Of a DNA stretch of 64,000 nucleotides, positions 1 to 64,000 are shown piece by piece; within the stretch, counting starts at the first letter, position 1; every line of letters begins with the position of its first letter. Source of the DNA: Pristiophorus japonicus (taxonomy: Eukaryota); NCBI RefSeq assembly GCF_044704955.1, contig NC_091986.1, forward strand, positions 181,598,001-181,662,000, read 5' to 3'. A model generated the notes under the pieces. It had not been told where the DNA came from. It worked only from the letters and a program-made list of their open reading frames with translations, and ran no database searches. Both the position numbers and the translations under genes were made by a program.

Positions 1-547
1 GGTTGTGGGGGTCTGGAACTCACTGCCCTCACCACATTTAAAAGGTGCTTGGATGGGCACTTGAAGTGCTGTGACCTGCAGGGTTATGGACATAGAGCTG
101 GTAAGTGGGATTAGACTGGATAACCTCTTGTTGGCTGGCGCAGATATGATGGTAAGTACTTTAGGGAATCTAATATGGCCAGAGTGATCTCCTGGACTAG
201 TTTCGATCGCCTGGATGGGTCGGATAAGAATTTTTCCAGATTTTTTCCCCCTATCATCCTTGGATTTTATCTCTTTTTTGCCTCTCCCAGTAGATCACAT
301 GGCTCCGGATGGGGTGGAGTGTAAAATGTTGCGATACATGGGGTGTCGCAGTTGTGTGGGGCGGACTGGTTGGGCCGGATGCTCTTTACCTGTCCGCCAT
401 TGTTCATTGTTCATAGGTTTATATGTAACCTTCAGGACTGCTGACCGAGGGCCGCGTGGCTCTTTGTTGGCTGGCACGGACACGATGGTCCGAAATGGTC
501 TTCTTCTGCACTGCAAATTTCAATGTTTCCATGTTTCCATGTTTCTA
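1..547 (+). mobile_element. CR1-clade LINE, 3' end (long-3'UTR subfamily)
   Basis: CR1 ORF2 C-terminal motif (gtctggaactcactgcc), then a 3'UTR ending in (atgtttcc)n/atgtttcta. Closely similar to the reverse complement of 31695-32280. Confidence 0.85.
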
Positions 548-965
548 ACTACACTTTCCCGCCCGACACCTATATCCCTTGATTCCTCAAGAGTCCAAAA
601 ATCTATCGATCTCAATATACTCAAAGATTCAGCATCCACATCCCTCTGGGGTAGAGAATTCCAAAGATTCACCACTCTCTGAGTGAAGAAATTTCTCCTC
701 ATCCCAGTTTTAAATGGCAGACCCCCTATTCTGAGACTATGCCCCCTAGTTCTAGACTCTGCAGCCAGGGCAGACAACCTTTCAGATCAATCCCCCTCAG
801 AACCTTACATATTTCAATGATATCTCATTCTTCTAAACTCCAGGAAGTATAGGCCCAATCTATTCTATCTGTCCTCATAGGACAACCCTCTCATCCCAGG
901 AATCAATCTAGTGAATCTTTGTTGCACCACTTTTAAGGCAAGTATATCCTTCCTCAGATGAGGGG
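548..965 (-). mobile_element. CR1 LINE 3' fragment
   Basis: ORF 520..777(-) contains ESRTRGHSLRI...RRNFFTQRVVNLWNSLP, the typical CR1 ORF2 C-terminus. Confidence 0.85.
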
Positions 966-2439
966 ACATTTATCTTTGACACAGTTAGTCAAGATAGCAC
1001 TGAGGAGCACATCAGACTTTATGTTCTCTCTTCAATGACATCAAAGTCCCAGTTAACCTTGTGGTGTGTAAGGCGAGGTTCCTTCATGACTTCATGCCAT
1101 GGATTCTCCTCGGAAATGCTTCCATGGACCATTTATGAGATCCAGGACCAAGCTGTGAGGTGGATGTGCAGCAAAAAGGAGAAACAGTTGGAGAGACAGT
1201 TGGATCTAGCCTATACTGACTGCTCACTCAGCTCCCCGAAGGGAATTCAGTCTCACAACAGACATGTCTCTTTGCCAAAATCCCATGAGGAGCTAGACTA
1301 AGGAGGTGACGAGAAGTATGCCTCATATATAGAATTGTATATCAATATCTGGAACATCAAAGTGGTTAGAAGTCACAAGCAGCTCACTATGTAGAAGGCA
1401 GCTATTTGTCATGTAGCTGATGATGAAAGTTTGAATCTTGGAATGACAGTTGCTGAAAGGCATTATCTAGAGGCCAAATATGTAAACACACGCTCATATA
1501 TCCAAGGTTCTGTGAATAACATGATTAAGTTGCAGAGAGGTTAGTAAGTTGCTGTGGATATTTCACATCTCTAACTTGAGGAACAACTATTCTGTGGGTT
1601 AGGTGCATATGCATGCTGTAGTTACAAGGATGGTGGCAATGTCGTCACAATTTATGGTGAGATTTATTGGCACCAAGTTTTTACTTACTTCTTTCAGAAT
1701 ATAGGTTGCAACCTCGATTTCTCAGCTCTCCAGTGACCAATAAAGGACTACAATTTCTAGGATGGTGTTAAACAGGACAGGGGTCAAGTTAACATAAAGA
1801 TGGCACATTTGATAATAAGAGACTGGAATTGTTCAGTTCCTCTGGGTGACACTTGATTATCTGATACCTGAGCCAGGCAGGTCCACAGTACTACGGGTAC
1901 TTTACTGGTTAACCAGCCAGCTTAGCTCATTGACGTGACCTGAAGGGGTAGACGTTCACTGGGAGGTAGGGCACTTAGTTCCAGATATCTCTGCAAGCCA
2001 AGAGGGTAGGGTGATCCAAGTTAAACGAGCAGCTGGAAACTCTGCCAACACTGGTATGTTGTACAGTTTTAGTTTGATAAGTTATAGTAACAGCTTACAG
2101 ACACTTGCAGTTTTCTAAGCCTTGGCTATTACTAACCTGTGTCTAAATTCTCTGCTTAGTTAAATGTGGTATATACTCACGAAAGATGAAGTGAGACTCC
2201 CTATCAGACAAATGGAAACCACTTATTTAGATTTCTTATTTATTTGGTTTGGGAACTCTTAAAGATGGCAATGGTTTTACACACATTTCAGGCACTCTGC
2301 AGAATCAACTTGCTCTCACTTATCTCTTAAGGTTTGATTTTAATGCGGGGAAGGAATTGGGGAGCTGGGGCCGAAGCGATTTTATCTCCCAGGCTTCATT
2401 GCATGCCTGACACAGACTCCTGCCCGAAGCCTGTGGTGG

Positions 2440-2600
2440 TGAGCTCAAGGTAAAAGGGGGAAGATCAGCCAAAGTTCCTGTTCCAGATAACGACCCTCTG
2501 ACCATTGCTCAAAAGTGCATATGTGTGTCTGTCAGGTGAGCAATCAATGTGGCTTGCTGTGAGACTCTCCAGAGTTGAATAGTCTGCTAACACTTAAAGG
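2440..2600 (+). repeat. old SINE-like repeat fragment
   Basis: The segment aagatcagccaaagttcctgttcc...gtcaggtgag...gttgaatagtctgctaacac resembles, from memory, a common shark interspersed repeat. It is degraded. Confidence 0.3.
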
Positions 2601-3027
2601 TGTGAAATTGGTCTACATCAGTAGCACGAAACAATCGACAGCCTGACTTCAATGGAAAAGAAAATTGAAGTAAAATGGGCTGCTGAGTTCGCCCCCTTGA
2701 TGTCCAGGATGGACATTTTAGTGAGGTGCCAGAGGCCATCTATGGAAGCGTGCTCCTGCACAGTCAGCTTCTTCAGGAGTAAAAGAGAGAAAAATAGTGC
2801 AGAGAGCAATAAAAGTACATCCTTTTCACAATCCTGTCTGTGCACATCCTGTTTCTCTTCTTGTGATACTGCTACCACTTATTCCCACTTTTCCAACTGT
2901 CCAGGTACTCAGGGGTCAGTGGGTAGCATGTATTAATTTTATTAAGGTGACTTAAATTTGAAAGATGTTATTGTTGGAAGAGCAATTCTGCACCTTTGAT
3001 GTTTAAAGGAAGAAGAGCTGAAATATT

Positions 3028-3125
3028 GGGCTGGACTTTCCACTTCAGATCACTGGCTAGTGGCCGTATATCACCCAGAAAGGCAGGCTATCGCCCATTT
3101 TGATTAAAAAGTGGAAAGTTGGGCC
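3028..3125. mobile_element. small TIR element (Harbinger-type MITE)
   Basis: Imperfect inverted termini gggctggactttccactt ... aagtggaaagttgggcc. Confidence 0.55.
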
Positions 3126-3511
3126 GGAACATCGCTGGAAAATTGCCGGTCCAACTTTCGTGTCAATCTTTATCTTATCGTTGTACAGAAGTACGGAACT
3201 GTGAAATGCTCATACTATTGGGCAACAATAGGGGGTGCTAAAGAGCAGGAGATGGTTGGACTTCAATAGAACACAGCTCAGCTTTTAATCACTTGTCAGC
3301 TGCATCTTTTAAAAACAAATAGAACATTCCCTCCAAATAAGCAACGGATCTCTCTCCACAATAGCACCAGCCAGCTTCTCACACCTATTCACGTTAGTCC
3401 TTTTAACTCACCAAAATAAAAGCGGTCACCCATGAGTTGGACCCCAATCAAATGTCTTTCAATTCTTTAAGAATGGAAAGTCCTTTGCAACTTTCAAAAT
3501 ACAGACATAAT

Positions 3512-4021
3512 GGGATAGAACTTAGCCAGCCTAACGCATGTTTTAACTCAATTTCTTTGCGTTAAAAGTGCTTTTTTGTTGTTAAAAGAAATGTAACAAA
3601 ATTGCCAAAAGGTTAAGAATGGCGATTTTGAAATATCGCCGAAAAGCGGATCGCCAAGGTGCAACGCTTAAATTTGGCCATTCGGTGAACCCACTCTCGG
3701 GTGAAAAAACAACACATGAGAAAAGCAGGAGTTGCAGCCTCAAAAACGCCGGTAAGTAGGAAGACCTACAAAAAAGTAAGTTGAAATTTTTACTTTTTAA
3801 TTCTTTTTCAGCTATTCATTACTTAAGTATTATGTGAATGTTTCCTGATTTTTAATTTTTTTATTTTTGTAATTTTTTTTGTGGTTTCTCCCCTTCCAGG
3901 GCTTGTATTATTGGCGTTGATAGGCCTCGGGCTAAAGTTGGCGAGATCGCGGCTTCCACCGCGAGTCCTAGTGCAATGCCGATTTTTATCGACAGGTGTA
4001 TTTTTGTGTCAATTTTACCCC
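3512..4021 (+). mobile_element. non-autonomous Harbinger-type TIR element, family A
   Basis: Ends gggatagaactt ... aattttacccc. Internal motifs (acctacaaaaaagtaagtt; cctcgggctaaagttggcgag) are shared with 21603-22183 and 29028-29598. Confidence 0.6.
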
Positions 4022-4590
4022 CTTTAAAAATGGCAACATTTTTATTCTTATTTTTTCCCAAAAGTGGCGTTAAAAACCAAATATCGACAATAGTTTCGAT
4101 CATATTACATCTGCCAAACCGTTCTTCCGAAAATGTGTAATGATAGAAATGTGCCCGAATCACAGAACTTTCAGAATAAACTAGAAAAGACAAAATAAGT
4201 TTAACACTTTTAATTGGAACAACATTTACGTTACTAATAAATAGGTTGACTGTAATCTTGTTCTACTTTACACTTTGGTGCTAAAATGATGCTACAGCCC
4301 TCAAAGGACCAATAAGGGCATTTACTTGGTATACAAAGTTTATTGTTTCAAATAAAGGTGTCGTATAACAATATAGATCCGAAAACCTGCGGTACGTAAT
4401 CCTGGCACATCGTGCCATGCTGGGAACTTCCACTATTGACCCTGATAAACTGACTGGGGCTGGGAGGGTAGCACGTAATTGCCTTCAAATGGCGGGCACC
4501 GTGTCATGCCATGATTTAGTCCCCAGAGGGGATGGTGTGTCCCTGTGTCTAGGTGACCACCACCCTACAACCCTCTTTGTGAAAGGGCTG

Positions 4591-4828
4591 TGTAATGTAC
4601 GCACCTGTGGGTGGCTTAACCAGTCACATGATGTTCACCAGACTCAATAAAACACCAGCCAGTTGGGTTTAGGGAATCCACGATGAGGCATGCGGTTTTG
4701 AGCCGAGTGAATGAACTGGTAATGTGTAGTGTGATTGTTAAACTTTTGTTAATAAACCAACTTGTTTTTAACAGCAAAGTGTTGCTATGAATGCTTAAGC
4801 AAAGAACCTATGAAGCAAACACATTACA
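4591..4828 (+). mobile_element. solo LTR (Gypsy-like, family 1)
   Basis: TGTAATGT...ACATTACA termini, AATAAA inside, 5-bp TSD ggctg at 4586-4590 and 4829-4833. Homologous to 43599-43873. Confidence 0.85.
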
Positions 4829-5387
4829 GGCTGCTTTAAGAACGTGCAGGAACATTTTTTGCTGTCAGACCCTTGGGGATTCAGGCCCTGATCCTAGCCT
4901 CTAACCCCTAGGTGGGGTGCACTTCTGCTCTTATCAGGGAGATATGGCTGGTCTGACCAGGCCTATCTCGGTCAACACTACACCAGATCCCAGTGAAGGC
5001 CCAGGATGTGAAAACTCTGACAGTCGGAGATCCTGCCCTTAGCCCTTCCCCTTACAACAATGGCCTTGTTTGGAGAAGGTGGAGGCTACAACACCATCCC
5101 GAAAATGTGGCCGCCAAGCTGGGATACAGCAGGGGGGAAGCCCTGATGCATCTTGCATGTTTTCAGGGTCCATAACTGGTGCGACGAAGTCGAATACAGC
5201 AACATGACATCCTGCGCTGAAAGAGCATTGGACGTTCGTGCAGTGCCATGTTGGTACTTGATAGGCACCCACGGTAAAGCATTACTTAAAAATGATAATA
5301 AGGGTCCTATGCCTGAATCGCCTGCACCTTTTGTTAAATTGGAGTCCGTGTGCACATGAAAGATCACTTCCTTAACCCGCCCAGCAA

Positions 5388-5738
5388 TTTTTTTTTTATT
5401 CGTTCACGTATGTGGGCATCGCTGGCAAGGCCAGCATTTATTGCCCAACTGAGTGGCTTGCTAGGCTATTTCAGAGGGGCAGTTAAGAGTCAACCACATT
5501 GTTGTGGGAGTGGAGTTACATATAGGCCAGACCAGGTAAGGATGACAGAAAGTGAACCAGATGGGTTTTTACAACAATCCAATAATTTCATGGTCACCAT
5601 TACTGATACGAGCTGTTTGTTCCACATTTATTTAATTGAATTTAACTTCCACAGCTGTCGTGGTGGAACTTGAACCCACATCTCTGGATAATTAGTTCAA
5701 GCCTCTGGATTACTAGTCCAGTAACATAACCACTACGC
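5388..5738 (-). mobile_element. tRNA-derived SINE (family B, CR1-like LINE tail)
   Basis: Minus strand has a tRNA-like head (agcgtagtggttatgttactggactag...gggttcaag) and the tail gggcaataaatgctggccttgccagcgatgcccac...gaataaaaaa. Other copies at 51432 and 53397. Confidence 0.75.
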
Positions 5739-5939
5739 TTTAAATGCTGGCAGGAACAGTTGATAACAGCTTTCACAAGCAGTATTTGAAGGGATTTTTA
5801 CCTCCTTCAAAGCAAGTCTCCAGTGAAACGTTTGGGCCAGGTTATTGGCTGTTTTTGCACGTGTTTCCATCGTTAATGCTTTTGCAGAGTTTGTGGAGGG
5901 CAAGAACTGCTTCCCAGAATTTGCTTGCTCTGAATTACC

Positions 5940-7585
5940 TGGATGAAATAGAAGGGGCAGAAAAAAATAGGTGCTGTAGTCATATATGTCAGGGACAGGC
6001 GTGAGATAACTGAAGTTGATACTGGATGATTGTCTAAGCTCCACAGAGAACTACTCTGGATAAAAATCTCTAATGTGAAAAAATACAAGCTAACACTGTG
6101 GGTATGCTACATAACTCCAGTTCAACACAAGAAGGAGGACTGTCTGCTTTAGGAAGAGATAAGAAAGGTATATGAGAACAGGGGAGTTATTTTAATGGGA
6201 GATTTCAACCAACCAAATGGAAATGAAGAAAATCCAAGGGCTTTATGGTCAGAGTTGGTGCAATGCACAATCGCTTCATGAATCAGTGGGGATAATTCTG
6301 ACTTTGGGGGAATAGTATAAAACAGGCTATATATTAGGCCGTAATTTGAGGTCCCTATGGATGTGTACGACGTGTGCACGCGTCTGTTGGGGCCACGCAA
6401 GTTCCGGGGTTAGGCATGCAGCCGCAGGAAAAAGGCCTCCGCAGGCAGAGAGTTGGGTTATTTGCCCAACTTCTGCCCAGCGAATGCCCATGAAATTCTT
6501 ACGCCTGGGAAAAGCAAGCGTAAGGCCTGCTTTCAACAGCATAAGACTTTTAAAGAACAGAAACACAATATTTTTCAATAATTTATACATTTAAAAACCT
6601 GTGAAATAAAGTAAGTTTATTATTAGTCCCTTTAAATTATGTAAATGTATTTTTCAAAAAATTATATTTTGTTTAAAATATTTAATTAAATGGCACTTTG
6701 TTTAATTTTAAATGTGCAATGTTTATTTTTTATTTATTTGAAGTGCATGCGTATTTTTGGAGGTATTCCCATTCATGCTTTTGAGGATTCCATACATACG
6801 GAATCCCCATAAGTATGAATGAGGATCACCTTTCTTTCATTGGTTGGACCAGCCCACGTGATCCCAGTGGCGCTAGCAAACCGCCTGCACCCCTGGGATA
6901 CATGGGCCTCTACCCACGGTTACCAGGAGAGGCCCAGGAGCGCAAGTCTCCATGGATCCAGGACCATCAGGTAAGAGTGTAGATTTTTTGCTGGTCAGGT
7001 AGCCTCTGACCGCAAATTCAGGGCCAGTTCAGCCAACCATTACATATCTCGGCTGAATCAATATCGCCTGGGTTACGCTATCACCCCACGTCAAAATCAT
7101 TGCCTGTGTGTAAGGAAGCCACAAGCGGCAGCGCTCACGTTAACCTGATATCTCTAAATGACCCATACACCCTACAGGAAATAGAAGTTGTAGCACACCT
7201 GGGCCTGGGGACAGTGAGCACAGAATGATCAAGTTTAACATGATCTGGGATTAATTTATATCAAAAACCAGGAACCAGGTTTATGCTTTTAAAAGGCCCA
7301 AATTCAAACAGGTGAGGGAAGAATTCAAAGAGATTGGAGGAGAATATTTGTCAGCATTTTAGTAAAGGTCAAAGAATAATGCTGGCTGTGCAGGATAGGT
7401 ACGTACTTAAGATCAGCAAACTTAGACTAAACAAGTGTGAGCCTAAATGGATTAATAAATTAAACCTGACGTGGAGGAAAAGTGTTGAGGGAAAGGGGTT
7501 CACTGGGATAAGTATAGGATCACATGGAAACATGTCAAAGGATTGATTAGAAAGACAAAGAGTGAAAAAATATAGCTGCAGAGAT
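5940..7585 (+). pseudogene. old CR1 ORF2 AP-endonuclease region (interrupted by a MITE)
   Basis: Decayed APE motifs: RRGRK..AVVIYVRD (about 5950-6000), LWIKI...VCY, ILMGDFN (about 6190), SEH for SDH (about 7215). Confidence 0.6.
6337..7025. mobile_element. non-autonomous Harbinger-type TIR element, family C
   Basis: TIRs ggccgtaatttgaggtc ... gaccgcaaattcagggcc, left flank tta, AT-rich core. cacgtgatcccag motif shared with 45008-45737. Confidence 0.7.
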
Positions 7586-7589
7586 AAAT

Positions 7590-8000
7590 GGGCCGAAATT
7601 GCCTGAAAGCAGCGGCCACGGGGTCGGTGTGGACTGGCCACTGAGGTATTGCGGGGGGGCTGCCATTTTGTATATTGCCCTCCTCCAGTTTTGGAGCGGT
7701 TTCGAGGACCGCCCCACCCGTTTTCCCGCCGCGTCATGCACGTGCCGACCCCTTACCGAACGACGGTGACACCTTTCCAAATTTGCCCCGCGGGAGCGGT
7801 GCCCCCGACAGCTTTTTCTGTCGGTAACTATTCTGTGGCTGGGCGGCGCGGCCATCCTTAAAGGGGAGGTGGTACTACCGGCGACTCCATTTTATTTTTT
7901 ATTGTCAGCCGACTGCCAGATCGAGCCAACAATTATGTCCACGGGTTCGGCCAAGCCGCTATCCGACAACCTGGCACCCCCTCTTTGGTGGGATGGAGGG
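7590..8000. mobile_element. truncated Harbinger-type TIR element, family D
   Basis: Starts gggccgaaattgcc, GC-rich. The ttaaaggggagg...ccatttt core is shared with 58666-59447. Confidence 0.55.
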
Positions 8001-8071
8001 GTGCTTTTCACCTGCTTCTTTGACTAACTTCTGTCTTTATTTTAAAGGTGAAAACTCTTAAAGTTGTGTAA

Positions 8072-10567
8072 AGTTGGGGAGGAGTTAAACTAATATGGCA
8101 GGGGAATGGGAACCAATGCAGGGAGATAGAGGGAAACAAAAAGGAGACAAAAGCAAAAGACAAAAAGGAGATGAGTAAAAGTGGAGGGCAGAGAAACCCA
8201 AGATAAAAAACAAAAAGGACCACTGAATATAAAGGGGCTGCAGGAGGGGTCAAAACTAAAAATCATGGTTTAAAAACTAGTATTAAAACACTCTACCTAA
8301 ACGCACGCAGCATTCGAAATAAAGTAAATGAGTTCACAGCTCAAATCATTACAAATGGGTATGATTTGATGGCCATTACAGAAACGTGGTTGCAGGGGGG
8401 CCAAGACTGGGAATTAAACATACAGGGGTATCTGACGATTCGGAAAGATAGACAAGAAGGGAAAGGAGGTGGGAAAATAGAAGATTGGGAAAATTTTAAA
8501 CGACAGCAAAGAATGACTAAGAAAGCAATAAAGAAAGGAAAGATAGATTACGAAGGTAAACTTGCGCAAAACATAAAAACGGATAGTAAAAGCTTTTACA
8601 GAGATATAAAATGGAAAAGAGTGACTAAAGTAAATGTCCCTTAGAAGATGAGAAGGGGGATTTAATAATGGGAAATGTGGAAATGGCTGAGACCTTAAAT
8701 AATTATTTTGCTTCGGTCTTCACAGTGGAAGACACAAAAACCATGCCAAAAATTGCTGGTCACAGGAATGTGGGAAGGGAGGACCTTGAGATAATCACTA
8801 TCACTAGGGAGGTAGTGCTGGACAGGCTAATGGGACTCAAGGTAGACAAGTCCCCTGGTCATGATGAAATGCATCCAGGGTATTAAAAGAGATGGCGGAA
8901 GTTATAGCAGATGCATTCGTTATAATCTACCAAAAGTCTCTGGACTCTGGGGTGGTACCATCGGATTGGAAAACAGCTAATGTAACGCCTCTGTTTAAAA
9001 AAGGGGGCAGACAAAAGGCAGGTAACTATAGGCCGGTTAGTTTAACATCTGTAGTGGGGAAAATGCTTGAAACTATCATTAAGGAAGAAATAGCGGGACA
9101 CCTAGATAGGAATAGTGCAATCAAGCATACGCAGCATGGATTCATGAAGAGGAAATCATGTTTAACTAATTTACTGGAATTCTTTGAGGATATAACGAGC
9201 ATGGTGGATAGAGGTGTACTGATGGATGTGGTGTATTTAGATTTTCAAAAGGCATTCGATAAGGTGCCACACAAAAGGTTACTGAAGAAGATAAGGGTAC
9301 GCGGAGTCAGAGGAAATGTATTAGCATGGATAGAGAATTGGCTGGCGAACAGAATGCAGAGAGTCGGGATAAATGGGTCCTTTTCAGGTTGGAAATCGGT
9401 GGTTAGTGGTGTGCCACAGGGATCGGTGCTGGGACCACAACTGTTTACAATATACATAGATGACCTGGAAGAGGGGACAGAGTGTAGTGTAACAAAATTT
9501 GCAGGTGACACAAAGATTAGTGGGAAAGCGGGTTGTGCTGAGGACACAGAAAAGCTGCAAAGAGATTTAGATAGGTTAAGCGAATGGGCTAAGGTTTGGC
9601 AGATGGAATACAATGTCGGAAAATGTGAGGTCATCCACCTTGGGAAAAAAAACAGTAAAAGGGAATATTATTTGAATGGGGAGAAATTACAACATGCTGT
9701 GGTGCAGAGGGACCTGGGGGTCCTTGTGCATGAAACTCTTTTGAGTTTACCTGAAAAAAAAACAAACATTAAACCGTGCCACCCGCCTGGGTGACACAGC
9801 AGACATTTTCAAGGCCCCTTTTTTTTTCCTTTTTTTGTGTTTTTTTTTTTAGGGTCCTTGTGCATGAATCCCAAAAAAGTTACTTTGCAGGTGCAGCAGG
9901 TAATCAGGAAGGCGAATGGAATGTTGCCCTTCATTGCAAGAAGGATGGAGTACAAAAGAAGGGAGGTCCTTCTGCAACTGTATAGGGTATTGGTGAGGCT
10001 GCACCTGGAGTACTGCGTGCAGTTTTGGTCACCTTACTGAAGGAAGGATATACTAGCTTTGGAGGGGATAGAGAGACGATTCACGAGGCTGATTCCGGAG
10101 ATGAGGGGGTTACCTTATGATGATAGATTGAGTAGACTGGGTCTTTACTCGTTGGAGTACAGAAGGATGAGGAGGGATCTTATAGAAACATTTAAAATAA
10201 TGAAAGGGATAGACAAGATTGAGGCAGAGAGGTTGTTTCCACTGGTCGGGGAGACTAGAACTAGGGGGCACAACCTCAAAATACGGGGGAGCCAATTTAA
10301 AACCGAGTGAGAAGGAATTTCTTCTCCCAGAGGGTTGTGAATCTGTGGAATTCTCTGCCCAAGGAAGCAGTTGAGGCTAGCTCATTGAATGTATTCAAGT
10401 CACAGATAGATAGATTTTTAACCAATAAGGGAATTAAGGGTTACGGGGAGCGGGCGGGTAAGTGGAGCTGAGTCCACGGCCAGGTCAGCCATGATCTTGT
10501 TGAATGGCGGAGCAGGCTCGAGGGGCTAGATGGCCTACTCCTGTTCCTAATTCTTATGTTCTTATTA
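8072..10567 (+). mobile_element. young CR1 LINE (ORF1 end, ORF2 with internal deletion, 3' tail)
   Basis: GEELN* ORF1 end, LYLNARSIRNK and ITETW (APE), RT motifs NYRPVSLTS, LDFQKAFD, GVPQGSVLGP, KFAGDTK, and a ttcttatg tail. Frameshifts and stops present. Confidence 0.95.
9735..9851 (-). mobile_element. 5'-truncated 3' tail of a Tx1/L1-like LINE inserted in CR1
   Basis: 17-bp TSD gggtccttgtgcatgaa (9718-9734 and 9852-9868). The sequence is homologous to 43882-44026. Confidence 0.85.
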
Positions 10568-11208
10568 TGTTACACCCTTGATCAAAAAGGGGGAGAAGGA
10601 TAAACCTGGCAACTACAGACCAGTCAGTTTAACGTCGGTCGTGGGGAACCTGTTGGAAACAATAATCCGCGAGAAAATTAACAACCACATCCACAAGCAT
10701 GGACTAACAAAAGAGAGCCAGCATGGATTTGTTACGAGCAAATCGTGTTTGACTAATTTGATTGATGTTTTTTGTTAAGGTAATAGAGAGGGTGGATGAG
10801 GGCAGTGCAGTTGATGTTGTGTATATGGACTTTCAAAAGGCATTTGATTAAATACCACGTATTAGGCTTGTTGGCAAAATTGAAGCCCATGGAATAAAAG
10901 GGGCAGTAGGAACATGAATACAAAAATGGCTAAGGGATAGAGAGCAGGAAGTTGTGGTGAATGGCTGTTTTTTGGACTGGAGAGAGGTATATAGTGGAGT
11001 TCCCCAAGGTTCAGTACCAGGACCACTGCTGTTTTTGATATATATTAATGACTTGGACTTGGGGGGTACAAGGCACAATTTTAAAATTTGCAGATGGCAT
11101 GAAACTTGGAAGTGTACGAAACAGTGAGGAAGATATTAATAGACTTTAAGTGGACTTAGACAGAGTGGTGGAATGGACGGACATATGGCAGATGAAATTC
11201 AATGCAGA
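10568..11208 (+). mobile_element. older CR1 RT segment (outer element, left part)
   Basis: KKGEKDKPGNYRPVSLTS...MDFQKAFD...GVPQGSV...WQMKFNAE. The reading resumes at about 20523 with KCEVIHFG. Confidence 0.85.
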
Positions 11209-11679
11209 ACATAAGAACATAAGAAATAGGAGCTGGAGTTGGCCATTTGGCTGTATTTTCGGTTCATTTGCATCCTGTTTAGCGCCTGGGCGGAGCACAA
11301 AAACGATTTTTTGGGGGTTTGCAAAATGAGGTGCACAACATTTTGTGGCCGGGCGGAACTTTCAGCAGTGGTTTTGCGGCAGCGCTAAAGCTTAGCACCC
11401 GCCCGATGTTTTCACCATTTGGATAATGTCAATCGGTATGCAATGTGCGCTAGCACCCCGCGTGGAACTTTTGAGCATATTGCCCGATTTACGGTCCGCC
11501 CGGGAGCCCGCCAGCAAAAAGCAGTCAGACCCAGGGCGCTCCCGATGCTAACGGCGCCATCTTTAAAATGGAGGAGAAGTTCAGTGCATTAAAGGATTGG
11601 GAGAAGAAGGCTGCATTTTTCATAGTGAAGTTTTATGTGAGTTTATAGTTCGTTTTAAAGAACATTTAAGGACTATACT

Positions 11680-12843
11680 ATGTCAGCTATTATTGCTGGC
11701 TGCTATATTTATAGCAGCGTCGAGCTGCAAGAAGGCTTATTGATAATCATTTTGAATGTAATCGAAGAGGTCACAGACTTATGGGGAGGAGGCCTTACCC
11801 CCCACGAGTTTACAGGAACACCGCTAATACCTGCAATTCTCTGAGGCACTGTGTGTTAGAAGGCAGCACTTCTGAAAAGAAGTGCTGACAGAGATATGCC
11901 AGCTCATACAGGCAGACTTACAGCGTACCAGCGACAACAGGACTATACTACCCGTCGAGGTGAAGGTGACTGTGGCACTTGCCTTCTATGCCTCCGGCTC
12001 CTTTTAGGCATCAGCAGGGGACATGTGCTCCATTTCGCAGCACGCTATACATTGCTGCATTTGCCAAGTGGCTACTACACTGTACGCATGCAAGATGGAC
12101 TTCATAAACTTCCCAATGACCGAGGAGACCCAGAATGAGAGGGCTATAGGTTTTGGAAGATTTGCTGGCTTCCCCAAGGTTCAGGGTACCATTGACTGTA
12201 TGCACATCGCCCTGCGAGCACCCTTACTCAATCCAGAAGTTTACTGAAACTGAAAGGGATTCCACTCCATGAATATACAGATCGCCTGCGACCATACTCA
12301 GTCAATGCCAAATATCCAGGAAGCATCAGTGATGCTTTCATCCTGTGTGAGAGCACTGTCTCAGGCCTGTTCCAGCGTCAACCACAAGGCCAGAGCTGGA
12401 TGCTAGGGGACAAAGGTTACGGCCTCGCCACCTGGCTCATGACCCCCCTCCGGACAGACAGAAGCCGAGCATCGCTATAATGAGAGCCATGCAGTCATAC
12501 GCAACATCGTCGAACAGACAATTGGAGTGCTAAAGCAGCGCTTCCGATGCCTGGACCACTCTAGAGGCTGCCTACAATACCCCCCTCAGCAGGTCTCTGA
12601 GTTCATTGTGGTGTGCTGCATGCTACACAACTTAGCCATCATGAGGAAACAGGATTTGCCACTGGTGACTGTCGAACCACCTCAGGAGAAAGGGGGGATG
12701 AGGAGGAGGGGGAGGAGGAAGAGGAGCCTGGTGAGGAACCTATGTCACCACCGCAACAACAACCACCATAGGGGAGGCCTTGCGGAGCTTTCGTCGCTGC
12801 AAAAGCCTTACATCAGCAGTTCATAATTGAACGCTTTGCTTGA
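11680..12843 (+). pseudogene. Harbinger DDE transposase (HARBI1-like), disrupted
   Basis: Motifs VKVTVALAFYASGSF, GFPKVQGTIDCMHIAL, KGFHSMN, KYPGSISDAFIL, MLGDKGY, IVEQTIGVLKQRFRCLD, VCCMLHN and an acidic tail. Several stops and frameshifts. Confidence 0.9.
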
Positions 12844-13071
12844 AGAGTGAGCAGCATGTTTAACCATAGCCTGGCCACTCTATCCCACCTTGTTTCTTAT
12901 TCTCCAAATGTGACACTACACAGGAATGGTGAACAAAATAATTTATTAAACATTGTAAACTTTTTGAACTTTGTAAACATAATTGTGAAACTTTAATAAA
13001 ATTTATTATACATTGTGAAGTTTTATAACTTTTTGAACAGAATTAGGAAACTTTGAAAACTTCAATAAAAT

Positions 13072-13100
13072 AACAACAACAACAACAACAACAACAACAG
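13072..13100. repeat. (AAC)n microsatellite
   Basis: About 9 aac units between the two convergent Harbinger genes. Confidence 0.9.
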
Positions 13101-14017
13101 CAAAACTACAACCCCTGCCCCAACTGTCTTTTACCACCGGCTCTTCCCCCACCTTAAGTTTACCCCTAGCCCCTCCCTCGCCTGATGCCTCTACCCAAAG
13201 TAGCACCAAGAGTTTGTGCAGCAAGGCGGCCAGAGTCCTGCTGAATTGGGGGGAGAGACATTGGAGACGCCATCTGGAGACTCACTGGATCAGCTCGTGG
13301 CATGGAAGTACCGGCTTCTGACTAGCGAGCCTCTTGATCGGCGTCGCCAGTCACAGATGGTGTGGGGTGGGTCTGGGTGTCACACTGGAGCCAGTGTGAC
13401 TGGTGGAGGCCTCGCAGGTTTCGCGGCTCACACCAACAGTCTACGACCCTACCTCCATTATGGTCAAAGTGAGTTTCTCGATGCTCGCGATAATCCTCCT
13501 CAGGATATCAAGGAACTGACGGGTGAGCTGGATGCTCTTCCTGTACAGTCCCACCATGTCCAGTTCCACATCTGCCTGTCTCTCAGCAGACTGACTTCGA
13601 CGACTCACCCTCCGGAGAGATGGCATATGGGATTCGACCCCAGAACTGGATTGCTGTACGCCACTAGTCCCAGGAGCCTCAGAGATCTCAAAGCACGGGA
13701 ATGTAAGGTCTTCCTCGGATGAGGTGCTTGCCAGTGACAAAAGAGTTGTCGAGTGCATCTGTCCCCCCCACCCTGAGTAGATTGCTTCGTCAACTCCTCT
13801 TCCTCAAATTCCTCCTCCTCCTCCACATGATGGCCTGAAGTGGAGGGTTGATGTGAGAGATGCAGTGCCTGTGACTGGTCATCTGGAAGTAGAAAGCAAC
13901 AGATGAGTAGTTAGCAGCAGGGGAGGGGGCAGGGTGGCATGAGGAAGGTCACATAGCACAGGCTCATTTGAAGGACCACTGCTACTCCATTATATGTAGT
14001 CCAGAGACACAGCAGGG

Positions 14018-14241
14018 CATTGTCCCAACCCTAGTCCACGTGCACTGCATGACATTGCCCCAACCCTAGTCCAGAGACACTGCTTCACATTGTCCCAACC
14101 CTAGTCCACATGCACTGCATGACATTGCCCCAACCCAAGTCCACAGACACTGCTTCACATTGTCCCAACCCTAGTCCACAGACACTGAATCACTTTGCCC
14201 CAACCCTAGTCCACAGACACTGAATCACATTGTCCCAACCC
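14018..14241. repeat. 35-bp minisatellite in Harbinger ORF2 intron 2
   Basis: About 6.4 copies of cattg(t/c)cccaaccctagtccacagacactgNNtNa. Confidence 0.9.
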
Positions 14242-14681
14242 ACCCCGGAGATTGTGCAGGACTTACCCTCAGTATCCAAGTGGGGATCAGCACCCCCACG
14301 GGCAGTTGCCTGACCTAACACGCCGATGAGTCCTGCCACTCGCTCCTCCAAGTCGGTGAATGGCAGGGTCTGAGGTGGACTGCCGCCTGTATGTCGCTGC
14401 TCCCGGTGGTTATGTGACTTCTTTGCCTGCAAAGATGAAAATGGGAATTGTTACCAGAGGGTCCATCTGCTCTTGTGGCACACACAAATAGCCACCAAAG
14501 CACTTATACCATACTGTGTGAATGTAATACAGCCCTCTGTTTAATGGCCTTGGAAGTTGCACGTGGTTCATCAGCAGGACATCGAAGTGTGGAAACATCT
14601 TTTGAGATCTCAGAAAGCAATCTTAATAATGTGTAAAGATCATTCATGGCAAATAGGGTACCAAACTAGCAAATAGGGTGT

Positions 14682-15102
14682 CATAGAAACATAGAAACAT
14701 AGAAAATAGGTGCAGGAGCAGGCCATTCAGCCCTTCTAGCCTGCACCGCCATTCACTGAGTTCATGGCTGAACATGAAACTTCAGTACCCACTTCCTGCT
14801 TTCTCGCCATACCCCTTGATCCCCCGAGTAGTAAGGACTTCATCTAACTCCCTTTTGAATATATTTAGTGAATTGGCCTCAACTACTTTCTGTGGTAGAG
14901 AATTCCACAGGTTCACCACTCTCTGGGTGAAGAAGTTTCTCCTCATCTCGGTCCTAAATGGCTTACCCCTTATCCTTAGACTGTGACCCCTGGTTCTGGA
15001 CTTCCCCAACATTGGGAACATTCTTCCTGCATCTAACCTGTCTAAACCCGTCAGAATTTTAAACGTTTCTGTGAGGTCCCCTCTCATTCTTCTGAACTCC
15101 AG
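14682..15102 (-). mobile_element. young CR1 3' fragment in Harbinger ORF2 intron 1
   Basis: MRGDLTETFKIL...WNSLPQKVVEANSLN and a (catagaaa)n tail. Nearly identical to 39975-40383. Confidence 0.95.
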
Positions 15103-15704
15103 TATTATAATTTAAGTAATGAAGGAGCGCATCAATAAAAATTGTACTCACTCTGACGACCCTTGAATGATCGTTGCATTTCTTCCGGCACTGTGTTGCA
15201 TTCCTTTCCATGGTGTCGGAGGCAGAGACCTCCTCTGCAATTTCCCTCCAGATTCTGTTGAATACTGATGGGAGGGGTCTAGATCCACCCCTCCTGTACA
15301 ATTCAGGCCATCTCCGCTCCATTGCCCCCACTAGAGCCTCGTTTGCCTCTGGGCTCAATCGCCTCGCATGCTGCCTCGACTCCTCGTCCTCCATCCTCAA
15401 AATCCAAAAGTAAAATGGCTGATTCAGCCTCGGGTGTACTGCGCGTGCGGCGGTCGCTCCCTGCATTAGTGTTTGCAATCGGACAGCAGAACAGAAGCAG
15501 GGAAGAAAAAAAAAATTGCGCATGCGCAGAAGGGCCGATTTTGTTGTGCAACGTCGGAGTTGGCGCTAACGCTCGTCGACAACTTTCATTTAGCAAAATT
15601 TGCGCACTCTGGTGCTCAAGCAAACCCAGTGCTAAAACAAAAATTTCACTACGATTTGCGCCCACAAACGGGCGAAATCGCAAAAACCTGAAAATCCAAC
15701 CCCT

Positions 15705-16143
15705 TAAGTGAAGGCATTTTTCCTCATCTCAGTCCTAAATGGCTGATCCCTTATTCTGAGACTCTGACCCCGTGTTCTAGATTCCTCAGCCAAGCGAAAC
15801 ATTTTCTCAGCATTCACCCTGTAAAGCACCTTAAGAATTTTATATTTTCAATTAGATCACCTCTTATTCTTCTAAACCCTAGGGAATATATGCCTAGTCT
15901 ACTCAATCTCTCCTCATAGGACAATCCCCTCATCCCAGGAACCAGTCCAGTGAACCTTCCTTGCACTCCCTCTAAGGCAAGTTTGTCTTTCCTTAGGTAA
16001 GGAGACCAGAACGCCAGGTTTGGCTTCACCAATGACCTGTATAATTGTAGTAAGACTTCTTTACTCTTATACTCTAATCCATTTGTAATGAAAGCTAACA
16101 TACCATTTGCTTTCCTAATTATTTGCTGTACCTGCATGTTAAC
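15705..16143 (-). mobile_element. CR1 3' fragment (middle part; tail at 11209-11247, 5' stub at 20500-20522)
   Basis: QVQQIIRKANGMLAFI...RGLSYEERLSRLG. Continuity holds across the Gypsy TSD (catgttaac|ttaaccttctgtgattcatgcac). Confidence 0.85.
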
Positions 16144-16350
16144 TGTTATGTATTTATGCTTGGGGTCACCAGACACCAGGGGGCGTCACTGTCGGAGGTC
16201 ATCAGGCTGTACGCGCGCGTGTGCGGTCACTGGTATATAAGCGCAGGTACCATGTCACGCGGGTTACTTTGGGTGCGAATAAAGTTGAATCCGGTTTACA
16301 CCTGAGGCAGTTTACAGTAACAAGTCTTGTGAGTCATTGCATTCATTACA

Positions 16351-16363
16351 TTTGACGACGAGG
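16351..16363 (+). other. primer-binding site (tRNA-Ser-like)
   Basis: tttgacgacgagg immediately after the 5' LTR is a degraded TGGCGACGAGG, complementary to the 3' end of tRNA-Ser(GCT). Confidence 0.7.
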
Positions 16364-16388
16364 TAACTTAAGAACCTTCGCATGTACA

Positions 16389-19300
16389 ATGGGCATTATT
16401 GGAATTCTGTAGAGATTCGGGGATGGCGAGGATTGGGCAGATTTTATCGACCGCCTGGATCAATAATTTGTGGCCAACAAAATAGAGGGAGAGGCTGACG
16501 CAGTTCGGCGCAGGGCGGTTTTCCTCATCGTTTGTGGTCCAAAAATTTATGGTCTCATGAAGAATATTCACTTGCCTTTACATCCAACTGACAAAGAATA
16601 TGGGGATTTGTGTTCTTTTGTGCCTGATCATCTTAAGCCAAAAGAGGGGATCATCATCTCACGCTATCGCTTCTACACGCATGTTCATGCTGAGGGCCAG
16701 GATGTGCCGAGATTCGTCGCCGACCTGTGACGTCTTGCTGAGCTGTGTAAGTTTGGGAACGTATTGGAAGACATGCTGCGAGATTTCTTCGTGAAAGGCA
16801 TCAACCATAAAGTGATTCTTCGGAAGTTATTGGCCGAAGAGAAGCTGGACTTGAGAAAGGCCATCGCGACTGCCCAGGCATGCATGAATACTGATGATAA
16901 TTTGAGGCAGATATCATCGAAGAGTCGGAGCTCCACGGCAAGTACTGTAAACAAGATTGTGTCATCGTTTGGCAGAGCTTCCTCTGGCAGGGCCTACTCG
17001 ACTGCTTATGTGAAACCTGTAGCTGCTCAATGTCTGCCAACTGGTACAAATTCGATTTCACCCTGTTGGCGTTGTAGGGGCAATCATTGGCCTCATCAGT
17101 GTCAGTTTAAACAGTACTCTTGTAATGGCTGTTCGAAAGTGGGGCATCTTCAGGGAACGTGCCCACAACTGAGCAAGCGTGCTGCAGCTCATCACATTGC
17201 TGATGATGACCAGTCCAGTGCTGGCCCAGACACACAATCCGAGGAGGAAGTGTATGGTCTGTATTCATTCTTAGGAAGGAGCCAGCAGATAATCGTTAAT
17301 GTGAAGTTGAATGGCGTGCCTGTATCAATGGAGCTGGACACGGGTGCGAGTCTGTCAATACTGAGCCAAAGAACATTCGACAAGCTGTGGGACACTGAGG
17401 CTGTGAAGCCTAAGCTGAGTCCAATCAATGCCAACTTGCGTACTTACACTAAGGAACTCATACCGGCGATTGGCAGTGCAGTAATCAAGGTGTCATATGA
17501 TGGTGTGGTTCATGATCTGCCATTATGGATTGTCCCAGGTAATGGTCCAATGCTGTTCGACAGGAATTGGCTCGAGAAAATTGAGTGGAATTGGAATGAT
17601 ATCAAAGCGTTGTCATCGGTGGATGACATTTCGTGTGCTCAAGTGTTGAAGACGTTTCCTTCTTTGTTTGAACCGGATATTGGTAATTTTACTTGAGCCA
17701 AGGTGCAGATTCACCTGGATTTTGATGCAAGGCCTGTCTATCATAAAGCTCAGTCTGTTCCCTACATGATGAGGGAGAAGGTTTAAATTGAGCTTGACAG
17801 ACTCCAACTTGAAGGGGTCATATCACCGGTTGAGTTTAACGAGTGGGCCAGTCCTATTGTTCCTGTGTTGAAGAGTGATGGTACTGTCAGGATTTATAGA
17901 GACTACAAGGTTACGATTAACCGACTTTCGAAACAGGATCAGTATCCGTTACCGAAGGCTGATGACCTGTTCGCCAAGCTAGCTGGTGGAAAGTCGTTCA
18001 CTAAACTGGATCTGACATCAGCCTATATGACACAGGATCTTGTCGACACTTCGAAGAAACTCACCTGCATTAACACCGCTAAAGGACTGTTTGTCTACAA
18101 CAGGTGTCCTTTTGGAATTCGTTCGGCTGCAGCCATATTTCAGAGGAATATGGAGAATCTATTGAAGTCCATTCCTAGAACTGTCATATTTCAAGATGAC
18201 ATTCTGGTCACAGGTCATAACACTACTGAACATCTGAACAATCTTGAAAAAGTCTTACATCATCTGGACAAAGTGGGATTAAGGCTGAAACATTTGAAAT
18301 GTGTCTTCATGGCATCTGAAGTTGAATTCCTGGGGAGGAAGATTGCTGCTGATGGCATCAGGTCTACTGATTCGAAAACTAAGGCCATCAAAAATGCACC
18401 CAGGCCTCAGAATGTGACGGAGCTGCATTCATTCCTTGGGCTACTTAACTACTTTGGTAATTTCCTATCCAGATTGAGCACTTTGTTAGAGCCACTGCAC
18501 GTGCTACTCAGAAAAGGTGACAACTGGGTTTGGGGTGTGTTTCAAGATAGAGCCTTTGAGAAAGCTAAGAATCTGCTCTGTTCAAACAAGTTGCTTGTTC
18601 ATTATGATCCATGTAAGCATCTTGTATTGGCCTGTGATGCTTCATCATATGGGATTGGCTGTGTACTCCAACAAGCAAATGAGTCTGGTAAGCTACAACC
18701 TGTTGCGTATGCTTCGAGAAGTTTATCAAAGGCATATCCAGAGGTGGGCATTGACATTGTCTGCCTATGATTATGTTATTCATCATAGATCTGGCACTGA
18801 GAATTGTGCCGATGCACTGAGTCGTCTGCCGTTGCCCACACCTGAGGTGGAGATGCCTCAACCTGCAGATCTACTGTTAGTAATGGATGCTTTTGAGAGT
18901 GAAGGAACTCCTGTCACTGTTCAACAAGTTAGGATCTGGACCAGCCATGACCCTATTTTATCAGTTGTGAAACGTTGTATCCTCAGTGGTCATTTGTCTG
19001 CAATACCTATGCAAATGTGTGATGAGACCAAACCTTACAACCATCGCAAAGATGAACTGTCCATTCAGTCAGATTGTTTACTGTGAGGTAATCGTGATGT
19101 TATGCCGAAGAAAGGTAGAGAAAAATTTGTATGTGAACTGCATAGCACTCATCCTGGTATTGTCAGGATGAAAACCATTGCTAGGGCTCATGTATGGTGG
19201 CCTGGAATTGACTCTGATCTGGAATCATGTGTGCATCAGTGCAACACTTGCATGCAGCTAAGTAAAGCACCAGCGGAATCGCCACTGAGTCTTTGGTCGT

Positions 19301-20259
19301 GACCATCTAAACCATGGTCAAGGATCCACATCGATTTTGCAGGTCCCTTCCTGGGAAAGATGTTTTTTGTTGTGGTGGATGCATTTTCAAAGTGGATAGA
19401 GTATATTATTATGTCATCCAGTACACCTACAGCTACTATTGAGAGCCTTTGTGTCGTGTTTGCTACTCATGGTTTGCTTGACATTGTTGTGAGCGACAAC
19501 GGATCTTGCTTCACAAGGCTGGAGTTTCAAGAGTTCATGAAACTCAATGGTATTAAACATGTGAGGTCAGCCCCATTCAAACCTGCTTCTAATGGTCAAG
19601 CAGAGAGCATGCTGTTCAAACGATCAAGCAGAGTATGAAACGTGTAACTCATGGTTCACTGCAGACTCGCTTGTCCTGTATACTGCTCAGTTACAGGACC
19701 AGACCTCATATGCTTACTGGGGTGTTCCCTGCTGAACTACTGATGAAGAGAAATCTCAAGGCCAAGCTCTCTTGTTCATCCTGATTTGAATGATCGTGTT
19801 GAAAACAGATGTCAAAGTCAGCAAGGGTATCATGATCGTGCTGCTGTGTCACGTGACATCTCTGTCAACGATCCGGTTTATGTACTGAACTATGGTCAAG
19901 GTTCAAAGTGGATCGCCTGTACGGTTACAGCCAAGGAGGGTAACAGAGTGTTTATTGTCGTACTCAAGAATGGGCAAACATGCAGGAAACATGTTCAGAT
20001 AAAACTGCGGCACACGGATGAACTGGAACCGCTTGAGGAAGATGCAGTCAGTGACCAACCAACCAATGTTCATTCATCAGAGGACTTTGCTGTCATTATT
20101 GAAACTGGACCTCCAGTCTCTGATGTGATCATTACCTCTCCCATCAGATCAGCTACTCAGCCTTCAGTCACAACTGACTCAGAACGCTCACCTAGAACTG
20201 AAGTTGAACTGAGACGATCAACTCGTGAGCGGAAAGTCCCAGACCATCTTAATTTGTAA
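16389..20259 (+). pseudogene. Gypsy gag-pol (gag, 2 zinc knuckles, protease, RT, partial RNase H, integrase)
   Basis: CWRCRGNHWPHQC and CNGCSKVGHLQGTC; MELDTGAS; PFG...FQDD; LACDAS; HSTH...CNTC; VVDAFSKW...VSDNG...SNGQAE. Many stops. Confidence 0.93.
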
Positions 20260-20280
20260 AAAGACTGATATTAAGATCTT

Positions 20281-20292
20281 GAAAGGGGATGT
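20281..20292 (+). other. polypurine tract
   Basis: gaaaggggatgt directly before the 3' LTR. Confidence 0.75.
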
Positions 20293-20522
20293 TGTTATGT
20301 ATTTATGCTTGGGGTCACCAGATACCAGGGGACGCCACTGTTGGAGGTCATCGGGCTGTATGCACGCGTGCGTGGTCACTGGTATATAAGCGCGGGTACC
20401 ATGTCACACGGGTTACTTTGGGCGTGACTAAAGTTGGATCAGGTTTACACCTGTGGCAGTTTACAGTAACAAGTCTTTTGAGTCATTACATTCATTACAT
20501 TAACCTTCTGTGATTCATGCAC

Positions 20523-21600
20523 AAAAGTGTGAGGTAATACATTTTGGAAGGAAGAATGAGGAGAGACAATACAAGCTAAATGATACAATTTTAAAGGGGG
20601 GTGCAAGAAGAGAAAGACCTGGGGGTGTTTGTGCAAAAATCTTTGAAGGTGTCCGGACAGGTTAACAAAGCAGTTAATAAAGCATGTGGGATCCTGGGAT
20701 TTATAAATAGAGGCATAGATTACAAAAGCCAGGAAGTTATACTAAACCTATATAAAATACTAGTTTGGCTCCAACTGGAGTATTGTGTCCGATTCTGGAC
20801 ACCACACTTTAGGAAGGACATGAAGACTTTGGAGAGGGTACTGAAGAGATTTACTAGAAAAGTTCCAGGGATGAGGGGTAAGCCATTTAGGACCGAGATG
20901 AGGAGAAACTTCTTCACTCGAGAATTGTGAACCTGTGGAATTCTCTACCACAGAAATTTGTTGAGGCCAGTTCGTTAGATATATTCAAAAGGGAGTTAGA
21001 TGTGGCCCTTACGGCTAAAGGGATCAAGGGGTATGGGGAGAAAGCAGCAATGGGGTACTGAAGTTGCATGATCAGCCATGTCATATTGAATGGTGGTGCA
21101 GGCTTGAAGGGCTGAATGGCCTACTCCTGCACCTACTTTCTATGTTTCTATGTTTCTATGAGGGATTACAATTATGTGGATAGACTGGAAAAGCTGGGGT
21201 TGTTCTCCTTAGAGCAGAGAAAGCTAAGTGGAGATTTGATAGAGGTATTTGAAATCATGAAGAGTTTAAATAGTGTAAATAAAGAGAAACAATTTCCAAT
21301 GGCTGAAGAGTTGATAACCAGAGGGCAGAGTTAAGCTAATTGGCAAAAGAATCAAGGCGACAAGAGGAAAAACTTTTTTTATGCAACGAGTGCTTAGGAT
21401 TTGGAATACACTGCCTGATAGTGTGGTAAATACAGATTCAATAGCAGCCTTCACAAGGGAATTGGATAAATACTTGGAGGAAAAACAATTGCAGAGATAG
21501 GGTGAATGAGCAGGAGTGTGGGACTAACTGGATTTCTCTTCGAAAGAGCCGGCACAGACTCGATGGGCCGAATGGCCTCCTTCTGCACTGTATAATCCTA
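20523..21600 (+). mobile_element. older CR1 (outer element, right part) with a younger CR1 3' piece at about 20875-21160
   Basis: KCEVIHFG...EEKDLGV...LEYCVRFW. Interrupted at gggatgagg by GKPFRTEMRRNFF...(tttctatg)n, then resumes agggattacaattatg. Confidence 0.85.
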
Positions 21601-21602
21601 TA

Positions 21603-22183
21603 GGCTAGATTTTTGGTTGTCGGCGAAAATGGTAGTTTTACGCCAAAATTACCGATTTTGCTACGCTACCGTTTTTAGGCCTAAATTTCGGCCTTTATGT
21701 CTGCGGTACAGTCGGCGTTGCACGAGGATTCACGGCGCAAACCACGAGTTTCGGCAACTTTAGTCCGAGGCCACTAATGCTGTGAGAAAGACCTTGGGAG
21801 AGGGGAAAAACAAGCAAAAAAAAATTGCAAGAAACATTCAAAAAACTTTCATAAAACATTCACAAAACCCTTACCTTCTAAATCGCTGAAAAAGAATGAA
21901 AAAGTAAAAACTGTTAACTTACCTTTTTTGCAGGTCTTCATACTTACCGCTGCTGGCAGGGTTGCACCGACAGGTTTGCCTGTTGGTATTCTGGACATGG
22001 CAGAGAATGCCGAAAGTACGACAGTAATGCAATCCACGGTGTTGCACTTCGTTTCACATCGGCAAACCTCTCCCCGGCGGTACGTGGAAGCACTGCCGCA
22101 AAGAGATCCCGCCAACCGGGTTTTCGCCGCGGAGGGTCAAATCACGACGAAAATCTGGTCACAAAGTCGGCGAAAATCTAGCA
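21603..22183 (-). mobile_element. Harbinger-type TIR element, family A
   Basis: TIRs ggctagattttt ... gaaaatctagca. Reverse-complement homology to 3512-4021 and 29028-29598. Confidence 0.75.
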
Positions 22184-23104
22184 TAGATTCTACGACTTCA
22201 GACCAAATGTTCCTGCCCCTGCACCTTGCGACAGAAAGTTGGAAGAGCTCCCTTATCCGTGTACATTTCTCCCTGCCCAATGTTCCTATAATTCGCTGTG
22301 CCCAAGTGATTTGATCGGCCCAGGCACAGGAATAAGAGCATCTGCCCCATCATGCTTGGCGCTGTGTTTGGTGTTTAATACAAAAGCAAGTAAAGTCCAG
22401 TTGCTTTCACCTTGCTGAAAACAATTGTGCTGGGAGTTTTTATTTCACCAGTGGATCTTTTACTGTCAATATGATGGAGAAGGACAGGTGGATATTTTTT
22501 CTGAAAACTAGTCCCAAATGTACTCATTGTTACTTTTCCGCCCTTAAGACTGGATGACCCACCAGCTGGGTCTAAAAGATTCGGTTGAATTTAGAGAGAA
22601 CTGGATGTTAAAAAGGTCAGCTTGAAACTGTACCGCTATCATTGCTACTATTTTAGGATTACACTGTTATTAACTGTAACATGAGTTTTCCAGTGCAGAC
22701 TGCTTGCTGATGGGGCCTACTGTACAGCAATCACTCTTCAGTACAATGAGTCAGAACTCTGCTATGGTGTGTACTGAAGTGTGAACAGCAACAATACAGA
22801 TCTGGCACAAGTTAACAGTACACTACTGTCAATTATTTTCCAGTTTATTTTTGGTTTCAGGCTCATGTTATAGACTGTTCTACTTAAGTTCAAGTCTTAT
22901 TTAAGAACGAATAGTTCCATGTATGGAATTTTTCCAATTAAATTCTGTGCTAACCTCTTGTTAACGCAAGTTATTGGGGCACCTCAATGGATCAATGGGT
23001 AAAGGCACTGGCTGGTGAGCAGTGAATATTCAGACCTGGAAAGTTCCAGGTTCAGTCCTTGTTCTGTGTTGAGTTAGTATATTGCAGCCATGGCAGTGGG
23101 TATG

Positions 23105-23720
23105 AGTTTTTTTAATATTCACTCTTGGGAGGTGGGTGTCTCTGGCAACACTGGCAATTTATTGTCCATCCCTAGTTTCCCTGAGAAGGTGGTGGTGGGC
23201 TTTCTTCTTGAACCCTAACAGTTTGACGAACTTCAGAGCATAGTTAACTACATTTGTGGGGGACTAGAGTACATATACATAGAAACATAGAAAATAGGTG
23301 CAGAAGTAGGCCATTCGGCCCTTTGAGCCTGCACCACCATTCAATAAGATCATGGCTGATCATTCACCTCAGTACCCCTTTCCTGATTTCTCTCCATACC
23401 CCCTGATCCCTTTAGCCACAGGGCCATATCTAACTCCCTCTTGAATACATCTAACGAACTGGCATCAACAACTCTCTGCGCTAGAGAATTCCACAGGTTC
23501 ACAATTCTTTGAGTGAAGAAGTTTCTCCTCATCTCGGTCCTAAATAGCTTACCCCTTATCCTTAGACTGTGACCCCTGATTCTGGACTTCCCCAACATCG
23601 GGAACATTCTTCCTGCATCTAACCTGTCCAGGCCCATCAAATCAGGTAAGGCCCACAGGTTTCCTTCCCTAAAGGACATTAGTGAACCAGTTGGGTTTTT
23701 ATGACAATCTAACACCTTCA
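23105..23720 (-). mobile_element. family B SINE split by a CR1 3' fragment (23277-23638)
   Basis: SINE tail at 23105, CR1 (catagaaa)n tail and WNSL motif inside, SINE body resumes (caggtaaggcccacagg...agtgaaccag). Confidence 0.7.
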
Positions 23721-23814
23721 TGCTCAAGCAGGTCTTTTCCTGGTGATATCACTGCAATTTCTGCTTCTGAATGATTAGTTCATTCCCTCCCCCCTTAGTT
23801 GAACCTTAAGTGGA

Positions 23815-24243
23815 GTGGGGCTTGTGGGCTCAAGTTCCAGTCCAGGAATTTGAGCACACAAATCTAGGCTGAAACTCCAGTGCAGTGCTGAGGGAGTGCC
23901 GCACTGTCGGAGATGCCATCTTTTGCATAAGATGTTAAACCGAGGCCCCGTCTGCTCTCTCAGGTGGATGTAAAAGATCCCATGGCACTATTTTGAAGAA
24001 GAGCAGGGCAGTTATCTCAGGTGTCCTGGCCAATATTTTTCCCTCAATCAACATAACCAAAAAACAGATTATCTAATCATTATCACATTGCTGTTTGTGG
24101 GAGTTTGCTGTGAGCAAAATTGGCTGCAGCGTTTCCCACATTACAACAGTGACTACACTCCAGAAGTATTTAATTGGCTGTAAAGCACTTTGAGACGTCC
24201 AGTGGTCGTGAAAGGTGCCATATAAATACAAGTCTTTCTTTCT
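23815..24243 (+). mobile_element. Deu-domain SINE (SacSINE1/AmnSINE1-like)
   Basis: Deu core ctccagtgcagtgctgagggagtg...ttaaaccgaggccccgtctg and L2-like tail tataaatacaagtctttctt. Confidence 0.85.
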
Positions 24244-24761
24244 TAATAATTTAACATGTTAATTAAGATCTGCCCAGGAGACATCATGGCCGCCATCAAA
24301 GTGCAGTGTACAGAAAGTATGTTCAAGGGATGAGTAGGGGCATTCATTAACTAACATTGCATTTCTTGGGCATTATCTTAATGAAACTAAAATTGAAATA
24401 ATAGTAACTTTTGGATTATTTAAGGCACTATTGGAACCATAAAAATATACAGCACAGAAGGAGGCTATTTGGCCCATTGTATATAGGTCTGGTTTGAGGC
24501 CAATAGCTGCTTCGAGCAATGCAGGTTTGGACGACCCAGAGTGTATTGTTTGCTCTGAGTCCTGCACATATGAGCTTATACATATGCACAGAGCTCTATT
24601 CAACAATAGTCAAATACCGGTTAACCTTTTAATGTTAGTGAAAATCCACTGACAGGCAAATTCCCAGGCAGTCCATTTGTAAAACATGCTTGTGGTTACA
24701 TCGCAATCAGTACAATACCTAGGTAGTGCAAGACTATATCCTCAATATGGTCTCACACTAC

Positions 24762-25110
24762 GGGCAGATGTTCACCCCAGGCGCCAGCCAGCTCCCCAAT
24801 AATCCTGTTGGGAGGCCTGATCCGTTTTGAGGGCCGACCCTCATTAAAATTTCGCTGGCGGCTGCAGGCAGAAAATGTGCACCCCAGGCCTGCCCAATGC
24901 ATGCAAGCTGCCACAGTATTGGACAGCCTCGCCGGTCTCTAAGCCAGAAAAAGGTAGGCCCATGATGGGGCATGAGGGGGCCGGCGGCGGTGAGGGGATG
25001 GGGGGTTGGGGGGGTGCCTGGATCGCCACACCACAAAAATAATCACATACTTATCTGTTCCTCTTCAGCTGGCCTGCCAGCTATTACTGGGTGGGGCCCA
25101 GGTGCTGCTC
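24762..25110. mobile_element. truncated Harbinger-type TIR element
   Basis: Starts gggcagatgttc, GC-rich, no right TIR seen. Confidence 0.4.
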
Positions 25111-25112
25111 CA

Positions 25113-25843
25113 TGTTGGACTTAGAATGATGGACAGGGATTCTGGGAAGACAATGGCCAAGCAAAGGCAATTCATCGCAGGTGATGAGCAAATGGACTGT
25201 GTTTTGTTAAGCAATGTGAACTCGTCAAGTGAACTGATCGAGCCATTACCAGAGATACCAGAACAATAGAAAGCCATTAAGCCCAGACTGCTCGGAAGCG
25301 AAACCCATCACTGGAAAAACAGGCAACCTCGAAACAAAGGAAGAAACTTTATTAAGCTAAAAGCAGAAGACACACCTACAGGAAGCTCTCAAAACAAACT
25401 TTATTCAGCCTGAAAAGACAAACGAACTTGGGGTATAAAAGAAGGCCACGTGGACACAGCTCTCTCTCTTGCCTTGCTGCTTCGCCCCTACAAGAAGAAG
25501 AAACCAGAAGAGACACCTTTTCATCAGAAGAAGCAGCGAGTGAGCCAGTGAAATCGGTGAGCATTTCTGCACACACATCTTTTAAGATCACAGCCACAGT
25601 GTGAGGGGGTATCGTACGTTCTCCCAACCAAATTCTTAGAGGTTTACAGAGGAGGTGTTTTAGACGTGGGTACTTCGCGTTAGGGGCCTGTTTAGACAGG
25701 CCACACTGTGTATTGCATTTGTTTGTTTTATACACCAGGGTGTGCATGGTTTTACTGGGTGCAGATGTGTGTTTTAACTCTAATAAAGCATTGCCGGTTA
25801 AGTCCGAGGTATTTGTCCGTGACTCATTCATCTGTTCCATACA
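25113..25843 (+). mobile_element. candidate solo LTR (ERV/Gypsy-like)
   Basis: TGTTGGA...TTCCATACA ends, TATAAAA at about 25434, AATAAA at about 25782. No TSD found. Confidence 0.45.
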
Positions 25844-26004
25844 GTAATAATTCCCAGCGTTAGAACTAATGTAAAATGGGGGTGCTTCGAAAACACCTAA
25901 GAGAAATCACTTACACCATCTTAATTGATATATTGTGTCAGAATCTTTTCATACATTTTCTTTTCCGAAAACAAACATGACAAAGAAACAGATCACAAAT
26001 TGGA

Positions 26005-26195
26005 ATAGAAACAGAATAATCTGGAAACACCTCAGCTGAACATTGGGCATCTGTGAGGAGAAAAGTCAGGTTATTGATATTTAGGATTTGTACTTCCACC
26101 GAGGGTTCACCTGACATGTTAGAACTTGTCTTTTGTCTTTACAGATGCTGACTGACCTGGTTTGACTTTAGATTTCTAGCATTCGCAGTTTTTTC
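26005..26195. repeat. degraded Penelope-terminus-like palindromic repeat
   Basis: gcatctgt...acagatgc arms resemble 48965-49070. Confidence 0.45.
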
Positions 26196-26224
26196 CTTTT
26201 ATTTGTACCGATTACAAGTTGAAT

Positions 26225-26372
26225 TGATTGGCTATTCAGGGAATCAAGGGATATGGGGCTAGTGCAGGAAAGTGGAGTTGTGGTAGAAGGTCAGCCATGA
26301 TCTTATTGAATGGTGGAGCAGGCTCGAGGGGCCAAATGGCCTACTCCTGCTCCTATTTTTTATGTTCTTATG
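26225..26372 (+). mobile_element. CR1 3' tail
   Basis: ggaatcaagggatatgggg...ggcctactcctgctcctattttttatgttcttatg. Confidence 0.8.
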
Positions 26373-28224
26373 AAATGGAAAAACTGGCAAACATTTAACA
26401 GTTAACAGCCCAGGTGCAAACAATTTTTAAAAAGAACATTTTCAACCAAAAAATTTCCACAAAAGAGAAAAATTGTGGAATATTCTCAACGAGCCATTTA
26501 GCAGAGAGTACATTGATCTTACTGTGTTTTTTTTAAGCTTTTGGACCAAAGGACAATTTGATATTATTACATAAGTGCGTAGATTTTCCTGGCTCATCAT
26601 GCAAGTGCATTGGAAGAGGAAAAGTCAGACATGTGCCCCATTTTCCAACATTCGCTGTGCTCGGATCCAATGCTCTGGGCGTAGACCTAGAAAAATTTCA
26701 GCCGATAGCCATCTATGCCTTGAGATTCCTGGAACTTGAGAAGGCAGAAAACAAGATTTCCACTTGGAGGAGGCGCTATTTGGAGTGGAGTCCGTCGTAT
26801 GCTCCAGAGATCCCATCCCAAATCCTGAGAATGGGCATCAAGCCTGCAAGAATACTTCAGTGTCCACACTGTTATGTCTGCCAAGATGAAATGCTAGTCC
26901 AGAAAAGGCATGGGCCTTTTCTGAAGGCCTCAATGCAACTCATGCCAGCTCTCACCTGGCTGGGGTCCCAATGAGGCCTAGGGAGCGTGTAATGGACAAG
27001 AAACCTAAGAAATTCCCCAGATACACCCTCTTGACATGAGGGGGCAAACAAAAGGTCCACCCATGGCAACACCGCCCGCCCCCACCACCACCACCACCAC
27101 CATCACCACCAAGATTTAAAGGGGTACAAGCTCAGCATAATCTGGTTCCAACCCAAATACTTACAGCCCCTTGGCAGAAATCTTGCTTTTCACCCTCACT
27201 GGCCCCAGGGCACCTAGTATTTGAAGTTACCATGTGTCCGCTTTCTTAATTGGCAGACCAGAAATTTCCCATGACACAATAGGGATGATTTCTTAAAAAA
27301 AAAAACATTTTACATTAAAAACAGAGTTAAAAAAGTCAATGGAACAATAGGGTCATCAAAAGAAAAATCTGCCACAGCTTTACAATTTGTTTGTAGTATT
27401 TTAGCATTTTGCATTAGTTCATTCACGTTTGACTGTAAGACTCCTCCGTGGTTCTTCATTACTTTCAGTGCCCTGCTAGAAAAGCAAAAGTTTGCAATGT
27501 ACTCGGATTACAGAGGATTAAATGCAGCATCTCGAGAATACAAATGTCCAAGTCCATTCACATGTAACACCTGCACACACTCATCCACCACTTAGAAACT
27601 GCCACTAGTATAAACCAGCTGGAATTAGAGGAGCAACACTAGTAGAGTGATGACAAAGACAATCTGTATGAAAAATGCACTGTATGACAGTTATAGAGCA
27701 AGAGGAAAATCATCCCCTTTGACAAACACTAAATGATATCGGATACCATCAAGAATGTTGACAGAGAAAAATTGAAAACATATAATCACAGCTGTACAGA
27801 CTAAAAATTGAAACATTGGACAAGTCGAGAAATAGATATTAATTGTATAAAGAGCTAAACTACAGGTTTCTTCAGATCAATTCTCTTGCGATTAAATCCT
27901 ACTTTCTTGGCAAATAACTGATGATTACAACAAGGCTCCACTATACTTCTTAAAAAAATTGAATAGAAGTTTAAGTCTATCATCGCAATCTGCTTCAGAG
28001 CAGGTATAAGATGCCCATAGTTAATTTCAAAAAATGCGTGTAACATAATATTTTGACTGCTCTACTGGACCGTCTTGAGATAATTGATTAAATCCACGCT
28101 TAGCCTAACTGCTGCTAAAGTCCTGTGCCACATACAAGTCTGGACTAGACATCTTCACACTACTCAAGAAGTCGATCTAGGTTTAATTTATATGAATTGA
28201 TTTTTATTAACAGGATTGAAATAA

Positions 28225-28570
28225 ACATAGAATCATACAGTGCTGAAGGAGGCCATTCAGCCCATCGTGCCTGCACCGGCTCTTTGAAAGAGCTGTCCAA
28301 TTAGCCCCACTCTCCTGCTCTTTTCCCATAGCCCTTTAAATTGTTCCCCTTCACGTACTTATCCAATTTCCTTTTGAAAATTACGATAGAATCTGCTTCC
28401 ACCGCCCTTTCTAACAGTACAATCCAGATCATAAAAACTCGCTGCGTAAAAGAATTTCTCCTTATCTCCCCTCTGGCTCTTTTGTCAATTACTTTAAATC
28501 TGTGTCCTCTGATGACAGTTTCTCCCTATTTACTCTAACAGAACCCCTTAAAATTTTGAACACCTCTAAA
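28225..28570 (-). mobile_element. CR1 3' fragment
   Basis: acatagaatcatacag tail and WNSL-like region on the minus strand. Confidence 0.75.
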
Positions 28571-29027
28571 TTACTCTATAGGAAAAAGAAATGGAGAGGC
28601 AGCTACATCACTGTGCTGGGATGCACAACTGCAATGGTAAATTGGTCATTACTCCTTTACAGATTAACAAGTTTGCTTTTCTTTGCACATTATGATGGGT
28701 TATCTCTACCTTTCTTGCTCTCACCTCTGAGTACTCGAGTTTGCTGCTATGCACTGCCGATAGCCATCTTGTACATCAATTGCTTCCTTTCAGCCCACAG
28801 CCAGCAGGCAAAAGCATGAACACAATAAGAAAGCTGACGCCAAGGTGTTCAAACCTGGAATTGACATGGAATGGCAGTCTGAATATACCCAGATGAGGTT
28901 GAACTGAGATGGGACTGATTGTGTGCCTGACATACCTATGGCAAGTTCAACTTCTATACACGCAACTTAGAGATCTTCTTGCTTCATACTATAATCTATT
29001 TATTATCACCGACTGCCAAAACACTAA

Positions 29028-29598
29028 GGGCTGGAAATTCACCAATCTTGCACCCGTTCTTTCAGCGGTATTTCGCAGTTTCGGCGAAGTTTTGCGCCGA
29101 CGGTTTTGAAATACCACTGAAAAGCAGACCGATGGTGTGCAAAATACCACTATCGCCATAGTTTGGACATTTGGCGCACCCGTATTCTGGGCGAAAAAAA
29201 ACACCCAAGAGAAACCTGCGTTACAGCCCCAAAAACAGCATTATGTATGAAAACCTGCAAAAAAGGTAAGTTAAAGTTTTAATTTTTTTAATTTTTTGCA
29301 GCGATACTTAGTTAAGGGACTTGTAAATGTTCTGTGATTTTTTTATTTTTTGCTTTTTGCTATTTTTCTGCGTGTTTTCCGACCTCCCAGGGCCTGTCTT
29401 TTAGCGGTAATCGACCTCGGACTAAAGTTGGCGAGAACTGTGGTTTCCGCCGTGAATCCTCGTTCACGCCGATTTTAACCACTGGGCGCATTTTTTCACG
29501 AAACTTAGTCCTTTAAAAAATGGTGGTGTGATTAGCGGTATTTTCGTTAATAAATGTCGAAAAAATACTGCTGTGGCCAAAAATTTAATTTCTGGCCC
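29028..29598 (+). mobile_element. Harbinger-type TIR element, family A
   Basis: TIRs gggctggaaatt ... aatttctggccc, flanks taa/tta (TWA-type target). Confidence 0.8.
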
Positions 29599-30174
29599 TT
29601 AGTCACTTTCTATTCATTTTTAAGCAGCAACCCCTACATAACAAGCTTCAATGTTTCAAGTTGTAGATGTCCCCTATGAGAAGAATGTGTTTTGTGGCAA
29701 TGCAAGTTTAAGAGAAAGGAGTGTTTTAAACCTATTCACGTACACTAAAACATAAAAGTGGAACCGGCTTATGTTTCCTTTTTAGTTCAGTCAAAACAAG
29801 CACGCAGCAATTGCTTACTCTGTGACATATTCACTGAAGTTCCAGGGATATATAGCCCTGAAATTGCAAGGAGCTGCTGGTCCTTGGAATGGGCGGGCAC
29901 AAGTCAGGAATTCAGGAGTGCTTTTGAGTCACTGTCAGCACCAGGAAAAAATCTGGCAAAGGGAAGCTTCACTGTTGACTGGGGTGAACACTGTATCCAT
30001 ATATAGATGGATGAACTGGTAAATCAGTAACCTGGCCTAGCCAGGATTCCTAAAACGACCTCTTTAGTCTCCTTTTGAAACACATCTCTGTACTTGACTA
30101 TAGCTTGCTGATAGCTGCTATTGCAATTGTGTTTGTTTTGGTGGACGTATAAGATATCTATTTACAGGTGGAAG

Positions 30175-30625
30175 GAAGAAAGAAAGATTCGCATTTATAT
30201 AGCACCTTTCACGACCTCAGGACATCCCAAAGCGCTTTACAGCCAATTAAGTACTTTTTGAAGTGTAGTCACTGTTGTAATGTAGGAAACTTGGCAGTCA
30301 ATATGCACACAGCAAGCTTCCACAAACAGCAATGTGATAATGACCAGATAATCTCTTTTATGTTGGTTGAGGGATAACTATTGGTCAGGAGAGTGGAGAG
30401 TACTCCCCTACTCTTCTTTGCAATGGGATCTTGTTTGGTCACCTGAGAGAGCAAACCGAGCCTCGGTTTAATGTCTTACCCAAAAGACAGCACTTCCGAC
30501 AGCGCAGCACTCCCTCCGTACTGCATTGGAGTGTCAGCCTAGATTTTGTGCTCAAGTCCCTGGAGTTGGGACTGTGAACCACAATCTTCACAGAGGCAAA
30601 GGTGCTACAACTGAACTATAGTTAA
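30175..30625 (-). mobile_element. Deu-domain SINE
   Basis: Reverse-complement homologue of 23815-24243. Confidence 0.8.
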
Positions 30626-31264
30626 CATCCAGATAATGCCCTCCCTGCTTATTATGATGTGGAGGCTGCCATTTTTGCATGGCTCATAAAGCCTTGTTTA
30701 TATAAATACAAATTGTGCTGTTCTGTTTCTTAAGTGACAGCACTTCAACTGACAAGGAACTCAAATTTCACACTATTTGCACCTAAATATGAGTACTCCA
30801 GTATTTGAGGTTCAATTTTAATTCTTCTCTGTGGCACACACACCCAAATTCTATCAACACTTCCTGACCATAATTTTCTTGTGCAGCACAAAGCAGCTTT
30901 ACAATCATGTTGCTAATAAATGTTTCCACAATCATTCTTAAGCTTGTTATTTGTGCATTCATTCCATATATTTCCTTTTTTCCTGAATGTACTCGTTAAA
31001 TTGCAAGATAAACAATGGAAGGAAATGTAATTTTGTTTCACCTGCCGCTCAGTGAGCATCAAAGGCTCAAAGGCAGAGAATACCAAGGGTTTGATGTAAC
31101 AGTGCAGCAAACTAAAACTTAACTGCTGCAGAAATATAACTTGTTCAACTTATTATACATTCCGTCCTATGGCTTTAGAAGTGAGAGTGGCAAACTACCA
31201 GTTCCAGCTCAGGGAAAATTTGTTCTGAGGAACAGGAAGAAACTGGTACCGCAGGGAGGCGGGT

Positions 31265-31540
31265 GGCTCGGTAACCAGTGGACACAAATTTAAGATAATT
31301 GGCAAAAGATCCAAAGGGGAGATTAGGAGAATTTTTTTTCACGCAGCGATTTGTTATGATCTGGAATGCACTGTTTGAAAGGGCGGTGGAAGCAGATTCA
31401 ATAGTAATCTTCAAAAGGAAATTGGGTAAATATTTGAAAAAGTAAAATTTACAGGGCTACAGGGAAAGTGCAGACGAATGGAACTAATTGGATAGCTCTT
31501 TCAAAGAGACATGATAGGTCGACTGGCCTCCTTCTATGAC
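31265..31540 (+). mobile_element. CR1 3' fragment
   Basis: cacaaatttaagataattgg...ttttttcacgcagcg...tctggaatgcactg. Confidence 0.75.
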
Positions 31541-31694
31541 TCTTTGGCTGGAAAGGAGGAAGATGAGGAGGAAGGAGAAATGGCTGAGGTTGATACAAGG
31601 CCAGTTAAGTGGATGCAGAATGCTGGAAAGGTGCTCATGTAATGTAATTGCTCTTGCAGCATTTTTATCTTGGGGGATCTTGACACAAAGATAC

Positions 31695-34600
31695 AAACAT
31701 AGAAACATAGAGACTTACAGCGTAGAAGGAGGCCATTTCGGCCCATTGTGTCCGCGCTGGCCGACAAAGAGCCGCACGGCCCTTGGTCAACAGCCCTATA
31801 GGTTACATATAAACCTATGATCAATGGCGGAAAAGCAAAGAGCACCCAGCCCAACTAGTCCACCTCACACAACTGCGACACCCCTGACACTGAAACATTC
31901 TACACTCCACCCTAACCAGAGCCATGTGATTTCCGGGGAGAGGCAAAAACCAGATACAAACCCAGACCAATTTAGGGAGAAAAAATCTGGGAAAATTCCT
32001 CTCTGACCCATCCAGACGATCAAAACTAGTCCAGGAGATCACCCTGGCCGTATTCTATTCCCTGCAGTACTTACCATTATATCCAACAAAAGGTCATCCA
32101 GTCTAATCCCAATTACCAGCTCTAGGTCTGTAACCCTGCAGGTAACTGCATTTTAAGTGCCCATCCAACCATCTCTTAAAAGTGGTGAGGGTTTCTGCAT
32201 CCACCACTCTTCCAGGCAGCGAGTTCCAGATCCCCACAACCCTCTGCATAGAGAAACTTCCCCTCAAATCCCCTCTAAACCTTAAAACTATGTCCCCTCA
32301 TAATAGACCCCTCCACCAATGGATATAGACCCTTACTATCCACTATGTCCAGGCCCCTCAATATTTTGTACACCTCAATGAGGTCTCCTCTCAACCTCCT
32401 CTGTTCCAATGAGAACAAACCCAGCCTATCTAATCTGTCCTCATAACTAAGATTCTCCATTCCAGGCAGCATCCTAGTAAATCTCCTCTGCACCCTCTCT
32501 AGTGCAATCACGTCCTTCCTATAAATATAGTGACCAGAACTGCACTCCAGCTATGGCCTAACCAAAGTATTATACAATTTAAGCATAACCTCCCTGCTCT
32601 TATATTCTATGCCTCGGCCAATAAAGGCAAGCATTCCGTATGCCTTCTTAGCCACCTTATCCACCTGGCTTGCTACTTTCAGGAATCTGTGGACAAGCAC
32701 TCCAAGGTCCCTTTGTTCATCTACACTATTAAGTGGCCTACCACTTAATATGTATACCCTTTCCTTATTAGCCCTCCCAAAGTGCATCACCTCACACTTC
32801 TCTGAATTAAATTCCATTTGCCACTGCTCTGCCCACCTGACCAGTAGATTGATATCCTCCAGCAGCCCAAGACTTTCCTCTTCATTATCAACCACACAGC
32901 CAATTTTATTGTTGTCTGCAAACTTCTTAATCATACTCCCTATATTCAAATCTAAATCGTTGATATATCATTAACGAGGCTGACTTGCTTCTATGCCAAA
33001 AAAGGATAAGTTAACAGGTGTTCCAATGAAGGACCTAAAATTCGAGATCCTGACCTACATCCTGAAGGGTGGAAGATGCCTGTGCGTGGATTTTTTTAAC
33101 GTGTGGTGGCCGTTGCACACCAGCCACCACACAGGCTTGACAGAGCTAGGTCTTGGTCCAGTGGCAAGGATTAGCCAAGACCACTGGAGGCCTGCTCTGC
33201 CGCAGGGATCTAGTGCACACACATATCGCAGTGTAGGCTGGTCCGTGCTGCCCCTGGGCCCCTGGCCCCGAAGTCATGCCTCTCCTGGGCCCCGATCATG
33301 TCCCTCTATAATCTCTCACTGCTTCTTTGCCCCGATCTCGCCGTTTCTGCTGTACCTGCCCACGCTCCAATCACCAACCAGGACCTTGATGACGTCACTC
33401 TTCGCTTCCGTCGCAGCTCGCGCTGCTCCCTGGAGTAGTATGCCTCCGCACTGCTTCCAAGGCCTCCGCGCGCCACTCCTGCCGCTGGTGTTCTCCCGTT
33501 GATATATACCACAAAAAGCAAGGGACCCAGTACTGAGCCCTGCAGAGCCCCACTAGAAACATCCTTCCAGTCACAAAAACATCCATCAATCATTACCCTT
33601 TGCTTCCGACCTCCAAGCTAATTTTGGATCCAACTTGCCACTTTGCCACGTATCCCATGGGCTTTAACCTTCATGACCAGTCTACCATGTGGGACCTTAT
33701 CAAAAGCCTTGCTAAAGTCCATATATACTACATCGTACGCACTACCCTCATCGACCCTCTTGGTTACCTCCTCAAAAAATTCAACCCGATTAGTCAAACA
33801 TGATCTTACCTTAACAAATCCGTGCTGACTGTCCCTAATTAATCCTTCCCTTTCCAAATGCAGATTTATCCTGTCTTTCAGGATTTTTTCCAATAATTTT
33901 GGCACCACTAAGGTTAGGCTGACAGGCCTGTAATTACTCAAACTATCCCTTTCTCCCTTCTTAAACAAGGGTGCTACATTAGCAGTCCTCCAATCCTCCG
34001 GCACCATGCCCAGATCCAAAGAGGACTGGAAAATGATGGTCAAGGCCTCTGCTATTTCCTCTTTTACTTCGTTCAACAGCCTGGGATGCATTTCATCTGG
34101 GCCTGAGGACTTATCTACTTTCAAAGCTGCTAAACCCCTCAATACTTCCTCTCTCACTATATTTATTTCATCCAGAATATCACATTCCTCCTCGATAGCA
34201 GTATCTGCATTACCCCTTTCCTTCGTGAAAACAGATGCAAAGTATTCGTTAAGAACCCTACCAACATCTTCCGCCTCCACACAAAGATTACCCTCATGGT
34301 CTCTAATAGGCCCTATCTTTTCTTTAGTTACCCGCTTACTCTTAAAATATTTATAGAACATCTTGAGGTTTTCCTTAATTTTACTGGCCAAGAATTTCTC
34401 GTGCTCTCTCTTAGCATTCCTAATAGCCTTTTTAATTTTGCCTCTTAACTTTCTATATTCCTCTAAAGATTCTAAAGTATTTAGCCGTTGGTATATGACT
34501 TAAGCTTCCCTTTTTTCTTTAATCCTCCCCTGTAAGTCCCGAGACATCCAGGGGGCTCTAGAATTATTTTTTCCGGCCTTTTTCTTTAAGGACACATGTT

Positions 34601-34945
34601 TGGCCTGAGCCTTCCTGATCTCCTCCTTGAATGCCTCCCACTGTTCCGACACTGATTTACCCACAAGTAGCTGTTTACAGTCCACTATGGCTAAATCATT
34701 CCTTAACTTAGCAAAATTAGCTTTTCCCCAATTCGGAACTTTCATTCCTGGCCTATTCTTGTCCTTATCCATAACCAACTTGAATCTGACTTAATTATGG
34801 TCACTGGCACCCAAGTGCTCTCCCACTGATACCCCCTCAACCTGCCCAGCTTCATATCCCAAAACTAAATCCAAGACTGCCCCCTCTCATGTTGGGCTTG
34901 CTAAATACTGACTAAAAAAGTTCTCTTGAATGCAATTCAAGATGT
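31695..34945 (-). mobile_element. CR1 LINE (long-3'UTR subfamily), about 2.7 kb of ORF2 plus 3'UTR
   Basis: ORFs 33618..34391, 32551..32949 and 32275..32511 carry RT motifs; acatagaaacatag tail. Interrupted at 32969-33496. Confidence 0.95.
32969..33496 (-). mobile_element. non-autonomous RTE-tailed retroposon
   Basis: 11-bp TSD cgttgatatat (32958-32968 and 33497-33507). Homologous to 50221-50465, whose tail matches the RTE LINE tail at 42240-42275. Confidence 0.8.
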
Positions 34946-35901
34946 TGGAACATGTTAGCATATGGTAGCTGACCAATGGCTGTGAACATTGAAGCAAGGC
35001 TTAACTGCTCCCTTACAGCAGAGGGCCAGATGTGGCAACCTTCTGGTTTGTACATGTGTAAAATACTAGCAAGAAGGGGATGCTAAAATGATGCTTTACC
35101 TTGTTAGGCTGCATGAAGCCATCAAGTTGTCCCTCCCCCATTCCCTCAATGCTCTCCATGGCAATTTTTTGGAAGGCCTATTTCCAACATTGGTTAAGGC
35201 AACGTTGGTTAGGTGGATCATCCCCAGTGCATGTCCTTTCTCAAAGGTATCATGTCGTCTTATCCTGCAAAAATAGAGCAAACTGAGATATCTGCACAGC
35301 TGGATCTGCACCACTTTTGCACAGCACTTGTAGGTCAGCCTGAAATGCTCTTGCCCAAAATGAAAGTTTCATTTAGTATTATTACTCATAATGATACAAA
35401 ATAAAAGATGTTGCGGCAGGAAGATTCACAGGTCCAGCATGCCTTCATAACAGAGGGAAACTAGCTCTTGAGAGTTTAGCTTAGCAGAGAAGCAGTTGCA
35501 GGACTGTGTCATCTGCCATAAGGAGACCTGCAGTTTACCTGCAGCCAAATGGATAAACACTGCCAGTGGTACTTCCTCCCTTAATGTTTCTGTCTCTGCT
35601 AATGCCTCCTCCAAAGCTAGCATAGGGATCAACTGCAGTATTAGGCAGTGTTGACTATAAGTATCAAATAGGGCAGTATGTCCAGCACCTTATTTAGAAT
35701 AGCAATTAAACCATAACACAGATGCCCAATTTCACCCAGCTGCTACTTTACTCAATGTACATGGGGTAATTTATGGCAACCATGTTACCTTTACGTGGTT
35801 GCATTCATTTGAATGCAGGCTACAGCATTCTAAAGGTTGACAATATGCGCAATTTCCCTCCATTTGTTATGTTCCCAGTGACAGGCCCAATATTGTTGAT
35901 T

Positions 35902-38900
35902 TTCTTTATTCATTCACAGGATGTGGGCATCGCTAGCAGAGCCAGCATTTATTGTCCATCCCTAATTGTTCTTGAGAAGGTGCTGGTGAGCCGCTTTCTT
36001 GATGGACTGCAGTCCATGCAGTGAAGGTACTCCCACAGGAGATGAAGGTTCAGCGATATATTTCCAAATCAAGATGGTGTGAGCTTGGAGAACTTGAAGG
36101 TGGAAATGTTCCCATTCGCCTGCTGCCCTTGTCCTTCGAGGTGGTAGAGGTTGTGGGTTTGGGAGGTGCTTCCGAAAAAGCCTTGGCGAGTTGCTGCAGT
36201 GCATTTTGTCGATGGAATACACCGCAGCCACGGTGCGCCGGTGGTGGAACATAAGAACATAAGAATTAGGAACAGGAGTAGGCCATCTAGCCCCTCGAGT
36301 CTGCCCCGCCATTCAATAAGATCATGGCTGATCTGGTCGTGGACTCAGCTCCACTTACCCGCCCTCTCCCCGTAACCCTTAATTCCCTTATTGGTTAAAA
36401 ATCTATCTATCTTTGACTTGAAAACATTCAATGAGCTAGCCTCAACTGCTTCCTTGGGCAGAGAATTCCACAGATCACAACCCTCTGGGAGAATACATTT
36501 TTTCTCAACTCGGTTTTAAATTGGCTCCTCTGTATTTTGAGCCTGTGCCCCCTAGTTCTAGTCTCCCCCACCAATGGAAACAACCTCTCTGCCTCTATCT
36601 TGTCTATCCCTTTCATGATTTTAAATGTTTCTATAAGATCACCCCTCATCCTTCTGAACTCTAGTCTACTCAATCTATCATCATAAGGTAACCCCCTCAT
36701 TTCTGGAATCAGCCTAGTGAATTATCTCTGTACTCCTTCCAAAGCTAGTATATCCTTCCTTAAGTAAGGTGACCCAAACTGCACGCAGTACTCCAGGTGC
36801 GGCCTTACCAATACCTTATACAGTTGCAGCAAGACCTCCCTGCTTTTGTGCTCCATCCCTTTCGCAATGAAGGCCAATATTCCATTTGCCTTCCTGATTA
36901 CCTGCTGCACCTGCAAACTAACCTTTTGGGATTCATGCACAAGGACCCCCAGGTCCCTTTGCACCACAGCATGTTGTAATTTCTCCCCATTCAAATAATA
37001 TTCCCTTTTACTGTTTTTTTTCCCAAGGTGGATGACCTCACACTTTCCGACATTGTATTCCATCTGCCAAACCTTAGCCCATTCGCTTAACCTATCCAAA
37101 TCTCCTTGCAGTCTCTCTGAGTCCTCTACACAATCCGCTTTCCCACTAATCTTAGTGTCATCTGCAAATTTTGTTGCACTACACTCTGTCCCCTCTTCTA
37201 GGTCATCTATGTATATTGTAAACAGTTGTGGTCCCAGCACTGATCCCTGTGGCACACCACTAACCACTGATTTCCAACCGGAAAAGGACCCATTTATCCC
37301 GACTCTCTGCTTTCTGTTCACCAGCCAATTCTCTATCCATGCTAATACATTTCCTCTGACTCCGCGTACCTTTATCTTCTGTAGTAACCTTTTGTGTGGC
37401 ACCTTATCGAATGCCTTTTGGAAATCTAAATACACCACATCCATCGGTACACCTCTATCCACCATGCTCATTATATCCTCAAAGAATTCCAGTAAGTTAG
37501 TTCAACATGATTTCCCTTTCATGAATCCATGCTGCGTCTGCTTGATTGCACTATTCCTATCCAGATGTCCCGCTATTTCTTCCTTAATGATAGTTTCAAG
37601 CATTTTCCCCACTACAGATGTTAAACTAACCGGCCTATAGTTACCTGCCTTTTGCCTGCCCCCTTTTTTAAACAGAGGCGTTACATTAGCTGTTCTCCAA
37701 TCCGTTGGTACCTCCCCAGAGTCCAGAGAATTTTGGTAGATTATAACGAATGCATCTGCTATAACTTCAGCCATCTCTTTTAATACCCTGGGATGTATTT
37801 CATCAGGACCAGGGGACTTATCTACCTTCAGTCCCATTAGCCTGTCCAGCACTACTCCCCTAGTGATAGTGATTGTCTCAAGGTCCTCTCTTCCCACATT
37901 CCTGTGGCCTGCAAATTTTGGCATTGTTTTTGTGTCTTCCACAGTGAAGACGGAAGCAAAATAATTGTTTAAGGTCTCAGCCATTTCCACATTTCCCATT
38001 ATTAAATCTCCCTTCTCATCTTCTAAGGGACCAACATTTACTTTAGTCACTCTCTTCCGTTTTATGTATCGGTAAAAGCTTTTACTATCTGTTTTTATGT
38101 TTTGCGCAAGTTTACTTTCGTAATCTATCTTTCCTTTCTTTATTGCTTTCTTAGTCATTCTTTGCTGTCGTTTAAAATTTTCCCAATCTTCTAGTTTCCC
38201 ACTAACCTTGGCCACCTTATACGCATTGGTTTTTAATTTGATACTCTCCTTTATTTCCTTGGTTATCCACGGCTGGTTATCACTTCTCTTTCACTGGAAT
38301 ATTTTTTTTTTGCGCACTATGAAAGAGCTCCTTAAAAGTCCTCCACTGTTCCTCAATTGTGCCACCGTTTAGTCCTTGTTTCCAGTCTACTTTAGCCAAC
38401 TCTGCCCTCATCCCACTGTAGTCCCCTTTGTTTAAGCATAGTACCCTCATTTCTGATACAACTTCCTCATCCTCAATCTGTATTACAAATTCAACCATAT
38501 TGTGATCACTCATTCCGAGAGAATCTTTTATGAGGAGATCGTTTATTTTTCCTGTCTCGTTACACAGGACCAGATCCAAGATGCTTGCTCCCTTGTAGGT
38601 TCTGTTACATACTGTTCTAAGAAACAGTCCCGTATGCATTCTATGAATTCCTCATCCAGGCTACCCCCTGCGATTTGATTTGACCAATCGATATGTAGGT
38701 TGGTCAAATCAACGGCCTACACCAGTTGTTTATGAAGCCTCCCCGCCCACTTACCGATTGATGACTCCCCTGCGTCCCGCTGATTCTCACCCGGTACAGA
38801 GTCCGGCTCCAGCCTGAGCTCGTCTCTGGAGGGAGTGAATGTTTAAGGCGGTGGACGGGGTGCCAATCAAGCGAGCTGCTTTGTCCTGGATGGTGTCGAG

Positions 38901-39080
38901 TTTCTTGAGTGTTGGAGCTGCACTCATCCAGGCAAGTGGAGAGTATTCTATCACACTCCTGACTTGTGCCTTGTAGATGGTGGAAAGGCTTTCGAGAGTC
39001 AAGAGGTGAGATACTCGCCGCAGAATGTCGAGGCTCTGACCTGCTCTTGTCGCCACAGTATTTATGTGGCTGCTCCAGTT
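35902..39080 (-). mobile_element. CR1/L2-group LINE (second lineage) in two parts, 35902-36248 and about 38827-39080
   Basis: LSTIYKAQVRSVIEYSPLAW...LNIHSL|HHRRTVAAV...RKHLPNP joins across the insertion. Its 3' tail matches the SINE family B tail. Confidence 0.8.
36249..38700 (-). mobile_element. young CR1 LINE (same subfamily as 8072-10567)
   Basis: ORFs 37502..38215 and 36722..37471 are nearly identical to the 8.5-10.3 kb copy; acataagaacataag tail. Confidence 0.95.
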
Positions 39081-39804
39081 AAATGATCAGCTCATTAGGA
39101 CTGGCCTGGAGAAATCCTGCGTGGTCAGCCTGATGGAATGTCAACAAGTGCCAACCTTGCTTCACTTTCATACAACAGCTTCAGTGGTGTGACTAGCAAA
39201 TTGGTTCCCAGAATATTTTATCTATGCTTTTAAGGCCCAAATGCAATCAATAATTTCATGTGTAAGCACCACTGATGAACAGGGACAAGTACTGAGCTAA
39301 ATCCATCCACATTACTTCATTCTTATTTGGCTCGGATTAACATAAGCTTTTTTGCACTCAATTTATTTGTACTTTTGCTTATCTTATTCTGCTGATTAAT
39401 TTTGTTTGTAGAAATTACAAAGTAAAATAATAAAGCGAATGCTATCGGAAATGTTTGATTCATCCATGGAACATGAGCGGCAAAAGTCATATTCCACTGC
39501 AAATAAACAACACGTGTGTTATAAACGGTGTAGATTAATTCATGCAACTTGAGAATACTGGCACGACCGAGCTTCTGAAAGAATAATGTTATCTAAATAT
39601 CACATTCCATCCAAGTCAAGAAATTTCTCAACATCAACAATAGAGTTTTTGTGCGTACCAGGATGTCTTTGATGATGTAATGCATTTGAGACGTTTTTAA
39701 AGTACCCAATAATTGTAAATTATGTAGAACATTTTTATCAAAAAACAAATAATAATCTGAGCCAGCTCAACAAAAATAAAATATGCGGCCCAGATCTATC
39801 GAAT

Positions 39805-40383
39805 CGAGGCCACACCTGGAGTATTGTGCACAGTTTTGGTCTCCTAACCTGAGGAAGGACATTCTTGCTATTGAGGGAGTGCAGCGAAGGTTCACCAGAC
39901 TGATTCCCGGGATGGCAGGACTCACCTATCAAGAAAGACTGGATCAACTGGGCTTGTATTCACTAGGGTTCAGAAGAATGAGAGGGGACCTCATAGAAAC
40001 GTTTAAAATTCTGATGGGTTTAGACAGTTAGATGCAGGAAGAATGTTCCCAATGTTGGGGAAGTCCAAAACCAGGGGTCACAGTCTAAGGATAAGGGGTA
40101 AGCCATTTAGGACCAAGATGAGGAGAAACTTCTTCACTCAGAGAGTGGTTAACCTGTGGAATTCTCTACCACAGAAAGTTGTTGAGGCCAATTCACTAAA
40201 TATATTCAAAAAGGAGATAGATGAAGTCCTTACTACTAGGGGGATCAAGAGGTATGGCAAGAAAGCAGGAATGGGGTACTGAAGTTGCATGTTCAGCCAT
40301 GAACTCATTGAATGGCGGTGCAGGCTAGAAGGGCTGAATGGCCTACTCCTGCACCTATTTTCTATGTTTCTATGTTTCTATGA
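39805..40383 (+). mobile_element. young CR1 3' fragment
   Basis: RPHLEYCAQFWSP...WNSLPQK and a (tttctatg)n tail. Confidence 0.95.
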
Positions 40384-40926
40384 ATAGCATTTAAAACATT
40401 GGTTCATCCCTTGGTGTGTACTGATGAATGAAATTGTTTTTAGTATCTGCCTCCTTCACTGCACAGCAGCTCTTCCTCTCCCCACATCTAGGAACCAGTT
40501 TGCACTGGTTATTTACTCAGCCTAATAGAGTCTGTGGCCTTTGAACTTTAAGAACAACACATCATTACAGGTGAGAATCTTATTGCCGTGCTCAATTTCT
40601 GGAATAGCTTGCTGCATAAAACTGCAATTATCTCCACTCTGCTGATTTCTGCAATTTCCTGCCCTGCCCCCACCTCTCTTTGGTGCACTTCTAGCGATAG
40701 GCCCAATATAAGCCAGGAGCTTGCTGTGCATAGCTCATTAGTGCCAGCCTTGGGAAATCCCAGCTGAGCCGCCTGGTTGGGATGCTGATGACAGTTAAGC
40801 TTGCTTCGATCCAGCTGTTTCAGTGGTGTGACTGGAAATTCATATTTCCGTATTCTCCCCCAACGGTCTTAGCAACATGCAGTTTAACGTAAATCTAAAC
40901 CTACAGTGCTATTATTGCACACACTT

Positions 40927-41470
40927 GAGGCCGATTTAAGAAGTTCTGCCTAGTGTAAACAGGGTGGTAGTGGTCTAAAATGGCATCGGGTCACTTACCA
41001 CCCTGTTGAAGCTAGTGTCCCACTGCCGCCATCTTGATTAGGATCTTGAGTTGGGCAACCACCTGTTTCAAGCAGTGGGCTGCTTGCAATATGCAAATCA
41101 AGTCCCTCTGATGTACATAGGACCCCAGCTGTCACTTTGAAGTATAAATAGATGGAGCGTGCGCCTCGCCAGCTGTGCCCATTTGTCGCGCCATTGAGTG
41201 ACCTAACCCACGGTTCTTAAAGGGACTGCTGGAGGCGGCTCATTAAAAGGGACTTCGTTGTTTTTTATTTCTTATGAGCCCGCAAAAAAAACTCTGCCCT
41301 CTTGCCGGCCTGTGCTGGACTTTCCACAGGAATCGCCTGCCCCCATCCAAGCTCTGACTGTTAGTCGCCTCCCCATAGAAGCAGGCCAATTTTCTGCCCT
41401 CCACAACCAGTGAGCTGCTTCGGATCCCTGGTTTGCCGCCAGCTCTCCAGTTGTATGTAAATGAGACCTG
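40927..41470. mobile_element. Harbinger-type TIR element fragment, family E
   Basis: Starts ggccgatttaa, similar to the start at 54140 (ggccagatttaa). Cut by the RTE insertion. Confidence 0.4.
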
Positions 41471-41471
41471 G

Positions 41472-42275
41472 GATCCACGGCGTGGCCCTGGACAACGTGA
41501 ACCACTATCCATACCTCGGGAGCCTATTATCAGCAAGGGCAGACATCGATGACGAGGTTCAACGCCATCTCCAGTGCACCAGTGCAGCTCTTGGCAGCAT
41601 GAGGAAGAAAGTGTTCGAAGATCAGACCCTTAAATCTGCCACCAAGCTCATGGCCTACAGGGCTGTAGTGATACCCACCCTCCTGTATGGCTCAGAGACG
41701 TGGACTATATACAGTAGACACCTCAAATCACTGGAGAAATGCCACCAACAATGTCTCTGCAAGATCCTGCAAGTCCCCTGGGAGGACAGATGCACCAACG
41801 TTAGCGTCTTCGATCAGGCCAACATCCCCAGCATTGAAGCACTGACCACACTTGATCAGCTCCGCTGGGCATGCCAGACACGAGACTCCCAAAGCAACTC
41901 AGAACTCCTTCATGGCAAACAAGCCAAAGGTGGGCAGCGGAAACGTTACAAGTACACCCTCAAACTCTCCCTGATAAAGTGCAACATCCCCACTGACACC
42001 TGGGAGTCCCTGGCCAAAGACTGCCCTAAGTGGAGGAAGTGCATCCAGGAGGGCGCTGAGGACCTCGAGTCTCGTCGCCGAGAGCGTGCAGAAATCAAGC
42101 GCAGGCAGCGGAAAGAGCATGCGGCAAACCAGTCCCACCCACCCCTTCCCTCAACGACTATCTGTCACCTGTGACAGAGACTGTGGCTCTCGTATTGGAC
42201 TGTACAACCACCTAATAACTCATGATAAGAGTAGAATCAAGTCTTCCTCGATTCCGAGGGACTGCCTATGATGAC
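41472..42275 (+). mobile_element. RTE-clade LINE, 3' part
   Basis: YPYLGSLLS...YRAVVIPTLLYGSETWT...QLRW...GGQRKRYK, a C2H2-like end, and the tail ...gagggactgcctatgatga. Confidence 0.92.
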
Positions 42276-42726
42276 TAGACTTTATTTTGCAAGAGGGAAT
42301 GATCTTTTGAGTGAGTTTCTGAAATAGAAAGGGAAGGCCGATAAGTAAGGTCCAAATATATCAATCGGCTCTTCTGGCGCACTCCCGCTGTAACCCCAGC
42401 AGGAGTGTGGCGAAATGGCTGAATATCAGGCCAAGACCTGCCATATCTGGGTGCCGGCTTTGTAAGGGGCAGAGCCTCTGATTGCCTCAAGCAAGACGTG
42501 GAACATAGGAGGGGAGCAGCTGGGGTCAAGGGTCAAGGACTCACAGATCAGGAGCGCCTATGTCTCTGACCTGGCAGTATATCGAGCATACCTGCCTGAG
42601 AATAGGTGATAATGAGGCCCTCCTGGGAGTCCACACCTGGATCATGGTCTGGATACCCCAATGGTTCAATCCTCACTGGGATGAACCGGGTTGCACCAGA
42701 GTACCCCAGGCCATATTAATAGTCCA

Positions 42727-42807
42727 GGGCAGAAATTCCCAGCAATCTTGGGGCTGGACACAGCAGCAAACTTGGGAGGTCGGGGGGGAGGCCTGGAAAA
42801 TCTGCCC
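42727..42807. mobile_element. mini TIR element
   Basis: gggcagaaattcc ... ggaaaatctgccc. Confidence 0.55.
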
Positions 42808-43598
42808 ACGTGTGGTAATGGTTCAGGAAACAAGTAACAGCTGAGATGTTTTTACTGCTCCAGTGCTTGGCTGGAACACCAGGTAGACTGAATGCACTTG
42901 AGATGCCCTCTGCCTGTAATGACCCAAATCCATGTATATTTGCAGGTTCCGTTCACCATTATGCTCCCCCATGTGCTCCCGATGGTGGGCTAGCCTCTGG
43001 CAGGGCCTTGCACCTAGAAAAGGAGGTAGAAATGCAACTGTTACAGCAGGCCTAACGTGGTTCAACAGCAGGGCTGGCTGTTGGCTTTGGGGCTTTTTGG
43101 CTGCTGTCCAGAAACTGCTGCCAAAAACTCTTCAGGCCTAAACATCCCTGGAAAGGTTGTGTATTAAGATATCTCAGGACTTATCAGCATCCACACATAG
43201 CCCATGAATTTGAACTGTATGCAGTAGCTGTTTATACCCCTAATTATTGTATTCATGGGATGTAAGAATTCAGTGCCATGTCTAAATTGCCAATACTTGT
43301 GGCAAGCATCATTAGTGCTTGTACCCTTGCACGCATCTACAAAGCGCTATCCACCAAAATGAAATTGATGCCTTAGTATGTGCGGTATGATCTTTCTGCT
43401 GAATCAGAATCAAGTATATTCAGATGGAATGCTAGACTCCATTAGATACATCTGAATGCAGGATGTCCATTCCTTGCTGTGCTATCCATGCACTGCCACA
43501 TATCATTTACTGAACTTAATTTTATATTTCTCAAAATTTAATTGTATCCCACACACTGTGCACCACCGTGCTATGACTGCAAACTTGGAATATATGTG

Positions 43599-43873
43599 TG
43601 TAATGTATTTGCTTCATGGGTTCTTTGCTGAAGAATTCATAGCAACACATTGCTATTAAGAACTGGTTGGTTTATTAGTAAAAGATTTAACAATCACACT
43701 GCACATTACCAGTTCATCCACCAGGCTCACAACCACCTGCCTCAGTGTGGATCCCCTGAATCCAACTGGCTGGGGTTTCATTGAGTCTTCTGAACGTTAC
43801 GTGATTGGCTAAACCACTCCCAACTCAATAGTTCGACCAATCTGTGAGCATGCTCACAGGTGCGTACATTACA
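43599..43873 (-). mobile_element. solo LTR (family 1)
   Basis: TGTAATGT...ACATTACA, reverse homologue of 4591-4828, flanks atgtg/aagtg (near-TSD). Confidence 0.85.
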
Positions 43874-43881
43874 AAGTGGAA

Positions 43882-43979
43882 ACTCTTTTAGAGTCTACCT
43901 GCAAAACATAAACATTAAACTGTGCCACCTGACCTGGGTGACACACCAGACATTTACAAGGCCCTTTTTTCCTTTTTTT

Positions 43980-44027
<48 letters not shown>

Positions 44028-44296
44028 GGCACTAAAATCACAATTTCTCCGGTGCCCCCTATAAAAGGGAAGGGGACACTAAAAGCACCGGCAATTAAAA
44101 CAAATTAAACTTTAAAATGTAAAATCAAATTAAAATTTGGTTGCCGGGCGTGATGATGCACTCCAGTCCCTCCGGTGCCCACCTCTCGCGGAAGGCCGCG
44201 AGCGTACCGGTGGACACCGCGTGCTCCATCTCCAAGGACACCCTGGACCGGATGTAAGAGCGGAAGAGAGGCAGGCAGTCAGGTTGAACGACCCCC
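43882..44296 (-). mobile_element. Tx1/L1-like LINE 3' end
   Basis: ORF2 end DCLPLFRSYIRSRVSLEMEHAVSTGTLAAFRERWAP, stop at 44125, internal poly(A) at about 43972-44026, 13-bp TSD ttacaaagtggaa (43869-43881 and 44297-44309). Confidence 0.85.
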
Positions 44297-44504
44297 TTAC
44301 AAAGTGGAAATGATCCTGGGTGTGTGCCCAGGTGCACTGGATCATCGCTACACAGCAGATATCAAGAAACTGGGCAGATCAAAGTGCATGGCTGTAAAGG
44401 AACCCACCCAATTTTTCCTTTAATTTAAAGGGAAGGAAAATCAAGCAGTTTTCCAATATTCCCTGCACCCAGGTAATCCAGGGAAATCTCTCCTGTAATC
44501 TGTA

Positions 44505-44955
44505 AGAAAGTACTTGCTTGTCATAACCTCAGGGCATCTCAAAGCACTTCACAGCCAATTAAGAACTTTTGAAGTGTAGTCACTGCTGCAATGTAGGAAA
44601 TATGGTAGCCAATTTGCGCACAGCAAGATCCAACAAATAGAAATGTGTTAATGCCTAGATAGTCTGTTTTTAGTGCTGTTGGTTGAGGGATAAATATTGA
44701 CCAGGACAATGGGGAGAGCTCCCCTGTTCTTTTGTAAAATAGCACCATGAGCTCTTGTGTGTCCACCTGGGAGATCAGGCGGGGCCTCGGTTTAATATCT
44801 AAGCTGCAAGACGGCACCTCCAACAGCGTGGCACTCTCAGTACTGCACTGGCGTGTTACCTTAGATATTGTGCTCTCAAGTCTCTGGAGTAGGACTTGAA
44901 CCCATAAACTTCACTCAGTGACGAGAATGCTACCACTGAGCCATGGCTGGCACCT
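44505..44955 (-). mobile_element. Deu-domain SINE
   Basis: Reverse homologue of 23815-24243, including the tRNA-like head. Confidence 0.82.
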
Positions 44956-45007
44956 ATTAGTACTGTGAAAAACAGAAAATAGGATATAATGCATGAGAAA
45001 TAATAGT

Positions 45008-45737
45008 GCCCTGAATTTGCAGTTGGTATGACGGTGTATCGTAGATTACGCCATCATATTGGCTTTGAAATTGACCACAAGTTTGGGATTTCCAGCGCAT
45101 GTTAAGTTCCGAATATTCAGATGATCCACTGTGACTTTCAAATCCTCATTGAAATGATGTGTTGCCAAAAAGGTGGGAAAAATTGCTCACCTACAGCGCA
45201 TCAATTACGCTAGAAAATGTTACGTCTAGTGCAAACAGGTACAGGAGCCTGTTCGCACAACGTAAGGTGAGGAGGGATGAGAAAACTGTACAATAATTTA
45301 AAATGAACATGTAAAAGAACCTACCAGACAGCAGTAAACGCTCGATTTGAGGGATGAGATTGTTTTAATCTTTATTTTTAATCTTGCAGAGTCTTCCAGT
45401 AAATAACTATATTACTCCAAAGTATTCACTGTGCTTTTTAAAGCCAAATACTGTACTTGTCAAATAAATATAATTAGTATCGCGTCGTTTAATTTATAAG
45501 TTCTTTGATGTCGAGTTGAAATGTTTCCTGATCGGCTAGTGAAATGAGCCACGTGATCCCAGGTACACTTTCACACAGCGGTGCTCTCCTGGGATGTGTG
45601 GACCACTACGCTGTGCATAACTCCGTTGCATTTCAAAGCAACTTCTCGAAGGGGGTTTTGCAGCGGGTAAGTGCAGATTCCATTCGTGGTCAGCACCGTA
45701 CTCCTTAGCTACGCCACCGACCGCAACTTCAGGGACA
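45008..45737. mobile_element. Harbinger-type TIR element, family C
   Basis: gccctgaatttgcagttggt ... accgaccgcaacttcagggac. Confidence 0.65.
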
Positions 45738-46944
45738 ATGTAGATTGTCAGCTCTCCCTCCCCTTCTGGTAACGGTACACTGCCATAGGTCATATCTCAT
45801 TCTTAACTCTGTGCCTGCCCGCACACACATCCCAAAATGACACACAGCTGAGGCAATGGAAAGTGCCAGTCAGCCGCTAAAAGATGTGAAATGCACGCTG
45901 CAGCCAAGCATGTTATCTTCTCTGCAATCTAGGAGCAGCTGAACACAGACAATGTAGACACAACATAGAGCAACTTACAGCTACTCCCCACCCTCATTAT
46001 AAAGCTCTGAAATAGATTTGCCTCATTATAAGGCAACCTTGGCTCCCAACTTTTTCATGTTATGGGATGCTCACTATAATATGCGCCTTATTCAAAACAA
46101 TTCAAAATATTTGGTTCCCAATAGCCATGTTAAAATGAGGGTGGAGTGTATTACAATGTAAAATTAGTAGCTGGAGCAGTTGCTCATTTTCACCTTGTCT
46201 GTATCAGATATCTTAGTTGGCTTTTACGTTGCAATTATTAAATTACCAGTTTGAAGGACCAAATTAGCATGTGCTTTTTTTATTAACGTATTACAGAAGA
46301 CTTTAATGACATAGACCTGGGGTTTGTAACTTTGGCATTGGTTCCTGTGCACTTAGTGGTCGTCTGCCCAGCTATAATAAGTTAACCAACACTGTGTCAA
46401 GGTTTATTTTCAGACCTCATTACAGATGAACAGCTTGTTTCTGAACCAAAGTATTTCACCCCTGAAGCAGGATTGCTGAGATGAAAGGTGATTATAGATC
46501 AGAAATGTTCAGCCTATACTTTTTCAGATTGACAAACTGGTGCTCATTTTAACTTCTTTCCAGATAGGGGGAACAGGCGGGACAGTGGAGTTGAGGTAGC
46601 AGATCAGCCATGAACTTATTGAATGGTGGAGCAGATCACCTAAATCCCTTTGCTCCTCCACAGCCACCTACCAATTAAGAAAAGATTCCGGTTTGTCTTT
46701 CTTGGATCCAGAATAGATCATCACACACCTCCAAACATTGAACTCCATCTGCCACAGTTTTTCCCATTTCCTCATTAGCTTCTCCTTGCCCCTCTTTCAA
46801 ACTCACTCACTAACACAAACTTACATCTGCTCAACAACATTATGGCAGTCAATGTGTTGACATGGGGACTGTAACTGAACCATCTTACTTGGATACTATG
46901 GTAGTGCATGTTGCTTTTCTCTTCGTTATATGGCCTCCCAGGAT

Positions 46945-47572
46945 GACAACCTTTGTCTCAGCTTATCCGCTGCTGAAGCCCTCATCCATGACTTTGTTAC
47001 CTCTAGACTCAACTATTCCAACGCACTCCTGGCTGGCCTCCCACATTCTACCCTATGTAAACTAGAGGTGATCCAAAACTCGGCTGCCCATGTCCTAACT
47101 CGCATCAAGTCCTGCTCACCCATCACCCCTGTGCTCGCTATCCTACATTGACTTCCGGTTAAGCAATGCCTCAATTTCAAAATTCTCATCCTTGTTTTCA
47201 AATCCCTCCATGGCCTCGCCCCTCCCTATCTCTGTAATCTCCTCCAGCTCCAGAACACCCCGAGATGTCTGCACTCCTCTAATTCTGCCCGCTTGAGCAT
47301 CCCTGGTTATAATCGCTCAACCATTAGTGACCATGCCTTCTGTTGTCTAGGCCATAAGCTCTGGAACTCCCTGCCTAAACCTCTATGCCTCTCTACCTGT
47401 CTTTCTTCCTTCAAAACGGTCCTTAAAACATACCTCTTTGACCAAGCTCCCTGCGCTAATTTCTACTTATGCGGCTCGGTGTCAAATTTTTAACATAATA
47501 CTCCTGTGAAGCGTCTTGGGACATTTCATTACATTAAAGGCACTATATATATATACAAGTTGTTGTTGTTGT
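46945..47572 (+). mobile_element. L2-clade LINE 3' end
   Basis: AAEALIHDFVTSRLNYSNALLAGLP...QNSAAHVLTR...ITPVLA.LH, LWNSLP, and a tail ending in (tgt)n. Confidence 0.9.
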
Positions 47573-48029
47573 TGCCACCAGATCGGAGCATAAAGCAGGG
47601 TCATATAATGAGCATGTATCATGCACACCTGAGTGCGTAGGCAGCAACTAAGCTTCATCCATTTTGAAAGAATCAGATATAAAGGATCCGGGACGAGGAT
47701 TTAGTGAGGAACATTGCACACATAAGGAGAAGAAAGTGGAAGTGGCTGAGGAGGAGCAGTAATAAACTGAACAGAGGACCAGGCCATTCTTATGAATATA
47801 TGATATGGCATTGCTGCTAGAGTCCCTGATGTAAGCCGTCAATGGTGCCCTGCACTTTTGGAATGCCTGATATCTAGTAAACATGGTGTGCCCTCTTATG
47901 CCATTTTCTCTTTTCCATGGAGAATGTGATGAAAGTGTTTCCCATGGGAAATAAGGACCTAAACTGCAGGGCCCATAGAATTTTACCTTACAGTGATTGC
48001 CTCTCAATGGGAGCTCATAAATCAGCTGA

Positions 48030-48335
48030 ACATCAAAACATAAGAAATATGAGCAGGAGTAGGTCATTCGGCCCCTCCAGCCTGCTCCATCATTCAATAA
48101 GATCATGGCTGATCTTCGACCTAAACTCACTTTCCCGCCCTATCACTTGATTCCCTTATTTTCCAAAATCTAGCGATCTCAGTCTTGAATATAGTCATTG
48201 ACTGAGCATCCACAGTCCTTTGGGGTAGAGAATTCCAAAGATTCACAACCCTCTGAATGAAGAAACATCTCCTCATCTCAGTGCTAAATGGCCGACCTCT
48301 TGTCCTGAGACTATGACCACTAGTTCTAGATTCTT
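48030..48335 (-). mobile_element. CR1 3' fragment
   Basis: aacataagaaat tail and WNS motif on the minus strand. Confidence 0.85.
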
Positions 48336-48399
48336 AGGCCTAGCAATTTGGGTCATTTGCACCTCCCGTTAGCACCTGGAAAAGCCGTGTCGAGAATCT

Positions 48400-48900
48400 A
48401 TAATAACGTGTCAAGGTGGTTATACAGTACATCCCTGTGATGATCCCTTCAAGCAACTTCATATCACCAAAGTCAAACCAGTGGACCTGACTTATTGCCC
48501 TTTTTAATTATTGGCAGTCCATGGGAACAATCTCATACCCAGCGAGCAAGGGGTCGTGGTGCATAGCTCCCATTTCTTTGAGCAGACTTGGGTGAATGCT
48601 GTCAGGGTCAGCAGCCAAATCTGTTTTAAGATCTCTTATTCTAGCCATGACTGTTTCGGCATCCAATTTGACACTTTCATCCTCCCTACAATGTATTATT
48701 GGTAACTCAGCAACAGTTTCTACAGTGGTGGCCAACACAAAGTAAGCCATTTAAAGCCTTTGCCATATCTTAGGAGTCCACCCAAATCTACCCTGAGGAA
48801 TCCTTCAATGGCCCTGCAGGGTCCTTAATGGTCCTCTAACTCCCAGTATAGCTGAAAAACACTTCAATTACTAAACAAAGAATTCATTGTTACAGTCTGG
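48400..48900 (-). pseudogene. very old CR1 RT fragment
   Basis: LKTDLAADPDSIHPSLLKEM resembles the KSPGPDGIHPRVLKE motif. Confidence 0.5.
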
Positions 48901-48964
48901 GCTTTCTCCAAACGCTGTTGAGTAGTGTTCACAGCAAAAAGATATCCCTATATTACAACACTTC

Positions 48965-50215
48965 AACAAAAGCAAAATACTGCAGATGCTGGATATCTGA
49001 AACAAAAACTGAAAATGCTGGAAATACTCAGCAGGTCAGGCAGCATCTGTGGAGAGAGAAACAGAGTTAATGTTTCAGGTCAATGACCTTTTGACAGAAC
49101 TGGAAAAAGTTAGAGATGTAACAGGTTTTAAGTGAGTGCAGGGGCAGGGAAAGAGGGAGGGGAGGAAATAAAAAAAGGGAAGGTCTGTGATACGAAGGCA
49201 GGAGAGATTAATAGACAAATGGGATGATGATGCAAGGCAAAAGGAGATGGTAATGAGACAAGTTAAGAAACATAAGATGAGTCTGGATAGGGTGTAAATG
49301 GGAATGGCAGAATCATCAACAGCTGCCATGGGAAAAAATAGGGGCAGAGATGGTCTGAAGTTGTTGAACTGGTGTTGAGTCCAGAGGCTGTATACTGCCT
49401 AATTGAAAGATGAGATGCTGTTCCTCGAGCTTACATTGAGCCTTTTTGGAACAGTGTAAGAGGCTGAGGACGGAGATATCACAGTGGGAGTGGACTGGAG
49501 AATTAAAGTGACAGGCGACCAGAAGCTCAGAGTCACGCTTATGGACTGAACGGAGGTGTTCCGCAAAGTGGTCACCCAATCTGTGTTTGGTCACCCCATG
49601 TAGGGGAGACCGCATCGTGAGCAGCGAATACAGCATACTAAATTGCAAGAAGTACAAGTAAATCGCTGTTTCACCTGAAAGGAGTGTTTGCGGCCTTGGA
49701 CAGTGGGACGAGAGGAGGTAAAAGGGCAGGTGTTGCATCTCCTGCGCTTGCACGGAATGGTGCCATGGGAAGGGGAGGGGGTGTTCGGGTTGATTGAGGA
49801 GTGGACCAGGGTGTCACGGAGGGAGTGGTCCCTTCAGAATGCTGAAAGGGGAGGAGAGGGAAGATGGGTTCACGCTGGAGGTGGCGGAAATGGTGGAGGA
49901 TGATCCGTTGAACGTGGAGGCTGGTGGGATGAAAGGTGAGGACAAGGGGAATCCGTATCATGGTTCTGAGAGGGAGGGGAAAGGGTGAGATCAGAAGAGT
50001 GGGAAATAGAATGGACACGGTCGAGGGCCATGGCAACCACAGTAGAGGGGAATCCTCGGTTGAGAAAAAAGGAGGATGTATCGGAGGCACTGGTATGGAA
50101 GGTGGCATCGTCAGAGCAGATGCGACAGAGATGGAGAAACTGGGAGAATGAAATAGAGTCCTTACAGAAAGCAGGGTGGGAGGAAGTGTAATCCAAGTAG
50201 TTGTGGGAGCAGTGG
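48965..50215 (-). mobile_element. Penelope-like element (RT C-terminus, GIY-YIG endonuclease, pLTR)
   Basis: DYTSSHP..CKDSI.FSQFL.LCRICSD...FLNRGFP and TKHRLGDHFAEH...VACHFN...KLEEQHLIFQLG. Confidence 0.9.
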
Positions 50216-50220
50216 GCTTA

Positions 50221-50465
50221 TCATCATCCATCATAGGCGGTCCCTCGAACGAGGATGACTTGCTTCCACATGAGTTCACAGATGTTTCAATGAAGGACCT
50301 GATGTTCCAGTCCTGAATTCCAATTGAGGAGTTGCAAGATGCTTGTGCGTGGATTTTTTAAACCTGTGGTGACCATTGCACACCAGCCACCACACAGGCT
50401 TGACAAAGCAAGGCCTTTATCCTGTTGCATGGGTTAACCAGGATGACTGGAGACCTACCCTGCTT
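50221..50465 (-). mobile_element. non-autonomous RTE-tailed retroposon (partial)
   Basis: catcataggcggtccctcgaacgaggatgacttgc matches the RTE tail; the body matches 32990-33200. Confidence 0.8.
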
Positions 50466-51431
50466 ATAGTGGATGTTTGTCGACAGTACGTCATTGGCTG
50501 TAAAGCGCTTTGGGACATTTTAAGGATGGGAAAGGTGCTATATAAATGCAAGTCTTGCTTTTTTTCTAAGCAGACTGAATCTCCTACAAACTGAATTGTA
50601 TGCTCTTATGCAGATAGCAATGAGACTTCCACTTTGCCTCAATGGTACTATATCTCCTTCCCACCCCTGTTCCCTGATCACGTCCAATTTCCCAAAGTCA
50701 AGGTAACTTGAATAATTTGTGTAGGCTCCAGAAGCTTTTCTGCAATCACCAGGTCACCAATCCAATGGGGAGTAGAGTCTGAAACACTAGCAGAAGTGAT
50801 ATAATTACATTTAAAAAATAATGTTTTCAGATCTCCTGCTCTGCTTAGTGCAATCAATTGTTCTGTGATCAATTACACTCGGCAGGACAGCCCTTTAACT
50901 TTTAATTCTCCCCTTGCAGCACATGGAGTATATAGAAATAATATGATGCAGCAAGTTATTTGAAATACAATGGACATAGAACATTCTGAATTGTGTGATA
51001 AGCTCTCGCAATTCTAAAGGGGGAGAGCAGAACCTGGATTTAAGAAATTGCACACCTGGAAGGAGGAGAGGGGGGACACTGCTTCTGCTCACTCCACTAC
51101 ATCCTGACAGTACATTGGGGGACATTTCTAGGAGCATTAAACAACATGCATTAATATTTCAAATAGTCTGTTGCTTTTTGACAGTAGCTGAAATCGCGCT
51201 TCCATCTGGTTGGTTGAAACATTAAATAGCAGATGAATTATCCCTGGCTTTTCAAAGAACCCTGTAATTAGGTTAACTTGGGAAACACTAGCTACTAGGG
51301 CTCTGACCCAGACCCACTGTCTGCAGCTGCCAACAAGATCACAAGGAAGCACTTGCACTCCTTAAAAAATAAATATATGGAATCTACTTTTGTTGTAAAT
51401 TTTCAACTTTAGGACTGATGTCAGGAAGGTA

Positions 51432-51812
51432 CGGTAGCATAGTGATTATATTACTGGACTAGTAAACTAATGATCTGGAGACGTGAGTTCAAATCCTATC
51501 ACAGCAGCTGGGAATTTAAATTCAGTTAATTAAATAAATCTGAAATAAAAAGCTAGTATGATGACCATGAAACTAATGGATTGTCGTTAAAAACCAATCT
51601 GGTTCACTAATGTCCTTTCGAGAAGGAAATTTGCCACCCTTACCTAGTCTAGCCAATATGTGACTCCAGACCTACAGCAAAGTGGTTGACTTTTATTGCC
51701 CTCTGCGGTTCAAGAAGGTGACTTACCACCATCTTCTCAAGGGCAATTAGGGATGGACAATAAATGCTGGTCTTGCCAGCGATACCATAACCCATGAATG
51801 AATATTTTTTTT
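51432..51812 (+). mobile_element. tRNA-derived SINE family B
   Basis: tagcatagtgattatattactggactag...gagttcaaatcc head and caataaatgctggtcttgccagc tail. Confidence 0.8.
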
Positions 51813-53396
51813 AAATTATTGACACAAAGAGTTATCAATACATGGGAGTGGAATCCCTCTGTGCACTTGATAAATGCATCTGTGATAGTTTCCACCTTCA
51901 GTATTTCTAGTAAAGTTGTAAACACGTTTTTAAAGAATGGCAGTATGATTTTGTTGGAAAAGAGCAAACAGAAGCAATGTTCACAACACATTTACTGACT
52001 ACAAGTTATTAACTCTCAAAATGTACCTTAGATCAGGTCAAGGCAGAGAAAAACCCTGGAATAAATAGCTGGATGCTATGATGAGTGGAATACAGGTGAA
52101 AATTTCTGCTCCTTCGTGGAACAGAAGTCAGGTGTCATGGGAATAGGATGGCTGGGGATGGGATCTTTGCTATGTCTCCGCCCCTTCACAGGTCCCATGG
52201 CAAAACTGAGTGAATACTAATGAGCAATTTTCGTTCAAACTGTCAGATTCAACATCGCATTTTTTACAATGTATAGCTGATCCATTTTCTTTTCAGGGTC
52301 CCAGCAACCTGCACCTATACCAAGGCAATTCTCGTGATGGATGATTCAAGACATTTGTATTGGGGATTTGTTTGATCTGGTTTTGCCAATTAAAATTTAC
52401 ATTCAAAACCATAGAGGGGCTGGTTCCTGATTCCAGTGTCTCTTCTCCTTGATGTTATTACGATTATCTGGTAATGAATGACTGAGTATTGTTGCCTTGA
52501 AACTATAAGGGTTCAAGCATCAGTGCCTTGAGCTAGATCTTGTTACAGTACTGCGTGGCAATGGGGTTTCTCTACATGTGATGATAGCTCTCTCTGCTTG
52601 CCTTTGATGGGAGTATTTCATCCATTCTCACACAGCTATCAGCGTCAGCTACAGACCACCGCGTCTGTACCATTTGCGCTAAGATTAGAATCCATGATAG
52701 GTTGACCTCCCGCAAACTTTTGAAAAACAGACTTGCAGTCTTGTGCTGATACTGAATCACTATGTCAGCAATCTCTCGTGAGTGATTAAAACAATGTCAT
52801 TTCAATATAACCAGTATATCAGCTTAAAAACCTAATGCTAAGCATCTTGACAGCTGATAAGTACGGGATTGTACTGTGGTTGGGTGGAATGTATGAAGTT
52901 TTCCAAAAATTGGAAAACCCATTACTGCCACTTTGAGACCCCCTTAATCTGTGAAAATCCCTTTTATTACTCACCCATTATGATTACCGCAATAGTGACA
53001 TATGTCTTGCTGGAAGTTTTTTTGTACCAATGAACAGAACTTAGAATTAGAGTAGTTTGCACAGTATGAAAAAAAAAGTATCTGGGCCATAAAGAATATA
53101 CTTGTGCCAGTAATGGAGGAAATTCAGTCATAGTAACGATCTGTTTTCGCAAGCTCAATAGAACCATTTTTATAATCACAATATGTCATGCAGTCATAAT
53201 TGATATATTTGCTGAGTACAGTCTGACATGCAAAAAGGCAGCGATAACCTCCAGACTAATTTCTGAATGTAAACTGATCTATTTTAGCACACTTTTGATT
53301 ATTTCTTAGTTTAATTTATTCCAAACTTCAAATAACACTTTATTCATTGCACTTGACCTGATGGAACTAACATCTCAAACGGACTGTAAAGCATAC

Positions 53397-53722
53397 AGTA
53401 GCTTCGTGGTTATGGTGCTGGACTAGTAGCTAAATGTTGTATATTCATAATTCCAGTATAGCAAAATATGAAACTGAATTCACTAAAACATGTGGGCAGG
53501 CACCAGAAAAATGACCATGAAAGCTGCCAGGTTCCCATAAAAACCCAACTGCTCCGCTAATGTTCCAGAGAGAAGGGAACAATCACCCCGACCTGGTCTG
53601 GCCTACACGTGACTCCAATCCCGCATTATGTGGTTGACTCTTAATGTCCTCTGGGCAACTAAATATGGGCAATATATACTGCCTTTCCAGTGTCACCCAC
53701 ATTCCAATCATATATATTTTAA
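53397..53722 (+). mobile_element. tRNA-derived SINE family B (diverged)
   Basis: Homologous to 51432-51812. Confidence 0.7.
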
Positions 53723-53753
53723 ATTATACAGTAAAAGACCTTGATAATATTAA

Positions 53754-54010
53754 GGCCAATCTTCTGTCTGACAGGATCATTCCCACCAGCATGGAATGAG
53801 CTACAATGTCAGGAGAATTGGGGAGGGGTCCGTTTCACTGGTGCGGTATTTTCTCGCCAGCCTTTTAGTCTGGCCTAAAGTGCTCTCACACCCAACAGGG
53901 ATGGTGCAGGGAATAATCACTATAAGCGCAGGCAGAAAGAGAAATCAGGCGGGCTATATAATGGGTGGCCAATCCACAACTGCCCTTGCCCAAAGTGAAA
54001 ATTAGCCCCA
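53754..54010. mobile_element. small Harbinger-type TIR element
   Basis: taa|ggccaatcttc ... gaaaattagcccc. Confidence 0.45.
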
Positions 54011-54139
54011 ATGTGTGAGGCATCATTCCCACAATCAATGCTATTGAATTTGTATTTAAATTGGTGTTTGTCGGATTTCCCAAATTTCTTGTCAGATTTT
54101 GTTATGCGCTCACTCCATTCACTTTAATTTGACGTTGAA

Positions 54140-54735
54140 GGCCAGATTTAAACCCGGCCCACCCAGTGGCAATGATGAGGGCAGGGAGAGAGGGTTAAAA
54201 TGGCGGGCGGGCAATGTTCCCATCAAGAAATCTCGTGAAGGCCGCTCACCAGCTTGTATACGGTAGATTCCGTGCATGCGCAAAAATTAGAATGAGCCGC
54301 ACATTGGGGGAGGCAGGCAACGCAGGAGGCAACGCGGCTTACAAGGGACATTGTGGCTGGGCGCTACCCATTGCATTCTCGTTCCCCCGCTATTTTAACT
54401 CCCCGGTTTTCAGAAGCTTCAGATCCTCATTAACTCAGGGTCATGACCATGACGCCCTGTCTAGAAACCAGCAGGGACAGCTGGCAGTGGGCAGGATCCA
54501 GGGCCAGAAGAGGCGCAGATAAGTTATTTTTTTAAAGATTTAGAGATTTACTCATGGATCAGGGGCTGCACTTTCAGTCCCCATAAGGGATCCTTGGACC
54601 TCCCCTGACCCAGGCGTCCCTTCCCACGACTGGGTTCACCCCCTTCACTTACCTGGCCTGAAACCGTTTCCTTGGGTACCCAATGATTGTCTCCAGTCAT
54701 GCAATTTTCCATCTCTGCCTGTCTGTCATCATGTC
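54140..54735. mobile_element. Harbinger-type TIR element fragment, family E
   Basis: ggccagatttaaacc start, GC-rich, truncated by CR1. Confidence 0.4.
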
Positions 54736-54739
54736 ATAG

Positions 54740-56980
54740 CATAAAAGCCAGCAAAGAACGACGAAAAAAATGATTAAGAAAGGGAAGATAGACTATGAAA
54801 GTAAACTAGCACAAAATATAAAAACAGACAGTAAGAGTTTCTATAGGTATATAAAAACGAAAAGAGTGGCTAACGTAAATGTTGGTCCCTTAGAGGACGA
54901 GACCGGGGAACTAGTAATAGGGAACATGGAGATGGCAGAAACTCTGAACAAATATTTTGTATCAGTCTTTACGGTAGAGGACACTAACAATATTCCAACA
55001 GTGGATCATCAAGGGGCAATAGCAGGGGAGAGGAATTTAACACAATCACAATCACTAAGGAGGTGGTACTCAGTAAGGTAATGGGACTAAAGGCAGATAA
55101 ATCCCCTGGACCTGATGGCTTGTATCCTAGGGTCTTAAGAGAAGTAGTGGCAGGGATTGTGGATGCATTGGTTGTAATTGACCAAAATTCCCTGGATTCT
55201 GGGGAGATCCCAGCAGATTGGAAAACTGCAAATGTAATGCCCCTATTTTAAAAAGGAGGCAGAAAATAGCAGGAAACTATAGACCAGTTAGGCTAACATC
55301 TATGGTTGGGAAAATGTTGGAGTCCATTATTAAAGAAGCAGTAGCAGGACATTTGGATAAGCAAAATTCGGTCAGGCAGCGTCAACATGGATTTATGAAG
55401 GGGAAGTCATGTTTGACAAATTTGCTGGAGTTCTTTGAGGATGCAACGAACAGGGTGGATAAAGGGGAACCAATGGATGTGGTGCATTTGGACTTCCAAA
55501 AGGCATTTGACAAGGTGCCACATAAAAGGTTACTGCACAAGATAAATGTTCACGGGATTGGGGGTAATATATTAGCATGAATAGAGGATTAGCTAACTAA
55601 CAGAGAACAGAGAGTCGGGATAAATGGTTCATTCTCTGGTTGGCAACCAGTAACTAGTGGGGTGCCGCAGGGATCAGTGCTGGGATCCCAATTATTTACA
55701 ATTTATATTAACTGTGGTGTCCTTACACCTTATTATAGAATCACACGAGGCATGTACTGCAGACTAAGTCACAACGTGACCTGAACCTTTATTCCTAGGA
55801 CCAAGAAGTGCTGACCCTGCGTGGGACCTCCCTTTATATACCTGGATTACCAGGTGAGGAGTGTCTCCCACAAGTTCACCCCCTGTGGTCAAGGTGTGCA
55901 TTACTCAGGTATATACAGTGTACAGTGTTGTTACATAAGGGTTACAGTTATGTGAAAGTTACAAACATGACATTAACGACTTGGAAGAAGGGACTGAGTG
56001 TAACATAGCCAAGTTTGCTGATGATACAAAGATGGGAGGAAAAGCAATGTGTGAGGGGGATACAAAAAAGCTGCAAAAGGACATAGACAGGCTAAGTGAG
56101 TGGGCAAAAATTTGGCAGATGGAGTATAATTTGGAAAGTGTGAGGTCATGCACTTTGGCAGAAAAAATCAAAGAGCAAGTTATTATTTAAATGGAGAAAG
56201 ATTGCAAAGTGCCGCAGTACAGCAGGACCTGGGGGTACTTGTGCATGAAACACAAAAGGATAGTATGCAGGTACAGCAAATGATCAGGAAGGCCAGTGGT
56301 ATCTTGGCCTTTATTGCAAAGCGGATGGAATATAACAGCAGGGAAGTCTTGCTACAGTTATATTGTTGAGGCCACACCTGGAATACTGCGTGCAGTTTTG
56401 GTTTCCATATTTACGAAAGGATATACTTGCTTTTGAGGCAGTTCAGAGAAGGTTCACTAGGTTGATTTTGCGGATGAGGGGGTTGACTTATGAGGAAAGG
56501 TTGGAGTAGGTTGGGCCTCTACTCATTGGAGTTCAGAAGAATGAGAGGTGATCTTATCAAAACGTATAAGATTATGAGGGGGCTTGGCAAGGTGAATGCA
56601 GAGAGGATGTTTCCACTGATGGGGGAGACTAGAACTAGAGGGCATGATCTTAGAATAAGGGGCCACCCATTTAAAACAGAGATGAGGAGAAATTTCTTCT
56701 CTCAGAGGGTTGTAAATCTGTGGAATTTGCTGCCTTGGAGAGTTGTGGAAGCTGGGGCATTGAATATCACTAACACATTGCACTGTTTTTTCTATAAACT
56801 GTGTTTTTCAGTCCATGCAGAAATAGACAGTTTCTTGAGCAATAAGGAGATAAGGGGTTATGGGGATTGGGCGGGAAAGTGGAGCTGAGTCCATGATCAG
56901 ATCAGCCATGATCTTATTGAATGGCGGAACAGGCTCGAGGGGCCGTATGGCCTACTCCTGTTCCTATTTCTTATGTTCTT
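54740..56980 (+). mobile_element. CR1 LINE, 5'-truncated, frameshifted
   Basis: IDYESKLAQNIK...KSPGPDG...NYRPV...GVPQGS...KFADDTK and a ttcttatgttctt tail. Confidence 0.95.
55713..55972 (-). mobile_element. solo LTR (family 2) in CR1 RT
   Basis: TG...CA, TSD TTAAC (55708-55712 and 55973-55977), TATATAAA and AATAAA on the minus strand. Confidence 0.9.
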
Positions 56981-57057
56981 AAATCCATTCAAGGGGAAGC
57001 TAGATAAGCACATGAGAGAGAAAAGAATAGAAGGATATGTTGATGGGGTTAGATGAA

Positions 57058-57385
57058 AGAAAGAAGAAAGAAAGACTTGGATTTATATTGCGCCTTTCAC
57101 CATCGGACGTCTTAAAGCACTTTACAGCCAATGAAGTACTTTTGATGTGTCGTAACTGTTGTAATGTAGGAAACGCAGCAGCCAATTTGAGCAAAGCAAG
57201 CTCCCACAAACAGCAGCGTGATCATAACCAGATAATCTGTTTTTTCATTATGTAGATTGAGGGATAAATATTGGCCAGGACACTGGAGATAACTCACCCG
57301 CTCTTTGAAAGAGCGCCATGGGATCTTTTACATCCACTTGAGAGAGCAGACGGGACCTCGGTTTATCGTCTCATCCGAAAGTCGG
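57058..57385 (-). mobile_element. Deu-domain SINE (partial)
   Basis: Reverse homologue of 23920-24243. Confidence 0.8.
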
Positions 57386-58665
57386 TTTGGAGAAGGCACG
57401 CATGGAGTATAAACACCAGCATAGAGCTGTTGGGCTGAATGGCCTGTTTCAGGTCTGTAAATACTTTTTAATGCTTTGTAATGTGATTCCCGTTGAGTTT
57501 GGTGGAGTGCCCGATGCCAAAAATTAAAATGAGGCCCGCAACGTAAAATGGTAAGGAAAGGAAGAAAGGAGAGAAATGTAGCCTACAGGTCAAGGACTCA
57601 TGGGTTATATAAGTGACTTAGGAATTTCTTCTTTATCAAGTTCTCAAATGTACAAGAGCATTTTTTTCTACCTTTGTAATGTATAAGTTTACAACCTCTA
57701 TAAAAATAGAAGATACGTGACAGGCACTTACGAGATATGATATTCATCCAATGGCAGACACAACTGCCGCTAATGGTAGATCACTGCTGGATAAATATTA
57801 TATCTATTGAACACCTATCATGTTTTGACTGTATATATATATACATGCACAAAGCAGAGGCTAAAATGTCTCAAATATTGGAAGACATAAACAATGTAGA
57901 TATAGCGCTGTCCTTACAGCTATGTGGTTGTCAAGCAAACATTTGTTTTGCCATGTGCTATTTTCTGCAATTCATAAATGGTTTCTAAACAGGTGTTGGA
58001 GATTAAATTGCCAACACAATCTTGCACACTAATGTACTGAAGGAAAAAGGTTTGTGAGAATGAATGTTTCAACTGTTGGGTCAAACAGTTCTGCTCAGAA
58101 CGCGAGAACAAGCAAATCATCACCCAACAGTGCTTTGAATTATTGTTTTACTTTGGATGCTTTTCAACATTTAAGGCTTAATTGGGTCTAAAATAAAATA
58201 ATACAGATGATTATCATACAAAACTAAAATTAAAAACAGAACAAGCAAAATCCATGCCTCCTCTACCCCAGTATTAACCATCAGATACGCGGAGAGGTGC
58301 CTTCAGAATTGCTGGAAGGTAGTCCATGATACAAATCAGAGTATGAATAGATAAGAGTTCATGGATTTTCCACAGTAAGAGTAGTAAAGCCATTCACCTT
58401 TCTGGGCTGGCTGGTAAGATGAGAAACAAAGCAGCCCAGATTTCTTTGATAAAGTCGTAGCTTTTCTGAGAGTGACGAATCATCCTCTGATTTTACTTTC
58501 ATTATGTAGGATTAGATTTTAAAGTTGAAACATTGTTATAAGATCTAATATAGTCATTAATGAAAAATAAAGTGTTTTCTGTACAAAGGACTCCCCATTT
58601 AATAGTTTCACATTACATTTCTTCAATGTTTTAAAAAATCTTTAGCCTTCATGCTGGCTCACTCT

Positions 58666-59447
58666 GGGAGAGAAATTTGCATGGTTTGCGACTGCCATTC
58701 GTGCCTCACAGGGGTGTGAACGGGGCACAAACCATTTCTCACCCGAGGGGGGGCAGGGGGTGTGGGTCGCTACCACCTCCTGCGAGATTGAGCAGGAGTT
58801 AGCGGAGGCGCTAAACCGTTGCACCTCTGGTGATGACGTCATCGCCATGCGCAGCACCCTGTTTTCACCCCGCACAGCCCGTTTCTGCCAGCAGTGGATA
58901 TTGGCCAGTGCCCCATGAAGCTGCCGCGGGCCATGTCAGCGGCAGCCTTGCCTGTCGCGAACCGGGCCACACTCCGCTTGTGGGGCAACATTTAAAGGGG
59001 AGGTTCGCGGCACCATTTTGTGTTGCCCTCCAACTTACCGGTCCGGCCTCGATGTGATTTTTTGCAGGGGCCATGCCGTGATGGTGCAGCCCTCATTCCA
59101 CTACTGTGCCGGGTTGCAGCGACAGTATCCCGCATCCCTGAAGGCCTAGTAGAGGCCCCTTAAAACCCATGCAGAGCTCACAGCGTGCCCTCCTCTTTAA
59201 CGGAAGGGGAGGGCTCGGGGATCCCGTCAGTGCTACGTGGACAGGCCGTGTAATGCAATGACTTGTGTGCACTTAGTGGCCCAGAGCTGCCCCCGAGAGG
59301 AAGTGAAGTGCCCGACATTGCACTCCACTTCCTCTCGGGGGCAGTAACCCCAATTTAGGTCACGGAGCAGGACTTCTGCGCCCGGCACAGATGTCCCGCC
59401 CCGCGAAGGTTACCACCCCCAAATGGGGTGATATGCAATTTCACCCC
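58666..59447. mobile_element. Harbinger-type TIR element, family D
   Basis: gggagagaaatttgcat ... atgcaatttcacccc, GC-rich. Confidence 0.7.
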
Positions 59448-59619
59448 CTCTGTCTTTTGCTCTCTCTGTTAGACCACTGCAGTTATGTTAATGTCCCCAT
59501 GTGTTCCAGAGAAACGCCACAGGAAACATCAAGGTCACAAATCTGTAGTCCCAGCCTATTGTATGGTTTACTGAGGCTGGACAGCTCTTGAGCAGATCTA
59601 AGTTCTGGTTGTTTCAGCC

Positions 59620-59948
59620 AGTGCCTCAGTTGGTAACACCCTCACCTTTGTGTTGGAAGGTTCTGGGTTCAAGTCTCACACCAGGACTAGGGCACAAAAA
59701 TCGACAGTGCTGAGGGAGTGCTGCACTGTCGGAGGTGCCATCTTTCAGATGAGATGTTGAACTGAGGCCCCGTCTGCCCCCTCACGTTGATGTAAAAGAT
59801 CCAGTGGCACTATTTTAAAAGAGAGCAGGGGAGTTATCTCATGTGTTCTGGCCGATATTTATCCCTCAACCAATATCACTAAAGCAGATTATCTGGTCAT
59901 TATCATATTACAATTTGTGGGAGCTTGCTGTGCGAAAATTGGCTGCCG
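59620..59948 (+). mobile_element. Deu-domain SINE (3'-truncated)
   Basis: tRNA-like head (cctcagttggtaa...gggttcaagtc) plus the Deu core. Confidence 0.82.
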
Positions 59949-60485
59949 TGTATGGCAGAGATGAGTCCAGCTGCCAGGAATCATTGCGGAAAAATGAGGA
60001 GGATATAGAAGCAAATATCGACGAGCAGGAAAATGAGAATGATCCAGAAGCCAATTCTGTGCCTGGCTGAGGAATGTCAGAATGTTCAAAGAGTCGACAT
60101 CGGCTTAATTGGCCAAATGATCTACGTATAGATTACCGAGTGTGCCACAGAGGGGTGAGTTAGTCCCAATTATACAGATCATGTGTTTCATTTGGATCAA
60201 TTTTAATCCCAGAGGTGCTGTTTATATACCACCCTCACCCTCCTCCGCCAATGAAAGTCACTACTTGGTCATTAGTCAAAGAGCGGGCTTGATTCCACAA
60301 TGGATGAACAGCAGGTACCGAGTTCCTCATAAGCAGTGTGATTAACACAACTCCTTTTTATCAATAACCCGTGGACTCTGTTGTTAAGGGAAATGTGCAA
60401 ACTAGCTCCATAAATGCTCTGTCACTGGGAATTCAACTGTGGGGCTATGGTCATTGGTTGAATCTCTCTCTGCTGTGAATACTAT

Positions 60486-61640
60486 GGGCCCAAGTTTCGG
60501 GCCGCGCCTAGAACGGCGCAGCCCCGACCTGGACGCCCGTTTTTCGCGCTCAAAAGTGCGCCTAAATAATACTTACCGATTCTCCAGCTCTCTTCAGGTC
60601 CGCTGGAGCTGGGCACAGCGCAGCACGAGCTATGCAGTGCTGGGACCTCTGCACAGGCGCGCTACAGTGAGCACGCATGTGCAGTAACTCCAGGCGCCGA
60701 AACTGTGGGAGGGGCCCGAAGCACGTAGCCCCTAGCCCTGGCCCAATGGGTTCACTGGGGCTGCGTGGATCAGGCTGCACCTCCCACTTCCTCCCTTCAG
60801 CTGGCTCTCAACCCGCCCCCCCACCCCCCCGGACCCGACCCGCGCTCCCCCCCCGGACCCGACCCTACCCAACTCGACCCACCCCCCCCACACCCCCAGC
60901 TCCTGACCCAACTCCCCCCCGACCCGACCAGACCCAACCCGACTCAACTCCCGCTCCCCCGCCCCGGACTCGACCTGACTCCCGCTCCGCTCCCGGATCT
61001 GACTCCCCCCCTGGACCTGACCCCCGCTCCCCCCTCCGCCGACCCAACCTCTGCTCTCCCCCGGACCCGACCCGCGCACCTTCCCCGCCCCNNNNNNNNN
61101 NNNNNNNNNNNNNNNNNNNNNNNNNNNNNNNNNNNNNNNNNNNNNNNNNNNNNNNNNNNNNNNNNNNNNNNNNNNNNNNNNNNNNNNNNNNNNNNNNNNN
61201 NNNNNNNNNNNNNNNNNNNNNNNNNNNNNNNNNNNNNNNNNNNNNNNNNNNNNNNNNNNNNNNNNNNNNNNNNNNNNNNNNNNNNNNNNNNCCCCCTCCC
61301 TCTCCACCCCCCTCCTCCCCCTCCCCTCGCTGTCAGAAACACAGACACTGACAGACAGAGAGTGAGAGAGACACACACAGACAGACAGAGAGATAGAGAC
61401 ACACTGGGGGGGCGGTCCGGTCCCAGCACGCTGTTGGAGGGCTCCCGGTGCTGCAGTCGGTAAGTAGAAAATGTTTTATTTATTGATTTTTTTAAATTCT
61501 TTTTATTTTTTAATAATTTTTTTTGATTGATTTATGGGTTGATTTATTGATGTATTTATCATTTATTATTAGTGATGGCTTTTTATTTGTAAAACTGAAG
61601 TGTTTAATGTTTGTAAACTTCCCTTTAAAACCGCCCCCCC
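60486..61640. mobile_element. young GC-rich Harbinger-type TIR element with internal C-rich tandem repeats
   Basis: Starts tat|gggcccaagtttc, CpG-rich, (cccgacccg..ctcccc)-like repeats at 60810-61091 and (ag/ac)n at 61335-61405. Right boundary uncertain. Confidence 0.6.
61092..61291. other. assembly gap (200 N)
   Basis: Run of N. Confidence 1.
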
Positions 61641-63784
61641 CCACCCCCATCATTCCTTCTTCAAACGTCCAGCAGCAAGTGAACAGTAAAAAGCGATGAA
61701 GCTTTGAATAGCGCTCGAAATCCTCAGCAATGACTTGTTTACTCTCAATCCGCTGGTCGCTGTTAGGAGAGGGCATTAGGTCAAGTGCTATCCATAAAAA
61801 TGCCGTGCAGCCTCGTTAATAATTGCGAGCTGGCAATTTAAGTGGCAATTAGCCCCTTAACAATCCTCTAGGCAGACATTCCTAGAACAAGCTTCAACTT
61901 CTTTACTAAGATGGCGTTTTGCGCTAAACATAGGCTAAGATGGCAATTCAGCTGAAGACTTCTTCTTGGCCACCTAGGAGGCTCTTTAGTGCCTAAAGGA
62001 GCCATTGAAAATCGCCCGCGCTGTTTCTGAATTAGATCCATATGCTCAGCCTTGACACCAAGAACCACATGATAGATATATTTCATCCACATCTTTGACC
62101 ACAAACTTGACAATTCTCACTGTTAAGATGTTCACTTCCATCAAACAGCATTAAAGAAACTTTTTTTTCACATAGTTTAAAGAAGCAGTTTTTATGAGAT
62201 CAATAACTATCAACTTCAAAGTTGCTAATAGAATTAATTGTCGTAATCATACCCCAATCTTCCTGTTGAAAACTTACTCCAAACTTTGTGAAAAAGTAAT
62301 TTGAATAACAGTGAATCAGGTTATCTCAGAAGCAGCCCAGCCAATCACTTATCTCATCTGCCTCAATAAACTAATTAAACAAATCAACATTGGCATGATC
62401 TGAGTCATAGAATACTGAATTTCAAATCATTTCACTATACTGTACTGGATTTGATCATTTGCAGAAAATTGTTTGAGATAGGGACACACTCAGCTATTCT
62501 ATTCAGTTTTTAGGAACATTCTAAATTAGAGATTAATTTAAACTACTGAAAATATCTCAGATTAAACAAACATTTTGACCATTTCTCTGGCGTGAAAGAG
62601 GGCTAAAAGTTATGTTTTTCCAGTTTCTTTTGCGACCTAACCAGTGGTTCTTGAGGAGCCTGGTGAAGGGTGCCAACATAAAGGTACGTTTTTTCTTTTT
62701 AACTCACCTTAATGTATAGCCAGGAGGATCAAGAGTGCTCCTTGTGGCCTTACAGCACTTTTGCGGGCCGCTGTCTCCCTGCACTCACCCCACTTCTGTT
62801 CACCTCCTCCCCCTCCCAGGACCTGTCTGAGGGCTGCTGCTGGAAGCGGAGATGACTCCAATTAGTGGAGGGAACCCATGAGCTACCCCAGGAGGCCCAA
62901 CAGGCCATTTCACATCTGTGTGAGTATGCTGACCATTTTGGGCCTGAGAATTGGCCGAAACGATATTCTCCCCCACTCTTAATTTAACACATGCAAGCAT
63001 TTCATTGCTCTACACCATGCGCACAATATATACTAAACTTAACACAAAAAGATGAAGTGAAAGTTTTTTGAAGAGCTTTCAGTAAGAATTAAAGCTATCA
63101 AGACAGAATGGCGATTTTATTTGACTTCAATTTAAATACATTCACCTGCTCCATTATTTTCAGTTATAAGTGGCTGCGGAGTGAAAGCTGGCGTACATCC
63201 AGGAAATTAGCACTTGCCGTTGATTAACTGACGGGCGGAGCTATGATAATGTTTTCTGCACGGTTTCGGCCAGGGTATTGGTGAAGTGGTCTCTGGAAAT
63301 TAGGGCACGGGGTGAATAATGATGTAACTCACTTACACCATCATTTTCCGGGATTTTTTATGGTGTGAAGGAAACCTAAAGCCTTGCATACGCCATTGCA
63401 AAGCTGCAAGTCTCCAGGAAATTCTAGGCAAATATATTTAAACAAAGGTTAATGAACTCAATTAGCCTGTGAGGAAATCTATTACAGTTTTGACAATATA
63501 AATAAACTATTATATATAGGATTTAAGAAAATCATGTTAGCCATGGTCTATTAAAAGAACATTAAAGTATGCCGTTGAACGTATATGGGTTAGTATTTAA
63601 TCCAGCACCTGCTAAATGGTGAAAGATACCTGTGGAGTTAGGAATAGCTGCCTACGATCTGCTTTACTCCAAATAGTGGGATACTTCACAGTCTGTCTAT
63701 TTTCATGGTTTTACTTCCATCCATTTGATCTCCTTATCTGAGGAAGGATATACTTGCCTTAGAGCCGGTGTAAAGAAGGTTCAC

Positions 63785-64000
63785 TTCCAGCATGATCACA
63801 CCACCAATCACATCTTCCCCTCTCCTCCCCTCTCAGCGTTCCAATGGGATCACTCCCTCTGCGACACCCTGGTCCATTCCACAGTCACCCCTAGCAACCC
63901 CTCCCCTTCCATGGCACCTTCCCGTGCAAGCACAGGAGATACAACACCTGCCCTTTTACCTCTTCCCTTCCACCTCTTCCCTTCCCACTATCCAGGACCC
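63785..64000 (+). mobile_element. Penelope-like fragment (preceded by a short CR1 piece at about 63700-63785)
   Basis: Reverse homologue of 49700-49870 (ctccctctgcgacaccctggtcc...gcacaggagat...acacctgcccttttacc). Confidence 0.8.

Follow-up and report, generated by a model that had tools for sequence, protein, structure and literature searches.

A young Tx1-clade LINE of Pristiophorus japonicus that targets CR1-type LINEs, with a fixed 3' end probably set by read-through RNA

Canonical L1 elements end in a terminal poly(A) and nick their target at TTTT/AA. In the window analyzed here, i.e., the whole stretch of 64,000 nucleotides from contig NC_091986.1 of Pristiophorus japonicus (genome size, 5.9 Gb), a LINE copy on the minus strand continues beyond an A-rich tract into a hairpin and is followed by TTC, which raises the question of what fixes such an end and what selects such a target. 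From this copy and one other, the first-pass annotation had proposed a Tx1 lineage with a structured, nonpolyadenylated 3' end and a TTC cleavage preference. We consider it probable that the copy is an off-target, 5'-truncated member of a young, sequence-specific Tx1 LINE family, the end base of which would be fixed because the RNA likely reads into the flanking target and pairs with the nicked DNA primer. The features of the window are as follows.

43869..43881, minus: target-site duplication, 3' copy (TTCCACTTTGTAA), starting with TTC
43882..44296, minus: Tx1-clade LINE copy, 5' truncated, 415 bp, off-target
43882..43896, minus: terminal hairpin (ACTC/GAGT core, loop of 4 to 6 nt) with the invariant end GAGT
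43882..43964, minus: fixed tail 3' of the A-tract, 83 nt, terminating in ACTCTAAAAGAGT
43921..43945, minus: inner hairpin of the tail, with pairs kept across haplotypes and A-U to C-G in older subfamilies
43965..44026, minus: A-rich tract, internal and templated, 62 nt (A45-CC-A7-GG-A6)
44027..44124, minus: 3'UTR upstream of the A-tract, 98 nt
44049-44091, minus: candidate for a GC-rich hairpin in the 3'UTR (z -2.1 and -1.1)
44125..44295, minus: 3' part of ORF2, the last 56 codons and the stop codon TGA (ending at 44125)
44297..44309, minus: target-site duplication, 5' copy, 13 bp (TTCCACTTTGTAA)
9735..9851, minus: second Tx1-clade copy, 117 bp, on-target in a CR1-type LINE, with the end AAACTCAAAAGAGT
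9718-9734 and 9852-9868: duplications of the second copy, 17 bp, first bases TTC
8469..10565, plus: host CR1-type LINE (RT domain)
36932..36945, plus: empty target site in an uninterrupted CR1 copy (36251-38202, minus strand)
32686..32699, plus: empty homologous site in a second CR1 family (target of the older subfamily S2)

The stop codon, 3'UTR, tail, and 13-bp duplication described by the first-pass annotation were all re-derived, although the duplication is readable as 12, 13, or 14 bp because of a T-run in the flank; the same terminus at 9735 was recovered as well, together with its duplication. A stretch of about 275 bp with TGTAA/TTACA borders, resembling a solo LTR, lies at 43599-43873 (minus), and a similar one lies at 4611-4828; the Tx1 duplication straddles the 5' edge of the former. 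Elsewhere in the window, a broken LTR-type pol region (16731-19086, plus) was recognized from matches to aspartyl protease, RT, and RNase H, each in a frame of its own.

The 415-bp copy corresponds to positions 6778-7191 of a natural full-length copy (L066:556-7746; 7,191 bp) whose ORF1 and ORF2 encode 699 and 1,299 aa, and the 56 codons left in the window are the C terminus of this ORF2. Exo_endo_phos (APE endonuclease) and RVT_1 matches were found in ORF2, and the catalytic motifs of the endonuclease align to L1-EN. Two further matches fell below the curated cutoffs, namely, a C-terminal zf-RVT in ORF2 and a zf-CCHC (zinc knuckle; E 0.0044) in ORF1. ORF2 is 49% identical over its full length to that of Xenopus Tx1L and grouped with Tx1L and turtle relatives (SH-aLRT, 96) in a quick tree with 31 rows, a midpoint root, and no L1 outgroup; of the 120 listed hits, 29 were included, chosen mainly by full length or name. 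Judged by domains and tree, the family is a member of the Tx1 clade, as had been proposed; indeed, its copies carry target-site duplications and 5' truncations, as expected of a Tx1-clade LINE. Among 16 young ORF2s, mutual identity is 99.1%. An assembly artifact was ruled out, since array units differ at family-shared positions and the 3' tail is also carried by contigs of another organism (X2-X4, one study). A metagenome scan yielded distant relatives only, with identities of 24 to 41%. Three full-length units (L065, L067, and L094) have internal ORF1 deletions of 168, 1,152, and 1,207 bp. Besides, turtle predicted proteins P0001-P0005 outscored full-length matches at partial coverage; they may derive from tandem truncated Tx1 copies, a hint of arrays in turtles.

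The end pattern, which requires the hairpin core, matched 16,151 times genome-wide versus 3 times for a reversed control and is therefore not due to chance, which extends the earlier two-copy basis; array units are counted singly here, independent loci being fewer, and ends lacking the core escape the count. Among 30 loci found by sequence upstream of the A-tract, including the window copy, 29 run past the A-tract into the tail, and 1 (L046) ends in A's. Likewise, 89 of the 90 units in L031-L100 continue beyond the A-tract (88 recognized automatically plus L075, which is outside the pattern and visibly tailed). These counts support the proposed fixed, nonpolyadenylated end. The A-tract has a median length of 56 nt with 84% A, and because other copies show interruptions at recurrent positions in it, it is templated and internal; what had been described as a long poly(A) exists as an A-rich tract but is not a tail. 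Terminal poly(A) and the TTTT/AA nick of canonical L1 were absent, with L046 and L137 as rare exceptions, and the ends are the unique GAGT, lacking the terminal short tandem repeat that is the criterion for the CR1/L2/RTE type. The exceptional copy L046 (L077:7412-7656) ends in A21 with an 11- to 14-bp duplication at a TT/AAAT site; priming took place inside its A-tract, with either the family's enzyme or one from an L1. In two older-looking units (L187 and L215), AAAAGAG comes nearly immediately after the A-tract, without the hairpin tail; these may be a short-tailed subtype, and in L187 AAAAGAG is also part of a spacer.

The tail contains two hairpins, and its folding is modest in the window copy (z -1.7 versus shuffles) and stronger in the second copy (z -2.9). 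The inner hairpin, with an 8-bp stem, is kept in 31 young tails with one-sided changes only, and in the older subfamilies (1,838 pattern matches) one of its A-U pairs is replaced by C-G, a two-sided change. Stem covariation, which had been suggested as a check, is seen in this one pair and not in the terminal hairpin, which had no two-sided change when changes were counted by script; RNAalifold covered the inner hairpin. In the young family, the ACTC/GAGT core of the terminal hairpin is nearly invariant, its loop is 4 to 6 nt long, and it has purines able to pair with the target TT. Its outer bases in S1 are mostly T's, which are unable to pair with the target TT, and in S2 it is reduced to CTC/GAG (3 bp, 6- to 7-nt loop), some ends lacking even that. 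The proposal that target bases extend the terminal stem holds for the youngest subfamily but fails in the older ones, which keep 4 or 3 terminal pairs with no extension. Because it shrinks to 3 to 4 bp in the older subfamilies, the terminal hairpin is probably not the key signal, and the inner hairpin would be a better, putative candidate for recognition by ORF2. An Rfam search gave no match near a gathering score. Two other roles of the tail were considered and rejected: a splice acceptor (pyrimidine tract plus YAG), whose motif is missing from the older subfamilies, and a fold-back onto the 14-base duplication, for which one fold reached z -3.25 but was absent in S1 and S2 (p 0.03 to 0.09 in six of seven young haplotypes and 0.29 in the seventh).

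The base after the end is T in 99.8% of the 16,151 matches (not T in 33, by subtraction), and TTC follows directly in 15,427 (95.5%), in line with the TTC bias noted from two copies. As a cleavage preference, TTC nevertheless understates the specificity: a single CR1 site, TTCATGCAC, directly follows 11,892 ends (73.6%). This site had been missed although the copy at 9735 sits in it; the copy at 43869 belongs to the off-target minority. Other classes comprise TTCA followed by a base other than T (1,570 ends), TTC by other than A (538), T by other than T (452, mostly TA-starting), and TT by other than C (239). Off-target sites retain just the first 1 to 4 bases of the main target, and the duplications of the family are typically 13 to 16 bp. 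TTC is what is left of a complete sequence specificity directed at a single CR1-type LINE site. Insertion at the main target is antisense to CR1 ORF2 and falls where the DLGVLVHE codons end and the codon for S follows. Indeed, the host in the window is interrupted after its DLGVLV motif, between the His-Glu and Ser codons, and the CR1 copy at 36251-38202, with the empty site, is 90 to 95% identical to this host. The host has an RT with a DLGV motif, a C-terminal RGDLIE motif, and a short-repeat tail; we take DLGV and RGDLIE to be marks of CR1 and assigned the host on this basis, rather than by a tree. The share of ends at the CR1 site exceeds the threshold for target-specific Tx1 families given in PMC4494074, i.e., more than 20% of flanks of one kind.

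The register of the junctions is tight: of 15,666 junctions that begin with TT, no more than 239 (1.5%) can carry an extra T. We further characterized a sample stratified by junction class and drawn from the places listed first on two contigs (130 first units, of which 102 were resolved, 78 of them off-target, and 28 were unresolved). A T at the 3' junction with no counterpart in the 5' duplication copy was found at 7 of 9 resolved TC-starting sites, at 3 of 54 TT-starting sites, and at 0 of 13 TA-starting sites; every extra base is a T, and its occurrence varies with the second base of the target. Of 11 further GAGTTC loci, 3 were clear TC sites without an extra T, 4 were variants of the CR1 site, 3 were ambiguous, and 1 was unresolved. 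When the numbers are scaled to class size, we arrive at an estimate of approximately 60 to 90 TC sites with the extra T versus 20 to 35 without, that is, about two-thirds or more of TC sites versus at most 1.5% of TT sites. A single extra T would arise because the primer GA pairs with the RNA UC one base along, leaving one U to copy, and since TA sites are spared, untemplated addition is an unlikely source. Besides, at L137 the element end is followed by 7 target-like bases (TTCAAGC) and then by poly(A), and the copy has a separate duplication, at a T/A site of the L1 type. The S2 subfamily precedes TCTG, and its off-target sites start with TCTG or TG.

Judging from these DNA junctions, read-through of the RNA is likely. 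The endonuclease would nick the CR1 sense strand at GAA/TCC, and the transcript, not polyadenylated at the element end, would continue through at least UUC (up to 7 nt in one case). The freed 3' end (...GAA) would then anneal to the read-through RNA and fix the start of reverse transcription, with the internal A-tract as a putative substitute for a tail.

Several observations count against this reading: endonuclease preference alone can yield TTC, TA-starting sites hold the register with only one possible pair, L137 is the only polyadenylated read-through locus genome-wide, and none of 30 TTCA-class loci has an extra T at TCA, though pairing would favor it. In the account closest to the earlier reading of the locus, the precision comes from protein only: the RNA stops at GAGU or close to it, the start is set by ORF2 bound to the terminal hairpin, T-Y-C-A is recognized by the endonuclease alone, and the extra T's are untemplated. 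We regard this as unlikely. The Tx1L endonuclease is sequence specific in vitro (PMC1950540), the off-target sites prefer T-Y-C-A-like sequence (A at -1 in 34 of 78), and the CTC/GAG core and the string AAAAGAGT, which persists across subfamilies, are kept in nearly all examined subfamily ends with variable loop length. Such an account is, however, difficult to reconcile with the reduced or missing S2 stem and its lack of two-sided changes, with an extra base that is always T and tied to the second target base, and with L137, which shows target bases within a retroposed RNA. As for the origin of the tail, an ancient 3' transduction had also been suggested; in the form of a stretch past a true poly(A), carried without function, we find it highly improbable. 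The order of stop codon, UTR, A-tract, and extra sequence fits a fixed transduction, as do the L046 copy that terminates in the A-tract at an L1-type site and the two older-looking units with AAAAGAG almost directly after the A-tract. Against it, subfamilies approximately 5% apart preserve the inner hairpin, with changes on one or on both sides of its pairs, and a new terminal poly(A), normally expected, is absent; furthermore, no donor for the tail was found, and a derivation from the CR1 flank was rejected, as its 9- to 10-nt matches arise in 6 to 10% of random stretches, i.e., at chance level.

A third possibility concerns how read-through could guide target choice, for which the older subfamilies are informative. 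In a second CR1 family, the S2 target, TCTGTGGACAAGCA, occupies the homologous codon; the two targets share 9 of 14 bases and differ at the primer-terminal positions +2, +3, and +4. In the ORF2 tree, TCTG- and TTCA-targeting copies are split by a branch 0.004 long (support, 96/94), and the end branches are longest in S2 (approximately 0.03), 0.02 in S1, and mostly 0.002 to 0.007 in the young family, from which we read an order with S2 first, on branch lengths and not on a root. No fixed endonuclease residue difference was found between 5 S1 and 10 S2 ORF2s. The nearest to fixed, residue 67, is S in 5 of 5 S1 and C in 9 of 10 S2, with S67 also present in the S2-type copies L351, L353, and L342; by alignment, it adjoins a loop that we take to contact DNA in L1. 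Thus, the lineage moved between two CR1 families without a fixed endonuclease change among these 5 versus 10 ORF2s. It is conceivable, if doubtful, that the endonuclease reads features common to both CR1 families, that the read-through bases choose between them, and that one stray insertion re-aimed the lineage. Target choice of a vertebrate LINE might then be inherited outside its own sequence, with read-through bases as the guide and a switch made without new endonuclease specificity, a notion that we likewise regard as doubtful. The homology of the targets, the positions of their differences, the tree split, and the lack of a fixed endonuclease difference argue for it; on the other side, the sample is small, residues 328, 606, and 920 are fixed differences outside the endonuclease and residue 67 lies beside the putative DNA-contact loop, array units are possibly chimeric or moved in trans, and an off-target array without TTC was hit repeatedly by many haplotypes, so that a single pair is at times enough.

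Members of the family commonly form head-to-tail arrays. Eleven loci have a truncated first unit next to the host together with a neighboring unit, and in 7 of them both begin at the same base; array units nevertheless differ at family-shared 3' positions. The array without TTC (L185 and L189; G000:C1, about 122.074-122.078 Mb) has a 13-base spacer, TAAAAGAGAAATT, repeated at least 12 times, and older-looking units at its 3' end; new copies seem to be drawn to a resident one there, with no CR1 site. At L068, haplotypes of at least 18 units of approximately 550 bp repeat with a period of 8, pointing to later unequal exchange. In addition, target-site arrays contain tRNA sequences joined to element 3' ends: L229:1260-1500 (minus) has two tRNA-like genes and only the last 10 element bases, and L017:960-1500 (minus) has an intron-bearing tRNA-Tyr-like stretch and tRNA-Ile, as well as a tRNA-Lys unit. 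Val, Ile, and Lys were called by ARAGORN, and the Asp and Tyr labels of tRNA-like stretches are presumptive. These joints are likely template switches.

Tx1L of Xenopus laevis (ORF2, YTX2_XENLA, P0006) has two ORFs and an APE endonuclease, as here; its target is the piggyBac-type DNA transposon Tx1D, whereas that of the shark family is a LINE RT gene, and the endonuclease hairpin loop of the shark family is three residues shorter. PMC4494074 describes Tx1L as inserting site specifically into another mobile element and the crocodilian Tx1-Mar families, SINEU-3, Kibi, and Koshi as target-specific Tx1 members, which share with the shark family tandem copies around a duplication. The targets listed in that text (Mariner, Harbinger, LTR elements, snRNA genes, and microsatellites) include no LINE, and SINEUs are described there with poly(A) tails, which the shark family lacks. 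Koshi uses (TTC)n (PMC4494074), whereas here TTC starts a unique 14-bp site; identity with Koshi was rejected, as the flanks are CR1 or unique sequence and not (TTC)n repeats. In R1Bm, downstream target sequence is needed for accurate starts (PMC7265360), and in R2 priming, 4 template bases must pair with the primer (PMC11371274). In both systems, the primer pairs with target bases located downstream on the RNA, which makes the start accurate, as shown experimentally there and as read from junctions here; both belong to other clades and have rDNA targets. A monocot L1 lineage has a conserved, structured 3' end with a covarying hairpin but is from plants, and the available part of its description (PMC3747384) mentions neither target specificity nor an internal A-tract. 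A distant fish-type Tx1 (L380:6370-6430, one contig) ends after AATAAA without poly(A), straight into a TC repeat; therefore, taillessness alone is not new. In searches of the open literature, we found no LINE-targeting Tx1 and no account of this 3' end, and read-through priming was found reported for R1 and R2 but not for the Tx1 clade; the supplements of PMC4494074 may bear on novelty. What appears new here is the junction evidence for read-through and the comparison of the S1 and S2 enzymes.

The family combines many intact young copies with near single-base 3' precision in a vertebrate APE-type LINE, and its multicopy target lies in the RT gene of another retrotransposon. With thousands of off-target junctions and a dated switch, the shares of the endonuclease and of RNA-DNA pairing in target choice become testable, which bears on retrotransposon-based gene insertion tools and on the disabling of one mobile element by another. 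If target choice is indeed carried by the read-through bases, a lineage would be re-aimable by changing them.
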